From the IMG/VR virus record IMGVR_UViG_3300015607_004160: a stretch of 64,000 nt of DNA. One strand, 5' to 3'. Position 1 is the first letter of the stretch; every line of letters starts with the position of its first letter. The stretch is from a virus (taxonomy: Duplodnaviria; Caudoviricetes). The position numbers and the translations under genes are program-made. The notes under the pieces are model-generated. The model was not told where the DNA came from, did not search any database, and saw only the letters and a program-made list of their open reading frames with translations. Positions 1 through 64,000 of the stretch are shown here, one piece after another.

Positions 1-1145
1 TGGAATCCTTGAAGACCTTGAACCCCCTGAATACCCGTAGGCCCTTGTGCACCACCGCCTGGTCCAGTTGGTCCAAAATTACCTTGAAATCCTTGTTCAC
101 CAGTTCCTTGAAATCCTTGGATTCCCTGAAATCCTTGAAATCCTTGTATACCAGTAGCACCTACATTTCCTTGTGCACCACCTCCAGGTCCAGTTGGTCC
201 AAAATTGCCCTGAAACCCTTGACCACCACCAGCAGGACCTTGATATCCTTGTATGCCGGTAAGCCCCGATGACTCATAACTAGGATGATTATTCAATAAT
301 AATCCAGTTGTATCTGATATTTTAATATAGGTCGGAAATATATAGCTTGCAGGCTTTGTTTCAGTTAAATTATATGAACTCAATGAGTCAAAGTATACAA
401 GACCTCCAGTAGCTCCTGGTAACGGAGTTTCTAAATTATTAACAACTCTACCAAATGGTCTTACTGATATTCTACCTGGATCACTTTCCACATATGTTAC
501 AATACCAAATGCTCTAGTGAATGTTGTTGATTTGTTTGCATCAGTTATTTTTTCAAATTTACTACTAGTATTTAAGTAAACGTAATCACCTACGGAAAAT
601 CCTGTATATGTTATATCATCTTGATTTACCTCATAATAATCAAAAATATAATTTCTAAACCTAAATCTGTTAATTAGATCAGCTATCCAATATGTAGTAA
701 ATGGTAGTGTTCCTGATTGTGATGTTATTGGATTATAAATTGGTAATCCATCTAATCCTATTTGTACAATTGCACCAAACTGATCTTCTTCAGGAAGGTT
801 ATTACCCAATTGTGTATAATCGGATAATAGATTGAAGACCTCTTTATCTTCTATTATTACAATTAGTTCATAGTCATTTGTTACAGATACAATTGATTTT
901 ATACGATATATTCTACCTGATGGTAGACCAAACCAGTCATCTATCTCCAAATCATTTGCATCATAGATAAATGGAGTTGGTGTAGTTGCACTTGAATGAA
1001 ATTGTAAATTAATTTGTAGTGTTACCTGGAATGTTTCTGGATAACCATAATATATACTAGCCGTCGCACCATACGTTGATTGTACGGATGTTGTACCAAA
1101 TTTTATTTTGGCTGGTATTAATTTTGGCGGATTTATGATCGACAT
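1..1145 (-). CDS. Collagen-like (Gly-X-Gln) virion or fibre protein; runs off the window edge
   Basis: Not in the ORF track. ATG at 1145 gives MSIINPPKLIPAKIKFGTTSVQSTYG; the same frame at 3-270 reads GAQGPTGIQGVQGLQGF repeats; AATATATA motif upstream. Middle part not checked codon by codon. Confidence 0.8.
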   Translation of the reverse strand, partial: MSIINPPKLIPAKIKFGTTSVQSTYGATASIYYGYPETFQVTLQINLQFHSSATTPTPFIYDANDLEIDDWFGLPSGRIYRIKSIVSVTNDYELIVIIEDKEVFNLLSDYTQLGNNLPEEDQFGAIVQIGLDGLPIYNPITSQSGTLPFTTYWIADLINRFRFRNYIFDYYEVNQDDITYTGFSVGDYVYLNTSSKFEKITDANKSTTFTRAFGIVTYVESDPGRISVRPFGRVVNNLETPLPGATGGLVYFDSLSSYNLTETKPASYIFPTYIKISDTTGLLLNNHPSYESSGLTGIQGYQGPAGGGQGFQGNFGPTGPGGGAQGNVGATGIQGFQGFQGIQGFQGTGEQGFQGNFGPTGPGGGAQGPTGIQGVQGLQGF

Positions 1146-1160
1146 ACATAACTATATATT

Positions 1161-2183
1161 TTATATTTGTGCTTGAAACGTTATAACAACCTCAGTTGTA
1201 CCAGTTTGGGCACATCCTGTTGATAAATAAGTAACCCCATATAATGAAAAATAACTAAAATCACTAGGTTGTACTAAGGTACAATAAGTTGTACCACCAG
1301 TACTTTTTCCATAAACTGCAATAGAATAAATATTCCCACTATTTAATCCATGAGTTGTCATATTTAAAATTCTATTAAGTGGATGATATACTTTTAACAG
1401 ATAGTTATTGCCGCTATTACCAATAGGATCACTAGACCATCCAGCTGCTGACCACGTTGATCCATTATGAATTATTGTTCCATCAGAAGAAGAGGCTCCT
1501 AATATTGAATCCGGTACTCCACTAACAATATTTAATTTTATACCATATCCGGTTATGATACCAGATGTCGCTCCAGATGTACCTGGTGTCCCAGCTACTC
1601 CCTGCGGTCCTTGAAAACCAGTTACACCAGTTGTAGTTGATCCTTGAAATCCTTGAGATCCAGTAGCTCCGAGTCCTTGAAACCCTTGAAAACCTTGCCT
1701 TCCTTGTACCCCCTGAAGCCCTTGAGCTCCCTGAACCCCACTACCAGTTATACCAATCCCTTGAAATCCTTGCATTCCTTGAAATCCTTGTATACCAGTA
1801 CTACCTAAATTTCCTTGTACTCCTTGTAACCCCTGAAGGCCTTGAAATCCTTGAAATCCTTGTCTTCCTTGAAGACCTTGAAGACCTTGACTACCAGTTA
1901 TACCAGCGCCTTGCCATCCTTGTAATCCAACGATTCCTTGAAACCCTTGACTCCCTTCATATCCTTGAAACCCCTGAGGTCCACCACCAGGTCCGGTTGG
2001 ACCACCAGGTCCAGTTGCTCCAACGTTTGTATAGAATAGTTCCCATAATGTGAATAATGAATTTCTAACTGCTGTTGAACCAATTAATTGTCTGTTATTA
2101 TCTAAAACAGAGGCTAACATATCATCCAATGAATTAAATGTAACTGAATATGTAGCCGTCCCAGGTGTTCCGTATGTAGACAT
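1161..2183 (-). CDS. Collagen-like protein with central GFQ/GLQ triplet repeats
   Basis: About 45 Gly-X-Y triplets flanked by globular-looking regions. Confidence 0.8.
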   Translation of the reverse strand: MSTYGTPGTATYSVTFNSLDDMLASVLDNNRQLIGSTAVRNSLFTLWELFYTNVGATGPGGPTGPGGGPQGFQGYEGSQGFQGIVGLQGWQGAGITGSQGLQGLQGRQGFQGFQGLQGLQGVQGNLGSTGIQGFQGMQGFQGIGITGSGVQGAQGLQGVQGRQGFQGFQGLGATGSQGFQGSTTTGVTGFQGPQGVAGTPGTSGATSGIITGYGIKLNIVSGVPDSILGASSSDGTIIHNGSTWSAAGWSSDPIGNSGNNYLLKVYHPLNRILNMTTHGLNSGNIYSIAVYGKSTGGTTYCTLVQPSDFSYFSLYGVTYLSTGCAQTGTTEVVITFQAQI

Positions 2184-2259
2184 CTATTTATTTTATTTTA
2201 TTTATATATCTATATATTTAATTTGGAAATCCTTTAAGTGATTTTTTATATATAACCTT

Positions 2260-2718
2260 ATGAAGTATGTTAAATCATTTAATGAAAGTAGTTCACAAAG
2301 GCTATATAAATATCTTGGAGAAACAAATTCTCCGATATGGGCTAATAATCTACGTGATATACTAGATAATAAAATAATAATTTCAAATAAGCCATATCTC
2401 AGTAATAATATCGATAAAAAACATCTATTAGAGATCGATAATCTATTTTCTACCTTTGGACTAAATAAACATGTTTTGTATGAGGATATAAAAGATGTTA
2501 CTAATTCTAGATTTGGTAATTGTTGGTTTTTTTATTCAGATATTAATAGAATGAAAAAAAATGCACCAGAATTTGATATTTGTGTACAAACATTTGAAGA
2601 TGAGTGGTATTTGGTTAATGTTGGTTGGAAATTTGATAATAATAATTGGTACCTATGTGACCAATTTGCTGGGTTGGAACAATTTACTCAATCGCTTAAG
2701 ATTTTGCACAATCGTTAG
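2260..2718 (+). CDS. Hypothetical protein with N-terminal tag and DEWY..CD.F.GL C-terminal module
   Basis: MKYVKSFNES start; FEDEWYLV...WYLCDQFAGLEQ. Confidence 0.7.
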   Translation: MKYVKSFNESSSQRLYKYLGETNSPIWANNLRDILDNKIIISNKPYLSNNIDKKHLLEIDNLFSTFGLNKHVLYEDIKDVTNSRFGNCWFFYSDINRMKKNAPEFDICVQTFEDEWYLVNVGWKFDNNNWYLCDQFAGLEQFTQSLKILHNR

Positions 2719-2773
2719 TTGATGATAAACTAAATTATCTTTCGATCATATATATCTAAAATATATCTATGAA

Positions 2774-4474
2774 ATGTTAATTAGTGAAATATCAATCAGA
2801 GGATTTAAATCATATGGAAATAACCCACAAATATTAAAACTAAGCACTGAAAAAGGAGAACTAATATTATTAGTTGGTGCTAATGGATCTGGAAAATCCT
2901 CCTTACTTGACTCCTTCGACTATGTTTTATATGGAAAAGTTCGTGGTAAAAAGAAGAAATGGACAACACTCTCTACACTACCTAACAGGATTAATAACGA
3001 ACTATTAAATTCAATTAAGTTTATATCTAATGGTACCCATGTTGAGGTTCAAAGAGGTATTAATCCTAGTACTTTGAATTTAATTGAAAATGAAATGCCA
3101 AATGATAGGGCGGGTAAATCTAACTTAGACGAAAAAATAGAAAACTATATTGGTGTTGATATTGAAACATTTAAATCATTTATTTCAATGAGTATTAACG
3201 ATTTTAAAAATTTCATTTCACTATCTAATGAAGAGAAGCAATTATTATTAGATAAGTTGTTTAATCTTGAAGTAATTAATATCCTCAATACAATATTAAA
3301 AGATTTAAATAAGACAAATAAATTACAACTAACAAGATACGATTCTGAAATATCTACACTAAATGACTCTATTGAATCAATTAAAAGGTCAATTCAAAAA
3401 TCCATTGAGAAAGAAAAACAAGATATACAAACGGAGATTGATAAGATTAAAGAAGATATGGAGTCTAAAAAAGAAGATTATCAAAAACTTAAAGAAAAAG
3501 TAGATAAGATAAAACTTAAAGAAAAAGAAATTAAAGAAGATATTGATAAGGAAAGAGAACAATATATCAATATTCAAAATGATATTAAATTAGTAGATAA
3601 GGATATTACACTTTATAATTCTGGAAAATGTCCCGTTTGTAAGACAGATTTTGATAGTGATCACTTTCATAATTTAAAGGATATACTAATTGAAAAAAAG
3701 AAAAGCCTAGAAGAAATTCGGGTAGAGGTTGATGGTAATATTAAACTAGTTAAGGAAAGACAAACTAAATTACAGAAAATGTCTGAAGATACTAATCAAG
3801 CTTTTAATGACATTACCTATCTATTGAGGAATTATAAATCACAGATTGAAAAGTTACAGTCTCAAAAGGATAGAGAATCAGGGCAATCAAATCAAAATGT
3901 GTCAGAGTTTGAAAATACAATAGTCGAGCTAGAAGAAAGAAGAACTACTAGCTACGAATATTCATCTGTTTGTAAAGACAAAGAGTTATACTATAAAGAG
4001 TTATCTAAAATTTTTAGTGAGGATGGAGTTAAGAAGACAATTATATCTGGTATTATCAAACCTATTAATCATTTCATAAATGAGAATATTAAAAAGATGA
4101 GTCTTCCCTTTCAAGTTCAATTAGATGAGACATTCACTGCTGAGATAAAGCATCTTGGAAATCCAATTGAGCATGATTCGTTAAGTACTGGTGAAACAAA
4201 GAGAATTAATATTGCAATATTAATTGCATATTTAAAATTAATAAGAACTAAAAAGCATATTAATATTTTATTTTTAGATGAGGTATTTTCTTCAATTGAT
4301 ATTGAAGGAATTGAGTCTATACTTGATTTATTGAAGGATTTTGCTTTTAATTATAATATTAATATCTTTGTTGTACACCACGCGATTATGAATCAGGAAT
4401 ACTTTGATAGAATAATCAAAATTAATAAGGATGTATTTTCGACAATGGAGGAAATTATTGTAGATAATTCGTAA
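2774..4474 (+). CDS. Recombination endonuclease ATPase subunit (T4 gp46/SbcC/Rad50-like)
   Basis: Walker A GANGSGKSS, coiled coils, zinc hook CPVC, signature LSTGE, Walker B FLDE, H-loop VVHH. Confidence 0.92.
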   Translation: MLISEISIRGFKSYGNNPQILKLSTEKGELILLVGANGSGKSSLLDSFDYVLYGKVRGKKKKWTTLSTLPNRINNELLNSIKFISNGTHVEVQRGINPSTLNLIENEMPNDRAGKSNLDEKIENYIGVDIETFKSFISMSINDFKNFISLSNEEKQLLLDKLFNLEVINILNTILKDLNKTNKLQLTRYDSEISTLNDSIESIKRSIQKSIEKEKQDIQTEIDKIKEDMESKKEDYQKLKEKVDKIKLKEKEIKEDIDKEREQYINIQNDIKLVDKDITLYNSGKCPVCKTDFDSDHFHNLKDILIEKKKSLEEIRVEVDGNIKLVKERQTKLQKMSEDTNQAFNDITYLLRNYKSQIEKLQSQKDRESGQSNQNVSEFENTIVELEERRTTSYEYSSVCKDKELYYKELSKIFSEDGVKKTIISGIIKPINHFINENIKKMSLPFQVQLDETFTAEIKHLGNPIEHDSLSTGETKRINIAILIAYLKLIRTKKHINILFLDEVFSSIDIEGIESILDLLKDFAFNYNINIFVVHHAIMNQEYFDRIIKINKDVFSTMEEIIVDNS

Positions 4475-4506
4475 AAACTTAATAAAGTATTAGATATATA
4501 AAATAT

Positions 4507-4758
4507 ATGAAAAATAAAAAGGCTGTTTTTAAATTTATTTTAATTTTTATTTTATCTTTTATTATTTTTGAAATAATTGAAAGATTGATAGAATATTTTT
4601 TTAAAATAGACTTACATAATTTAAAATGGGGTTGGATTGGATTTGCAATTGCTTATGGATTTAAATATCATATTCTTTGTTGTTTAATCCCAGCTATATG
4701 GGCAACATATAAATGCAGACATAAAAAGTGTGAACATGAGTATTGCGATAAGTCCTAA
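4507..4758 (+). CDS. Small membrane protein with Cys/His-rich tail
   Basis: Hydrophobic segments; ends CRHKKCEHEYCDKS. Confidence 0.6.
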   Translation: MKNKKAVFKFILIFILSFIIFEIIERLIEYFFKIDLHNLKWGWIGFAIAYGFKYHILCCLIPAIWATYKCRHKKCEHEYCDKS

Positions 4759-4996
4759 TGCAATTGTTAAAATAAAAAATTGTATAATAGAAAAAATGCC
4801 AGCTGTATTAATACAAACTGAAAGTGGATCATCCATACATATTGACGATTGCTTTATTCAATATATGGATATGATATCTTTTTTATTGGGAATCGAAATA
4901 AGTTATGAGGAGTTTAGCAAATTAAATTCAGAGGAGAGGAAAGCATATATAATTGGAATAAAAAGAAATATTAAATTAAAAAAATTAGATATATAA
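4730..4996 (+). CDS. Hypothetical protein (C-terminal tag)
   Basis: Packed in operon; ends KRNIKLKKLDI. Confidence 0.6.
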   Translation: MNMSIAISPNAIVKIKNCIIEKMPAVLIQTESGSSIHIDDCFIQYMDMISFLLGIEISYEEFSKLNSEERKAYIIGIKRNIKLKKLDI

Positions 4997-5009
4997 AGAA
5001 AAATATCTT

Positions 5010-5198
5010 ATGTTAATAGTCGAAATAAAACCAGGAGATAATATTGATAAAGCTCTAAAAAAGTTCAAAAAGAAATTTGAATCAACTAAGGCACTCAGAG
5101 AATTAAGAGCTCGAAAAGAATATATTAAACCTTCTGAAAAAAGAAGAGCAGAAATTAATAAGGCCATTTATATAAATAAAAAATATGGGCAAGAATAA
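5010..5198 (+). CDS. rpsU: Ribosomal protein bS21, Bacteroidota type
   Basis: MLIVEIKPGDNIDKALKKFKKK...ELRARKEYIKPSEKRR...KAIY. Confidence 0.93.
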   Translation: MLIVEIKPGDNIDKALKKFKKKFESTKALRELRARKEYIKPSEKRRAEINKAIYINKKYGQE

Positions 5199-5201
5199 AC
5201 T

Positions 5202-5513
5202 TTGATAAAATCCACAGGTGATATTTTAGATATTAAAACTGAATATGCTAAATTTACCGTTAATGTTAAATTTGGATCTGATTATTCTGATAAAATTAAA
5301 GAAATATTTGAATCATATAGTCAGGATTTAGATCTTAGAGATGCTATTGACTATGATATACCATCAGACCAAGTTAAATTTGATACATGGAAGCCACTAA
5401 TAAACAAATATACACTGAGTGATGGCAATTCTTATGATGAATCAGAATTAGTCGTTGGTGCTGAAAATATAAGGGATTCTCAAATACATAGTATTTTACA
5501 AGATGGGATTTAA
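5202..5513 (+). CDS. Hypothetical protein (C-terminal tag)
   Basis: Ends IRDSQIHSILQDGI. Confidence 0.6.
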   Translation: MIKSTGDILDIKTEYAKFTVNVKFGSDYSDKIKEIFESYSQDLDLRDAIDYDIPSDQVKFDTWKPLINKYTLSDGNSYDESELVVGAENIRDSQIHSILQDGI

Positions 5514-5937
5514 TAAGAGATATGTCGAAAAAGCTGAGGTTTTATTTCAACTTAAAAATAAAAGCTTATATCCAATAATAAGAGATCATAAAATTGATTT
5601 ACTATTTAAAGCAGACGCTCTTATTATGGATAGTTGGGTTGGTAGATTTTATAGTGATTTAAATTCCAAAGAGCGTCAAATAAGAAGAAATCTTCATGAG
5701 AGATATAGATTTGATTCTGGAGCTTCCTTTATTTATGACGATGATTATAAAGATTTAACTTCTTTTAGTGAAGCTTTAATATCCTTGTGTGATGATGATT
5801 CTGCCTCTTGGATTGATATACACATGGTAATAAACAAATTAAATGTTAAAATTGATAATGATACTGAATCAGGAAAATATACCATTTTAAGACAAAAGTG
5901 TATTGATGCTATTATCAATCATTTTGACGGGAAATAA
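5503..5937 (+). CDS. Hypothetical protein
   Basis: 144-aa ORF overlapping its neighbours. Confidence 0.6.
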   Translation: MGFNKRYVEKAEVLFQLKNKSLYPIIRDHKIDLLFKADALIMDSWVGRFYSDLNSKERQIRRNLHERYRFDSGASFIYDDDYKDLTSFSEALISLCDDDSASWIDIHMVINKLNVKIDNDTESGKYTILRQKCIDAIINHFDGK

Positions 5938-6796
5938 ATCTACTTTTTAGCTCTAACTTACAATCAATTTCTATTTTTTTAATGTCATATTCTACCTCAA
6001 GTACGAATGATGTATCATTGATCCATATATTTTCAAAATCAGGATATTCTTTTTTAAATTGTTCTATTGTTTTGACGGAAAATTTTCTTCTTAGTCCATT
6101 TAATTTTCTTATATTATTGCTTAATATACTTTTAGATACAGGTTTAAATAAAAAGAATATTTTACCATCTACAGACGAGCAATCATATGTTATTAATGAG
6201 CTATTAAAAGAATTGGTAAAATTATTTTTAAATATTTGTAATATCATATAAATTTTGTTATATATGCAATCTGATAATTTTTCTTTATATTCACCTTTGA
6301 GTAACTCTTTAAACATTGTATTTTTTTGCAAAGGACAAACGATAAATAATCTCATCCATATATTATCTTGTATTTCTCCATTTATTTTTCCGTAAGGAGA
6401 CCATTCGATGTAATCAACTCTTTTTGATAGTTGTGATATTTCACTCATTAGTAAGTTAAATATCACAATATCTTCTTTATTATATTTGAAACTAAGTAAA
6501 TCATCATTTTCTATTTCTTTTGTAATTGTTATTATATAGCCCCCTCTTATTTGATTGTTTAGCATTTTTTTTCTGAATTTTGATCTTACTGATCCAAAAG
6601 CATAATGGTCCCTAGCAATTTCCGAAAAATCTTCATCAAGATATAATTCCTTTATTTCCAATTTGAATCCATTATCAGAAATCGGTAGAAGAAAATCTTC
6701 AATATCTTCTTTTTTTATAGTAAAAATCACATCTTCTTCTGATATATCATCATCTTTGTAAGACTCAAATAACTTAATATAGTTTAAATTTTTCAT
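5915..6796 (-). CDS. Hypothetical protein (N-terminal tag)
   Basis: MKNLNYIKLFES start; 293 aa. Confidence 0.7.
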   Translation of the reverse strand: MKNLNYIKLFESYKDDDISEEDVIFTIKKEDIEDFLLPISDNGFKLEIKELYLDEDFSEIARDHYAFGSVRSKFRKKMLNNQIRGGYIITITKEIENDDLLSFKYNKEDIVIFNLLMSEISQLSKRVDYIEWSPYGKINGEIQDNIWMRLFIVCPLQKNTMFKELLKGEYKEKLSDCIYNKIYMILQIFKNNFTNSFNSSLITYDCSSVDGKIFFLFKPVSKSILSNNIRKLNGLRRKFSVKTIEQFKKEYPDFENIWINDTSFVLEVEYDIKKIEIDCKLELKSRFISRQND

Positions 6797-6839
6797 AACT
6801 TATGTATTGGTTATATATATAAATAAATAAATAACAAGA

Positions 6840-8612
6840 ATGAACTTTTCAATAAATTATTATCAACTCCTAGGATTAAATAATCAAGCTACAGATAAGG
6901 AGATAAAAAAATCTTATTATAGATTATCCTTCGAACATCATCCTGACCATGGAGGCGACCCATTGATTTTTGGTAGAATTACTGAGGGATATGATATATT
7001 AATGGACGCCAAAAAAAGAAAGGAATATGATTGTAGAAGTAAATGGGGGAAAGACTATGATGAATCTACTGAGTTTTTTAATTATGAATTTGATAATCCA
7101 TCTACTGGTTGGGATGAAGAAAAATTAAAAGATTTTAAAAAGAAAGAAAGACTAAATGTTGTTTGTAGGATTGATGACTCATTTGATGGATCAATTGAAT
7201 ATGAAAGATGGGTTGTTTGTAAGAAATGTAAGGGAACTGGTAAGGATGATAAATCTAAAATTGAAATAAAAGATGAAAGTGGAAATATAGTCAAGGTTTA
7301 TGACTCTGATGGTGGTTGTGATTTTTGTTTTGAAGAGAATAATTATGTTATTACTAAATCAGGAGCTGTTAAAATCAGTGAAATCAAAGTAAATGAAATG
7401 GTTTTATCATCAAATAATACTTATGAAAAAGTAACACATTTATTGAAAAGGGTTTACACTGGTAAGGTATTGGATATAAATGTTTCTGGTTTGAAAATAA
7501 ATGGAATAACCGACAATCACAAATTGAATATTGCTAGATTTAAAAAAAATAAACATGGTAGAATTATTATTAATGATTATGAAATTATGGAAATTCCAGC
7601 ATCCGAATTATTAATTTCTGATTATGTTATTTACCAGAATCAAATGGGATTTTCAAAAGATAAAGTAGTGCTAGAAAAAACACATAATAGAAAATCTAAA
7701 GAATTGTTGATTGATTCAAATTTTATAAAATTTATATCTTGCTATATATCAGAAGGTAACACAAGAGGTGGTAGAGTAGTCGTTTTGACTTTTCATAAGG
7801 AAAAAGATTCATCATTAATCGAGTTTATTGAAAAATATACCAAAAATCAGCTAGACTCCGAAATAAAATTTATAAGTAATGAAAAATGGGGTGATAAAGT
7901 TGCTAAAATTGAAATACATAATTCACAACTAGCTAAATTTCTTGATGATTTTTGCGGACATCTAGCAGAAAATAAATTTATTAACCCGGACATATTAGGA
8001 AAACATGATAATATTTTATTAGATACTCTACTGATGTGTGATGGATATAAAAAAAATAATTGTAGTACTTATACAACGATTTCTAAAAAATTAGCTTATC
8101 AAATATTTCACATATCTCAAAATTTAGGATATAACTCATCAATTGGTACATATAATGAATATGTAGATAAAAATGGAATTAGACATATGACTTGTTACCG
8201 TGTTTATATTACTAAATTAAAAAAAATGGGAATATCCAAAAAGGTAATTAAAGAAGGAATTTGTTTAAAAGTTAAAAGTATAGAAAAAAGAAATATTATT
8301 TCTACAAATGTTTATAATATAACCGTAAATAATACACATAAATATACAATAGATGGGCTTTTAGTAAATAATTGTGAAGGAACTGGAAAAGGATATAACG
8401 ATGAGCCTTGCACATTTTGCTTTGGACAAGGTAAAGTTGGAAGTAAGCCATGTAAAACCTGCAACGGTGAAAAAAGAATATTAGGTAAGCAAAAACTAAC
8501 AGGCATACTTTTTCCCAAAGATGCTAAAGATTTTAAAGTTGAATTCATGGGAAACTTCTCCAAAGATATCCCTGGAAAGGTAGGCCACTTATGGTTAGTT
8601 AAATCATCCTGA
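6840..8612 (+). CDS. dnaJ: DnaJ-like co-chaperone (J domain plus zinc finger) interrupted by an intein
   Basis: NYYQLLG and HHPD; CxxCxGxG repeats CKKCKGTG, CDF[intein]CEGTG, CTFCFGQG, CKTCNGEK; 241 aa after splicing. Confidence 0.85.
   Translation: MNFSINYYQLLGLNNQATDKEIKKSYYRLSFEHHPDHGGDPLIFGRITEGYDILMDAKKRKEYDCRSKWGKDYDESTEFFNYEFDNPSTGWDEEKLKDFKKKERLNVVCRIDDSFDGSIEYERWVVCKKCKGTGKDDKSKIEIKDESGNIVKVYDSDGGCDFCFEENNYVITKSGAVKISEIKVNEMVLSSNNTYEKVTHLLKRVYTGKVLDINVSGLKINGITDNHKLNIARFKKNKHGRIIINDYEIMEIPASELLISDYVIYQNQMGFSKDKVVLEKTHNRKSKELLIDSNFIKFISCYISEGNTRGGRVVVLTFHKEKDSSLIEFIEKYTKNQLDSEIKFISNEKWGDKVAKIEIHNSQLAKFLDDFCGHLAENKFINPDILGKHDNILLDTLLMCDGYKKNNCSTYTTISKKLAYQIFHISQNLGYNSSIGTYNEYVDKNGIRHMTCYRVYITKLKKMGISKKVIKEGICLKVKSIEKRNIISTNVYNITVNNTHKYTIDGLLVNNCEGTGKGYNDEPCTFCFGQGKVGSKPCKTCNGEKRILGKQKLTGILFPKDAKDFKVEFMGNFSKDIPGKVGHLWLVKSS
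7326..8372 (+). mobile_element. Intein (349 aa) with LAGLIDADG-type endonuclease
   Basis: Starts CFEENNYVITKSG; ends VYNITVNNTHKYTIDGLLVNN before Cys+1; helices FISCYISEG and LDTLLMCDG. Confidence 0.88.
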
Positions 8613-11600
8613 CTGCGTGAAAGCTAGTAGGAAAGTACTGCTATTTAATGATATTGAGCTATCAGAATTATTTACAAATGAGGCCACTCCATAGATTGGC
8701 TTCTTAATTCTACTATCAATATTTTCCTCAGTTGTATATCTAAAGAATGGTATCATATCGGTCTCATAGAATTTAATTTTACCAAAGTGTGCATCAAAAT
8801 CACTAGTTGACTTAAAGAATAATTCTAATGACTTTCTATTATAGAAGTACTCTTTCTTATTAACATCTGATGTTAGTGCGTGATTGATAACGCTTGAATT
8901 TCCTGGTAAGTCAATTGGATAGTTATCATTTAACAAATAAATAGTTGGTAATACAGAATATGTTGCTTGATAAGGAAGACCACCATAAGAATTTAGATCA
9001 AAATCAATGACTGAATATCTGAATCTTTCAATATCTCTTGTGTAAACATTATCTAATATATTTGTATTTGTATTGAAATAGGTTGATGTATCATATATTT
9101 CAAAATATCCATGGTTATTCTCATTATATCCCATGGCTGAATCTGCTCCAATTGATAGAGAAAACTGACCTGGTCCTCTATGATTTCCATCTGATCCACA
9201 AAACATTTTTCTAATGTCTATCCAATAGACTCTGAATCTTATTAAATCACCTGCCGTAACCTGAATATTAGCATTATTTATATAAAGCTTACCTATAAAT
9301 GATCCATTTGGCATACTTTCATCCCAAGCAATACAACATTTGTCCTTATCTAAAGAAACTCCATTTCCACTAACACTATTGTTAGTATAATAATCTAGTT
9401 TAGTGCTAGTTACATATTGCCAATTAGATTCGAGGTATGGGTTGCTACCAGTGCCACATCTTTCAACAACACCAACAAATTTAAATGTTGACCATCCATA
9501 TCTATTAAATGAGTTAGATCTATATGTCCTCTCATTACCATGAAAAGTAAATGGAACAAGGGCATTTATCGTTAATGTTGATGTATTTGGCGCTTGATAA
9601 GCATAAAATGAAAATGTTCCATAACTAGTTGTTTGACCAAAAGCGAGGTAAGATGTTGTTATGCTATTATCATATCCGCCATATTGTGTAGACATAGAGT
9701 TCACATCAAACCAATCCATCATATATACCCTCCTAATTGAAGTAGTTGTGTCGCCAAGAACATTGTTATTATTTAGTCCAGATATATTTCCGCTTGGGTA
9801 ATCTCTGAGAGTTACCGGATAGATATTTATATTAGGGGATAGATTTGGATTATTGTAGAATTGCCACTGGCTAGCCGTATAACTTAAATGTGAAAATCTA
9901 ACACCAGCACCATGTGTAGTATCTACTCCACCTATATCTTGATAATGGAATGTATATACACTATTAGTATCAGAGAAATCCTTATTTAATGTACCAGGAG
10001 CAACAAGTGTTTTATCTGATGGATAGTCAGATGGGTTATAATATATTATTTTTTTAGTTTGCACTGCCTTAACACCGACGTTTGTAAACGATTGTGTAGT
10101 ATATTCAATTACTAACTCTCCATCATCATTATTACCAGTGTTTGAATGGTATTCTGTTGAATTATTTGAATATGTCCATCCATTTAACATAAACTCTCCA
10201 GACCAAGGTAACCCACTTGTTTTCATTGGATATGTAAAGTACGATCCATTATTAATATAATCAACATATATCTTGTATTTAGATCCTAGTTTGTAATATT
10301 TATAATTTGAATCAAATGAATTTTTAAATACAGAATTGCTTGATAATACGTCATTTGTTGGATATCCTCTTAGGTTACCATCAGATATATTAACACCATA
10401 ATCATAGTTGTATCTAATATTATCTTTAAGTAAGTTTGTCATTGAGTACGTAACAAAGTTAACATCTATCCAAGAATTATACCTAAACCTGTTAGATACG
10501 TCACTATCATTATTATCTCTAAATGTAAAGTTTTGTATTAATCCAGTATTATAACTATAGGTATTTCCGCCTGATAGGTAATAGGACTGTGTGCTTATAA
10601 ATCTACCTCCATCAAATACACCATCTATCCAATGTGAGTTTTCCATTTTTGTTATGTATGGATATCCTTTGAATAGACCATAGTTCCAAATGCCCTTAAA
10701 GTACCCGTTATGAAACACACCAGATAACCAAACATTTTTAGAAACATAAATCATATGACTTGAGGAGTCTTTAACAATTCTCCTAACAGGCATATTAAGT
10801 GATATTTGAACTGTGATAGTAGTTGTATCAATAGCCAATATTCTATAGTAGTTATTTATCAGTCTTCTATTTTCATTTACATCTATACAAACAATATTAC
10901 CAACCGATACTTTATCACCAATAGATAATCCATTGGTATTATTAAATGCTTGTAATTTAATGATCCATGTATTTGCGGATGTTTCCAATACTCCACCAGT
11001 GACAATATCACTAAATATAACAATATCACTTTCGGATTCACTCCATGTTGACCTCCACCCATTGTTCCAGTATCCTCCTTCCCATACACCAGATTTAAAT
11101 GTTCCATTACCAAATTTCAAACTAACAGCCTCTCTATCAGATATTATATATGGAGTTAAAACTGATGGTAGACTAACACTTGCACCAGTTAATCCATATG
11201 CAAAGGGTGTGCTAAATGTAGCAAATTGATATATTTTATTATTGTAATCACCCGCATATTGAGCCGAAATAGTTTTAACACTTGCTGATTGCAAAATAAA
11301 TGTAGAGCTATCTGGATTTTGATATCCAACCCTTTTAATTCCAAATTCATATGGTGGATCTGAGGATAAAGGAGTATAACTATAGTTATAAGTCACTGTG
11401 TCATCAGTAATACTTTCAATAAATGATTCATTACCAATATATACCAAGAAGTCGGTTCTACCACTACTTGAAACAGTTAGTGATACGCTGTGATTGATAT
11501 CTGATTGTGTAAATACAGATGTTGTTGATCCAGCTACCATAGCATATAATATTTCAGATGCGGTATAAGATCCACCTACAATGCCACCTGATAGTGATGT

Positions 11601-14600
11601 ACCATACAATGATGTTGTATCTCTAACTGTTACAGTTAATTCAGTTGATGAATATGTAGCGCTTGGATAATAATAGTCATTATCATTTAACATATACCAT
11701 GGAACCCATTGTGTTATATAGCTTCCATAAGAATATTGATAGGTTTCAACTACATAAGCATATTGTCCTATGTTTATCTTATCACTTAATTTTTGTGCAA
11801 TTGTTGATGGTGTATCACTTACATCAGCAATAACAGTCACCCAACCATATTTATATTGATAGTTACTGTAGAAGTAGGCATAAACTTTAAATTCATCCCC
11901 AACAGAAACATCGGTTCCTATTTGTAATGTATATCCTCTTAATGATCCTGGTAACGTAATTAATCCGGTGGTTATTATTTGTGGATTAGATGGTGCTCCA
12001 CTAGTTAATACTAGTCCACTACCTGATGTTTCCCAATTGGTAGCAGTAGCATTTTCATCACTATATGTCCAACCACTAAAATCGGTTGGTGAAGATGATA
12101 GTAATAGTTCATTTGTATATGACCCTGTAAACGCATTTATCATATGCACTTTTCCATTTCTTAAGACATTTGATATTCTTAGTAGAATATCTCTATCTTT
12201 AGAATAAATCATATCATTGATCGTATCAAGATTTTCATAATTAAATGGTGAACCATCCCACATACCATTTTTCCATGTACCATCATTCCAATATATATTT
12301 TTAGCATATCCATATTCCCATACACCATTTATCCATCTAGCACCAGACATAGTACCGTTTAAAAATTTACCATCATACCAATCTGATACATAAAACGCAC
12401 CACTATTAAACGTCCCATTCTCCCATACACAGTCAAATAGTGATAGATTAAAAGATGAATGAGTACCAAATGAAGAATCCCAAGTATTTCTATTTACATA
12501 AGGGTTAAATATTCCATTTTCAAATACTCCCTTTTTAAATTTACCATTTAACCAAGCAGAATTTTCAATTACCCCAGATGGATGATCAAATATTCCATTA
12601 ACCCATAATAGATTCTTTAGTGATGCATTCTTTTGCGGTTCAACTTGCTTATTTCTTATATTAATTTCTGAGATTAATTCATCAGTTGCTGCTTTATGTT
12701 TAATATTTGTAACCCATCCATTTCTCCATAATCCATAGTATGAATTTGTAAAAGATTCAGTAAACATAGACTCGTTTTGTACGACAGAGTATGTTGATGC
12801 ACCACCATTGAAGTTACCATTTAGGAAGATACCATTGTTCCATATTCTTCCTTGAAAGATACCGCCATTAAATTCACCATCAAACCATGTTGAATTTGTT
12901 GCATAATTTCCGACACCAAATTGACCTCCATTAAATTTACCATTCTCCCACCCATAATGAGTTGAGTATGTAGAGGAACTCATTGTCCATCCATAATAAG
13001 ATCTAAATTTACCTTTGTTAAAATCTCCATCTTTCCATCTTGCTAGATCTGAAAAATCGCCGCCATTAAACTCACCACCATACCATATAGATTCCTTAGA
13101 TGTTGATGATCCATAGCTTGTAAATACACCGCTATTGAATTTACCATCATACCAATAAATAATACCATCTCCACCAACTTGAGCATTTTCAACAATACCA
13201 TCATTCCATAAGGTTTGTGTAGCACTTATTCCTACATACTTAGCCATTGTTGTATTAAGAGTAGGAATGTTTTTATCACCTAATATACCATTGTTCCATA
13301 TACCACCATACCAATCCGAGTTATATAATTTACCGTTGTTAAATGTTCCATCCAACCAAACAGAATTATAGAAAATTCCATTATTAAATGTTCCTAATTT
13401 CCAGTTCTTATAGTGAGTATTTGAATCATAGTCAATTGATGTTAATGATGTATTTTTAGAATTTTGAAAATATCCATTTTCAAATGTACCATTTTCCCAA
13501 TATCCAGAATCAAAAATACCTCCACCAAATGTTGGACCATTCCATATAGAATTGTTAGAAATACCAGAATTCCATATCAAATCTAATATGTGTGATTTAT
13601 AGACTAATCCATTATCAATTGTATTATTATTGGTTTTAAAAATCTGATTAACTAGCCTTAGTTTCTCTGTATTAATAACTGATAAATCTCTATCATTATT
13701 ATTGAATGCATCATTTGTGAATGTTGTGTTTGTAAATAAGTTTCTAACAAAAAGACCACTATTAATTTCAGATGAGTTGATTAATAACTCATTTACCGAA
13801 GCATACGTTGGTAAGTATCCTAACACCGAGTAGGTTCCACCAGATGGTAAAGTGGTAACAATCGATGAATTGATTAGTGTTAATTTCGCCTCATCAGAAG
13901 CAACACCAGAAGCTGGATAGTATTCTATATTAGATACCTTATAAACACCTGATATGTTTGTATTGACACCTGATGTGCTTGTGTGGTGTATAGAATCTAT
14001 CCATACATAAGATCCATTTTTTAATTTTTTATCATCAATTGTTGGATATGGCTCATTAAGATATATAGAAATTTGATTTGCTGATACCTTTGCAATTTTT
14101 AGTTTTCCACTTTCCACTTTTATAATATTACTTGGGAAATTAACATTAGATCCACTTGTCCACTTTATGTCATTTACAACACCATTTCTAAAATCCGAAT
14201 TACTTATAAATGTTTTTAAGAATAAGTTTTGTACATTATTCTTTTTGATGATATTTTGATTTATATAAGTGTATATACCACTTGCGTTATAGAATGCTAA
14301 ATACTCACCTAAGTCAATATCAATGGACGCATAGTTGTTATCATTTGTAGATATAACATTAGAGAATGTTAATCCAGCAAGTGTATAAACCTCAATTTTA
14401 TTTTTGTTGTCAAATTTACTTTTTAGTGAAGCGAAGCATTCTTGTGCAATTCCGGATACCTTGAAGTTCCAAAACTTATCTAATACATATCTTGTTTCGT
14501 ATGGAAGTAATATTTTTTGATCAGAATCCAAAGAAGATAAGATGTAATCTTTATTTATTTTTGTAATATAAAAATTATCAAATGTGTCAAGTCTATTATA

Positions 14601-15995
14601 ATCCATATCAGAGATGTATAATTTCAATACACCTCTGATATCTGAAGATAATGTTGTAATGTTTCCGACATTTACTGGAATATAACTCATTATATCAGCA
14701 GAAACTACTGATATTCCATTATTTATACTAGATTCACCACCACTAGAATAACTATCAAATAATTGTGAATTAAGTGTTCTTGTATTGGATAGATAAGAGT
14801 TGTCAATGATACTATCTAATGTAGTCGATTCAGTTATTTCTGAGCTATGTATGTTACAATAGTTGTATAAACCACCAATCGTAGAGACTGAATATGTATT
14901 CGATCCACCATAATAGTCATCAATGGCAGTTAATCCGGAATTTGTGACACCTATATTACAATTGATAAAATTGCCATTTATTATCTGAGCCTTATATACA
15001 TTAGAATCTAAGATGTAATTATATCCAAATCCTTTATTATTAGAGAAATCAGTTGTCTGAATAGGCACTCCATTTTCAATTATTGTATAATAAGAGGCAT
15101 CTAATGTAGAAGATTTTGACTTCATTAGCCCATTTATCCAATTTGCATTAACTAAGAATCCAGAATTCCATTTGGACTCTGTCCCCGTCCAATTTTCTTC
15201 TCTTAAATAAGATCCAAAAATACCATCATTGTGTGTTCCTTTAAATATACCCTGTCTAAAATTTAATTTACTTATTATAGGCTGCTTGTATTCAATATCT
15301 ATATTCCAATCATTAATAGATGCAGTCCCATATTTATATATGTTTCTTTGTTTATACGTTTTGTTAGCATATGTTAGATCTTCACCAACAACATAAAACC
15401 TACCATTATTAGTTAATCCCATTGCATAATAATCACTACTAAATGTAAATGTATTATAATTAAATTGATTAGTTACGTTAGTCCATGTGATCCCAACTCT
15501 TGCCCAAAAACCTTTTGTGCTGCTCAAACCGCTATTAATACTAATACCACTAGCATCACCAAAATATGTACTATCTGAGTAGATAATATTATTAGTATAT
15601 CCTTTCTCAAATTTAGAAAATCTAGAATGTGTATATGAGTCGATAAAGATTCTATTGATGTAGTCAAATTCTCTTTGTGAGGTTATGTGATATATTTTAA
15701 TATAATTATCAAAGTCATCTTCTGCGTAAGAGGATGTTACCCCTTTATAGTCAATATCTAATACTAGTTTACACCTATCAGCATATAAAACTTTATATCC
15801 ATCTGCATTCTTAGCATACTTTCCTTTAGCAATAAATGCCTCCGAGTCATGATATCCATTGAGTATAAACACTTTATCATTTCTTTTGATATTAGTATTA
15901 ACTTCAGTATAAAAGGCTGATTTAGCAACGCCATCTATGTAGTACGGTTCTACATAATTTAATAGCCTTGCAGTGTAACTAATGGAGCTCGTCAT
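8604..15995 (-). CDS. Giant 2463-aa protein with (W/F)xxGx pentapeptide repeats; probable virion structural protein
   Basis: Blocks such as WKLGT-FNNGI-FYNSV-WLDGT-FNNGK-LYNSD-WYGGI; rich in S/T/N/G/Y. Confidence 0.75.
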   Translation of the reverse strand: MTSSISYTARLLNYVEPYYIDGVAKSAFYTEVNTNIKRNDKVFILNGYHDSEAFIAKGKYAKNADGYKVLYADRCKLVLDIDYKGVTSSYAEDDFDNYIKIYHITSQREFDYINRIFIDSYTHSRFSKFEKGYTNNIIYSDSTYFGDASGISINSGLSSTKGFWARVGITWTNVTNQFNYNTFTFSSDYYAMGLTNNGRFYVVGEDLTYANKTYKQRNIYKYGTASINDWNIDIEYKQPIISKLNFRQGIFKGTHNDGIFGSYLREENWTGTESKWNSGFLVNANWINGLMKSKSSTLDASYYTIIENGVPIQTTDFSNNKGFGYNYILDSNVYKAQIINGNFINCNIGVTNSGLTAIDDYYGGSNTYSVSTIGGLYNYCNIHSSEITESTTLDSIIDNSYLSNTRTLNSQLFDSYSSGGESSINNGISVVSADIMSYIPVNVGNITTLSSDIRGVLKLYISDMDYNRLDTFDNFYITKINKDYILSSLDSDQKILLPYETRYVLDKFWNFKVSGIAQECFASLKSKFDNKNKIEVYTLAGLTFSNVISTNDNNYASIDIDLGEYLAFYNASGIYTYINQNIIKKNNVQNLFLKTFISNSDFRNGVVNDIKWTSGSNVNFPSNIIKVESGKLKIAKVSANQISIYLNEPYPTIDDKKLKNGSYVWIDSIHHTSTSGVNTNISGVYKVSNIEYYPASGVASDEAKLTLINSSIVTTLPSGGTYSVLGYLPTYASVNELLINSSEINSGLFVRNLFTNTTFTNDAFNNNDRDLSVINTEKLRLVNQIFKTNNNTIDNGLVYKSHILDLIWNSGISNNSIWNGPTFGGGIFDSGYWENGTFENGYFQNSKNTSLTSIDYDSNTHYKNWKLGTFNNGIFYNSVWLDGTFNNGKLYNSDWYGGIWNNGILGDKNIPTLNTTMAKYVGISATQTLWNDGIVENAQVGGDGIIYWYDGKFNSGVFTSYGSSTSKESIWYGGEFNGGDFSDLARWKDGDFNKGKFRSYYGWTMSSSTYSTHYGWENGKFNGGQFGVGNYATNSTWFDGEFNGGIFQGRIWNNGIFLNGNFNGGASTYSVVQNESMFTESFTNSYYGLWRNGWVTNIKHKAATDELISEINIRNKQVEPQKNASLKNLLWVNGIFDHPSGVIENSAWLNGKFKKGVFENGIFNPYVNRNTWDSSFGTHSSFNLSLFDCVWENGTFNSGAFYVSDWYDGKFLNGTMSGARWINGVWEYGYAKNIYWNDGTWKNGMWDGSPFNYENLDTINDMIYSKDRDILLRISNVLRNGKVHMINAFTGSYTNELLLSSSPTDFSGWTYSDENATATNWETSGSGLVLTSGAPSNPQIITTGLITLPGSLRGYTLQIGTDVSVGDEFKVYAYFYSNYQYKYGWVTVIADVSDTPSTIAQKLSDKINIGQYAYVVETYQYSYGSYITQWVPWYMLNDNDYYYPSATYSSTELTVTVRDTTSLYGTSLSGGIVGGSYTASEILYAMVAGSTTSVFTQSDINHSVSLTVSSSGRTDFLVYIGNESFIESITDDTVTYNYSYTPLSSDPPYEFGIKRVGYQNPDSSTFILQSASVKTISAQYAGDYNNKIYQFATFSTPFAYGLTGASVSLPSVLTPYIISDREAVSLKFGNGTFKSGVWEGGYWNNGWRSTWSESESDIVIFSDIVTGGVLETSANTWIIKLQAFNNTNGLSIGDKVSVGNIVCIDVNENRRLINNYYRILAIDTTTITVQISLNMPVRRIVKDSSSHMIYVSKNVWLSGVFHNGYFKGIWNYGLFKGYPYITKMENSHWIDGVFDGGRFISTQSYYLSGGNTYSYNTGLIQNFTFRDNNDSDVSNRFRYNSWIDVNFVTYSMTNLLKDNIRYNYDYGVNISDGNLRGYPTNDVLSSNSVFKNSFDSNYKYYKLGSKYKIYVDYINNGSYFTYPMKTSGLPWSGEFMLNGWTYSNNSTEYHSNTGNNDDGELVIEYTTQSFTNVGVKAVQTKKIIYYNPSDYPSDKTLVAPGTLNKDFSDTNSVYTFHYQDIGGVDTTHGAGVRFSHLSYTASQWQFYNNPNLSPNINIYPVTLRDYPSGNISGLNNNNVLGDTTTSIRRVYMMDWFDVNSMSTQYGGYDNSITTSYLAFGQTTSYGTFSFYAYQAPNTSTLTINALVPFTFHGNERTYRSNSFNRYGWSTFKFVGVVERCGTGSNPYLESNWQYVTSTKLDYYTNNSVSGNGVSLDKDKCCIAWDESMPNGSFIGKLYINNANIQVTAGDLIRFRVYWIDIRKMFCGSDGNHRGPGQFSLSIGADSAMGYNENNHGYFEIYDTSTYFNTNTNILDNVYTRDIERFRYSVIDFDLNSYGGLPYQATYSVLPTIYLLNDNYPIDLPGNSSVINHALTSDVNKKEYFYNRKSLELFFKSTSDFDAHFGKIKFYETDMIPFFRYTTEENIDSRIKKPIYGVASFVNNSDSSISLNSSTFLLAFTQSG

Positions 15996-16053
15996 TTAAA
16001 ACAATTATTCTTTAAGTGTATATATAAAATATTAACTCATCTTTAATATTTTT

Positions 16054-16299
16054 ATGAATATTTTTTGCCTATTAGGATTACATAAATGGATTCACTCTAT
16101 TGAAAAAGATGGATATGGAAAATATGTTCCTGTTGGAACAAACGAAAACCCATCTATCAGGGTATGTGACAAATGTTGTAGGAAGGAATATATTGTAATT
16201 AGAAGCAAAAAGAAAAGATACTTGAGAAGAGACCCAAGTACCTATGATATAAGAGAATTTAAATTGAATCAGATTCTTAATAAGAAGAATTTGTTGTAG
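16054..16299 (+). CDS. Small putative zinc-binding protein (CxxGxHKW...CxxC, DUF1660-like) with C-terminal tag
   Basis: CLLGLHKW...CDKCC; ends IREFKLNQIL. Confidence 0.65.
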   Translation: MNIFCLLGLHKWIHSIEKDGYGKYVPVGTNENPSIRVCDKCCRKEYIVIRSKKKRYLRRDPSTYDIREFKLNQILNKKNLL

Positions 16300-17080
16300 T
16301 AGTTCCTACATTGTTTAGTTTATCTACTGATCCATACCCCATTCCAAACCTATCAACATAAGTAATAAATTGTGTGATTTGAGACATATCTCTTACACCA
16401 CCAGATGCTTTTATCTTCATAGATTTTCCGCTTGATCTAATGGTATCATACATAACTTTAATCTTATTTAGTTCAGCTCCAACTGCAACTTTACCAGTTG
16501 ATGTTTTTATAAAGTCTGCATTACATTTTAAACATATTTTAGTAGCTTCTCTAGTTTGTTCTTCATTTAATAATCCAGATTCAACAATTACTTTTAATAT
16601 AACTGGTGCTCCATTTTTATTAGTTGAAGCGTGACAAATATTTGCAAGACCAGAAACCTCATCATATAAAACATCATCATTATCTTCATTTTTATCTGAT
16701 AGTAAATGATAATTTAATACCATATCAACTTCATCAGCACCATTCGCAATTACAGATTTTGTTTCATCTATTTTTGACTGAACTGAATCTTTACCACTAG
16801 GGAAAGATATAACAGTACAAACGAGTACAGATGAATCTTTAAGTGCTTCTGATGCAACTTTTACCATTTTGGGTAAAACACAAACCGATTTAACCTTTAA
16901 CATTGTAGCTTTTCTACAAAGAACTAATATTTCATCTTCTGTAGCTGATTCTTCTAATAATGTATAATCAATCATTGAATTGATTTCCTCTAGTTTTTTA
17001 TTTGTTAATTTTTCTGAATCATCTGCAGTATTTGGATAAAACTCCTCGTTAATAAACTGTGTATATTTTTTTAGTTTCAT
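16277..17080 (-). CDS. deoC: Deoxyribose-phosphate aldolase with N-terminal tag
   Basis: IDYTLL, TVISFPSG, GADEVDMV, LKVIVE, DFIKTSTG, IKASGGVR. Confidence 0.93.
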   Translation of the reverse strand: MKLKKYTQFINEEFYPNTADDSEKLTNKKLEEINSMIDYTLLEESATEDEILVLCRKATMLKVKSVCVLPKMVKVASEALKDSSVLVCTVISFPSGKDSVQSKIDETKSVIANGADEVDMVLNYHLLSDKNEDNDDVLYDEVSGLANICHASTNKNGAPVILKVIVESGLLNEEQTREATKICLKCNADFIKTSTGKVAVGAELNKIKVMYDTIRSSGKSMKIKASGGVRDMSQITQFITYVDRFGMGYGSVDKLNNVGTTTTNSSY

Positions 17081-17088
17081 AATTTTAT

Positions 17089-17379
17089 TTATTTTATAAT
17101 ATCTCCTTCAATATAGAAGTTTGTAGTTTTGCTATCATCATAGTCTTGTATATTATTTTTGATAAATTGAATAAATTTAGGATCAATCGATCCAAACATA
17201 AGTACTTTTAGTTCCCACTCATCACTTTGAAATTCAGAAATATTATCAATTACATCTTTAACTGGCGTTCCACCATGTTTTTCTTCAAATCTTAATGCAT
17301 GGTAGTCATCATCCCCGGTTACTAATAGAATTCTAGTTTTAGCAAATTCTACACCTTCTGTATATTTTTTAAGCTTCAT
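17089..17379 (-). CDS. Hypothetical protein (N-terminal tag)
   Basis: MKLKKYTE start; first 7 residues identical to those of DeoC. Confidence 0.65.
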   Translation of the reverse strand: MKLKKYTEGVEFAKTRILLVTGDDDYHALRFEEKHGGTPVKDVIDNISEFQSDEWELKVLMFGSIDPKFIQFIKNNIQDYDDSKTTNFYIEGDIIK

Positions 17380-17434
17380 AGTTTATATATTAAATTTTCT
17401 ATAACAAAAACACATTTTGGTTGTATAAACTTAC

Positions 17435-17740
17435 ATGGGAGCTAGCAGAGAAACATTCAACATTTGGTTAGATATTAGACAGAAAAAATGGACCAAAGTT
17501 AAAATGAGTCTAAAATTATTATTTGTTTTTAACAAAAAAAATTGGCGTCGTGAATATATTATCACAGACTCTTTTATTAGACCATTTAACAAAAAAATAG
17601 TGTGTAAAATATTTGGGCATAAATGGAGCACTGAAGAAGAAATAAGAGATGAATATGATAGATTTTATTGTTGGAAGTGTGGTAGGTGGCAAACAAAAGA
17701 AGAAAGACGAGATGATAAAATAAAAAGATTATTGAAATAG
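17435..17740 (+). CDS. Small putative zinc-binding protein (DUF1660-like) with C-terminal tag
   Basis: CKIFGHKW...CWKC; ends RRDDKIKRLLK. Confidence 0.65.
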   Translation: MGASRETFNIWLDIRQKKWTKVKMSLKLLFVFNKKNWRREYIITDSFIRPFNKKIVCKIFGHKWSTEEEIRDEYDRFYCWKCGRWQTKEERRDDKIKRLLK

Positions 17741-17774
17741 TAGAAAAAATAGATATTTATTTAATATATAAGTA

Positions 17775-18374
17775 ATGAAATACCTCCGTTCTTTTTTCAC
17801 GAGAAAATCAAAAGATGATAAAAAAAAACTATCTGATTCCTTAAGTGGGGGATCTGTTGAAGACTATGATGGGGTAATTAGAGAGGTTGAATATTTTACA
17901 ACTGAGGAGATTAATATAATTAATGAAAAGATAGAGTGTGGTAATCTTTTAAGGCCTCGAACACTAATGAATAATCATTATAAGTGTAGTCTAATTAGTA
18001 TTACATTTGGAGATTCCAGACCATATACTGATAATACCAATCATCACGAAATTAGAAAATTTAAGCATGGCCAAAAAAGTATTTATACACTATCTGGATA
18101 TAAATACGATTCACATTTTGATAATGTAGATGACATATGTGAGGTGGTTAACAGTAGATTACTACCATCAAAAGTATATTATGCATTAGGGGTAACACCA
18201 ACACAATGGAGTCAGTACGGATATGAAGATATTGAAAAACTAATACTTGAATACTCAGTTATTAGAAACAATAAAGTTAATGAATTTAGGCTAAAAGAGA
18301 TTGCAGATGAACTTGAAGTTGACTTTGAATTTGCAAAAGCTCGTTTAAAATTTCTTAGGGTTAGTTTAGAGTAA
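17775..18374 (+). CDS. Hypothetical protein
   Basis: 199 aa; TAATATATA motif just upstream. Confidence 0.65.
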   Translation: MKYLRSFFTRKSKDDKKKLSDSLSGGSVEDYDGVIREVEYFTTEEINIINEKIECGNLLRPRTLMNNHYKCSLISITFGDSRPYTDNTNHHEIRKFKHGQKSIYTLSGYKYDSHFDNVDDICEVVNSRLLPSKVYYALGVTPTQWSQYGYEDIEKLILEYSVIRNNKVNEFRLKEIADELEVDFEFAKARLKFLRVSLE

Positions 18375-18404
18375 ACAAATATTGATATTATTGGTATAAA
18401 ATAA

Positions 18405-19256
18405 ATGATGTGGAATACTGAAAGAATTAACCTTCTATCAAATGATATTGAAAATGGAAAATCATTAAAATCAATACTTCGCGATATTTCGATTGATTCA
18501 TTACTAGATATTAATTCAGGTGTTCCAATTTTTCCATTTTATTTACCAAATAATGGTAAAATTGATGTTAATATGAGGTCCGATAATGTACCTTTTCAGC
18601 TAACAGATAGTGAAATGAGAAATTATATTCTATATTATCAAAATCCAATTTTTTTATATGAGATACTTAAAAAAAATTGGCCATTTAGAGAGGGAGATAA
18701 GGAACTTATATCAACACATGAGAAGTTATGGATAGATAATTATTATAAGAATCGATTTAATTTAAATATATCCACATCAATATCAGAAACATACAAATTG
18801 TCTTTTTTTTGCGCCTTTCATTATTTGCTTTTCAATAATAATAAATCAATTATTGTATTTAGTAACTTTTCCTATCTGGGTGCTTCAGATGAAGAGGTTA
18901 ATTATTTTATAAATAAGTATTATAGGATAGTGCCATTTTATCTAAAGCCTGGTATATCAATGATTAAAAATAATAGTATTTTATTTGATAATAATACTAA
19001 AATAACTATATTGAATTATGATAAATCAAAGGTATATGATGCAGATTTTGTTATAATTCCAGATTTAGATAGTATTGATAATACTGATTCTATTTTTGTT
19101 TCAATGTTATCTAAGTCAAAAACAAGGATGGTAGTATGTACTAAGAAAAATATATGTAATTCAAATTCTTTTAGTATCTTTGAGAGGTTAAGTATATTAG
19201 ATTATATTAGGGAAGAAAACTTGGATAGTTTAATATATAATAAAAATAATATTTAA
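18405..19256 (+). CDS. Degenerate large-terminase ATPase-like protein
   Basis: NPIF...NRFNL...LFNNNKSI...PFYLKPGI...SILFDNNTKI follows the T4 gp17-like ATPase pattern; Walker A is replaced by STSISET; no nuclease domain. Confidence 0.55.
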   Translation: MMWNTERINLLSNDIENGKSLKSILRDISIDSLLDINSGVPIFPFYLPNNGKIDVNMRSDNVPFQLTDSEMRNYILYYQNPIFLYEILKKNWPFREGDKELISTHEKLWIDNYYKNRFNLNISTSISETYKLSFFCAFHYLLFNNNKSIIVFSNFSYLGASDEEVNYFINKYYRIVPFYLKPGISMIKNNSILFDNNTKITILNYDKSKVYDADFVIIPDLDSIDNTDSIFVSMLSKSKTRMVVCTKKNICNSNSFSIFERLSILDYIREENLDSLIYNKNNI

Positions 19257-19257
19257 A

Positions 19258-19653
19258 ATGGCATATTCGGAAAAAGTTATTGACCACTATCAGAATCCAA
19301 AAAATGTTGGGACTCTCGATAAGTCAAAATTAAATGTAGGAACTGGATTAGTCGGTGCTCCTGAATGTGGTGACGTTATGCGACTTCAAATAGAAGTTGA
19401 TGATGTTGGAGTAATAACTGATGCTAAATTCAAAACATTTGGTTGTGGATCTGCTATTGCCTCATCCTCACTTGCAACAGAATGGCTTAAAGGTAAAACA
19501 ATTGAGGATGCTGTAAACATTGATAATATGTCCATAGTAGAAGAATTAAATCTCCCTCCTGTTAAAATACACTGCTCAGTATTGGCTGAAGATGCCATCA
19601 AGGCTGCAATTGATGATTATTTAAAAAAGAATAACCTTCCGGGAATAGTTTGA
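19258..19653 (+). CDS. iscU: Fe-S cluster scaffold protein
   Basis: YSEKVIDHYQNPKNVG, GAPECGD, FKTFGCGSAIASSS, LPPVKIHCSVLAEDA. Confidence 0.96.
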   Translation: MAYSEKVIDHYQNPKNVGTLDKSKLNVGTGLVGAPECGDVMRLQIEVDDVGVITDAKFKTFGCGSAIASSSLATEWLKGKTIEDAVNIDNMSIVEELNLPPVKIHCSVLAEDAIKAAIDDYLKKNNLPGIV

Positions 19654-19712
19654 ACTGATTACTAGCAATCATAATTTTAAACTAAAAATAATCAAAAAAT
19701 AAATTTAAAATT

Positions 19713-20399
19713 ATGAAAACAAAAACAATCATATTAGAAATAAGAGCCGCTGAGGGCGGGCAAGATAGTAAACTACTAGTTGAAGATATATCAAATATTT
19801 ATATCAAATCAGCTAGAAATAATAACTTTGAATATAAAGTAACTGAACAAAGAAGTGGTCTTTGTATCATCTGACTAACTGGTAACGGAGTAGATAAATA
19901 TTATCAAAACGAAAGTGGATGCCATAGATGGATTCGCATACCTCCCACTGAACGGAAAGGACGAACACAAACCTCTATTATTAGTGTTGCCCTAATTGAT
20001 CCAAATGATGAGTTTAAATATAAAATGGATAAATCTGGTGTAATAAAAAACTATATAAGGGGAACTGGAAATGGTGGCCAAGCTATTAATAAAACTTCAA
20101 GTTGTGTGCAACTTATACATCAAAGTACAGGCATAATGGTCAAATGTCAAGAAACAAGGGACAGAAGTAAAAATGAAGAATTAGCTTGGATAAAATTAGA
20201 GGAAAAACTTAGAGACATAGATAAGCAAAAATATGAGTCTAATCTCTATTATAAAAGATTTGATCAGATCGGATATTCCGATAGGTCAGATAAACGCCGA
20301 ACGTATCGTATTAAAGATGATATTGTCACGGACCATATAACTGGAAAAAGCTGTTCATATAAAGATTTTTCTAGAGGAAAATTAGAACTAATTTGTTAA
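19713..20399 (+). CDS. Class I peptide chain release factor (RF1-like PxT motif, no domain 1) with in-frame TGA at codon 54
   Basis: MKTKTIILEIRAAEGGQDS...GLCII*LTGNG...ESGCHRWIRIPPTERKGRTQTS...GNGGQAINKTSS in one frame; TGA at 19872-19874; 228 aa with readthrough. Confidence 0.85.
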
Positions 20400-20428
20400 T
20401 TAAAGGGAGTTTACTCCCTTTAATTTTT
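20398..20428 (+). terminator. Hairpin at a convergent gene junction
   Basis: AATTAAAGGGAGT-TT-ACTCCCTTTAATT followed by T residues. Confidence 0.6.
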
Positions 20429-21131
20429 CAAAAAATTCCATACTATTTTTAAATCCTTTTTGTGTATTTAATATCCTTTTTGTTATACAAAGATTTTGTA
20501 TATCTGCTATTATTTTATGTGATATATTATTTTTAAACCCTTCTAAAATTGATACTTTGTGATCTATTGTTGGATATTTATCATCATTATAATTTAATTC
20601 TAAATATCCTAGTATATATTCATTATCATAATAATCAAACCCATTCCATTTTTCTACTAATTCTTTTTTATTTCGTCTAGTTAAATTTCTAACTATCCTT
20701 CTATAATTTTTATATTCACTACTATCTTCAATATTTGTATATTTTTGATTATTTTTAAAATACCTCGAAACAGACAGTGATATTTTTTCTTTTATTTCTG
20801 GATTTTCCTTATATAATTGAATAACTGATTTTTGAATTTTTTCTTTGACCCATTCTTGCTTAGATGGATTTTTATCTCCTGTTTTGGATATTGAGCATTT
20901 AAGTTTGAATTCACTCGATGATCTTGACTCCTTAAATTTTAAAGATACATTCAACGATTCTTTTATTTTCAACTTATGAGCTTCTGATAAAGTTTTTCCT
21001 GCCATCATCTTTGACTTATTTATATTTGCACATTTTCTACACCCACTATTTTTTTTAATTGATTGATTTAATTTGCCTTTTGTTTTATACAATAAATCAA
21101 TATTACATGATGGGCATTTTTTAGTAAACAT
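20400..21131 (-). CDS. Homing endonuclease-like protein (Zn ribbon, NUMOD3-like, HNH-like C-terminus)
   Basis: CPSC..CRKC; GKTLSEAHKLKI; TIDHK...NLCITKRILNTQKG. Confidence 0.65.
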   Translation of the reverse strand: MFTKKCPSCNIDLLYKTKGKLNQSIKKNSGCRKCANINKSKMMAGKTLSEAHKLKIKESLNVSLKFKESRSSSEFKLKCSISKTGDKNPSKQEWVKEKIQKSVIQLYKENPEIKEKISLSVSRYFKNNQKYTNIEDSSEYKNYRRIVRNLTRRNKKELVEKWNGFDYYDNEYILGYLELNYNDDKYPTIDHKVSILEGFKNNISHKIIADIQNLCITKRILNTQKGFKNSMEFFEKLKGVNSL

Positions 21132-21185
21132 AATCTTTTAATTATTTTTTAATATAATTTATATATTGAAAATATATACGCCCAT

Positions 21186-21356
21186 ATGGATAAAAATTCA
21201 AAAACAAAAAAAGAAAGGAGAAGGAAATATAATTCTGATAAAATATCAGTTCAGATATATAGGGAAACTCATAGTAAATTAAAAAAATATTGTGAAAGTA
21301 ATCATATTATAATGAAAGACTTTTTAAATGAAATAATACTTAAAAAAATTAATTAA
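21186..21356 (+). CDS. Small basic protein, possible ribbon-helix-helix DNA-binding protein (56 aa)
   Basis: Not in the ORF track; KISVQIYRETHSKLKKYCESNHIIMKDFLNEII. Confidence 0.55.
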   Translation: MDKNSKTKKERRRKYNSDKISVQIYRETHSKLKKYCESNHIIMKDFLNEIILKKIN

Positions 21357-21358
21357 AA

Positions 21359-21709
21359 GTGAAAATAAGCATTTATGAAAATAAGAAAGTAAATAGTGGA
21401 ATTTTATCAAAAAAAAGTGATAAAATTGAAATAAAAGAGGGTAGGTGGATTCAAGGTAATATATCACATCCAATGGAATATGATAGAATCTATTGCTTTG
21501 ATAAGAGATATGCTTATTTTTTGTATCATTTCGGAAAGAGAACACCAAAAAGTGGAATTTTTATTTCACTAAATTGGTTTCAAAATCAATTTTTTTTATT
21601 TATGCAGAAAGATCATTGGTTATTTAATAGTGATAAAATATGGAATCTCATAACATCAATTTTATCCATTATATCAATTATCATATCAATACTTGCTTTA
21701 AAAAAATAA
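21359..21709 (+). CDS. Hypothetical protein with C-terminal transmembrane helix
   Basis: Ends LITSILSIISIIISILALKK. Confidence 0.55.
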   Translation: MKISIYENKKVNSGILSKKSDKIEIKEGRWIQGNISHPMEYDRIYCFDKRYAYFLYHFGKRTPKSGIFISLNWFQNQFFLFMQKDHWLFNSDKIWNLITSILSIISIIISILALKK

Positions 21710-21751
21710 AAGATTATACCTGATAGAGCTATTGGCGTAATATATACTCCT

Positions 21752-22477
21752 ATGATGATACCATATCTAGGAGAAAAATCTAAATATTCTAACTTTATAA
21801 TCCCAAATATACCAACTGATATTTCAACCTATGTTGAGCCTTTTGGTGGAATGTTTGGGATTTATTTTTGCTTAGATTTAGAGCAATATACTAACACAAA
21901 ATTTGTGTATAATGATATTAACCATCTAAATTATAATTTGTTTAAATATTTGAAAGATGAAAATTTCTTATGTCACCTAAAAAATATTAAAGTTGATAAA
22001 ATATTTTATGAAAATGCTAAGCATAATTTATATAATTGTTCTGATTCAGAGAAGGCAATTTATTGGCTAGTTATTTTAACTTGTAGTGACTCTCAAGTTA
22101 ATGTTTTGGAAAGGAATTGGAAAAATGATTCTGAATTTGAGATATTAAAAATTAAAATAGGACTTAATAAAAACTATTTTAGAAAAATAGATTCTATTAA
22201 TAATCAAGATTATAAAGAAATTATAAATAAATATGATTCAGAAAATTCATTTTTTTATATAGATCCCCCCTATTATAATAAGGAATCATATTATATAAAT
22301 CATGATTTTGATAATAATGATAAGCATTTAGAATTATCAGAATCTCTAAAGAGAATAAAAGGTAGATTCGCTCTAAGTTATTTATACTTTTCAAAATTAA
22401 GTGAATGGTATAAAGGATATAATTTTTATTACTTTCAAACATTTATGGGTAAAGAAACGTTAATAACCAATTTTTAA
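21752..22477 (+). CDS. Dam-family DNA adenine methyltransferase
   Basis: YLGEK, YVEPFGG, YNDIN, IDPPYY. Confidence 0.85.
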   Translation: MMIPYLGEKSKYSNFIIPNIPTDISTYVEPFGGMFGIYFCLDLEQYTNTKFVYNDINHLNYNLFKYLKDENFLCHLKNIKVDKIFYENAKHNLYNCSDSEKAIYWLVILTCSDSQVNVLERNWKNDSEFEILKIKIGLNKNYFRKIDSINNQDYKEIINKYDSENSFFYIDPPYYNKESYYINHDFDNNDKHLELSESLKRIKGRFALSYLYFSKLSEWYKGYNFYYFQTFMGKETLITNF

Positions 22478-22501
22478 TATATAAAAAAAATGTTTATGTA
22501 A

Positions 22502-24016
22502 ATGCCTATACCAGCAGCAGGGCCTCTAAGTACAAATATAATATCGGATGAAGTTGGATACACAATGAGCTACCCACACAATCTTGCTGGTCCACTGAAA
22601 TCAGATAGTAGTCCAGGCACGTTCTCGCTTACATATTTTTTTCGAAATGGTAATGTTGCAACGGCTGGAGTAACACAATCTGCTCCTTTTGGTATGAGTG
22701 CATTTTATGGACAGGAAGCTATATATCGATGTGTTACATTTACTGCTAGTGGTGCTGTTGTTGGAACTGCCACAGTTGTTAGTTATTATAAAAATTTACA
22801 GACTGTAACATTTTCTTCAGACAGAAAATCTTTCTGTATTAGGCAAAACTGGGATGGACAAATGGCAATTAGTAATGTTCTTGCCGGAACGTATTCAATT
22901 GGAACTACTTGTAGTGCAATAACTGGACAATCTGTAGTTTCTGTTAGTGGTGTATATACTTCGTATGGGGTCAGGGTTTATAATATTGGTGGGTATGATA
23001 TAAATGGAAATACTGCGATTGGTAGTGTTTTGGCATTTTCTGCATCTACCTCATTGGTTGGTGGTACATTTACAAATAGATGGTGGTCAAATCCAGCATC
23101 AAATGCTACAGATGGTCGATTAAATATGACTGGATTATGGAATGATTCTAATGTTCCAGTACCAGGAACACCACAAACACAATATGTTGGAAATGGATAT
23201 TTATCATTTTCGATAAATGCCACCGAATCCAGACCCTATTATGTTGGAATAGGATCAGATAACCACATGACAATTAAACTTGATGGAGCAACCTGTATTT
23301 CACAAACTGGATCCAATGTGGCTAGTAATAATGACTTTAATTTTAAATATTGGAATATATATCCTATTACATTTTCAGCTGGATTCAGATTGTTGGAACT
23401 TATAAATACTAATGAAGGTGGAGTTGGGTCAATGGGATTTGATATTTATGATAATAGTTTATCGTCTTTACAAAATGTTTTTGCGAATGCAATTCCAAAT
23501 TCTTCTGCAACACCATCTGGATTAAATTTATTATATACGTCTGGAGCATTTAGAAACAGTGGTACATTTTTTCAAAACTTAGCGCTTACTTGTCCAACTA
23601 TACCGACTACAACCACAACAACTACTACGACCACAACAACTACGACTACAACAACTACAAGTACGACTACGACTACGACTACGGCTGCATTGATTGGAGT
23701 TACTATAAGTGCTTGTTTTGCAAGCTCATCTGATGGTAATGGTGATGTGCAGGCATATGTATATTCTAGTTTGCCTGTTGATACGAACGTAAGTGTCACA
23801 TTAAGATGGGAGGGTGACCTTAGTGGAGTAGATACCGGTACAGCAGTTATACTTTCTGGTGACTCTTGTGCTGCTGTACTGCTAACTGGATCGGCTGTAG
23901 CGGGAGAAAATGCATCATTGACTGATATAGCATTAATATCTCCATTGTCCTCATCAACACAAACCTACAATACCGGATCAGCATTCCCAAGTGGAAGTTG
24001 TATGGCATGTTTTTAG
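22502..24016 (+). CDS. Beta-rich fibre or adhesin-like protein with poly-Thr linker
   Basis: Rich in S/T/G/N; PA14-like GIGSDNHMTIKLDG segment; run of about 25 Thr. Confidence 0.6.
   Translation: MPIPAAGPLSTNIISDEVGYTMSYPHNLAGPLKSDSSPGTFSLTYFFRNGNVATAGVTQSAPFGMSAFYGQEAIYRCVTFTASGAVVGTATVVSYYKNLQTVTFSSDRKSFCIRQNWDGQMAISNVLAGTYSIGTTCSAITGQSVVSVSGVYTSYGVRVYNIGGYDINGNTAIGSVLAFSASTSLVGGTFTNRWWSNPASNATDGRLNMTGLWNDSNVPVPGTPQTQYVGNGYLSFSINATESRPYYVGIGSDNHMTIKLDGATCISQTGSNVASNNDFNFKYWNIYPITFSAGFRLLELINTNEGGVGSMGFDIYDNSLSSLQNVFANAIPNSSATPSGLNLLYTSGAFRNSGTFFQNLALTCPTIPTTTTTTTTTTTTTTTTTTSTTTTTTTAALIGVTISACFASSSDGNGDVQAYVYSSLPVDTNVSVTLRWEGDLSGVDTGTAVILSGDSCAAVLLTGSAVAGENASLTDIALISPLSSSTQTYNTGSAFPSGSCMACF
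23606..23683 (+). repeat. Poly-threonine codon run
   Basis: 26 codons, all Thr except one Ser, with mixed ACT/ACA/ACC/ACG. Confidence 0.85.
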
Positions 24017-24030
24017 ATATTTACAACTTG

Positions 24031-24591
24031 TTAATAATTGTTTTTAACCCAACTAATTAATTTTAATAAATTGCCAGCGTTGTGATTGTATTTATCTAGT
24101 AGAGATTCTAAGAATTGTAATCTACCTTCTTTATATTTCTCACCAGCGAAGCTATATTCATTATGAATACCCTCTTCCCACTGTAGTAAATCATCAAATC
24201 CCTTCTCAACAATACTCATATCTAATTTGTTAAACTTTTCAGATAGAGAAGTTGTAGATTTATGTGTTTTGGTATCTAAAATGGCTTGTTTGATATCTAA
24301 TATATCAGGGCTGTTTTTTTCTTGACAAAGGCTGACAAAGAATTCAGCGCTCTTTTCTTCATTATTAGTTTTGGTTGGATCATATACAATATCATGAAAT
24401 AAAGCAGTTAAAATAAGTTTATCATATTCTTTTTCAGATACCTTTCCTTTATAAGATTCATTGATATCAGATGTTAAAGACGATAAGTGATTTAAATTAT
24501 GATAAGATCTATGTGATTCGTTCCACATTCCTAAGAGAACATTAATATCTGCTTTAATTTTCCATTTGTCCAAAATATTTTGTAAATTCAT
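24031..24591 (-). CDS. HD-superfamily phosphohydrolase
   Basis: RSYHNLNHL, FHDIVYDP, NEEKSA. Confidence 0.8.
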   Translation of the reverse strand: MNLQNILDKWKIKADINVLLGMWNESHRSYHNLNHLSSLTSDINESYKGKVSEKEYDKLILTALFHDIVYDPTKTNNEEKSAEFFVSLCQEKNSPDILDIKQAILDTKTHKSTTSLSEKFNKLDMSIVEKGFDDLLQWEEGIHNEYSFAGEKYKEGRLQFLESLLDKYNHNAGNLLKLISWVKNNY

Positions 24592-24612
24592 ATTTTTAAT
24601 TATTTTTTGTAT

Positions 24613-24847
24613 CTATTTCCCTTTCATTAAATTATCATTCGTCCACAGAGGACGAAAATTTTCTCTGAGTATTTTTTATTTAATTTCTTTCCCTGTTTAA
24701 CATAATGTAAATTATAGGAAATAGAATGATTATATTATTTCTATAGGTAATGCTATTCTTTAGTTTTTATTTTAAAACATTCTTTACATGATATTTTTTA
24801 AAATCCCATTGATCTTTTTCAAGTTTACAAATGGAACATATTCTCAT
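24613..24847 (-). pseudogene. Eroded HNH homing endonuclease remnant
   Basis: MRICSICKLEK, frameshifted SCKECF, terminal NFRPLWTNDNLMKG. Confidence 0.55.
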
Positions 24848-24873
24848 TTTAAATATAATGTTTTTATTATATA

Positions 24874-25275
24874 TTAAAATGTGTATCTCGAATCTTTTTG
24901 ATTATAATAATCTTTATAACGATCCCATTTATCCTTTTTTTTCTCTTTTTCCCTTTGTTCCATTATTTTTCTCCTAATTATCTCTTCAAATTGTTCTTCT
25001 GATGGCTTAGATGGAATGTATTTAACATTTCTTTTAAGTAATACAACAAAGTCATAATAGGTAACATCATTATTTTTTTCAAAAGATATGGTTGTTCCTT
25101 CAACTTTATATTCTTCTCCACTTACAATAATAATTTCACCATCTAGTGGCTTTCTAATTGGGGTATTGGATTCAATTGAATCAACATCGGATAGAATTTC
25201 ATTTAAATTATTTTCTCTATCTTTTTCTACAACATTTTCTTTTTGATATTTAAATCTTAGTCTGTACTTTATCAT
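24874..25275 (-). CDS. Hypothetical protein
   Basis: 133 aa; internal DRENNLNEIL tag-like motif. Confidence 0.6.
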   Translation of the reverse strand: MIKYRLRFKYQKENVVEKDRENNLNEILSDVDSIESNTPIRKPLDGEIIIVSGEEYKVEGTTISFEKNNDVTYYDFVVLLKRNVKYIPSKPSEEQFEEIIRRKIMEQREKEKKKDKWDRYKDYYNQKDSRYTF

Positions 25276-25278
25276 AGT

Positions 25279-26244
25279 TTATACCATATTTAATTCATGA
25301 ATACTTTTGTTTTTAATTAGCCTATCTAATACGTCGACAATCAAATTAGAACACGAAATGATTTTTAGCCTATCTGATTTTTTATCGTATACAGATCCAA
25401 TTGTATCAGATACAATTAACTCTGTTAATTTAGAATTTTCTAGGTTCTCCATTGCTTTACCGCTCAAAATACCATGTGTGGAAATTGCCCTAACACTTAG
25501 AGCACCATTTTCTATTAGAATTTCAGACGCTTTTTTAAGTGTACCTAGTGTATCAGCCATATCATCTACAAGTACAACATTCCGACCAGAAACTTCCCCA
25601 ATTAACTCCATTGAATGAATTTCATTTGGCTTAATTCTCTTTTTATTAATAACCGCAAATGTTGCATCAGGAAATGCTTTAGCAAAATCTGTATTCTTTT
25701 TAACTGCACCATGGTCCGGTGAGCAAATTGTCAAATTTTCTAAATTTAAAGATTTAATATATTTGGTAAAAATTTTATTACCATTTAAGTGAATTACGGG
25801 TGTGTTATAGAAACCTTGTATTGAAGAAGCGTGCAGGTCGATTGTAATTAATCTAGTCATACCAGTTGCTTCTAAAATATCAGATAACATTTTAGAACCA
25901 ATTGATGACCTAATATGATCTGTTTTATCTTGTCGTGAATATCCTTGAAATGGGGCAATGAGTGTGAACGATTTTGCTCCAGCTCGCTTAGCAGCGTCGA
26001 TGATGAGTAAGGTTTCAATTATTGCATCTGATGAATTTGTAGTTTGAATGAAGAAGATATCTTCTTCCCGAATGGATTCTAAAAATCTTGGAAGTATTTC
26101 ACCATCAGAGAATTTTTCAATTGAAAGAGTTTCGGGTTGTATACCACTGAATTTTGATTCAGTCGTGTCATCATAATATTCTTGTAATAATGTAATAATT
26201 TTTTTTGATAATACTGGATTTGAAGTACCATAATAAACTTTCAT
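25279..26244 (-). CDS. prs: Ribose-phosphate pyrophosphokinase
   Basis: FSDGE, YSRQDK, IDLHASSIQGFY, SPDHGA, LVDDMADTLGT, THGILSG. Confidence 0.95.
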   Translation of the reverse strand: MKVYYGTSNPVLSKKIITLLQEYYDDTTESKFSGIQPETLSIEKFSDGEILPRFLESIREEDIFFIQTTNSSDAIIETLLIIDAAKRAGAKSFTLIAPFQGYSRQDKTDHIRSSIGSKMLSDILEATGMTRLITIDLHASSIQGFYNTPVIHLNGNKIFTKYIKSLNLENLTICSPDHGAVKKNTDFAKAFPDATFAVINKKRIKPNEIHSMELIGEVSGRNVVLVDDMADTLGTLKKASEILIENGALSVRAISTHGILSGKAMENLENSKLTELIVSDTIGSVYDKKSDRLKIISCSNLIVDVLDRLIKNKSIHELNMV

Positions 26245-26253
26245 AATTGTATT

Positions 26254-26523
26254 TTATTTGATTATATGCTCAATCAAGGCATTTCTATAACTGCTTGTTG
26301 TTGGTCTATAAGTTCTTTTATATAAATTTATAAATTTTTTAATAGACTTATCTTTTTTGGTATGTTTAAACGATATCCATTTAAATAGTAATGAATATTT
26401 TGCTTCCATAGAGAGTGAGTCCCACCAAATTAGGTTAGGGCCATGCATTTTATTTTCTAAAGACTTATACCTATTAAGTAATTCTCTTCTTTTTCGCTCT
26501 CTTGTGCATAGATTTTTACTCAT
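26254..26523 (-). CDS. Hypothetical basic protein (C-terminal tag), possibly leaderless
   Basis: TATATTTG element 4 nt before ATG; ends YRNALIEHIIK. Confidence 0.6.
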   Translation of the reverse strand: MSKNLCTRERKRRELLNRYKSLENKMHGPNLIWWDSLSMEAKYSLLFKWISFKHTKKDKSIKKFINLYKRTYRPTTSSYRNALIEHIIK

Positions 26524-26545
26524 ATTACAAATATACGAATTTTTT

Positions 26546-27055
26546 TTATACTAATGAATTTTTTCCATTAGTCAAAGGAGTTAATATTTTTTTTAACTTA
26601 TTGTTTCTCATATCACTACGAATCTCATTTGCAATAGATTGAAAGTCTTTAGTGTCGGAATATCCAACTGTTCCTCCAGAATATCCAGTTGCTCCAGAAT
26701 ATACTGTTCCGGAATATCCGGTTGCTCCAGAATATCCAACGGCTCCAGAATATCCGGAATACCCAGTAATACTTGATGTTGTATATGTTACTGTTCCTGT
26801 TGCCACACCAGGCACTCCTTTCACCGTACCATGTTTACTTTTGTTATCTACTCTATCAATACTTAAAACTTCCCAATTTTCTAAAAATTTTGGTGTGTTT
26901 AAATATACACATTTTAGAGTACGACGATCCGAATGATCTGGCACGGCTTCTATATGAATTTCAGTGGATTGAGAATCCACTACTAATTCATATTCTTTAT
27001 TACTTATAAACCCAAGTGATGATTTACCTATAAATTTAGCTTTTAATGTTATCAT
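26546..27055 (-). CDS. Hypothetical protein with GYSGA(T/V) repeats and C-terminal tag
   Basis: GYSGYSGAVGYSGATGYSG...; MRNNKLKKIL. Confidence 0.6.
   Translation of the reverse strand: MITLKAKFIGKSSLGFISNKEYELVVDSQSTEIHIEAVPDHSDRRTLKCVYLNTPKFLENWEVLSIDRVDNKSKHGTVKGVPGVATGTVTYTTSSITGYSGYSGAVGYSGATGYSGTVYSGATGYSGGTVGYSDTKDFQSIANEIRSDMRNNKLKKILTPLTNGKNSLV
26655..26768 (-). repeat. Imperfect 9/18-nt tandem repeat encoding GYS-GAT
   Basis: Recurring GGATATTC(T/C)GGA units. Confidence 0.7.
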
Positions 27056-27410
27056 CTATTATTTTATTAATTTTATTTTCCCTATCCTTTGACTTTTTAT
27101 AAAATGGAGTTTCCTCTCTCATAATCGAGAGATGATTTTCACCATAACATTTTTCCCAATGTTTGTGGTATAATTTTATTTGATTTTCTAAATCAATTGA
27201 TTTTCCTTCTATTGTATCTTTGTAAGATTCGATAATTATTCCACTCATATCATCTGCATGATAGATATCTTTTTCATAGAACCATTGAGATAGTTCTGAT
27301 CCAGTCCATAATCCCCATGCATTTCTTATGGACCTACCATCTAATTGATTAGGTGGTATATTCATTTTTATTAATTCTTGAATTGCCTCTTCTAATGTTT
27401 TAGGTATCAT
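27036..27410 (-). CDS. Hypothetical protein (C-terminal tag)
   Basis: IRNAWGLW...YHADDMSGII; ends DRENKINKII. Confidence 0.65.
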   Translation of the reverse strand: MIPKTLEEAIQELIKMNIPPNQLDGRSIRNAWGLWTGSELSQWFYEKDIYHADDMSGIIIESYKDTIEGKSIDLENQIKLYHKHWEKCYGENHLSIMREETPFYKKSKDRENKINKIIDDNIKS

Positions 27411-27413
27411 ATT

Positions 27414-27842
27414 TTAAAGATTAGTACTACCAAATCCACTTTCACCACGTATGCTATCAGAAAGTGTTTCTGATTCTATTAAATCAATATGTGGAATTGG
27501 CATAATTATTAGTTGACCAACTCTATCTCCTGCAGTGTATAATGAGTGTGAGTCTTTTGCACTTTTAACTATCTTAAATCTTAGTTCAATTTCCCCTCTA
27601 TATCCACTATCAATAACTCCAACCGAATTTGATAACAACATATCCTTTTTTGAGTTACTACTTCTTGGAAATAGTAAACCAACATATCCATAGGGTATTT
27701 CAATAGCAAGCCCAGTTTTGTAACTAACATAATCTTGTGTAAATTCGACTGATACAGCAGTTAGATCCATACCAGCGTCTCCTTCTTTGGCATATGAAGG
27801 TATGACAGTATCCTTGTGTAATTTTTTAACTCTAATATTCAT
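27414..27842 (-). CDS. dut: Trimeric dUTPase
   Basis: AGMDL, PRSS, GVIDSGYRGE, RVGQL, RGESGFGST. Confidence 0.96.
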   Translation of the reverse strand: MNIRVKKLHKDTVIPSYAKEGDAGMDLTAVSVEFTQDYVSYKTGLAIEIPYGYVGLLFPRSSNSKKDMLLSNSVGVIDSGYRGEIELRFKIVKSAKDSHSLYTAGDRVGQLIIMPIPHIDLIESETLSDSIRGESGFGSTNL

Positions 27843-27901
27843 TTTTAATAAATTTAAAAGTTATATCACTTTTTTAATATATAGTTTAAGTAAAATTTTT
27901 T

Positions 27902-28498
27902 ATCTATTTAGAAACATTTAAAGTTGAAAAGGAATTTGATTACATAACAAATTCTGGTAAAAAATCAAAGAGAAAAAGAGTATCAACACATGTTAGACTA
28001 CAGTGTAATAACTGTAATATATTATTTACAAAAGAGGCACATGACTTAAATCCCAAAAGAAGAAATAATAACTATGAGCATTTTTGTGGAAATTGTGGAA
28101 ATGTCTTTAGCTTAGCCACCAAATCTTATAATAAGAAGAATCCAAATAAACATGATCATCTTATTGGATCAAAAATTATTGATAGTAATGGATATGTTTG
28201 TATATATGTGGGATCAAATTATAAATATTTAAATAAATTTACTTCTTCTGTATATGGTGGGAGAATAAGAGAGCATATTTTTTTAATGCAGGAGAAAATT
28301 GGAAGACCACTTGAAAGGGGTGAGGTTATACATCACATAGATGGTGATAAACAAAATAATGATATATCAAATCTTGATTTATGTACAGTACAAGAACATA
28401 ATAATTGCCATGCAAAGGCTGAAAAAATTGTCTTTGAACTATATAAAAGGGGGATCGTTGGATACAACAAAGAAAATAAGCAATATTATCTAATTTGA
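27902..28498 (+). CDS. HNH endonuclease; frame extends 102 codons upstream of the annotated GTG with no ATG
   Basis: Open from 27890; ATC at 27902 then YLETFK..CNNC..CGNC..DSNGYVCIY..EHIF..VIHHIDGDKQNNDISNL. Confidence 0.7.
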   Translation: MYLETFKVEKEFDYITNSGKKSKRKRVSTHVRLQCNNCNILFTKEAHDLNPKRRNNNYEHFCGNCGNVFSLATKSYNKKNPNKHDHLIGSKIIDSNGYVCIYVGSNYKYLNKFTSSVYGGRIREHIFLMQEKIGRPLERGEVIHHIDGDKQNNDISNLDLCTVQEHNNCHAKAEKIVFELYKRGIVGYNKENKQYYLI

Positions 28499-28530
28499 AA
28501 GTTTGTGGATCCAGTTTCGCTGCCTAGTGA

Positions 28531-29376
28531 TTATATAGACGCCAATATAGTCTCAGTCCATTTTTTTACTCCATCTAGACTATCTACTATCCAAGTTTGA
28601 ACTTTTCTTTGTCTTTCTGACCTTGCGTGACGTGAAGATTGGTGATTTGTACACATTTCAATCATCCACCATCCATCCTCAAATTTATAAAAAATAATGT
28701 ATCCTACATTATTTCTATCATATTTCATATCAAAACTTACACATGATTCAAACTCATCACTACGAAACCTTTTAAGCTTTTCATATCCTATGCTAGGTTC
28801 TACTAAATCAATCAAATACTTAATTTTATCAATTTCACCATCAGTTATTTCTTCTACTTTGTTATTTGATAATAGATTTTCGAATTTATCAGAATTAATA
28901 TGGTTTACCAAATCACTACTTTCTGATGAAAAAGACTCCAAGTATTTACCAATTTGTGCTTCAGTTTCCTCAGGCTTACTTGATTTGCTATAAATATACA
29001 AACCAAGCTGATTGTCACCACTATAATGAATCAATTGCCATTTATATTCAAATCTATCTAATCTATTTGTTACTTTTGATATTTCTTCTAGTAGACTTTG
29101 AATAAATTTTACTTTAATAATAGTATTATTAAGGGTAGTACTACTCGATGACTCTGTATCAAATGGATATTCTGTTATAAATAAATAACCAATGAATCCA
29201 TTTTCCTTATTTATTCCATAAGAAAAATATCCATTAACAGGATCAGCAGGTTCGACATTAGGACCATCTTCAAATCTCTTTAAATTTAGAGATTCTATTA
29301 ATCCTTGCATTAATAATTCTACATCACTTTCTAAATCTTCAAAACCATCAAAGGATTCAAACTTTTTAATCTTCAT
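28531..29376 (-). CDS. Hypothetical protein (N-terminal tag; DEWY-family C-terminal module)
   Basis: MKIKKFES; KFEDGWW...WIVDSLDGV. Confidence 0.7.
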   Translation of the reverse strand: MKIKKFESFDGFEDLESDVELLMQGLIESLNLKRFEDGPNVEPADPVNGYFSYGINKENGFIGYLFITEYPFDTESSSSTTLNNTIIKVKFIQSLLEEISKVTNRLDRFEYKWQLIHYSGDNQLGLYIYSKSSKPEETEAQIGKYLESFSSESSDLVNHINSDKFENLLSNNKVEEITDGEIDKIKYLIDLVEPSIGYEKLKRFRSDEFESCVSFDMKYDRNNVGYIIFYKFEDGWWMIEMCTNHQSSRHARSERQRKVQTWIVDSLDGVKKWTETILASI

Positions 29377-29399
29377 AGATTATATATTAAATTCACAAA

Positions 29400-29576
29400 T
29401 CAATATGAACCTATTCTTACTTTTCCATTAATTGATTTATACTTTTTTCCTCTTTCTAGAAGGGCAACAGAACCATCTAGTATATCTACTATTTTCCATT
29501 TCTGAAACCAATTTAATATTATAGTATCACCAATTTGGTACCATTTACCCTTATAGAAGAAAGAATATATATCCAT
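29400..29576 (-). CDS. Small hypothetical protein (58 aa)
   Basis: Not in the ORF track; MDIYSFFYKGKWYQIGDTII...; fills the gap after the endolysin. Confidence 0.45.
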   Translation of the reverse strand: MDIYSFFYKGKWYQIGDTIILNWFQKWKIVDILDGSVALLERGKKYKSINGKVRIGSY

Positions 29577-29580
29577 ATAA

Positions 29581-30093
29581 TTACTGATTTATCTCGAAGT
29601 GCATCGCATCATAATTACGATCTTTACCATAACTCATAAACCCATGTTTATAAAATGTATCTACCATGAATTTATATTCAGGTTTTGAAAATTGGGCATT
29701 TAACCATTTGGTTTTCAATCCATTACGAGATGGATCTAAATCAATTGCGATTCCCCAAGCATGTCTTGATAGATATGTATATGCTAATTCTAAATTACCA
29801 GCTTTTAAAGCGGCTGCATGTTTGGCTTCAGTCCCTCTCATTGGTCTGACATTTGTTATTCCACCAAATAGATCTAATCCAAGGCGTTTAATTTCCTCAA
29901 GACCATAATGCGCAAGTATTTCTTCAAATACCTTTGTAAATTGTGGGGCTACTAATTTATGACAAGAAGTTGAATGAACTACTGTGTCTGGTGCCCATGC
30001 TAATCTCATTGGATAAGGAAATTTAAGTGTGGTGGATAAAGCAGGATCACCAGGCTTTCCATACTTATCCATAATTTGTTTTACTGTTAACAT
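29581..30093 (-). CDS. M15-family zinc peptidase (probable endolysin)
   Basis: SRHAWGIAID (SxHxxGxAxD) and DAMHFE; start reassigned to MLTVKQ. Confidence 0.85.
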   Translation of the reverse strand: MLTVKQIMDKYGKPGDPALSTTLKFPYPMRLAWAPDTVVHSTSCHKLVAPQFTKVFEEILAHYGLEEIKRLGLDLFGGITNVRPMRGTEAKHAAALKAGNLELAYTYLSRHAWGIAIDLDPSRNGLKTKWLNAQFSKPEYKFMVDTFYKHGFMSYGKDRNYDAMHFEINQ

Positions 30094-30130
30094 AAAAATT
30101 ATTATTTTTTTTTTATATATCAAAACTTCT

Positions 30131-30138
30131 TATCTTTG
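30131..30138 (+). promoter_or_regulatory. Bacteroidota-type -7 promoter element
   Basis: TATCTTTG matches TAnnTTTG. Confidence 0.55.
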
Positions 30139-30142
30139 TGTG

Positions 30143-30175
30143 ATGTATAACAGTATGTTGTGTTGTAAAATATAA
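30143..30175 (+). promoter_or_regulatory. Putative Cys leader peptide MYNSMLCCKI
   Basis: Tandem TGT TGT codons, hairpin at 30188-30206, upstream of a CysRS-domain gene. Confidence 0.45.
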
Positions 30176-30234
30176 TTGCATTTTTGATACCAGTCTTGAC
30201 TGGGTAGGTTTCTATTGAAAAAAAATTATATTTT

Positions 30235-30594
30235 ATGAACTATACAACAAATATAGATGAGCTCATTTCCATTAGAAATGAGGCAAGGAAAAATAAAAAT
30301 TGGAAAGCCGCTGATGAAATTAGGGACTATTTAGATTCCCAAAATGTTTTTATCTTTGATCATCCCAATAATATACAAGAGGTTCTTCACCTCCCCGAAT
30401 CCTATTTTAATCATAGTTATTTTTATAATATTGACGGTGTTCAATGGGGTGAAAATAGAATCCAAAAAATAGAACGACTGTATAATATTAAATTTAAAAA
30501 CAAAAGACATTTTGTTGAGTGGAATATTCGTCAAGAGAGATTAGCAGAAAGTAGATTTGAAGCCTGGTTGTATTCAACTTTAAAGTCGTCCTAA
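30235..30594 (+). CDS. Stand-alone CysRS C-terminal (anticodon-binding)-like domain protein
   Basis: LISIRNEARKNKNWKAADEIRDYL...VFIFD matches the CysRS RxxARxxKxWxxADxIRDxL motif. Confidence 0.7.
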   Translation: MNYTTNIDELISIRNEARKNKNWKAADEIRDYLDSQNVFIFDHPNNIQEVLHLPESYFNHSYFYNIDGVQWGENRIQKIERLYNIKFKNKRHFVEWNIRQERLAESRFEAWLYSTLKSS

Positions 30595-30666
30595 TAAATT
30601 TTTTTAATTTAAGAAAAATTCATATCTTTGTAAAACAAATCAGAATTTTCTAATATATAAACAACA

Positions 30667-30720
30667 ATGAAGTTTATTTCAACATATTCACTCTTATTAT
30701 CAGCTCTGCGAAAGTGCTGA
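30667..30720 (+). CDS. Leucine leader peptide MKFISTYSLLLSALRKC
   Basis: CTC TTA TTA ... CTG codons directly upstream of attenuator hairpins and leuS. Confidence 0.8.
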   Translation: MKFISTYSLLLSALRKC

Positions 30721-30776
30721 TAGTGGTATGCTTATAACTAATTGAAACCCTCGGCACTTGTGTCGAGGGTTTTTTT
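30698..30776 (+). promoter_or_regulatory. Ribosome-mediated transcription attenuator
   Basis: 1:2 TATCAGC/GCTGATA; 2:3 AAGTGCTGA/TCGGCACTT; 3:4 AAACCCTCGGCA-CTTG-TGTCGAGGGTTTTTTT terminator. Confidence 0.82.
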
Positions 30777-30802
30777 ATTGCTAAAAAATCAAAATAAAAA
30801 AT

Positions 30803-32431
30803 ATGAATTACAATCCGAAAGAAATAGAATCAAAATGGCAGAAAGTATGGGAAGAAAATCAATCTTTTAAATCAAATGATAAAGATGATAAAAAATATGT
30901 CGTCCCTATGTTCCCTTATCCAAGTGGTAATATTCACATGGGTCATATGAGGAATTATACAATATCAGATGCAATTGCCAGATATTGGAGAAACAAAGGA
31001 TATAATGTTTGTCACCCAATAGGATTTGATTCCTTTGGAATGCCAGCAGAAACAGCCGCAATTACAAGAGGTGTTCATCCAATGGAGTGGACAAGATCTA
31101 ACATTCAAAATATGAAAGATGAAATGAAAAGAATGGGTATTTCTTTTGATTGGTCGAAAGAAGTATCTACTTGTGAAGTTGATTATTGGAAACACGAGCA
31201 AAAATTCTTTATTGATATGTGGAAAGCCGGCTTTGTTGAAAGAAGAACTGGTATAGTAAATTGGGACCCTGTTGATCAATCTGTTATTGCAAATGAACAA
31301 GTTATAGATGGAAGGGGATGGCGTTCAGGCGCAATTATTGAGAAAAAAGAAATGACACAATATTATTTTAAGACAACTATGTTTGCAGATGATATGTATG
31401 AGTCAATTAAAGAGGTAGATGATTATTGGCCTGAGGTTGTAACTAAACAACAAAGGCAATTTATTAAAAATGGAATACAAAAAGATGGTATAAATATACC
31501 ATTTTCAGACTGGTGTATATCAAGACAAAGATATTGGGGAACTCCAATTCCAATGGTACATTGTGACAAATGTGGAGTTGTTCCAGATGAAAGTATACCA
31601 GTGATTGCTCCACATGATGTTGTATTTGATGGTCATGGAAACCCAATTGCAAATCATCCAACATGGAAAAATTGTAAGTGTCCGAGTTGTGGGTCTGATG
31701 CAACAAGGGAAACTGATACAATGGATACTTTTGTTCAATCAAGTTGGTATTTTATTAGATATATTTCTGATATTATTGATAGTAAATTTGATTATGATAT
31801 CATTAAGAAATGGTTTCCAATAGACTACTATATTGGTGGTTCTGAACACGCAATTGCTCATATGATTTATTCCAGATTTTTCTGGAGAATATTTAAAAAG
31901 ATGGGTTATATACCAGATGATGTTGCAACTGATCCATTCAAAAATGTTATTACTCAGGGAATGGTCAAGAAGGATGGTAAAAAAATGTCTAAGAGTGCGG
32001 GTAATGGAGTATCACCTAAAGAAATAATTGAGACATGGGGAGCTGATACTTGTCGTATGTATATAATATTTGCCGCACCACCTGAACAGGATATGGATTG
32101 GTCTGATCAAAACATTGTTGGTTCTGCACGATTTATGAATAGGTTTTGGAGCGGACAATTCAGAAATGTAGAACATATTGTTGATAAAAAATCAGAAGAA
32201 ATAGCTATTCAAAAGATAGAAATGATGAAGAAAAAAATAATTAATGTATATGAAAAAACATATAAATTCAATACAATAGTTGCAGGTGCAATGGAAGTTC
32301 ATAATGCGATTAGTCGTCAAACAAATCCTGATATTTATAAAGAAGGCTATAGGGTTATAATCGAAGCAATTTCTCCGATATGTCCCCATATTTGTGAAGA
32401 AATAAAACAATCGTTTATTAGAGAAAAATAA
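30803..32431 (+). CDS. leuS: Leucyl-tRNA synthetase, minimal form (no CP1 editing domain, no C-terminal domain)
   Basis: IESKWQ, MFPYPSGNIHMGH, DWCISRQRYWGTPIP, RETDTMDTFVQSSWY, KMSKS; 542 aa. Confidence 0.92.
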   Translation: MNYNPKEIESKWQKVWEENQSFKSNDKDDKKYVVPMFPYPSGNIHMGHMRNYTISDAIARYWRNKGYNVCHPIGFDSFGMPAETAAITRGVHPMEWTRSNIQNMKDEMKRMGISFDWSKEVSTCEVDYWKHEQKFFIDMWKAGFVERRTGIVNWDPVDQSVIANEQVIDGRGWRSGAIIEKKEMTQYYFKTTMFADDMYESIKEVDDYWPEVVTKQQRQFIKNGIQKDGINIPFSDWCISRQRYWGTPIPMVHCDKCGVVPDESIPVIAPHDVVFDGHGNPIANHPTWKNCKCPSCGSDATRETDTMDTFVQSSWYFIRYISDIIDSKFDYDIIKKWFPIDYYIGGSEHAIAHMIYSRFFWRIFKKMGYIPDDVATDPFKNVITQGMVKKDGKKMSKSAGNGVSPKEIIETWGADTCRMYIIFAAPPEQDMDWSDQNIVGSARFMNRFWSGQFRNVEHIVDKKSEEIAIQKIEMMKKKIINVYEKTYKFNTIVAGAMEVHNAISRQTNPDIYKEGYRVIIEAISPICPHICEEIKQSFIREK

Positions 32432-32443
32432 GTAAAAAAAAGC

Positions 32444-32483
32444 TTGTAAATTCAGGATTTTTTCGTATCTTTGTGTAACAAAT
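32444..32483 (+). promoter_or_regulatory. Bacteroidota-type promoter (copy 1)
   Basis: TTG-N19-TATCTTTG; 22-nt direct repeat with 32597-32618. Confidence 0.75.
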
Positions 32484-32576
32484 GAGGTAGATATAGAGGA
32501 TTGATACTTTCATAATTCATTGATAATCAATATGGTAAAAATCACATAACACGTTGATTATCAGACATAAAAAAGA

Positions 32577-32618
32577 TTTGGTGAGTATCGAAACTATTCG
32601 TATCTTTGTGTAACAAAT
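32577..32618 (+). promoter_or_regulatory. Bacteroidota-type promoter (copy 2)
   Basis: TTTG-N20-TATCTTTG. Confidence 0.8.
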
Positions 32619-32647
32619 CAATCAAAATCATCTAAAAACTTATTACT

Positions 32648-33289
32648 ATGGCAACAAAAAATCTCTTTGATAAAGCAAAAAAATCAGCAACTCCTAAGAC
32701 TACAAAAGCGAAAGACGAGAAAGTTCGGGTTCGTGTGAAAGACGCTGACTTCTTTGAAAAAATCCAAACTCTTGAAACTCTTCAAGAAAATATGAAGCGG
32801 GATAAGGCTCAGGCTGACATGATTGCCGATGAAATCAAGGAAATCGGTAAAGTAGAGTGGGCTAACGTGTATAACAAAACAGGCAAGAATCCTGGTTCGA
32901 TTATGTTAGAAGCAAAAGATGGTGCTGACACTGCTCAAACTATGTTTGTTCCTTCTGACAAGTACATCACTATCAACGAAGATCGTGCTAACTACCTTGT
33001 TGAAACTTTTGGTGAAACTGCTGTTGAAGAAAAAACAACCTTCGCATTCGATAATGAAATGGTTGATAAATATGGTGAAGTTCTGTCTGGTCTGATTGAG
33101 TCTTGTGATGAAATCAGTGATGAAGATAAAGAAAAAATCATCAAAGCCGTTACTGCTTATTCTGTAGCGAAAGGTACAATCGACAAACTGAAAGACTACA
33201 GTGAAGATACCGATATGGAAATTGTAAGTATCGTTGAAGAAGTTAAGCCTGTAATCGCACTGAAAAATGTCGAAGTAATCAAGGGATAA
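32648..33289 (+). CDS. Hypothetical, probably highly expressed early protein
   Basis: Tandem promoters, own terminator, C-ending codons (ATC, AAC, TTC) unlike the flanking genes. Confidence 0.75.
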   Translation: MATKNLFDKAKKSATPKTTKAKDEKVRVRVKDADFFEKIQTLETLQENMKRDKAQADMIADEIKEIGKVEWANVYNKTGKNPGSIMLEAKDGADTAQTMFVPSDKYITINEDRANYLVETFGETAVEEKTTFAFDNEMVDKYGEVLSGLIESCDEISDEDKEKIIKAVTAYSVAKGTIDKLKDYSEDTDMEIVSIVEEVKPVIALKNVEVIKG

Positions 33290-33301
33290 TAATAAATTTC
33301 T

Positions 33302-33323
33302 GGACTCAAATGAGTCCTTTTTT
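33302..33323 (+). terminator. Intrinsic terminator
   Basis: GGACTC-AAAT-GAGTCC then T6. Confidence 0.7.
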
Positions 33324-33342
33324 ATTTTATGAAAAAATAATT

Positions 33343-33372
33343 TTTGTAATAAAAAAACATTTTGTATATTTG
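33343..33372 (+). promoter_or_regulatory. Bacteroidota-type promoter
   Basis: TTTG-N18-TATATTTG. Confidence 0.6.
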
Positions 33373-33392
33373 TATAAATAAATGAATTAAAT

Positions 33393-34520
33393 ATGAGTGA
33401 TATTTCAACAAAACTGGGAGTTCTTCCCGAAGATTTAGCAAGTAAGATGAACAATCTTACTGAACGCGAACGTCTTTACTTTCAAATTATGTGGCCTAAA
33501 TCAGGGGTACTTTATATTACCTCTAAACCAGGTATCGCTAAATCTGCTATCTCACGTTCAATCGCTGAGAAGATGGGTTTCCGGTACATGGATATTCGTC
33601 TTTCAATGGTTGATGAAACTGACGTAGGTCTTTATCCTTCTGTAAGTGATACTGCTGGTGTTAAATGTCTTGACTTCGTGGTTCCTCGTTGGGCTATTGA
33701 AGCGAACAAGCAACCAACAATTATTCACTTTGAAGAATTGAACCGTGCATCTCTTCCTGTAAGAAATGCCGCTCTTCAAATTCTTCTTGAACGTCAAATC
33801 GGTACCGAATTTAGGTTCAATGATACCGTATTAATGATGTCGTCTGGTAACTTGGGTGATGAAGATGGTACTGATGTCGAAGAATTTGACAACGCTCTTA
33901 ATAACCGTCTTATTCACTTCTCACATACTTTAGGTGCTGATGAATGGATTGATAATTTCGCTAAAGAAAGGGTACATAGCACTGTTGTTTCTTACATCAG
34001 AGCGTATCCTGAAAAGCTGTATCAAAATCCTACTGAAAACACTAAGGCTTATGCTACGCCTCGTTCATGGACTTTCTTGAGTGACTTTATCTGTAAGAAT
34101 TTCGGTAAGGATGCTTCTCCAAAAGTATTCCTTCCTGTTCTGAGAAATATCGCACACTCATTTATTGGTAACGGTGCTCAACGTTTCTTACAATACTGTG
34201 AAGAAATGATCAATATCACAATCCAAGATATTATCGACCGTTACGACGCAGTGGTAAAAGAGTTGGATAAATACAACCGTGATAAAAACTCCGAGTTGAT
34301 CCAATCTCTGAAGGAATACGATATCAAGAAGTTTACCGAAAAACAACTTGATAACGTCACTAAGTTCTTGAAAAGAGTGGGTGATGATGAACTGACAGCT
34401 TATCTGTTACACGTTTTGGATAACGTTCCTGACGTATCTGATCCGAAGATTAAGAAGTTTATGATTTCGTTCAAAGATGTTCTCGTTAATATCAAACGAA
34501 TCAACAAACCAACTAAATAA
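33393..34520 (+). CDS. MoxR/dynein-like AAA+ ATPase
   Basis: SKPGIAKS, IHFEELNRA, SSGN, ALNNRL, ATPRSW. Confidence 0.85.
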   Translation: MSDISTKLGVLPEDLASKMNNLTERERLYFQIMWPKSGVLYITSKPGIAKSAISRSIAEKMGFRYMDIRLSMVDETDVGLYPSVSDTAGVKCLDFVVPRWAIEANKQPTIIHFEELNRASLPVRNAALQILLERQIGTEFRFNDTVLMMSSGNLGDEDGTDVEEFDNALNNRLIHFSHTLGADEWIDNFAKERVHSTVVSYIRAYPEKLYQNPTENTKAYATPRSWTFLSDFICKNFGKDASPKVFLPVLRNIAHSFIGNGAQRFLQYCEEMINITIQDIIDRYDAVVKELDKYNRDKNSELIQSLKEYDIKKFTEKQLDNVTKFLKRVGDDELTAYLLHVLDNVPDVSDPKIKKFMISFKDVLVNIKRINKPTK

Positions 34521-34537
34521 TCTTTAGTTATAAGCTT

Positions 34538-34564
34538 AAACCCCTCTTCGGAGGGGTTTTTTTT
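34538..34564 (+). terminator. Intrinsic terminator with UUCG tetraloop
   Basis: AAACCCCTC-TTCG-GAGGGGTTTTTTTT. Confidence 0.9.
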
Positions 34565-34614
34565 ATAAACATTATAACAAAACAAAGATATAATGAATAA
34601 AATTTCTTATATTT

Positions 34615-34875
34615 ATGACAATACAGATGAACATAAAAAATGAGTTAGGTGATTTTTACTCAGAAAAAATGCAAGTTACATCTGATCAATATATGGAGTT
34701 AGTGGAGGTGTCTAAGAAATTTTATATAGAAGAAGCAGGATTTGAGATGTGGTTAGAAAATGGTTTCATGGTAATGTCTTCTGATATGGCACGAAGAAGT
34801 ATATTATCAATAAATATATTAGAATACGATAAAGAAGAAGATGACAAACAAACAAACAATGAGGACAAGATTTAA
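34615..34875 (+). CDS. Hypothetical protein
   Basis: 86-aa ORF at the head of an operon. Confidence 0.6.
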   Translation: MTIQMNIKNELGDFYSEKMQVTSDQYMELVEVSKKFYIEEAGFEMWLENGFMVMSSDMARRSILSINILEYDKEEDDKQTNNEDKI

Positions 34876-35509
34876 AAAATTTGGTGGGGAGTTTATCCCT
34901 GATATAGTTGAGTACTTAAGATCTTATATAGAAAAGGATCCTAATGTAACTATTAGTGTTGGTTGCGACTCTATTCAGAGACGCAGAAAAACTGTCTACG
35001 CAGTCACTATTATGTTATATAATGGTGATATTAAAAATGGTGCTCACGTTATTTTCTTTAGAGAAAATCTTACTAAGGTAAGAGATAATTTTGATAGACT
35101 TCAAAAGGAATCAGAGTATGCTCTTTCTGTAGCCGAGATGCTTAATGAAGAACTTGAACCTTTCTTTGAAAGAAGAGACTTAGTTGATAAAGAAAGAAAA
35201 AGGTATAAGTTTCACATAGCTAAATGTGAAGGTAAATATGATTATGTTTCGTTACATAACGAAGATTCCTTTATTAATAACCTTCCTTTAAGTGAGGTTG
35301 AGAGAACTATGCCTTTCAAACTAGTAGATATTCATGTCGATTATAATCCATTTGAAGGACACATTGACAAGAAGGGTAATGCTAAGAACAAATCAAATAT
35401 GTCTTATAGATCTATGGTTCCTTGGTTAAGGAGCTTAGGTTACCGGGTATTTGCTAAGCCTTTAGGTTTTGCGAGCACAAGTGCTGCTGATTTATTATTA
35501 CAAGATTAA
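34841..35509 (+). CDS. RNase H-like YkuK (DUF458) family protein
   Basis: ISVGCDS, YAVTI, IHVDYN, terminal AADLL. Confidence 0.7.
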   Translation: MTNKQTMRTRFKKFGGEFIPDIVEYLRSYIEKDPNVTISVGCDSIQRRRKTVYAVTIMLYNGDIKNGAHVIFFRENLTKVRDNFDRLQKESEYALSVAEMLNEELEPFFERRDLVDKERKRYKFHIAKCEGKYDYVSLHNEDSFINNLPLSEVERTMPFKLVDIHVDYNPFEGHIDKKGNAKNKSNMSYRSMVPWLRSLGYRVFAKPLGFASTSAADLLLQD

Positions 35510-35518
35510 ATATAAATA

Positions 35519-35713
35519 ATGTTTATTATAGGAAGCCATTCAACAATAGATAAAAAATTTGAATTTAGTAATGAATATGTTTCTATGCAAGTGGATTACG
35601 ATGATGTCAATCATATTGAAGTAGATGTTGCTATAGAGTACATAAAAGAAATTCTGGATAAAAACTGGAATAATAAACTATTCGAACAAAGGTTAAAAGA
35701 AAGAAATATATGA
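35519..35713 (+). CDS. Hypothetical protein
   Basis: 64 aa; overlaps the next start codon. Confidence 0.55.
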   Translation: MFIIGSHSTIDKKFEFSNEYVSMQVDYDDVNHIEVDVAIEYIKEILDKNWNNKLFEQRLKERNI

Positions 35714-36297
35714 AAAAAATTAAAGTAAAAATATTAGGACTATCATATAGTCAAAGTCAAATTGGATCATATGTATTGGTTCTTTCTGAAATTAAAGGTG
35801 AGAAGCGAAAACTTCCAATGATTATTAAGCCAAATGAAGCTCAATATATCGCACTTAAAATGGAGAATATAGAAACTCCTCGACCATTGACTCAAGATTT
35901 ATTTAAGTCGTTTACAGATTCTCTTGGTGCGGAAGTAAGTGAGGTTTATATACATGCTATTGTAGAAGGTATATTTTACGCTAAGGCTATATTAACTAAT
36001 GCAATAGATAGTTATGAAATCAATTGTGGAGTTGGTGATGCTATATCACTAGCACTTATTTACAAATGTCCAATTTTAGTTTCGTCAGCAGTTATGGGAT
36101 CCGCTGGTATCTATATGTCTGATGATGGTGAGATATCAAAAGAAAACCAAGAGAAGAATCATTCAGATAGAGAAATTACACCTGGCGTAACAATTGAAAA
36201 TCTTGAGAAAATGCTTGAAAAGGCAGTTGAAAATGAAGAATATGAAATTGCTACTCAATTAAGAGATAGAATTAATCAATTAAAGTCTGGGGTTTAA
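35710..36297 (+). CDS. Bifunctional nuclease (DUF151/BFN) with UVR motif
   Basis: YVLVL..LPMII..EAQYIA..PRPLTQDL..EGIFYA..DAISLAL; LEKAVENEEYEIATQLRDRI. Confidence 0.88.
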   Translation: MKKIKVKILGLSYSQSQIGSYVLVLSEIKGEKRKLPMIIKPNEAQYIALKMENIETPRPLTQDLFKSFTDSLGAEVSEVYIHAIVEGIFYAKAILTNAIDSYEINCGVGDAISLALIYKCPILVSSAVMGSAGIYMSDDGEISKENQEKNHSDREITPGVTIENLEKMLEKAVENEEYEIATQLRDRINQLKSGV

Positions 36298-36307
36298 TAT
36301 ATAGATT

Positions 36308-36808
36308 ATGGGACACAGAATTAAAAAATTTAACGAATTAACAAATGAGCTTCAAAAAACTATTAAAGAAGCCAAAGATAAATTGTTAAATGCTATTCTA
36401 ACTGATACAGAAATATCTAAAGTAGAAAAACTTTGTTTAATAAGTGAAAATGATCTATTTAAAACAAATAGTTGGATATGTGACCCATTTCATGATGAAT
36501 ATTTTAAAGAATATGAAAGTCAATTAGCTAAAAAGGGGGTAACAAATCCATGTATTGATAGTTGGGTGCATAATAGAGATCCCTTTTCCAACAATGGAAC
36601 CGTGCTATTCAGGTTTCTGCGACATGAAACTGTTAATTTAGCGGAAATACTTGAGTACATGGATGAAGATGATAATGATGAGTTAATTACCATTTACACG
36701 AATAGAAGAACAAGTGATACACTTAAAATATCAAAATATGAATTTGTAGATACTATCTATGATTGGTGTATAAAAAATAAGTGTATCGCATTTGAAATAG
36801 ATTGGTAA
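36308..36808 (+). CDS. Hypothetical protein (N-terminal tag)
   Basis: MGHRIKKFNE; TAATATATA upstream. Confidence 0.65.
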   Translation: MGHRIKKFNELTNELQKTIKEAKDKLLNAILTDTEISKVEKLCLISENDLFKTNSWICDPFHDEYFKEYESQLAKKGVTNPCIDSWVHNRDPFSNNGTVLFRFLRHETVNLAEILEYMDEDDNDELITIYTNRRTSDTLKISKYEFVDTIYDWCIKNKCIAFEIDW

Positions 36809-36868
36809 ATAAAATAAATCGCAACTTTTAATACCATTCTTTATATAATTAAAAATAATTGTATTATA

Positions 36869-37825
36869 GTGCGGATTAAAAAGTTCAATGAATCATACAA
36901 TAAAGATATTTCATATTACTTATCAAAATTTACAGAAGTACATGGTGATAAATATGACTATCCTGATGTAGAAAAATTTTTTAAAAATAGTCAGTCTAAA
37001 ATTAATATACATTGTAAAAAATGTGGTAATATATTTAATCAGTCTATATCACATCATATATGGTCTAAATCTGGATGTAGAAATTGCTATGGAAATGCTC
37101 CTAATACAATTGATAAAATACTAAATAGGTCAGAAAAAATACACGGAGTTGGTCGATATTCATATCCAAATATTACCAATGAAAAAATTTCAGCATTTAG
37201 TAAAATTACAATATTGTGTAATAACTGTGGTAATTTATTTAAACAATCCGTTGCTGCTCATCTAAATAAAAAAAATGGGTGTAATAGATGTGTTAAAAGT
37301 AAAGTAGAAAATCTAATAGAAAACTACCTAATATCAAATAACATTGAATATGTTTCACAACATACATTTGATGGATGTGTATATAAGAGAAACTTATATT
37401 TTGACTTCTTCATTCCTAAATATAATTTATGTATAGAGTATGATGGTGAACAACATTTCAAATCAAGAAGAGACAGAGGTAGTCATAGTTTAGAACTACA
37501 AAGTATTAAAGATAATATTAAGAATCAATTTTGTCTTAAAAATTCCATAAATTTAGAAAGAATTATATATACAGACAACCTTTCAAAAAAACTTAAGGAA
37601 ATTTTAAATAAATATGGGTGTAAAGAAATTAAAAGTCTAAATGATGTTTCTATTTTATTTAATAAAAAGGCATCAAAATTTTGTTCCAAGTGTAAAAAAG
37701 AAAAAATTCTAGATGACTTTAACAAATCATCTAGAATGATAGATGGGTATAAATCATATTGTAGAGAATGCTCATCTGAAATGGGCAAAAAATACTATGA
37801 TACAAAAAATAAAAATAAAAAATGA
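36869..37825 (+). CDS. Homing endonuclease-like protein (Zn repeats plus PD-(D/E)xK/VSR-like nuclease) with N-terminal tag
   Basis: MRIKKFNES; two HG..Y.Y..C..C repeats; FDFFIPKYNLCIEYDGEQHF. Confidence 0.75.
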   Translation: MRIKKFNESYNKDISYYLSKFTEVHGDKYDYPDVEKFFKNSQSKINIHCKKCGNIFNQSISHHIWSKSGCRNCYGNAPNTIDKILNRSEKIHGVGRYSYPNITNEKISAFSKITILCNNCGNLFKQSVAAHLNKKNGCNRCVKSKVENLIENYLISNNIEYVSQHTFDGCVYKRNLYFDFFIPKYNLCIEYDGEQHFKSRRDRGSHSLELQSIKDNIKNQFCLKNSINLERIIYTDNLSKKLKEILNKYGCKEIKSLNDVSILFNKKASKFCSKCKKEKILDDFNKSSRMIDGYKSYCRECSSEMGKKYYDTKNKNKK

Positions 37826-38640
37826 TTAGCTACATTGGTGGAAAAAGCAGAATAGCTCCACAATTAATAATACCAAATATACCTAGTGATATTGAAATAT
37901 ATGTTGAACCATTTTCGGGTATGTTTTGGACCTTTTTTAAAATGGATTTGTCCAAATTTAATAAGGTAAAGACGATAGTTTATAATGATTTTAACCCATT
38001 GAATGTAAATTTATTCAACTGTGTTAGAAATTATGATAAATTTCATAGTATACTCAAAGATTATAATTCTCAAGATAGAGAATTATTTAATATTTCACAA
38101 AAAGAGATATTTGATAAAGATATAATTTTGAATATGAATACCCCAGATTATCATATAGCATCAAAATATGCATTGGTGTTGTCTCAAGTTTTCTCTGGGA
38201 CAAATCCTGAGAAAGGTAAATTTATTGACCTAAAAGGTAAATATAAATCCAAATTCGACTCATTTAAAAACAAATTAACAAATCCAAAATGGCAGGCCTA
38301 TTTCGATAAAATAACTGTTGTTGAAAATATGGATTTTGAAGATGTTATTAAGAAATATGATTCAAAGAAATCTTATTTTTATTGTGATCCTCCTTACTAT
38401 AATACTGAAAATTACTACGCTAACCATGATTTTGGATTAGAAACTCATGAAAGATTAGCAAATTGTCTTACATCTATGAAAGGTAAATTTTCATTAAGTT
38501 ATTATGACTTTCCACAACTATCTGAATGGTTTCCAAAGGATGAATATACTTGGAAAGAAAGAGAGTTCGCTAAAGCAGCAATGGCTAAAGCTGGAAAAGC
38601 ACAAACTAAAGCAGTAGAGCTTCTTATAATGAACTATTAA
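37822..38640 (+). CDS. Dam-family DNA adenine methyltransferase
   Basis: YIGGKS, YVEPFSG, YNDFN, CDPPYY. Confidence 0.9.
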   Translation: MISYIGGKSRIAPQLIIPNIPSDIEIYVEPFSGMFWTFFKMDLSKFNKVKTIVYNDFNPLNVNLFNCVRNYDKFHSILKDYNSQDRELFNISQKEIFDKDIILNMNTPDYHIASKYALVLSQVFSGTNPEKGKFIDLKGKYKSKFDSFKNKLTNPKWQAYFDKITVVENMDFEDVIKKYDSKKSYFYCDPPYYNTENYYANHDFGLETHERLANCLTSMKGKFSLSYYDFPQLSEWFPKDEYTWKEREFAKAAMAKAGKAQTKAVELLIMNY

Positions 38641-38641
38641 A

Positions 38642-38869
38642 ATGATACACTGTCATATTTGTTATACTGAAAATGTTGATCCAGAATGGGTTTGTGATAG
38701 ATGTGAACAACATTATTGTGAGGATTGTTCTTATACATTTAGTCTTCATTATCAACATCAGGGAAACAGGTGTTATCAATGTGCTGATCAAAGTAGAAGA
38801 GAAAAATTACCAAATATAGATATATTAAGGGATAGGAAAATAAAAATATGGGCAAACCTTTTTTTATAA
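38642..38869 (+). CDS. Zinc-finger protein (four CxxC) with C-terminal tag
   Basis: CHIC, CDRC, CEDC, CYQC; LRDRKIKI. Confidence 0.65.
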   Translation: MIHCHICYTENVDPEWVCDRCEQHYCEDCSYTFSLHYQHQGNRCYQCADQSRREKLPNIDILRDRKIKIWANLFL

Positions 38870-38884
38870 AAATTTTCAAAATCT

Positions 38885-39079
38885 ATGAAGATAAAAGATA
38901 TATTAAAAGGTATAAGAAATAAAAGGAATAGATTAAGAGTAGGATATGTTTATGCTCCTTATGTGACAGTTCAAAGTATATCGGTGATAACAAATTTTCC
39001 GAAAAAATCATTATCTTTGAAATATTCAACAAATGATATTAATTCAAACTACTTCTCAAAAATTACGATTGAAAAATGA
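38885..39079 (+). CDS. Small protein resembling the C-terminus of T4-like major capsid protein
   Basis: GYVYAPYV...NFPKKSLSLKYS...NSNYFSKITI. Confidence 0.5.
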   Translation: MKIKDILKGIRNKRNRLRVGYVYAPYVTVQSISVITNFPKKSLSLKYSTNDINSNYFSKITIEK

Positions 39080-39324
39080 ATCTACTCTGTAAAATGGGAT
39101 ATCATAAGTGGAAATACGACACACAACGTATGGTAATAAATCCGATGGAGGGTGAAAACTGGGGATTGGATGATATTGAAATGGATTGTACTATTCGATT
39201 ATGTGATAAATGTTGTAAAAAAGAAATTAATCGATATAGAGGTGAATGGAGAAAAACAAAATTTTACACTAAAGAAGAAAAGAGAGATATGAAGTTAAAA
39301 ATTTTAATAGGAAAAGACGTATAA
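39076..39324 (+). CDS. Small putative zinc-binding protein (DUF1660-like) with C-terminal tag
   Basis: CKMGYHKW...CDKCC; KRDMKLKIL. Confidence 0.65.
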   Translation: MNLLCKMGYHKWKYDTQRMVINPMEGENWGLDDIEMDCTIRLCDKCCKKEINRYRGEWRKTKFYTKEEKRDMKLKILIGKDV

Positions 39325-39356
39325 AAAATAAATAGATAAAATGAAAGTAAATCAAC

Positions 39357-39578
39357 ATGAAATTTAAACCAGGTGATTTAGTTATTAAAAATACTGGTGG
39401 TAATAAAATGAGAATAGTTGAGTGTAAAGACGACGGTACAGTTGACTGTGTTTGGGCGACAGAAAGTTTACATGAAGGACTATTCAATGAGAATGATTTA
39501 GTTTCTATGAATGATTATAAATCAGCTATCATAAACGAAAAACGTGATGATTTAATCAATACAATACTAGGTAAATAG
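39357..39578 (+). CDS. YodC/DUF2158-like small protein with C-terminal tag
   Basis: FKPGDLV..TGG.KM.I..VDCVW..FNENDL; KRDDLINTIL. Confidence 0.6.
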   Translation: MKFKPGDLVIKNTGGNKMRIVECKDDGTVDCVWATESLHEGLFNENDLVSMNDYKSAIINEKRDDLINTILGK

Positions 39579-39602
39579 TTATCTAATATTATATTTTAAA
39601 GA

Positions 39603-40361
39603 TTAGTTACTCCAATTAAACTCCTTAGCAACTTTAGATAATTCACTATCTGGCTCGTATTCCAAGACGGAAAATTTTGGATTATAATATCCACAAATTT
39701 CAGATTTATCTTTAAAGAATAATTTATATAAACTATTCTTTTCATCCCATATAGAGTCGATATTATTATCACTTATAAATTTTTTAAAATCCTCACTGTT
39801 TATAAAATGACTACCAGATCTATATCTATCTATATACGATTCAGATATTATTTTTAACAATTTATTAGATGATTTTTTCATCATAGACTCTACTACCTGA
39901 TACTTTTCATAGGCTTCTTTAGAATCAATTTTACTTGTATGATTTTCTAAAAATATTTTCAAGCTTTCTTCATCATATCCCCATTTTTCTAAAATATTAT
40001 TGATTTTATTTTCTTCTTTAATATTTAAATCTTCTATATTGATTGATTCAATTTTTTCCTCAATGGATCTCCAATCCCTATTTGTTGATTTTAAAGATTC
40101 AAGTGCTTTCACAATATCTTTATTAGATTTTTGTGAAAGTAAGTCTGTTAAAGCTTCTACAAACATTTCTTTACCAACGATTCTAGTAGGAATCATAATC
40201 TCTGGTCTAGCAACACCAAATGAACGAATGCTTAAAAAATCATCCATCAATTTCATTATTGAATTTTTAAATTCATTAACTTCTAATTCTTCATTAGTTA
40301 TTTTTACTGGGACTGGCTCTTGTCCAACTTTTGCTCCCGATACGATTGTAAATTTCCTCAT
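39603..40361 (-). CDS. Hypothetical protein
   Basis: 252 aa; TAATATATA upstream. Confidence 0.65.
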   Translation of the reverse strand: MRKFTIVSGAKVGQEPVPVKITNEELEVNEFKNSIMKLMDDFLSIRSFGVARPEIMIPTRIVGKEMFVEALTDLLSQKSNKDIVKALESLKSTNRDWRSIEEKIESINIEDLNIKEENKINNILEKWGYDEESLKIFLENHTSKIDSKEAYEKYQVVESMMKKSSNKLLKIISESYIDRYRSGSHFINSEDFKKFISDNNIDSIWDEKNSLYKLFFKDKSEICGYYNPKFSVLEYEPDSELSKVAKEFNWSN

Positions 40362-40387
40362 GCCTTATATATTAAATTTAATTAATT

Positions 40388-40412
40388 AAAAATCCCCATT
40401 AAAGGGGATTTT
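40388..40412 (-). terminator. Intrinsic terminator after the Hc1-like gene
   Basis: AAAATCCCC-N6-GGGGATTTT inverted repeat. Confidence 0.7.
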
Positions 40413-40414
40413 AT

Positions 40415-40630
40415 TTAAAGTGTTTGTTTATAAGATTGAACATCATTTCGTATTGATTCAGATGTTCTCCTTAACATTTGCATTATTTTCCTAACTCTTG
40501 TTCCTGCAGTTCTATTTCCTTTCACAAAAAATCTTTCAAATTCTTCTTCCAACTTATATTTCTTACCGTCAATTTCCACTTCTTCAGTAATTATTTTCCT
40601 AAGTTCATCGTACTTATCCATGTAGTCCAT
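40415..40630 (-). CDS. Histone H1-like Hc1-family protein
   Basis: FFVKGNRTAGTRVRK matches the KGNKAAGTRARK motif. Confidence 0.75.
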   Translation of the reverse strand: MDYMDKYDELRKIITEEVEIDGKKYKLEEEFERFFVKGNRTAGTRVRKIMQMLRRTSESIRNDVQSYKQTL

Positions 40631-40674
40631 ATAATTATTTTATTTTTATATATTGAAGATATAAATCTACCTAG

Positions 40675-41226
40675 TTATTTTTTAGTTGATTTAGTTGCTC
40701 TTTTCTTTGTTACTCCTCCGGCCTTTCTTTCTACTCCGACTCCTTTTGCTGCTGGTTTTTTAGCAGTTTTTCTTGCAACACTAGCCGCTTTCCTAGCCTC
40801 GACCTTGGCTGCACTAGACGCATTTACAGCCTTTTTAGTTTCTGCTTTTTTATTTATATCCTTTTCATTCTTCTTATATTCTTCTTGTTGATATTCTTCT
40901 TTTAGCTTTTTAGCCTGTTCTTCAGATAGCCCAATATACCAATATGGGATTGATTTATCCCACTTAGCAACTTTAACACTAATTGATTTTAAATCAACAT
41001 TTTTATCATTTTGTATATCAGTAAAGGCTTGACTAACAATTAAACTTGTATATTTAGATAAATAGTTTTTCATACCTGCAAGTGAGTATATTCCTCTTTC
41101 ATTTGCAATGCCTTTCATCTCAACATTCGGTCTTTTCTTGAACATCTCAAGTAATTCGTCTACAACCTCTTTTTTATTTGTTCTAGCCTCGTTTAATAAA
41201 AAATCGGAGAATTTTTGAACTTCCAT
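40675..41226 (-). CDS. N-tagged protein with Lys/Ala-rich histone-H1-like tail
   Basis: MEVQKFSDFLLNE; ARKAASVARKTAKKPAAK...KSTKK. Confidence 0.7.
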   Translation of the reverse strand: MEVQKFSDFLLNEARTNKKEVVDELLEMFKKRPNVEMKGIANERGIYSLAGMKNYLSKYTSLIVSQAFTDIQNDKNVDLKSISVKVAKWDKSIPYWYIGLSEEQAKKLKEEYQQEEYKKNEKDINKKAETKKAVNASSAAKVEARKAASVARKTAKKPAAKGVGVERKAGGVTKKRATKSTKK

Positions 41227-41252
41227 AAAATAATTTTTATTTTCTTTATATA

Positions 41253-42080
41253 TTAATAATTAATAACCAGAATTTCTTGGCTCTCACCCATATTTTTCTT
41301 CCTGGCCACTTTTTCATAGTCATGTTTTATATTAACCACCTTATATTTACTTAATCTATCCATAAATGGATTTTCTATGCCTTTGTGTACGGATACGCCA
41401 CTTAATGCAAATCTGATACCCTGCTTATCTAGTATATCCAATGTATCATATAGATACTTTTCACTATCTTTAGACCAATAGTTATTGTATCCAGCTTCTG
41501 TTATTCCATAATATGGTGGATCTAAATAGATAAAATCTTCCTTAGTTAACTTATAAATTGAAAAGAAATTACTAAAATGATAGTTAGTAAAGGTTATATC
41601 CTTATTCCTCAATACATTACTATAATCCCTAATTTTCTTAATAGTATTGTCATTAATGGTTCTTTTGCCAAAGGTTTGATTAAATTTAAATTTTTGATTA
41701 AATCTCATCATATTATTGGTACATGAACTAACTAATGCGAAAAATAAGTAAGGATCAAATGTCTTATTAAATTCCTCCCTCACAGAAGCATATTGTTCCG
41801 GTGATGTTTTATCTATCTTATAAGATAATATCTTTTCAATCTCTTCTTCTATATTATCATCTTTAGTTGCTTTATATAGATTATCATAGAATTTAATTAG
41901 TGGACTTAATATGTCATTAGAAACCGTCTTATTGTAATCGGTATTGATACTAACTGATAATCCACCAGCAAAAACATCATAAAAAATTTGAACACTATCT
42001 TTGGATGGAAAATGTTCAATTAATTGTGTCATTATTTTATCTTTACTTCCACTATAATTTAAAGGGCTCTTCAATATCAT
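41253..42080 (-). CDS. Dam-family DNA adenine methyltransferase
   Basis: SPLNYSGSK, DVFAGG, MRFN..FN..FGKR, YLDPPY. Confidence 0.9.
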   Translation of the reverse strand: MILKSPLNYSGSKDKIMTQLIEHFPSKDSVQIFYDVFAGGLSVSINTDYNKTVSNDILSPLIKFYDNLYKATKDDNIEEEIEKILSYKIDKTSPEQYASVREEFNKTFDPYLFFALVSSCTNNMMRFNQKFKFNQTFGKRTINDNTIKKIRDYSNVLRNKDITFTNYHFSNFFSIYKLTKEDFIYLDPPYYGITEAGYNNYWSKDSEKYLYDTLDILDKQGIRFALSGVSVHKGIENPFMDRLSKYKVVNIKHDYEKVARKKNMGESQEILVINY

Positions 42081-42229
42081 TCTAAAATATCATTTATTTT
42101 TTTATTTCTAACTTGATTTTTTGCTAATGCTTTTTTTCTATCAAATGTTTCATGACAAATTGAGCAACTAAACTCATAAAATAAAACAGCATAGTCCACC
42201 CTATCAGTTAAATATACTCTACCGCTCAT
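42077..42229 (-). CDS. Small protein (50 aa) with CxxC and C-terminal tag
   Basis: Not in the ORF track; MSGRVY...CSICH...VRNKKINDILE; overlaps stop and start codons of both neighbours. Confidence 0.65.
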   Translation of the reverse strand: MSGRVYLTDRVDYAVLFYEFSCSICHETFDRKKALAKNQVRNKKINDILE

Positions 42230-43356
42230 TATTTTATGTTAAAATGACTTTTAATTATTTCTTTGGCTATATCTTTAGATTTCAAGAAATATTTAGCACT
42301 ACCACTAGTTCTTAATATACCCAGTGATGATAAGACCTTTACAAAGTCATTAGCATCCTTTTGTAATATATTATTACCATTTAACTTAGATAATTCAATG
42401 ATAGATTTTGTGCTTGGTGCTTTATCATTGATTTTAGTATCAACATTATAAATAAGATCAATGATAGAATCATAAAGAATCCATTTTTGATAATTAGGAT
42501 CTCTTTCGATTTTCGCTCTGAACTCATTATATGTTCTAATTTTATAATATCTATTAAAATAAACACCAGCAAGAATTACAAATTCAACCAATGTTGAAAT
42601 AATGACAAAAAATAAAGTATTATTTTTATTTTCATTTTTTTTCTCACCACTTGACTCATTTATTTTAGACTCATACTCTTTTATTTTAAAATCTAGTTCG
42701 GCCTTAATTCTATTTATAGTTGTATCATTACTAACCAAATCAGTTCTTAATTGATCCCTTTCAATTTTTAAATCTCTTACTCTATTACGTTGTTGAGGAG
42801 TTAAGGGTTGAACCGCCTCTAGTGAAGTTTGTTCTTGATCTTTTTGTTCAATTTTACCTTTTATTATTTTAGAATCTTTTTCAATATCTTGAATTTTAAT
42901 ATTATAAATATTACTTAAACTATCTTCATATTTTTTAACATCTTGCTCAGCAATTACCTGTATTTGTTTTTCTTTAGTAGCAAATTCCTTAGCACCTGTA
43001 ATAGATGCGTAAAATGATATACTAACAATTGCAAATGATAATAACATCAATGGATAGATATTTTTATGTACAAATGTCTTTAATTTAATAGCTTGTGAAC
43101 TAAATTTTTGAAATATATCTCTTTTAAGTGATTCTAATCCACTTAATAATATAATAGACGCAATAAATACAACAAATGGATTATTAGTTATTGCTCCTTC
43201 TAGTATTTTAGATAGGAAAAAATAAGCTAAGAATATAGAAGAGATGTGTCCAAAAATAGAAAGGCCGAACATTACGGCATTAATATTTTTATACTCCTTT
43301 CCGAAGCTTTCCTCCTTAATAGAATCTTCTAATTTTTTATATTCATTTATATTCAT
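42229..43356 (-). CDS. Membrane protein with long coiled coil
   Basis: Three N-terminal TM segments, coiled coil, fourth TM segment. Confidence 0.7.
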   Translation of the reverse strand: MNINEYKKLEDSIKEESFGKEYKNINAVMFGLSIFGHISSIFLAYFFLSKILEGAITNNPFVVFIASIILLSGLESLKRDIFQKFSSQAIKLKTFVHKNIYPLMLLSFAIVSISFYASITGAKEFATKEKQIQVIAEQDVKKYEDSLSNIYNIKIQDIEKDSKIIKGKIEQKDQEQTSLEAVQPLTPQQRNRVRDLKIERDQLRTDLVSNDTTINRIKAELDFKIKEYESKINESSGEKKNENKNNTLFFVIISTLVEFVILAGVYFNRYYKIRTYNEFRAKIERDPNYQKWILYDSIIDLIYNVDTKINDKAPSTKSIIELSKLNGNNILQKDANDFVKVLSSLGILRTSGSAKYFLKSKDIAKEIIKSHFNIK

Positions 43357-43365
43357 TTTATTTTA

Positions 43366-43683
43366 TTATTTTTTTTTACCAAGAATCCTCTCCATAAATG
43401 TAAGCTTCCGATTTCTCTCTTTATCTAATCTAGATTCTAGGTCTTTTTTAACTGAATTATATTCAATTTTAATACTATTCAACTCATTTTCAACTTTATT
43501 TAGCATCATAGTTGATTCATCTAACTGACTCTTTAACTGTTCATTCTTTGCGTAAATAGCTCTATAGAAGTTTTTATATTTTAATAATAAAAATCGAGAC
43601 TCATCTTGATTTAGTCCCTCATTAAAATCTGAGGTCATTAAATAGTCTAATATGTCCTTTTCGGTTAAAAAGTCGTTTATCAT
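43366..43683 (-). CDS. Coiled-coil hypothetical protein
   Basis: Heptad pattern. Confidence 0.6.
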   Translation of the reverse strand: MINDFLTEKDILDYLMTSDFNEGLNQDESRFLLLKYKNFYRAIYAKNEQLKSQLDESTMMLNKVENELNSIKIEYNSVKKDLESRLDKERNRKLTFMERILGKKK

Positions 43684-43704
43684 AGTTACTATATATTTAT
43701 TTTA

Positions 43705-44766
43705 TTAAAATCCCATTTCCATAGATTTACCCTTAGTTTTTTTATTTTTCAACACCTCTATTATTCTTGGATTATGAAATTTATTCTTTTGTCCTAAATA
43801 CTTACAAATTTCATCTACTGTAGACTTTTCTAATCTATCAACTTCTATAACATCAATTAGATTATTACACTCCAATAGAGTTGGGTCTATTTCATGTTCA
43901 TCTGGTGTGTTTAATATTGTGACTATATGAAGACTATCCATATCAGAGGAAACCCCATCTACCATTTGTAATAGGTTATTAGTAAATATATTAGACTTGG
44001 TATAAGCGTGTGAGAAGAATATTTCACAATCATCTATTACAAGTATAGAATTTCTATATCTCTTAATTATATTTTTAAATTCATTACTATTTATAGTAAC
44101 ATCAATCATATTAGCAGGAACAAAAATACACAATTTATCAATATTTGAAGCAATATGTGTAATTAATGTTGTTTTACCTGATCCTCTTTCACCATATATA
44201 ATACTCAATCCCTTTTTAGCATTTTTAATTGATTTTGTCAATCTTTTCGATTTTTTCATAACACTACTATTATAATAGAGATCAATATTATCATAATCGA
44301 AGTCTATTGGATCAATTGGTTCCAATTGCAATCCATCAGGAGTTAGTGTAAGTATATTAAATTTTTGCTGTACTCCATCTTGATAGTCAACTATAAAGGG
44401 TGATAGTGATTCTATTAAATTATTTGATTCTTTTTCAAATTCAGATTTGTAATAGATTGAGATATCTGTAATTACTCCTAATTCCGATGTTTTATCATAC
44501 TCAACAAATGATAAATATATACCATCATTTATCTTTACTAATGATTTTTCGTTAATTATAGAATCATCACCAGTTGGTATTATTTCTTTGGATAAAGTTT
44601 TTGAAATTGATATTTTATTTACAAACTCAACAAATTCCTTTATTTTATAAGTACTATAAATTGATATTTTATTTGGAATACCATCAAAATCAGCGGCACA
44701 AAAGAGATAATCGTTTATTGATGGATCATCTTTATTTATATTTAAATTTAATTTATTATTAATCAT
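43705..44766 (-). CDS. AAA+ ATPase
   Basis: GERGSGKTT, ILVIDDCE, LLQMVDG. Confidence 0.8.
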   Translation of the reverse strand: MINNKLNLNINKDDPSINDYLFCAADFDGIPNKISIYSTYKIKEFVEFVNKISISKTLSKEIIPTGDDSIINEKSLVKINDGIYLSFVEYDKTSELGVITDISIYYKSEFEKESNNLIESLSPFIVDYQDGVQQKFNILTLTPDGLQLEPIDPIDFDYDNIDLYYNSSVMKKSKRLTKSIKNAKKGLSIIYGERGSGKTTLITHIASNIDKLCIFVPANMIDVTINSNEFKNIIKRYRNSILVIDDCEIFFSHAYTKSNIFTNNLLQMVDGVSSDMDSLHIVTILNTPDEHEIDPTLLECNNLIDVIEVDRLEKSTVDEICKYLGQKNKFHNPRIIEVLKNKKTKGKSMEMGF

Positions 44767-44798
44767 GTAAAAAAAGTTATTTTTATTTTTTAATATAT

Positions 44799-45008
44799 AT
44801 GGAAAAATTCACCGTCCTAAAAATGAAAAATGATGTGGAGTCTATTTTAGCAATAAATCGTTATTTACTAAATAGTAAAAATGATATTAAAAAGAAAGAA
44901 TTAGTAAGAGGATATTTAACTTCAAAACTAAATTCGATGCTAGAAAGTCCAAAAAAGGAAGTAGTAACTAGTCTTTTTAATATACCATTAACTCTACTTT
45001 CACTTTAG
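44799..45008 (+). CDS. Hypothetical protein
   Basis: 69 aa; TAATATAT directly before ATG. Confidence 0.5.
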   Translation: MEKFTVLKMKNDVESILAINRYLLNSKNDIKKKELVRGYLTSKLNSMLESPKKEVVTSLFNIPLTLLSL

Positions 45009-45217
45009 ATTTGAGGCCCTTGTCCAAGGTCAATGATTGGACCACTAACTCCGGGAATAGCGGAAACGTTATTATCAAATTTACCAGCAGCTTTTTCTCT
45101 CTCTATTAGTTCCGCAAGGAAATTTTCTTTAGCTTTTTCCAACTTTTTTTGTTGTACTTTAATTGATTCGTTTCTTTTAGCAACCCTCTTTCTATGCTCT
45201 TTTTTATTTTTACCCAT
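45005..45217 (-). CDS. Small basic hypothetical protein
   Basis: MGKNKKEHRKRVAKRN. Confidence 0.6.
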   Translation of the reverse strand: MGKNKKEHRKRVAKRNESIKVQQKKLEKAKENFLAELIEREKAAGKFDNNVSAIPGVSGPIIDLGQGPQI

Positions 45218-45269
45218 TGTATATTGTTTTTTATATTATAAAGATAATACTAACAGAAGTTTATATGTT

Positions 45270-46364
45270 TTAAACGGAATTTTCATTGAAAATCACCGTA
45301 TATTTACTTTTTATTTCTTCTAAGTAATCTTCACTTACGTTAGGAACAAGTGTTCCATCGGGTAAATAAACATCATATATATAACTTATCAATTCAATGT
45401 TGGCTGTTCTTACCTGAGTAATCATTGGATCAATACTATTTAAAAACTCTACACTATCATTCTCATCAAATCCATCATCGGTTATTTCGGGTATTTTATA
45501 CCCCTTTTCCATATTAGCTAATCTTTCTGTTAATTCATCAATTTCATCTTGTTTATCTTTTATTTCCTTAGCTGTTCCATTTGGTCTACGGTGTTTTCCA
45601 AATCCCTTCAACCAATTTAAATCCGCTTTAGCTGATTCAAGTTGCTTTTTAAGTGATGATATTTGTGATGATAGATTACTTGGCTTAACTTTTTTCTTTA
45701 GCTTTCCAACTAATCCACTGGCAATACTTTTTAACGATTTTACTGCACCGAAAATAGATATTAATATAGTTAGGGCTAAGTTAAGTGGAGTTGTAATGAC
45801 ATCAAACTTATTCTTAGGAAGTAAGTATGTTAAATTTTTAAGTGGATCTAAATACTGTATAACATCCATTAACTTATCTACAATTTTAGATATTGCATCT
45901 ACAATTAACATAACTAATGATATTGCTGCTGGTACATTAAAAGATGGTGGAGAAACTAAAACTGCTGCTCCAGATATTGCGGTTGATATTTGTACAGATA
46001 TTTTTATAAGATCCTGTATTAAATCCTTTTGTGATTTAACCATCAACATAGCCGCCTGCCTAGTATCATCTTTCATTTTCTTTACTTGGTCATAATATTG
46101 ACTGGTTTTTGGTAATGGGTATATATGATTATCACGGCCAAACTTTGCTAATTGTTCTTTTTCATTTGCAATTGAAGCGGTTAGTCCGCTTATTCTACCA
46201 TCAATCATCATTTCAGCATCTTCCTTACTAAGACTCGGAGTTTTCGCCCTAATTATATTCTTTGCTATTTCATTATCTGGAAGGAAATTAGAAGCAATAT
46301 CAAAGTTGATACCGTAAATAGATTCTTTTAATTTATTAATGTTATTTTCTAATTGAGTAGCCAT
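45270..46364 (-). CDS. Hypothetical protein with hydrophobic helices and coiled coil
   Basis: 364-aa ORF. Confidence 0.7.
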   Translation of the reverse strand: MATQLENNINKLKESIYGINFDIASNFLPDNEIAKNIIRAKTPSLSKEDAEMMIDGRISGLTASIANEKEQLAKFGRDNHIYPLPKTSQYYDQVKKMKDDTRQAAMLMVKSQKDLIQDLIKISVQISTAISGAAVLVSPPSFNVPAAISLVMLIVDAISKIVDKLMDVIQYLDPLKNLTYLLPKNKFDVITTPLNLALTILISIFGAVKSLKSIASGLVGKLKKKVKPSNLSSQISSLKKQLESAKADLNWLKGFGKHRRPNGTAKEIKDKQDEIDELTERLANMEKGYKIPEITDDGFDENDSVEFLNSIDPMITQVRTANIELISYIYDVYLPDGTLVPNVSEDYLEEIKSKYTVIFNENSV

Positions 46365-46420
46365 TTAAGATTTATATCTTTTGGATATATATTTATTCCA
46401 CTAGTTTACAATCAAATTTT

Positions 46421-46780
46421 TTAAATTGAAACCATAATTTTAGGTGTTGTATGATAACATCCGTCAGTTATCTGTATTTTAAGGTCATGTTCCCTACAAT
46501 AAGCATTGCATAATTCATAATCCTCATTTTCATCCAAACTAGAGAAGAATCTATTACCATCATTATCATAATAAACCTCAAAATCTTGATTATAATAGTG
46601 ATTAACGTATTTAATGATATAATCAGCAGCCATCATATCACTATTAAAGCAATGTACTAAGTTATATACATCATCTATAAAGTCACTATTTCTTACTATA
46701 ACACAATATATTGTAGGATCATTATCCCACTTTTTAATCATTTCTTCAGATGAAGATTCATTAAATCTCTTTATCTTCAT
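46421..46780 (-). CDS. Hypothetical protein (N-terminal tag)
   Basis: Start reassigned to MKIKRFNES at 46780. Confidence 0.65.
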   Translation of the reverse strand: MKIKRFNESSSEEMIKKWDNDPTIYCVIVRNSDFIDDVYNLVHCFNSDMMAADYIIKYVNHYYNQDFEVYYDNDGNRFFSSLDENEDYELCNAYCREHDLKIQITDGCYHTTPKIMVSI

Positions 46781-48158
46781 CGGTAGTAGGTATGTTTTTT
46801 TCAGACACTCTAAAATTAAAGTCATCTGCTAGTTCAAATTTATACTTAGCTGATAATTTAGAGCTTATATCACCACCACTAAATCTAACTATAATATTAA
46901 AATTAATAAGTGGTTTGTCATCCATTTCTAAATTTACTTTAATAGTAAAATCATTATTTTCTTCTTCTTCATCAACTAACATCTTAACATGATAATCAAA
47001 ACTAACTTTTAAATCATCATATACCTGTCTAAAAAAGTCTCTTGATGGTATTTGATTAAATACATTTCCATTATTTCCCAAGTAATATGTCATTCTTTCA
47101 GAACATCCTAGTTTTTCAACTAATGTTTTGACTAATTTCATTTTAACATTACCATCAGCTAATTTGAAACCATTATCTAGCTTTTTAATGTCATCTAAGT
47201 TGTTTTTAGTTATTGATTCAGTTAATAGATGCTCCAGTATCTTAGAATTTAATATAAATACTTTTGTTTCCATCCATTCATTATAAACTCTTTCAACATC
47301 CATGAAGCAATTATCACGATTTTTCCAAATTTCACTCATTAAATCATGAAAATTAAGAATGTTTTTGTTAAACTCTTTGATAAATTCACCCAAGTGTTTA
47401 AACCTAGGATCTCTGTGTTTTATTTCAAAATATCTGAACCAATCTAAGGAATCTATTCTATCCTCGTCTATAAATTTTTCAATATGGATTTGAATATTCT
47501 TATTTGCATTGTCATATATAGTTCTAACCCATTGTTGAACTAACTTATTCCATTTCTGAATATACTCTGGTCCATATAACTTATCTATTTCATTTCCAAT
47601 TAAATCATCTGCAAATGTATTAAAGCTTGCAGTTTTATTCACAGTAATATTCTTATTTAAATAAAATGAATATTGTCTACCATCAGTTAGTTCTAAAACA
47701 ATATCTTCAGTATGGTCCTGATCTTTATTTGGACCTATCCAATATACTGCAACTACCATATCCTCGGTCACTTTACCATCTGGTAAAAGTTTATCTATAA
47801 TGTTTCTTGCTAGTATTCTAGCATTAACCAATTTATTCCAATCTTCTTCAATATTAAAACTAACCTCATCAAAAAATCCATTTAGTTTAGAAATTTCATT
47901 ATCAACTACACATTTATTATCAACAAATTGACCTAGATGTAATCTATTTTTAGCCAAAACCATATTTTTCAAATCTGTTAGAAAAACTCTTGAACTCTCA
48001 CTGTATCTAGCTTTTAATCCTTTATCTAATATACCATCTAGAAAAGAATTATTTATCAACAGCATACTTACACAAATTTCATGTATTATATTTGTTGGCT
48101 TATAGTAGCTCTTTTCAACTGATTCCAATAATAAAAAATCTAAATATTTCTTAATCAT
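46761..48158 (-). CDS. Hypothetical protein (N-terminal tag)
   Basis: MIKKYLDFLLLES; 465 aa. Confidence 0.75.
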   Translation of the reverse strand: MIKKYLDFLLLESVEKSYYKPTNIIHEICVSMLLINNSFLDGILDKGLKARYSESSRVFLTDLKNMVLAKNRLHLGQFVDNKCVVDNEISKLNGFFDEVSFNIEEDWNKLVNARILARNIIDKLLPDGKVTEDMVVAVYWIGPNKDQDHTEDIVLELTDGRQYSFYLNKNITVNKTASFNTFADDLIGNEIDKLYGPEYIQKWNKLVQQWVRTIYDNANKNIQIHIEKFIDEDRIDSLDWFRYFEIKHRDPRFKHLGEFIKEFNKNILNFHDLMSEIWKNRDNCFMDVERVYNEWMETKVFILNSKILEHLLTESITKNNLDDIKKLDNGFKLADGNVKMKLVKTLVEKLGCSERMTYYLGNNGNVFNQIPSRDFFRQVYDDLKVSFDYHVKMLVDEEEENNDFTIKVNLEMDDKPLINFNIIVRFSGGDISSKLSAKYKFELADDFNFRVSEKNIPTTDEDKEI

Positions 48159-48502
48159 AATGATATTCTTGCGTCTTTTTTAATATGTGACTCTTCTTCC
48201 TTTTTATCGTGACTATATATACTTTTAACTTTATTGTATATCTTTCTTCCTTGATTCCAACTCACATCCATTTTAACATCATCAACTTCAAGAATATAAT
48301 GGCCTATTGGACTTCCCATTATATTAATATCGTACCTAATAGATATGTTAAATCCCTTCACATTGAATCGGAATTTAGAATATGATTCGTCATTGATGAT
48401 ATCTGATGATTTTAATTCATCAAGATTCTTTAATATTTTTTGCGCAATATCAGAATCTTTATTCCAAAAAGCATATTCTTTAATATATTTCATCTTATTC
48501 AA
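48155..48502 (-). CDS. Hypothetical protein (N-terminal tag-like)
   Basis: MKYIKEY near start. Confidence 0.6.
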   Translation of the reverse strand: MNKMKYIKEYAFWNKDSDIAQKILKNLDELKSSDIINDESYSKFRFNVKGFNISIRYDINIMGSPIGHYILEVDDVKMDVSWNQGRKIYNKVKSIYSHDKKEEESHIKKDARISL

Positions 48503-49205
48503 ATTTAGTTAATTCATATACTTGACCATGATAATTACATTCTGAACAAGCAAAATTTCCGGAATAACAATCAGAGTCGAATATATCCGAATCACATTTT
48601 GGACAAACTCCAACTAAATTATCATCCCCACTTGATTCTTTAATTTTAGTAATTTTACTTAGCCCTTGCTTTTGAAAGTCATCAAAATTCATCACTCTTT
48701 TCCCTTTTGGCTCTGCTGATGTTGTGTAGTCTTGCTTCTTAGAGAAGGTACTCCTTAATGATTTTAGGTCTAATTTTCTTTCTCTACTTTTCTTACCTGT
48801 TCTAGCACCATGATTTTTACCCATTTCTTTTGCAGGTGTTTTTTGATACATTTTATCAGGACCAGGAAATGGATTAGAAATATCCCCTGATCCGATTGTT
48901 CCTCCGTTTCCAGACCAATTATTACCAATAGTTGATCCAGCATAAGATGATGGTTGTGCAGCAGTTACTGCTCCCATCCCACCAATACCAGCATTAGCAA
49001 AAGCTACTCCCCCAGATCCAACATCACCACCACTAACAGCACCCGCTGGACCACCCGTAGCACTTGTATCTTCAATTATAGAGTAGATATATTCCTTCTC
49101 TTTTTTATCAATAATTTGATTGATTTGTTTAGTAGATTTTTTCTCAAGAATCATTTGAGTTCTTAATTCTACTAACTCTTCTATGGTTAATTGATTTAAT
49201 TTCAT
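48495..49205 (-). CDS. Gly-rich protein with C-terminal zinc ribbon
   Basis: GGPAGAVSGGDVGSGG...; CPKC...CSEC. Confidence 0.65.
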   Translation of the reverse strand: MKLNQLTIEELVELRTQMILEKKSTKQINQIIDKKEKEYIYSIIEDTSATGGPAGAVSGGDVGSGGVAFANAGIGGMGAVTAAQPSSYAGSTIGNNWSGNGGTIGSGDISNPFPGPDKMYQKTPAKEMGKNHGARTGKKSRERKLDLKSLRSTFSKKQDYTTSAEPKGKRVMNFDDFQKQGLSKITKIKESSGDDNLVGVCPKCDSDIFDSDCYSGNFACSECNYHGQVYELTKFE

Positions 49206-49261
49206 ATCCTATATATAAAAATATTATCTTCAAAAAGCAATCTATTTTTATATATAACCTT

Positions 49262-49900
49262 ATGTTGGACATAAAGAAGTTAGAGATAAATAAATTATTT
49301 AAAGAGTTTGAATATGTTAAATCTGATTATGAATATAAATCAGAAATAGTAAGAGAAGCCGATGTAGAATTTTTAAAAAGTATAGATACTATACTAAATA
49401 AAAGCGAAGAATTAAAATCAATCTACCATGATAAGGTAGATATAAAAATAAAAGACAAAATTGAAAAAAGAACACAAGATATTCATATTGAAGAAAGTGA
49501 TGATGGTAGATTCGAAGTTGAGATCAGTATTGAGGAAAATAATCATCAAACGAATATTAGACCAAATAAAATAAAAAAATTATATCGTCAAATAGTTAAG
49601 ATCACACACCCCGATAAAGTAGAACAAGAAAGACTGAACACACTTTATATAGAAGCATCTAAATTTTATAACGAAAATGATATAATTGGAATTTATAAAA
49701 TATGTGATGAGCTATCCATACCATACGAGGTAGAAGATGATGATATCTTACTGGTAAAAGAAAATATTTCAATTTTTAAAGATAGAATTTCTTTCTTAGA
49801 AAATACCTTCACTTGGAAGTGGTTTAATGAAAATGATGACAATAAAGTTGAATTAGTTTTAAAATATATAAGGAGTCAAATCATTGGTATTAAAAATTAA
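49262..49900 (+). CDS. J-domain-containing protein
   Basis: IKKLYRQIVKITHPDK. Confidence 0.7.
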   Translation: MLDIKKLEINKLFKEFEYVKSDYEYKSEIVREADVEFLKSIDTILNKSEELKSIYHDKVDIKIKDKIEKRTQDIHIEESDDGRFEVEISIEENNHQTNIRPNKIKKLYRQIVKITHPDKVEQERLNTLYIEASKFYNENDIIGIYKICDELSIPYEVEDDDILLVKENISIFKDRISFLENTFTWKWFNENDDNKVELVLKYIRSQIIGIKN

Positions 49901-49911
49901 ATATATACCTT

Positions 49912-50142
49912 ATGAGTAAAATAAATAAATACGAAGATTTTAAAAATGTTAATGAATCCATGACTAATGATTCAGTACAAGATCTAATACAAAAAGCCAA
50001 AAGAATGGTTTCTAAAGATCAAATCCAAAAATTCATTCAGGATAATCAATCAGAGGTTGAAAGAGTTAAAGATTTATTAACAGATGAAAATGGTGGTATA
50101 GATTATAATAAGGTCTCTAAGTTTATTCAAAAAAATATCTAA
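49912..50142 (+). CDS. Hypothetical protein (N-terminal tag)
   Basis: MSKINKYEDFKNVNES. Confidence 0.6.
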   Translation: MSKINKYEDFKNVNESMTNDSVQDLIQKAKRMVSKDQIQKFIQDNQSEVERVKDLLTDENGGIDYNKVSKFIQKNI

Positions 50143-50144
50143 TT

Positions 50145-50951
50145 ATGCACGTTATATATTCGGTACATATCGTAGATACCATAAATCTTAAAGACGCGAA
50201 AAGTAAAATAAATGGTAAGTTATTGAATGAGACCATCTCGGAACTATTTTATGATATGGGTGGTAAATTACTAGCTATTTATAATTATGGTGCAATAAGT
50301 TTTGCTAATTATGATAAATCCAGCTCTGATGAGATAGTGAAATTAGTTAAATCTATATCCGAAGATACCGCTGAATATAATGTTACCGATGAAGAAATAA
50401 AAATTGATGTTTATAATACTGAAACAGAAGAAGAAGAAGAAAAATATGGCAAATTTTCATTTGAAGACAATATATTATATGTACCTGAAAAGATGTTTGT
50501 AGACAAAAACATGTTTAGAATAGTTATGTTTAATTTATCACAAACTGTAACTATGGATTACTATAGTTATATCGGTGATAGTCTATTAAATAATACTAAA
50601 AAATTAACCAAAGAATTAGAATTAAAAGGTAAAATAGATATATCAAAATCAGAAATGATGAAATTTATTGGTAAAAGCTTAAATGCAAAAACCAATGTTG
50701 TTGACACACTATACATTTTTGATTCACCAGATTTAACATGGGAAAATCCCGATATAGATGAATTACATAAATTTTTGGTATATGAATTTGATTTAAAATC
50801 TAGATTTAGAGAGCTAGAATACTCATTCAAAATTGTAGATGATAATCTACAAACATTCAAAGACATCTATCAACATAAGGAATCGTATGTCATGGAAACA
50901 ATTGTTATTATACTTATCTTGATTGAGGTTATTAAATCTTTTACTGAATAA
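50145..50951 (+). CDS. RMD1/DUF155 family protein
   Basis: YNYGAISF, LSQTV.MDYY, DSPDLTWE, FDLKSRF, METIVIILILIEV. Confidence 0.75.
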   Translation: MHVIYSVHIVDTINLKDAKSKINGKLLNETISELFYDMGGKLLAIYNYGAISFANYDKSSSDEIVKLVKSISEDTAEYNVTDEEIKIDVYNTETEEEEEKYGKFSFEDNILYVPEKMFVDKNMFRIVMFNLSQTVTMDYYSYIGDSLLNNTKKLTKELELKGKIDISKSEMMKFIGKSLNAKTNVVDTLYIFDSPDLTWENPDIDELHKFLVYEFDLKSRFRELEYSFKIVDDNLQTFKDIYQHKESYVMETIVIILILIEVIKSFTE

Positions 50952-50954
50952 TTA

Positions 50955-51344
50955 TTATACCTCTTCTAAACATTGAATCAATCCTTCAAAAGTATCACAT
51001 TTATAAAATCTATAGGATAATTGGTCATATACATAATACCATTCATCATCAATTTTTCTAACTGCAAATTGAGAATTCATCATTAATGAAGAAACCAGTC
51101 CATTGCAATTTTTATTACAATAACGAATCCATTTGTCGATTTCTATCATATGGTTGCCCCTTAGTCCTTGTCCAAATAGACTTTTTAATTTTTCTATTTC
51201 CATTTTTGTGAATCCGTCCAGCTTTTTGGGGCCGTTCCAATCTGTACCTGATACTATATTATCATCTCCAGCAAACTTCTCCCATTCCTCAACTTCTATT
51301 TCATGGTATAGTTTATTAAAACTTTCAAATAATTTAATTTTCAT
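50955..51344 (-). CDS. Hypothetical protein (N-terminal tag; DEWY module)
   Basis: MKIKLFES; IDDEWYYV...YKCDTFEGLIQ. Confidence 0.7.
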   Translation of the reverse strand: MKIKLFESFNKLYHEIEVEEWEKFAGDDNIVSGTDWNGPKKLDGFTKMEIEKLKSLFGQGLRGNHMIEIDKWIRYCNKNCNGLVSSLMMNSQFAVRKIDDEWYYVYDQLSYRFYKCDTFEGLIQCLEEV

Positions 51345-51906
51345 CTCTCTTCCCTAAATATTTAAATAGTATATATTGAAGCTCCGGAGTATTTTCTTCC
51401 CATACTCGAATAGGATCCTCCATCAACTTATCATTCCATATTTCAACTTGACCAATTCTGTCAAGATTTCTTATTATTGAAACGTCTTCTGGTATATCAA
51501 CAGCCTTTTCAGCTTTTTGATATCTATCATATATATCCATTCCTGATAACATGCTCTTAAAGGCAGCCGTTTTATCCATTGATATTGCAATGGGGTGTTT
51601 GATCCATTTTATATTTTTATATAAGAATTTTTGATTTTTTGAATAAAAAAATCTATCAACTAATAGTATTCTATGATAATAGAAATCAAAATCATATTTA
51701 CTTATTACAATAACATCATTAAATCTATTATTTGTTTTAAGATAAATATCTATTTTATCTGCTAAACCAGGTGTAATATCATATTCTATATATAAGAAAA
51801 ATTCACCACTATCTTTTTTTGATAAATATTTTTCATCAACTTCAGATAGTAAGTAATCTAAGTATTCCTCAGCATTAAATGATTCATTAAACCTTCTTAC
51901 CCTCAT
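51334..51906 (-). CDS. Hypothetical protein (N-terminal tag)
   Basis: MRVRRFNES. Confidence 0.7.
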   Translation of the reverse strand: MRVRRFNESFNAEEYLDYLLSEVDEKYLSKKDSGEFFLYIEYDITPGLADKIDIYLKTNNRFNDVIVISKYDFDFYYHRILLVDRFFYSKNQKFLYKNIKWIKHPIAISMDKTAAFKSMLSGMDIYDRYQKAEKAVDIPEDVSIIRNLDRIGQVEIWNDKLMEDPIRVWEENTPELQYILFKYLGKRDEN

Positions 51907-51907
51907 A

Positions 51908-52603
51908 TTAATATTCTAATTTTAAAGTTTTCCCTTCATGAATTATCTCAACACCACTAAAAACACTTCTCTCATACTTATCATCATCATTCCTCTTTCT
52001 ATGTTTTAAGTTCTTAATATCTTTATATAATTGACTATCATTAGTAATTGTATCTTTAAGATACAAATATATTGTTTCTTTTCTACCATAATATCCTGAT
52101 GATCCATGCACATGATTAAAACTTGAATATTCCACATTATATTTATCTTTTAATACTGTTTTTATTATATTAGGATCTATACTTACACTACCATGATTTG
52201 ATGTAAGTGCATCTAATAATGAAAAGTTATTATCAATAAAAAAAACCTTTATATGAATTTCATTATCCCATATCTGAATTCCCCATTTATATCCAAGGTG
52301 ATCGATTCTTTTAAGCGGGGTTTTTAGTCTATTTAAAATATCCTTTTGTTCATCATATCCCTTAACTAAATTTTCAAAATCTGCAAATCCATTTGCATTT
52401 TGCACACACTCATCTTTATAAATAGTTATTCTAATATATTTCTGATCGCTGCTTAGATTACCGACCGTGCGGATTTCACAAGTAGGGTATTCTTCTCCAT
52501 CCTCAAGTTTTTGCCTTTCGTCTAGGAATTCTGTAAATATATCCTCAATCTCTTCAAACTGTTCAGTCGAATCAGACTCAAATATTTTTTTTAAATATTT
52601 CAT
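51908..52603 (-). CDS. Hypothetical protein (N-terminal tag)
   Basis: MKYLKKIFES; RIDHLGYKWGIQ resembles RLDRFEYKWQLI of 28531..29376. Confidence 0.7.
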   Translation of the reverse strand: MKYLKKIFESDSTEQFEEIEDIFTEFLDERQKLEDGEEYPTCEIRTVGNLSSDQKYIRITIYKDECVQNANGFADFENLVKGYDEQKDILNRLKTPLKRIDHLGYKWGIQIWDNEIHIKVFFIDNNFSLLDALTSNHGSVSIDPNIIKTVLKDKYNVEYSSFNHVHGSSGYYGRKETIYLYLKDTITNDSQLYKDIKNLKHRKRNDDDKYERSVFSGVEIIHEGKTLKLEY

Positions 52604-53394
52604 ATTACTCTACTTCTTTTTATATGTCTGTTTGTGTAACTACAAAGAGGTTGGGTATTTGTATATTTCACTAACTCAAGTAATTCTTCCGTTGTACTAG
52701 CAGTTGACAATGGAATAATATGATCTATATCCCACCCATAATTTAAATCTCCATTATATTTCCCATAGTTTTCCCAATTCATCCATGGTTCAAATTTTGA
52801 TTCTAAATATTTTCTATATTCACTAAAAGAACAACCTAATATATCTACTGATGATTTGTTATTTTTATTTTTTAAAGATAATCTTATATAGTTTCTAACA
52901 TTCCCACTTAATCTAAAAATGATATCTCTTTCTCTTCTTTTTTTCTGATTTATTTTTGAAAAATTCTTTTGATAGTCCTTTCTTGATTGTTTACTATTTG
53001 AAATTTTTTGATACTCTTTTACCTTGTCTTTATTTAATTCCTTCCACTTTATATCATATTCAGTATAGTATTTTTGATTTTCAATTCTAAAATTCTTTTC
53101 TTTTTGTTTCACATAATCTTTTTTCCTATATTCTTTTCTCCATTCATTAAAACAATATTTGCACATATGATATAATCCATCAGCATTTTCTTTTTGTTTT
53201 TTAAAATAGGTGATGTCCTTTTCAATATTACAAATACTACAAATTTTACTTTTAATCAAAACTTCATGTATAGTGTTATTTCTTCTTTTATTTATGCATT
53301 CTCTACATCTTGAATTAAATCCATCTTTTTCTCTTTTGTCCTTATTAAAATAAGTTAAACTTTTACTCAAGTTACATCCTTTACATAATTTCAT
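52600..53394 (-). CDS. HNH homing endonuclease
   Basis: CxxC repeats; LGCS..YLESKF..MNWENYG..WDIDHIIPL..YTNTQPL. Confidence 0.85.
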   Translation of the reverse strand: MKLCKGCNLSKSLTYFNKDKREKDGFNSRCRECINKRRNNTIHEVLIKSKICSICNIEKDITYFKKQKENADGLYHMCKYCFNEWRKEYRKKDYVKQKEKNFRIENQKYYTEYDIKWKELNKDKVKEYQKISNSKQSRKDYQKNFSKINQKKRRERDIIFRLSGNVRNYIRLSLKNKNNKSSVDILGCSFSEYRKYLESKFEPWMNWENYGKYNGDLNYGWDIDHIIPLSTASTTEELLELVKYTNTQPLCSYTNRHIKRSRVI

Positions 53395-53396
53395 AA

Positions 53397-54029
53397 TTAT
53401 ATTATACTTAATTTAAATTTATTATCATTTATGAATTTTTCAAACTCATCCTTTCTAAAGTATTTTTTAAATTTATCACTCGATTTTTCAGCATTTTGTA
53501 ATATCCATTCATTACTATTACTAGATACAAATATATACTTCTCTCCATTATCATCTACTTCAATTGTTTTTGATGATAGTTTATCATAGAATTTCTTGAT
53601 GTCATCATTTACCTTATATAACTTACTATTTTCCCATTTATTTAATGTTTCATTCCAACTTTGAATTAATAAGTAATTTGGATTTTCTAATTCATTACTT
53701 TCAATATTGTAAATTAGCATAAATCGGCAAGGCTTATTTACAAAAGTTTCAAAATCATCTGATGATTGAACTCCAGATTTTTTAAGGCCAATACTTGAGA
53801 GTGAGTTAATAAATTCTATATTATCAGAAAGATATTCCAGATCTAATTTATCAATATAATCATCCTTTGGTAACTTGAAAGTATCAAATATATCTACTTC
53901 TTGTGCCCCAACAGATCCCAATAAGGCATCATACCATATACTTAGAGATTCATTAATATCAATATTAACAATGGATAGATCAAACTTTAATGACTCGGAA
54001 AATTTTTTATATCCCTTAATATATTTCAT
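53397..54029 (-). CDS. Hypothetical protein (N-terminal tag)
   Basis: MKYIKGYKKFSES; TAATATATA upstream. Confidence 0.7.
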   Translation of the reverse strand: MKYIKGYKKFSESLKFDLSIVNIDINESLSIWYDALLGSVGAQEVDIFDTFKLPKDDYIDKLDLEYLSDNIEFINSLSSIGLKKSGVQSSDDFETFVNKPCRFMLIYNIESNELENPNYLLIQSWNETLNKWENSKLYKVNDDIKKFYDKLSSKTIEVDDNGEKYIFVSSNSNEWILQNAEKSSDKFKKYFRKDEFEKFINDNKFKLSII

Positions 54030-54173
54030 AAGGATATATATTAAAATATTATATGACTTTATCTAGCTCTTCTAATTTAGACAAATCTAAATAAAAAATA
54101 TATAGTAATATATTCCAAGTGCTATTAGAAGACTTTGCCAACTCATTTTTTCATCTAAATATAAATATGGATA

Positions 54174-54464
54174 TTAATCTTTAATATGTTGATAAATGCC
54201 GTCCTCTCTTATTGTCCATTTCCGTTGTTTAAGTATTTCCATCTTATCATTAGATGATTTAGCCATATCCTCATAGGTAAATCCAGCTTTATAGGCAGCT
54301 GCATATAAGGCCAATAAACAATCTACATATTCCATAATATCAGATGATTCTTCTATAGCCTCATCTGCTTCTTCTTTTAATTTTCTAAGATGTTCGATTG
54401 GTCCTGCTTGTGGGAAAACCTTTAATGATAGGTCTCCAAGTGATTCATAAATATCTTTATTCAT
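54174..54464 (-). CDS. MazG-like nucleotide pyrophosphohydrolase (DUF550-like)
   Basis: HLRKLKEEADE..MEYVD..KMEILKQRKW. Confidence 0.7.
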   Translation of the reverse strand: MNKDIYESLGDLSLKVFPQAGPIEHLRKLKEEADEAIEESSDIMEYVDCLLALYAAAYKAGFTYEDMAKSSNDKMEILKQRKWTIREDGIYQHIKD

Positions 54465-54813
54465 TTGTTATCTCGTCTATTTTATTATCCCTAATTGTTA
54501 TCCTATAAAACTCTTCCACTTTATCCATTGTTTCTTTTATACCTAGAACGTTTTTAATTATAAAATTGTAATCCGCAGTAATATTCATCGCCCTATTTCC
54601 ATTAGTCATTTTGACATAATCATCAACAAAATACTTTTTAGCTTCTTCGATATTTACTTTCTTATTTAAGAGATTAAAAAATCTATTAAAAGATTCTATA
54701 TAATCACTTGATAATATTAAGTACACCTCTTTTTCAAATAATTTAAAACTATAAGCACTAATACTAATATTAACCTCTGGAATTTCATTGTTTAACATAT
54801 GACTTATATACAT
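54457..54813 (-). CDS. Hypothetical protein (C-terminal tag)
   Basis: Ends IRDNKIDEITNE. Confidence 0.6.
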   Translation of the reverse strand: MYISHMLNNEIPEVNISISAYSFKLFEKEVYLILSSDYIESFNRFFNLLNKKVNIEEAKKYFVDDYVKMTNGNRAMNITADYNFIIKNVLGIKETMDKVEEFYRITIRDNKIDEITNE

Positions 54814-54865
54814 GACTTATAATAGAGTTTTAAACATTGATGATTATTATAGATATAATACATGT

Positions 54866-55390
54866 ATGAAAACAGAAAAAATTGTAATTGTAGGTAAATC
54901 CGGATCAGGAAAAGATCATTTACTGAGAGGATTGATTAAAAAAGAACTCAAATATCAACCCAAGATAACAACCCGTCCCAAAAGAAAATTAGAAAAACAA
55001 GGTATAGAATATAGCTTCTTAAGTAATCAAAATTTTAACAAAATGTTAGAATCTAATGAAATTAAGGTTTATCAGCACTTCGTTATAGACAATAGTGATT
55101 GGTATTATTCTATTAGTAATCAAAACTTTGAAAATAATCAATTATTTATAATGACTCCTCATGAAATATCTACCTTAAACAAGGAAGATAGGAAAAAATG
55201 TTTCGTGGTTTATTTGGACATAGATGAATCTATAAGAAGAGCTCGAATCACAAAAAGGAATGATGATAATGACTCTATTAATCGAAGAATGGAAGCTGAT
55301 GAAGCAGACTTTAAATATTTTGTTGATTATGATTTAAAAATCACAGATCCAGACTTTGAAACTGATATGGTTTATGATCTTATGAACTAA
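54866..55390 (+). CDS. gmk: Guanylate kinase-like protein
   Basis: GKSGSGKD, TTRPKR..E..GIEY.F; start reassigned to MKTEK. Confidence 0.85.
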   Translation: MKTEKIVIVGKSGSGKDHLLRGLIKKELKYQPKITTRPKRKLEKQGIEYSFLSNQNFNKMLESNEIKVYQHFVIDNSDWYYSISNQNFENNQLFIMTPHEISTLNKEDRKKCFVVYLDIDESIRRARITKRNDDNDSINRRMEADEADFKYFVDYDLKITDPDFETDMVYDLMN

Positions 55391-55694
55391 CTTTCCTTAA
55401 CATTGCTTTAAAGATAGTACTCATTCGTTTGCTCTCTATTGGATCGCACTGTAAAAATATCCTATGTGAGTAATCGCCTTCTTTTTGTTTTTCAAAACAC
55501 AAATCATATATTGGTATGCATTTATCAGAAAGAGGTTGTTTGGTTCTAGTGCAGTCCGAGTTAAGGAAATATCTTTCTATTTCAATAGAAAAGCCAGCAT
55601 CTATCATCTCTAGTGCAATATCGCTGATATCCTCATCAGAAATAGGATGGTATGAACTATAATCAGCTGATTCATTAAATCTTTTAATACGCAT
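55380..55694 (-). CDS. Hypothetical protein (N-terminal tag)
   Basis: MRIKRFNES. Confidence 0.65.
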   Translation of the reverse strand: MRIKRFNESADYSSYHPISDEDISDIALEMIDAGFSIEIERYFLNSDCTRTKQPLSDKCIPIYDLCFEKQKEGDYSHRIFLQCDPIESKRMSTIFKAMLRKVSS

Positions 55695-56416
55695 TATGGT
55701 TCTTTATATGTTTTGCCCCCATCATGAAATATTAACCCTTTCAACTGTCCATTAATAGAATTACAAACTTCTTCACTGTGTTGTATTGTATTTTCTAATA
55801 TAGAAAGCATAATATTTAAAATAGAATAGACTTTTAGTAGATTATTTTCTGATTTATAAAATTGACTACTACAAATACCTTCTATTAAATCTATGGTTAA
55901 AGAGATAGTATCATTATTTTTAGATTTCATCTTTTCAATGATTATTTCTGGTATACCAGCATCCTTCATTTCCCTTTCATATTCATATACAATATTATTA
56001 GTTAAAGAAAGAAAATTTTTCCATAACTCAGAATCATCCATAGTTTCAAATTTCTTAGAAGTAATAAAATCCATAAGACTTTCCTTATGTTTCTTTAAAT
56101 ATATAGATAGGTATTTTCGAAATACGACAGTTCTATAATCAGTTGAAAAGTGAAATGTTGGAATTCTAGAATACATCCAAAAATCCACATAGTTAAATAT
56201 GTCATGATTTTCTATATCAGATGGAGTAACATCCACATTTAATCCCTTTCCCTTTTTTTTCATAAAGTATTCAATATATTTTTCAGAAACTTTAGTAGCC
56301 ATTTTATTGAAAAAGGAAGATTTCAATAAATAATATAAAATTGATATTAAAAATACTACTATTCCACTTTTAATTCCATACTTTTCTAATAAAGAAATTA
56401 TATCACCAACTCCCAT
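55694..56416 (-). CDS. Protein with single N-terminal TM helix
   Basis: SGIVVFLISILYYLL followed by a soluble domain. Confidence 0.65.
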   Translation of the reverse strand: MGVGDIISLLEKYGIKSGIVVFLISILYYLLKSSFFNKMATKVSEKYIEYFMKKKGKGLNVDVTPSDIENHDIFNYVDFWMYSRIPTFHFSTDYRTVVFRKYLSIYLKKHKESLMDFITSKKFETMDDSELWKNFLSLTNNIVYEYEREMKDAGIPEIIIEKMKSKNNDTISLTIDLIEGICSSQFYKSENNLLKVYSILNIMLSILENTIQHSEEVCNSINGQLKGLIFHDGGKTYKEP

Positions 56417-56524
56417 AATACGAATTATTTTTTACATAGTATATATAAATGAAAAAATATACTTTTTTAATGCGAGATATGAATTTTAATATATATAAAC
56501 AACATAATAAAAAATTAATAACAG

Positions 56525-58243
56525 ATGAAATTTGTAGAAATTTCTTTCAGTAAAATAAAAGCTGAGATCGAATCATTTTTAAGACAAGAGCATTCCAAAG
56601 CAGACTTATTATATTCATCCAGTTCACCCTATGGACAAATATTATCGGTAATTGAGAATCTTTTTCAATTGTCCTTTTTATATCTAAAAAACTCAATAAA
56701 ACAATTTGATATAACAGACCCAACATCTGTCAACGAAAGAGTTATTAAAAATGCCGCAATTTATGTAGGTCATATCCCAACAAGACCTATAAGTGCAACA
56801 GGGACAATTAAAATATCTATACGAACAAATGCTGATGTTGAAAAAGATGTTCCGGGTGGTAGAATAACCTTTTCAAATAGACAATTACTTAAAAATAAAA
56901 CTAACGGATTAGACTATTCAATAAACCTAGGATCAGATAAACAAACATATAAAATAACCACTTCATCACTAATGTTTTTACCTATAATACAAGGTAAGTG
57001 GGAAAGAAAAACATTCACAGGAGATGGGACGGAAAATCAAACTCTTCAAGTTACAATTAGGTCTAAACAACAAGGTGTAGAAAATTTTAATTATGAGGTG
57101 CTTGTAGATGGAGAATTTATAACTATTAAAAAACATATTTATGATATGCTTCCTGATGAAAAAGCTTGTGTAGTTAGAACCGGATTTAATGGTGGTATAG
57201 ATATAATATTTGGAAATAGTGGATTTGGATTTATTCCTAAAATTGCATCATTGATAGAAGTTAATTACATTGTTAGTGATGGTGGAGTTGGTTCTATTTT
57301 CAGAAGAACTCCTAATGACTGGACATTTGTTGATCCAGCTATTGATGGATATGGTGAAACTATTGACATTCCAAAAATATTTGATGTTCAAATCTATACA
57401 GATATTAACTTTGGCGCTGATGCCGAAAATGTGCAGTTTACAAAAAATATACTACCTATTGCAAGTAATAATTTTGTGCTAGGTCTTCCACAACAATATG
57501 CCTATCATATAAAAAGACTAGGAGTATTCTCACACGTAAATGCCTATGAAGATAATGGTGTAATATATATTGTAGCAACGCCTAATATTAAATTATTCAA
57601 AAATCAAAACTCTAATTACTTCACAATTGATATCAGAGCTTTTGATTTAGACTCATATGAAATAAGTAAAGTAGACAAATACCTTAAAACAGGCGGAAAC
57701 TTAATGCTAACTCAAAAATATCAAATATCATCTCCATCACTTGCTTATTATGTTATCAATGTATTCATAATGACTTGGTCTGATGCTATTGATGAGAATG
57801 TTAACTCTCAAATAGTTGACACTATTTCTGAATACTTTTTAGATTTAAACAAGATAGATAGAATTCCAAAAAGTGAAATAATAAGTAAATTAAGCACTAT
57901 ACAAGATATACATTCTGTTGATATATCTTTTGTTTGTAGAGAGAATGAAGATTATCATAGGCAAGCAATGTTAGATGACCAGAATAGGAGAAATCAATTC
58001 GCGGCTCAAGATTCTTTAAATTTAGATAGACCTTCTTCTACATATGATTCTAAAAAGATGATCGGTATAGATTCTACTTTAGGTGATATAGTGTTTAACC
58101 CAAGTGATATTCCTATTATTAGAGGTGGTTGGTATGATAGAAATAACATTTACTACTCTGATGATATTGAAAGCAGTGGATTAAAGTCAGTTAATATAAT
58201 TAAGAAGGGTACAGTAGATATTAAAAATAAAAGTCAAGTCTAA
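56525..58243 (+). CDS. Baseplate wedge subunit (T4 gp6-like)
   Basis: GHIPTRPISATG, IIQGK..FTGDG, IIFGN..FG..P, VNYIVSDG, FGADAE. Confidence 0.75.
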   Translation: MKFVEISFSKIKAEIESFLRQEHSKADLLYSSSSPYGQILSVIENLFQLSFLYLKNSIKQFDITDPTSVNERVIKNAAIYVGHIPTRPISATGTIKISIRTNADVEKDVPGGRITFSNRQLLKNKTNGLDYSINLGSDKQTYKITTSSLMFLPIIQGKWERKTFTGDGTENQTLQVTIRSKQQGVENFNYEVLVDGEFITIKKHIYDMLPDEKACVVRTGFNGGIDIIFGNSGFGFIPKIASLIEVNYIVSDGGVGSIFRRTPNDWTFVDPAIDGYGETIDIPKIFDVQIYTDINFGADAENVQFTKNILPIASNNFVLGLPQQYAYHIKRLGVFSHVNAYEDNGVIYIVATPNIKLFKNQNSNYFTIDIRAFDLDSYEISKVDKYLKTGGNLMLTQKYQISSPSLAYYVINVFIMTWSDAIDENVNSQIVDTISEYFLDLNKIDRIPKSEIISKLSTIQDIHSVDISFVCRENEDYHRQAMLDDQNRRNQFAAQDSLNLDRPSSTYDSKKMIGIDSTLGDIVFNPSDIPIIRGGWYDRNNIYYSDDIESSGLKSVNIIKKGTVDIKNKSQV

Positions 58244-58998
58244 TGCTTAATTGGAGTTCATTTAATGAGTCGAAATCCGTAGTAATATACAAAAAAAAGC
58301 CGGATTACCCCTCTAGCAATCATGAGCTAAATCTTGAGTTACTGCAAGATTACTTTCTAAGTATAGAAGACTTGGGGTATAAGTTACTTTTCGAATTAGC
58401 AGTTTATCAAAACAATGAGTGGATGAGTATAAGTTATTGTAATAATGAAACAGTGAATGGAGTTGGATTTTATGTTCATGTTGAAGATATTCTTAACGAT
58501 TCAAAATGGGAAATGCCAGACCTAGAAAGCTTTTCAAAACTAATATCAGAAATAACTGGTATATGTAAAAGAATAACAATAAATTATAAATGTGAATTAT
58601 CGGCAAGTATTGATGACTGGTCCATAAACATTTTTTTTATAAAGTCAGGGACATTATATGATGCCTGTTATATTAGTTATAAGTTTCTAATGGATTACGC
58701 CTCAGAAATATTCAGTACTATTAACTTTCTATTAAACTCAAAAGAATTAGATGAATCAGACATATACTTTATAAAAAAAATCGACTTTATCGAAAGAAAC
58801 AAAAATTATTTTATTGAACTTATCATAAAGGATGAATATATAAAAAATTCAATCTCTGCAAATACTTTTAAATCAATGTTTGAAGAAAATATGGATGATA
58901 TATATGATACACATTATAAATTCGATTCAATTAGCAAAGAGGGAAACAAATATATAATAAAGAACTTCATCTCATCCGATATAAAATTTCAATATTAA
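58243..58998 (+). CDS. Hypothetical protein (N-terminal tag)
   Basis: MLNWSSFNES. Confidence 0.65.
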   Translation: MLNWSSFNESKSVVIYKKKPDYPSSNHELNLELLQDYFLSIEDLGYKLLFELAVYQNNEWMSISYCNNETVNGVGFYVHVEDILNDSKWEMPDLESFSKLISEITGICKRITINYKCELSASIDDWSINIFFIKSGTLYDACYISYKFLMDYASEIFSTINFLLNSKELDESDIYFIKKIDFIERNKNYFIELIIKDEYIKNSISANTFKSMFEENMDDIYDTHYKFDSISKEGNKYIIKNFISSDIKFQY

Positions 58999-59000
58999 AT

Positions 59001-59255
59001 ATGTTATACGAAGAAAGACAATTACCTGAATTATATTATATGAAACATCGTCATGATAATGATACTGACTATGTTGATTATGAAAAAAATGTATTAGATA
59101 AATCCTTATCTCCCTATTTATTTAATAATGATTTAATGAATTCTTTTCTTAAAAAATTAAGAAAACTAGTTTCAATTTTATTTGATCAACATAATGTAAT
59201 TAAGAATTTTAAAAATTATATGGTAGATAAATATTATTTTAAAAACAAAAGCTAA
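59001..59255 (+). CDS. Hypothetical protein
   Basis: 84 aa, in the baseplate operon. Confidence 0.6.
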   Translation: MLYEERQLPELYYMKHRHDNDTDYVDYEKNVLDKSLSPYLFNNDLMNSFLKKLRKLVSILFDQHNVIKNFKNYMVDKYYFKNKS

Positions 59256-59274
59256 TATATATTATAAAAGTTAT

Positions 59275-60924
59275 ATGATATTAACCAAAGAGCTCGAAAT
59301 AAAAGTACAAGCCCCAACACTTAAATACTATAGAACACTGAAATATGATGTTTCAATAGGTGACATAATTATAGTACCCATAAAAAACATAAGGAAATCA
59401 TCAAATTTAAAAATAATGGTTTCTTGTGATGAGTGTGGAATATCCAAAGAGTGTATATATAAAGCATATAATAAACAAATATCTAAATCAATAGATAATA
59501 AATATCGTTGTATCAAATGCTCAATTCCTCATAAAATGATGATTAAATATGGTGTAGATCATTATTCAAAAACGGAAAAATTTAAACAGAAATATAAGAA
59601 TACTTGTTTAGAAAAATATGGTGGACATTATAATAAGCTAGATGAATTTAAGGAAAAAATATTTAGCACAAATTTAGAAAGATATGGGAGTGAATATGTT
59701 ATGCAAAATAGTGAAGTAAAAGATAAGCAGCAGCAAAAAATGATTGATTTATATGGATATACCTGCCCATTAAAAAACCCAAAAATCATTGAAAAGTCTA
59801 ATAATACAATGATGATGAAATATGGGTCAACCTATAGCATGCAAATTAGTGAAATTAAAGATAAAATCATAAAAAATTCATCAGATACTAAAATAAAAAA
59901 AATATTATTAAACTCAAGTATTATTGATGTTGACTATATAAAAAATCTATATAAAGTAAATTGTGAAAGATGTAATAGTATTTATGAAATATCACCACAT
60001 ATGTATTCTATGAGGAAGAAATACAATACCACTATGTGTACCAATTGTAATAAAATAGGAAAATCTGGACATCAAACCTTACTATATGACTTCATTAGGG
60101 AAAATTATGATAAAAATATCATATTAAATACTCGTAGTGTTATAGGTCCTTTAGAATTAGATGTCTATCTACCAGATATAAATATAGCTTTTGAATTTAA
60201 TGGTCTATATTGGCATTCTGAAATATATGTTGATAAGGATTATCATAAATTAAAATCAGATATGTGTAGAAAAATTGGAATACAACTAATACACATATGG
60301 GAAGATGATTGGATATATAAAAGAAATATAGTTAAGTCAATGATTTTAAATAAAATAGGAAAAACAAAAAATCGAATATATGCTAGGAAATGTGAGATTA
60401 AGGAAATAGATGATGTTAAATTAGTAAAAAATTTCCTAGAAGAAAATCACCTTCAAGGATTTATCGGATCAAATATAAAAATTGGACTATTTTATGATAA
60501 GGATTTGGTTAGTTTGATGACCTTTGGAGGACTCAGAAAATCACTTGGACAAACAGGTAAAGAAGGATATTATGAGATGTTGAGGTTGTGTACTGTTCTA
60601 AATACAAATATTATTGGAGGTCCTTCTAAACTATTTAAATATTTCCTGAATAATTATAACCCCAAAGAAATTATTAGTTATGCTGATATATCACATTCTA
60701 TTGGCGGTGTTTATAGAAAAATTGGATTTAATTTTCTATCATATACTTCACCAAACTACTATTATATAGTAGATGGGGTTAGACAACATAGATATAAGTT
60801 TAGAAAGGATAGATTAGTAGAGGATGGTGAAAATATAGATAAATCAGAAAGCGAAATAATGGCTAATCGCGGAATATTTAGAATATATAACTCTGGTAAT
60901 ATTAAATTTACATATAAAAACTAA
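59275..60924 (+). CDS. Homing endonuclease-like protein (KYG repeats, PD-(D/E)xK-like nuclease, C-terminal domain)
   Basis: Repeated T.LEKYG; ELDVYLPD..AFEFNGLYWHS..IHIWEDDW; ENHLQG. Confidence 0.7.
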   Translation: MILTKELEIKVQAPTLKYYRTLKYDVSIGDIIIVPIKNIRKSSNLKIMVSCDECGISKECIYKAYNKQISKSIDNKYRCIKCSIPHKMMIKYGVDHYSKTEKFKQKYKNTCLEKYGGHYNKLDEFKEKIFSTNLERYGSEYVMQNSEVKDKQQQKMIDLYGYTCPLKNPKIIEKSNNTMMMKYGSTYSMQISEIKDKIIKNSSDTKIKKILLNSSIIDVDYIKNLYKVNCERCNSIYEISPHMYSMRKKYNTTMCTNCNKIGKSGHQTLLYDFIRENYDKNIILNTRSVIGPLELDVYLPDINIAFEFNGLYWHSEIYVDKDYHKLKSDMCRKIGIQLIHIWEDDWIYKRNIVKSMILNKIGKTKNRIYARKCEIKEIDDVKLVKNFLEENHLQGFIGSNIKIGLFYDKDLVSLMTFGGLRKSLGQTGKEGYYEMLRLCTVLNTNIIGGPSKLFKYFLNNYNPKEIISYADISHSIGGVYRKIGFNFLSYTSPNYYYIVDGVRQHRYKFRKDRLVEDGENIDKSESEIMANRGIFRIYNSGNIKFTYKN

Positions 60925-60975
60925 AAACCATTATATTTTTTTAATATATAATTTAAATAAAATCAATAAGAACAT

Positions 60976-61632
60976 ATGATTAAGAAGAATGGAGAGACAG
61001 GGAAGGATGTTAAAAGTTCCTTTAAGAGGTTTTCAGATATAAATAAGGGTACAAAGGTTTCTGCAACAGAAGATGACCCTTCTTTAGAAGTTATTCCTGA
61101 AGAGGAAAAGGATTTACCTGCTAATCCAAATCTTCCTGTTGAATCAACAAAGAGGCAGAAAAATAGTTCTACTAGAAGTTTCAAACCACTTGCTGATAAA
61201 CAAAACTACGACAAAGAAGAATCTAATGATTCTATAGATGAAGTTAGTGAAGATCATAAAGTTAAATTATATGGTAAAGTTGCTAAACTTCCTAAAGGAA
61301 CAAAGGCATCTAAAGGATTTAATTTCTTAGAAAATGTTAAAATATCAAAAAATTCCATTTGGTATATCATGGTTGAAAGAGATAATGAATTACAGATGGT
61401 TAAGTATAATTATAAAAAAGGTGTTGATCTTAATAAATTCATAAATGAGTTAAAATCATATTACATATCTAAAAATAAAGGGAACAAAATAATTTGTGAG
61501 CATATATCAAAAATTGCAATTGATGGTAATGATAAGTACTCCATGATTCGAAATATACCTCTTCTTGAACTTGATGGTAAAAAACTAATAACTAAAATTA
61601 CAGAAGATCTAATAAAGCTTCTAAGTAAATAA
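60976..61632 (+). CDS. Hypothetical protein
   Basis: 218 aa; TAATATATA upstream. Confidence 0.65.
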   Translation: MIKKNGETGKDVKSSFKRFSDINKGTKVSATEDDPSLEVIPEEEKDLPANPNLPVESTKRQKNSSTRSFKPLADKQNYDKEESNDSIDEVSEDHKVKLYGKVAKLPKGTKASKGFNFLENVKISKNSIWYIMVERDNELQMVKYNYKKGVDLNKFINELKSYYISKNKGNKIICEHISKIAIDGNDKYSMIRNIPLLELDGKKLITKITEDLIKLLSK

Positions 61633-61681
61633 TGTCAAAAAAAGTATGTATAGACCACCGGTTCAATAAATTTTTACCTTG

Positions 61682-61708
61682 AAAAAACACACCTTTGGTG
61701 TGTTTTTT
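61682..61708. terminator. Bidirectional intrinsic terminator
   Basis: AAAAAACACACC-TTT-GGTGTGTTTTTT between convergent genes. Confidence 0.85.
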
Positions 61709-61955
61709 ATAGTAAACTATCAATTTTCTTATCTCTCTCAAGTGAACTCAGATATAATTTATATTCATCTTCATAATAAATCTTATTAGCAAGTTCCATA
61801 ACTGATTCAAACGCATCTTGTGGATGCGTCATTCCACCAAATTTACCGGATTTAATATCCTCACATTTAATTGAAGTAAGTATAGCAAGAGCAGCTAATA
61901 ACATCTTGCCTTCATCAGTTTCTTGGCTAAATTTTGCAAATTCTATATTTATCAT
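61707..61955 (-). CDS. Hypothetical protein (C-terminal tag)
   Basis: Ends ERDKKIDSLL. Confidence 0.6.
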   Translation of the reverse strand: MINIEFAKFSQETDEGKMLLAALAILTSIKCEDIKSGKFGGMTHPQDAFESVMELANKIYYEDEYKLYLSSLERDKKIDSLL

Positions 61956-62503
61956 AAACTTTCTAATACATATTTAACCCTATCTTCTAACTTAATATCT
62001 GATAAGTCGGTATATTCTATATTTTCAATATCTAAATATGAACGAATACATCTGTCTAATTTTATAATTTGATCTTTATCTTGAAATCTAATCCCGTCTT
62101 CTGTATTATCTAATATTGGATTAACATAATAAATACTACTCCAATAGTTAATTGTTTTAAGTATTTCCTTTTGCATATGATTTATGGTGGCTATCTCTTT
62201 ATTAGTTAACTTACTTGAAAATAAAGATCTAAAATAGAAATAATTTAATAATGAACTAGAATCACAAATAACATAATCTTTAGTACCAAGATACATTCTT
62301 TCACGGTTTAATTGCTTATAGAATATGATCATTTGATCTAATGGTGAGTCCGGAACCCCATATTCAGCTATGAAGTCAGTTGCTGCCTCTGTAACAAATA
62401 TAGAGTTCTTACCAGTCCTTTTCAGTTCTGAATGGATCTGAGAAGCCAAGGTGGACTTTCCAGAACTTGGAGCACCCATTATAGATATCAACCTAGATTT
62501 CAT
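61952..62503 (-). CDS. P-loop kinase/ATPase (NadR/AAA_28-like)
   Basis: GAPSSGKST, VTEAA, VICDS, EDGIR. Confidence 0.75.
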   Translation of the reverse strand: MKSRLISIMGAPSSGKSTLASQIHSELKRTGKNSIFVTEAATDFIAEYGVPDSPLDQMIIFYKQLNRERMYLGTKDYVICDSSSLLNYFYFRSLFSSKLTNKEIATINHMQKEILKTINYWSSIYYVNPILDNTEDGIRFQDKDQIIKLDRCIRSYLDIENIEYTDLSDIKLEDRVKYVLESL

Positions 62504-63682
62504 TTACTTAAAGAATTGTGCGTTGGAATTTATTTTTTGAATATCTTCTGGTGAGAATAAATTTGGACTCTTTCTTACTACATCCATTAGTTCAGTATAG
62601 TTAGCTCTCGCCTCATCTATTCTACCTGTATAGTAACAAGCCGCTGCGTGAGCTTCTAATATTCTCCAAACATATAATGACTCATCAATAAAGAGTAATC
62701 TTTGTGGATAAGGATTCTTATTAAAGAAATTAACCTTACAGAATTTAGAGTATAAGTAAGCCATGTGCCATTCACCAACACTTAGATAATGATCAATTAT
62801 TAATTTAATAGACTCTGCTCTTAAGTTATCCATAGAATAAGCTTTGAGTAAAGCTTGATGTGTTTCATTCCATGGCATCTCCATCATTTTCATAATAGAA
62901 CCAATTCTTAATTGAGAGTAATACCTCTCTTCTTCATATCCATCAGTTCTATTTACCCTTTCTTGATAATATTTTAAAGCTCTTCTCCATCTCTCTTCAT
63001 TCTCTTCACGATTGTTTGGAACAGATGCTGAATCATGATATGATTGAGCAGTATAAAAAATCCATCTTGGATCACGATTAGTTTTATTAATATAGTCTTC
63101 AAGAATAGTCGCGTGACTTTTATATTTTTCAGAAATGTCACTCTTCCAGGATCCACCATCCATCTTAACAATTACTTCAACACCTTCCATTAATCCAGAT
63201 GTAACTTGTTCTTTGCCATCGTAGATGATAAATTCGTGAACAGGTCCATAAAATTTAAATGGCTTATCCAAACGATAAAATTCATTCCTTGTATATTTCA
63301 TTGCTCCAATAGAAGTGTTGAACATATATAAGTCCTTATCGCATTTTTCTTTATTGAAAGTTGGACCAACTACAAGTTGTTCATCAAAATCTAACCATAC
63401 TCCATAGTAAGTATGTCCATCTTTTTTACTAAGAAAAATTTCTCTAGCTTTATCTAAAGAATGGTTTCTTGAATTTTCAAAATTATCAAAGGGTCTAGGT
63501 ATAACATGAGTTTCAATTCCATTATCCTTTCCCCATTTTTCAACAATTTGTATTGAGTCATCTGTTGAACCCGTATCAACTACAACAATACCATCTACAA
63601 AATTTTTTATAGAATTTAACATCCTTTCAGCTACGTGAGCCTCATTTTTCATAATTTGAGTTAATATAATCTTAACAGCCAT
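62504..63682 (-). CDS. Family 2 glycosyltransferase with TPR-like C-terminus
   Basis: IMKNEA, VVDTGSTD, F..SRN, LDFDE, GPVHE, FYTAQSY. Confidence 0.85.
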   Translation of the reverse strand: MAVKIILTQIMKNEAHVAERMLNSIKNFVDGIVVVDTGSTDDSIQIVEKWGKDNGIETHVIPRPFDNFENSRNHSLDKAREIFLSKKDGHTYYGVWLDFDEQLVVGPTFNKEKCDKDLYMFNTSIGAMKYTRNEFYRLDKPFKFYGPVHEFIIYDGKEQVTSGLMEGVEVIVKMDGGSWKSDISEKYKSHATILEDYINKTNRDPRWIFYTAQSYHDSASVPNNREENEERWRRALKYYQERVNRTDGYEEERYYSQLRIGSIMKMMEMPWNETHQALLKAYSMDNLRAESIKLIIDHYLSVGEWHMAYLYSKFCKVNFFNKNPYPQRLLFIDESLYVWRILEAHAAACYYTGRIDEARANYTELMDVVRKSPNLFSPEDIQKINSNAQFFK

Positions 63683-63725
63683 TTTAAATCTTATTTTTTA
63701 TTTATATGAATCCTTAAAATTAAGT

Positions 63726-63995
63726 TTAGAAATCATATTTATTTATATCCATGTTTACCTCTTTAACTGAATACTCAGTAGTAGTTTTTTGATAACCATC
63801 TATTTCAATTATCATATCTTTGGTGACCTTTACTCTAATATTTTCAAAATTGTCAAATATTAATTGACATGCATTATAGACTTTTTCTTCCATTTCAAAC
63901 ATTTCCATATCACTATCAAAAGACATATCAATTGTTATATTAAACTGTGATGGCATATTGTTCAATAATTTTTTTAAGATATTCACCATATCCAC
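63726..63995 (-). CDS. Hypothetical protein, possibly 5'-truncated by the window
   Basis: ORF reaches the window edge. Confidence 0.45.
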   Translation of the reverse strand: MDMVNILKKLLNNMPSQFNITIDMSFDSDMEMFEMEEKVYNACQLIFDNFENIRVKVTKDMIIEIDGYQKTTTEYSVKEVNMDINKYDF

Positions 63996-64000
63996 TTTTA

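Follow-up and report, generated by a model that had tools for sequence, protein, structure and literature searches.

Attenuation by a translated leader peptide has been described for leuL of E. coli and Salmonella and for the trp, his, thr, ilv and pheA leaders of the same class (PMC1183508), and the locus described here resembles these in its tandem cognate codons, its 1:2, 2:3 and 3:4 helices, its terminator with a U tail and the geometry of the ribosome stall. Synthetase genes can be governed in the same manner: E. coli pheST (through pheM) and, by prediction, Streptomyces leuS and trpS have, immediately upstream of the synthetase gene as at our locus, a leader of cognate codons together with a terminator and an antiterminator, and the predicted Streptomyces leuS attenuator agrees with the case examined here in both gene and amino acid (PMC1262725). 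In Flavobacteria, biosynthetic operons are preceded by leader-peptide attenuators and synthetase genes by structured leaders (PMC9723704), and by analogy flavobacterial leader attenuation is a plausible source of the phage device. Why phages carry tRNAs and synthetases is a question more than 50 years old (PMC10264068); huge phages encode up to 15 synthetases each, and the text of the report describing them mentions neither attenuation nor a leader (PMC7162821).

The window analyzed here is a stretch of 64,000 nucleotides from a virus record (IMG/VR IMGVR_UViG_3300015607_004160) of 185,258 bases and 28.6% G+C, in which a leuS gene encoding a LeuRS of 542 amino acids (30803 to 32431, + strand) is preceded by a short leader ORF and an intrinsic terminator. 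An earlier note on this DNA had interpreted the arrangement as a leucine attenuator controlling a phage leuS, and had proposed folding and a search for covariation in relatives as checks, both of which were run. We consider it likely, with a probability of roughly 0.88, that the cassette is a classical leucine-sensing, ribosome-mediated attenuator of leuS that operates in a feedback loop with a leucine-free LeuRS. What was directly observed, and is described in what follows, is the set of sequence elements with its conservation and covariation, the geometry in the folding model and the purge of leucine from the enzyme.

All elements of the leader region lie on the + strand. A TAnnTTTG box of the Bacteroidota-type sigma-A -7 kind occupies 30623 to 30630 (the exact box precedes 6 of 11 Leu leaders), and if it is set at -12 to -5, a placement after PMC9723704, transcription is predicted to start near 30635. 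No -33 box is evident upstream of it, and the genome-wide enrichment of TAnnTTTG before genes is modest (22 against 9.6 expected, about twofold). The promoter-like motif TAATATATA at 30651 to 30659, 16 nt 5' of the leader ATG, is a putative phage promoter, and 46 of its 67 copies in the genome are located 8-60 nt before a gene start, where 2.0 would be expected. The leader ORF itself (30667 to 30720, with the ATG at 30667 and the TGA ending at 30720) encodes 17 amino acids, MKFISTYSLLLSALRKC, and has A at both -3 and -6 of its start, positions at which A is favoured in Flavobacterium initiation (PMC6847099). It contains a run of three leucine codons, Leu9-Leu10-Leu11 (CTC TTA TTA, 30691 to 30699), and a fourth, Leu14 (CTG, 30706-30708); at the composition of this genome an LLL run would occur by chance in a 16-aa ORF with a probability of about 0.6%.

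Segment 1 (30694 to 30704) pairs with 30716-30726 in helix 1:2, and segment 2 (30712 to 30726) contributes 30712-30720 to the antiterminator 2:3, where it pairs with 30751-30759. Segments 3 and 4 constitute the intrinsic terminator (30748 to 30776), with a stem at 30748-30769 followed by a tract of seven T at 30770-30776, and the leuS ATG at 30803 is located 26 nt beyond that tract. In a scan of the 185-kb genome for cassettes of promoter, short ORF and terminator, the leuS cassette was the sole free-standing one to pass the filter; four other rows that passed were rejected as cassettes, as they lie inside longer genes.

The leader region folds significantly better than shuffled sequences (z -4.61, 0 of 200 shuffles as good), with energies for the isolated helices of -14.2 (1:2), -12.9 (2:3) and -17.7 kcal/mol (3:4). 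Segment 2 is common to 1:2 and 2:3, and segment 3 is common to 2:3 and 3:4. We modelled the stall geometry by folding the nascent RNA as far as segment 3 extends, its 5' portion being masked to imitate a ribosome, with five mask lengths from 6 to 15 nt past the A-site codon. When Leu9, Leu10 or Leu11 occupied the A site, the constrained folding gave a probability of 2:3 of 0.98-1.00 with masks of 6-15 nt, so that the run falls within the modelled antitermination window for 5 of 5 mask lengths. With the A site at codon 5 the probability was 0.03 for masks up to 12 nt, and 1:2 formed instead; from codon 15 onward it was 0, segment 2 being covered and segment 3 free for the terminator. A ribosome at Leu14 already covers segment 2 with masks of 9-15 nt, which puts this codon outside the antitermination window for those masks, and since 2:3 is then unable to form, the sensor consists of three codons rather than four.

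At equilibrium the terminator of the finished leader always wins over 2:3, and therefore readthrough requires that 2:3 form first, as a matter of folding kinetics. An antiterminator that forms ahead of the terminator is usual for attenuators of this class. Other features of the class are present as well: by sequence and folding, the terminator lies between leader and gene and the antiterminator shares the terminator's 5' arm, and in the model a stall on the control codons frees segment 2 and arrival at the stop codon masks it. The 1:2 hairpin, at which polymerase would pause in such systems so that translation and transcription are coupled, is there too. The 17-aa leader, four Leu codons, T7 terminator and two upstream boxes listed in the earlier note are thus all in place; its mutually exclusive 1:2, 2:3 and 3:4 helices are borne out by the shared segments 2 and 3, the fold and stall geometry agree with the attenuation it proposed, and its four Leu codons require a single correction, in that all four exist but a control role falls to Leu9-11 and not to Leu14.

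Relatives of the locus were used to ask what has been conserved. A Leu-run leader with a terminator was found before leuS, or before a tRNA-Leu block leading into leuS, at 12 of 14 loci, the 14 being the distinct loci of the LeuRS clade with upstream DNA, window included. The cassette stands directly before leuS at eight of them (the window, L001, L003, L004, L006, L092, L095 and L100), among which the LeuRS proteins are 60-85% identical; at L089, L090 and L102 the leader and terminator precede a tRNA-Leu block that runs into leuS, and at L098 they are found one ORF further upstream. In L098 (5258-5986) and L102 (19219-19989) ORFs that contain leucine and look by eye like homing endonucleases sit between the Leu leader and leuS, and, being inserted there, would be switched together with leuS. 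In close strains, loose contig ends at window positions 30804 and 30807 may likewise mark insertions. No Leu leader was detected near the leucine-free LeuRS of L093 or L094 (at 6001 in each); L094 has a TAnnTTTG box immediately before the leuS start codon, and its sequence suggests that this leuS may be expressed without attenuation. A different, more distant lineage of short LeuRS (L103, L105) is likewise preceded by this leader family.

The Leu runs use four codon types, TTA, CTA, CTC and CTT, in changing order, and such synonymous swapping indicates that it is the amino acid that is kept and not the letters. Leucine alone is conserved in the stall window across relatives, the neighbouring residues varying, and the distance from the run to segment 2 is 11-15 nt. 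In L001, L003, L004, L095 and L098 the modelled antitermination window overlaps the Leu run as well, L098 having the same switch logic with helix sequences that are unrelated. Compensatory changes were observed in both 2:3 and 3:4, in the covariation check proposed earlier: in 2:3, 93.8% of cells are paired and 3 of 8 pairs have changed on both sides (a count reached by 2 of 500 shuffles, with slid controls giving 0), and in 3:4 the figures are 94.9% and 4 of 10 pairs, all from a set of 8 alignable leaders that are few and related, with 2 of the 3 two-sided 2:3 changes coming from one sequence.

Searches further afield were largely negative. Leu-run leader and terminator occurred together at 0 of 63 distant, mostly full-length leuS loci from metagenomes, a weak control because those loci are mostly GC-rich and not likely hosts. 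A pattern for the leader family gave 5 matches in 185,579 species genomes, 0 of them with the leader before leuS, this exact pattern being one that misses diverged copies; the same search thus found no copy that would indicate a host (cellular) origin of the leader. In viral contigs a single-sequence search returned no relatives and an alignment query three. Three of four viral-contig pattern matches (L104, L106 and L107) were rejected as Leu attenuators, since each is a terminator that lacks a Leu leader and stands ahead of a mixed tRNA array. The region is present in four wastewater metatranscriptomes of one study, as contigs from which no ends, strand or level can be read.

The regulated gene provides a second line of evidence. 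The window LeuRS scores 625 bits against TIGR00396 (leuS equivalog, cut-off 548), its predicted structure has the LeuRS fold (pLDDT 88.5, TM 0.90), and all 39 sequences compared share the HMGH and KMSKS motifs and many residues of the core. Relative to an 816-aa relative it lacks blocks 226-411 (CP1 editing) and 741-816 (C-terminal tRNA-binding), and its core is joined to KMSKS without the leucine-specific domain; the LeuRS of Mycoplasma mobile matches it over one continuous stretch (TM 0.88). In a tree built by a quick method the phage enzymes group in one clade (48 rows, support 99), the donor not being resolved by the tree, and the clade includes the LeuRS of the 735-kb phage LR756501 (69% identity). 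The nearest named full-length matches are from Campylobacterota, which we did not take as the host. Nested in the short clade are three leucine-free proteins of 645-647 aa (P0035, P0036 and P0037; L098 6001-7938) that match the CP1 family PF13603. Other huge phages have a second LeuRS type of 422 aa (L103 7998-9266; L105 9723 onward), the L105 copy of which appears frameshifted after 263 codons.

Not one of the 542 residues of the window LeuRS is leucine, which makes up 7.7% of the ORFs of its genome; the chance probability of this is about 1e-19, and every other ORF of at least 200 aa in the genome has at least 3.5% Leu. Leucine is absent altogether from 40 of 45 clade members, which together have 5 Leu in 24,605 aa, and makes up 8.0% on average of 72 full-length relatives. 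In 27 columns where at least 90% of these 72 have Leu it has been replaced in the clade, mostly by Ile, Met or Val, and the replaced columns include the position near the active site that matches Neisseria L550, which is Ala in the window and Ser or Gly in the clade. An enzyme without leucine is translatable while Leu-tRNA is missing. The purge is evidence independent of the RNA analysis, and points in the same direction, to a gene built for translation when Leu-tRNA is lacking. The second-type LeuRS of L103 has 18 Leu in 422 aa under the same leader family, which shows that the leader does not depend on the purge.

Matching between leader and target extends to other amino acids. In L095 the gene that follows leuS encodes a HisRS of 222 aa (7705-8509) behind a His-rich leader with terminator and antiterminator, and this HisRS has 0 His in its 222 residues. 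Elsewhere the leaders are rich in the residues carried by the tRNA block that follows, Leu/Arg in L004 and Glu/Tyr and Ala/Gly in L006, and further matches include Met/Gln and Trp/His/Phe/Lys/Ser in L102, Pro/Asp/Gln in L103, and others. Matched cassettes of leader and terminator are located at L004 8924, L006 14160 and 20124, L089 2020 and 5697, L090 1367, L100 7896, L102 5973, 18307 and 39250, and L103 9870 and 10805, with another on the minus strand of L093 before a tRNA-His pair. For 11 cassettes the agreement of leader composition with the downstream set of tRNAs and synthetases scored 4.07, against 1.44 when permuted (0 of 100000 permutations), in a set that was partly chosen by eye, collapses the pure Leu leaders to one and omits arrays without a cassette.

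Some synthetases of L006 (17837-18991 and 20935-21635) and L001 (7115-8377) are poor in their own residue: an AlaRS fragment has 1 Ala in 233 aa, and TyrRS has 6 Tyr in 384 aa and 9 in 420. The tRNA-Leu blocks near short LeuRS genes (L089 2579-2981, L090 1543-2961, L102 18620-19164, L004 9083-9429 and L100 8301-9137) mix long-arm tRNA-Leu of 81-88 nt with forms of 73-76 nt that have no long variable arm. Judging from their sequence, these 73-76-nt forms are possible substrates for a LeuRS without the C-terminal domain.

The promoter motifs and the LeuRS clade (PMC7162821) suggest a Bacteroidota-type host for the window phage, the replication of LR756501 being predicted in Bacteroidetes (PMC7162821). 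The record is probably partial, because a 338-kb contig carries the same LeuRS protein cluster. No tRNA genes were called in its 185 kb, and a search for the gp23 capsid family in this genome found no match, the search controls being equally blank. Upstream of the leader lies an accessory cassette (30131-30631) with a Cys-Cys mini-ORF at 30144-30176, flanked by two identical 9-base promoter boxes at 30131-30139 and 30623-30631; close strains from wastewater runs are without it, with junctions 30139->30632 or 30118->30613. The cassette also holds an ORF of 119 aa, the start of which resembles the anticodon-binding domain of CysRS. No strong terminator passed the filter within 30131-30631, and a Cys attenuator there is an unproven candidate.

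Taken as an attenuator of this class, the cassette would work as follows; leader translation, co-transcriptional switching, charging of tRNA by the enzyme and the natural trigger are the parts that we infer. RNA polymerase would start at either of two promoters, host-type or phage-type, and the leader would be translated by a ribosome. With ample Leu-tRNA the ribosome would reach codons 14-18 and cover segment 2, 3:4 would form, and transcription would stop at the T7 tract. On a stall at Leu9-11 only segment 1 would be covered, and 2:3 would form before segment 4 is made, allowing readthrough into leuS. The leucine-purged LeuRS, made without Leu-tRNA, would then restore charging and close a negative feedback loop. 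The phage thus probably makes LeuRS when charged Leu-tRNA runs out, and the leucine-sensing attenuation of a phage leuS proposed in the earlier note is supported by geometry, conservation, covariation, matched leaders and the Leu purge alike.

Of the possible triggers, a steep fall in charged tRNA-Leu in the course of infection seems to us more likely than mild starvation, since extra synthetase cannot supply leucine and the complete purge implies near-zero Leu-tRNA. A broader proposal, which we offer tentatively and with slightly less than even confidence, is that jumbo phages of Bacteroidota-type hosts possess a translation-rescue regulon, in which codon-matched attenuators sense single tRNA families and answer with tRNAs and with stripped-down synthetases purged of their own residue, whose synthesis could then begin with none of the charged tRNA left, the driver being host defence or shut-off that degrades particular tRNAs or strips their charge and not nutrient shortage. 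Depletion of tRNA as a host response is documented (PMC10264068).

Several other readings were weighed against the leucine-sensing attenuator. The switch might operate as described and its product not charge tRNA at all, the protein instead binding or protecting tRNA-Leu, forming leucyl-adenylate only, or acting as a decoy for an attacker of host LeuRS; this reading concerns the product only, and is compatible with the attenuator. The absence of CP1, leucine-specific and C-terminal domains, the Ala at the Neisseria L550 equivalent (Ser or Gly in the clade), the poor or absent charging by archaeal LeuRS-I and LeuRS2 (PMC9437257) and the lack of any tRNA gene in the 185 kb of the window genome are all consistent with a non-charging protein. 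We nevertheless find it unlikely, since HMGH, KMSKS and many core residues are invariant over the 39 sequences, the leuS equivalog cut-off is passed, the leuS genes of relatives are located in tRNA-Leu blocks, and the LeuRS of Mycoplasma mobile, in which a tetrapeptide replaces the LSD, serves as a minimal active scaffold (PMC3643597).

That the leader senses a general slowing or loss of ribosomes, the Leu run being incidental, is hardly credible: Leu is the only residue kept in the stall window while its neighbours vary, other cassettes carry His, Gln, Tyr/Glu or Ala/Gly instead, matching their targets, and with no ribosome 1:2 forms and then the terminator, even though a modelled stall at any of codons 8-12 or so would be enough to open the switch. 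A constitutive leaky terminator that ends an upstream transcript or damps leuS, accompanied by a chance short ORF, would agree with 3:4 being the most stable helix and dominant at equilibrium, but the gene upstream of the cassette varies among relatives and is missing in close strains where the cassette is retained, a promoter box separates that gene from the leader, and the ORF, the Leu run, the 11-15 nt spacing and the 2:3 pairing are all conserved, so that we rate this a shade lower still. Least probable is a T-box or other tRNA- or ligand-binding riboswitch; many synthetase genes of Firmicutes are under T-box control (PMC1262725), but no Rfam family reaches threshold in the window, promoter to terminator spans only about 140 nt, the leader is too short for a T-box and is coding, and what is conserved is a run of synonymous Leu codons in frame and not a single specifier codon in stem I.

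Placed beside the described systems, the probable leucine-sensing attenuator of the window differs from the leuL class in controlling a synthetase and not biosynthesis, and in its viral setting; in contrast to the CUA run of Salmonella leuL, the phage leaders use mixed TTA, CTA, CTC and CTT. Rfam leader families, including the enterobacterial leu leader, gave 0 matches in the window, and the predicted mechanism is the same as that of the enterobacterial leu leader in a different sequence family. Whereas pheST and the Streptomyces attenuators adjust an essential cellular gene, the virus gates an accessory, truncated, leucine-free enzyme, and related phages, unlike those systems, apply the same device to blocks of tRNA genes. 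Like the phage LeuRS, that of Mycoplasma mobile (PDB 3ziu; PMC3643597) is minimal, with a short peptide for the leucine-specific domain; the phage chain is shorter still (542 against 637 aa), ends after the anticodon-binding helices, lacks leucine altogether and falls in a phage clade of its own. A parallel is provided by phage tRNAs in counter-defence (PMC10264068), phage translation parts possibly offsetting host tRNA loss in both cases, and two further reports on phage tRNA counter-defence (PMC11555353, PMC11464382) may show the same likeness; by this analogy the window attenuator may be linked to defence.

A codon-specific sensor before such genes implies production on demand, upon the failure of one aminoacyl-tRNA, and as the leader codons name the failing tRNAs, a simple reporter would be enough to test why phages carry these genes. 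With 542 residues and no leucine among them, the enzyme takes avoidance of the cognate amino acid to an extreme, independently supports the purpose of the sensor, and is a natural minimal LeuRS for studies of synthetase evolution and of proteins with reduced amino acid sets. A literature search, in which subscription journals were poorly covered, turned up neither phage attenuation nor a leucine-free LeuRS, and no demand-sensing control of phage-encoded translation parts, in keeping with the earlier view that the device was undescribed in phages, the mechanism itself being known for synthetase genes. The attenuation class, including its use before synthetase genes, is already known; the viral setting and the leucine-free output did not appear in the literature searched.
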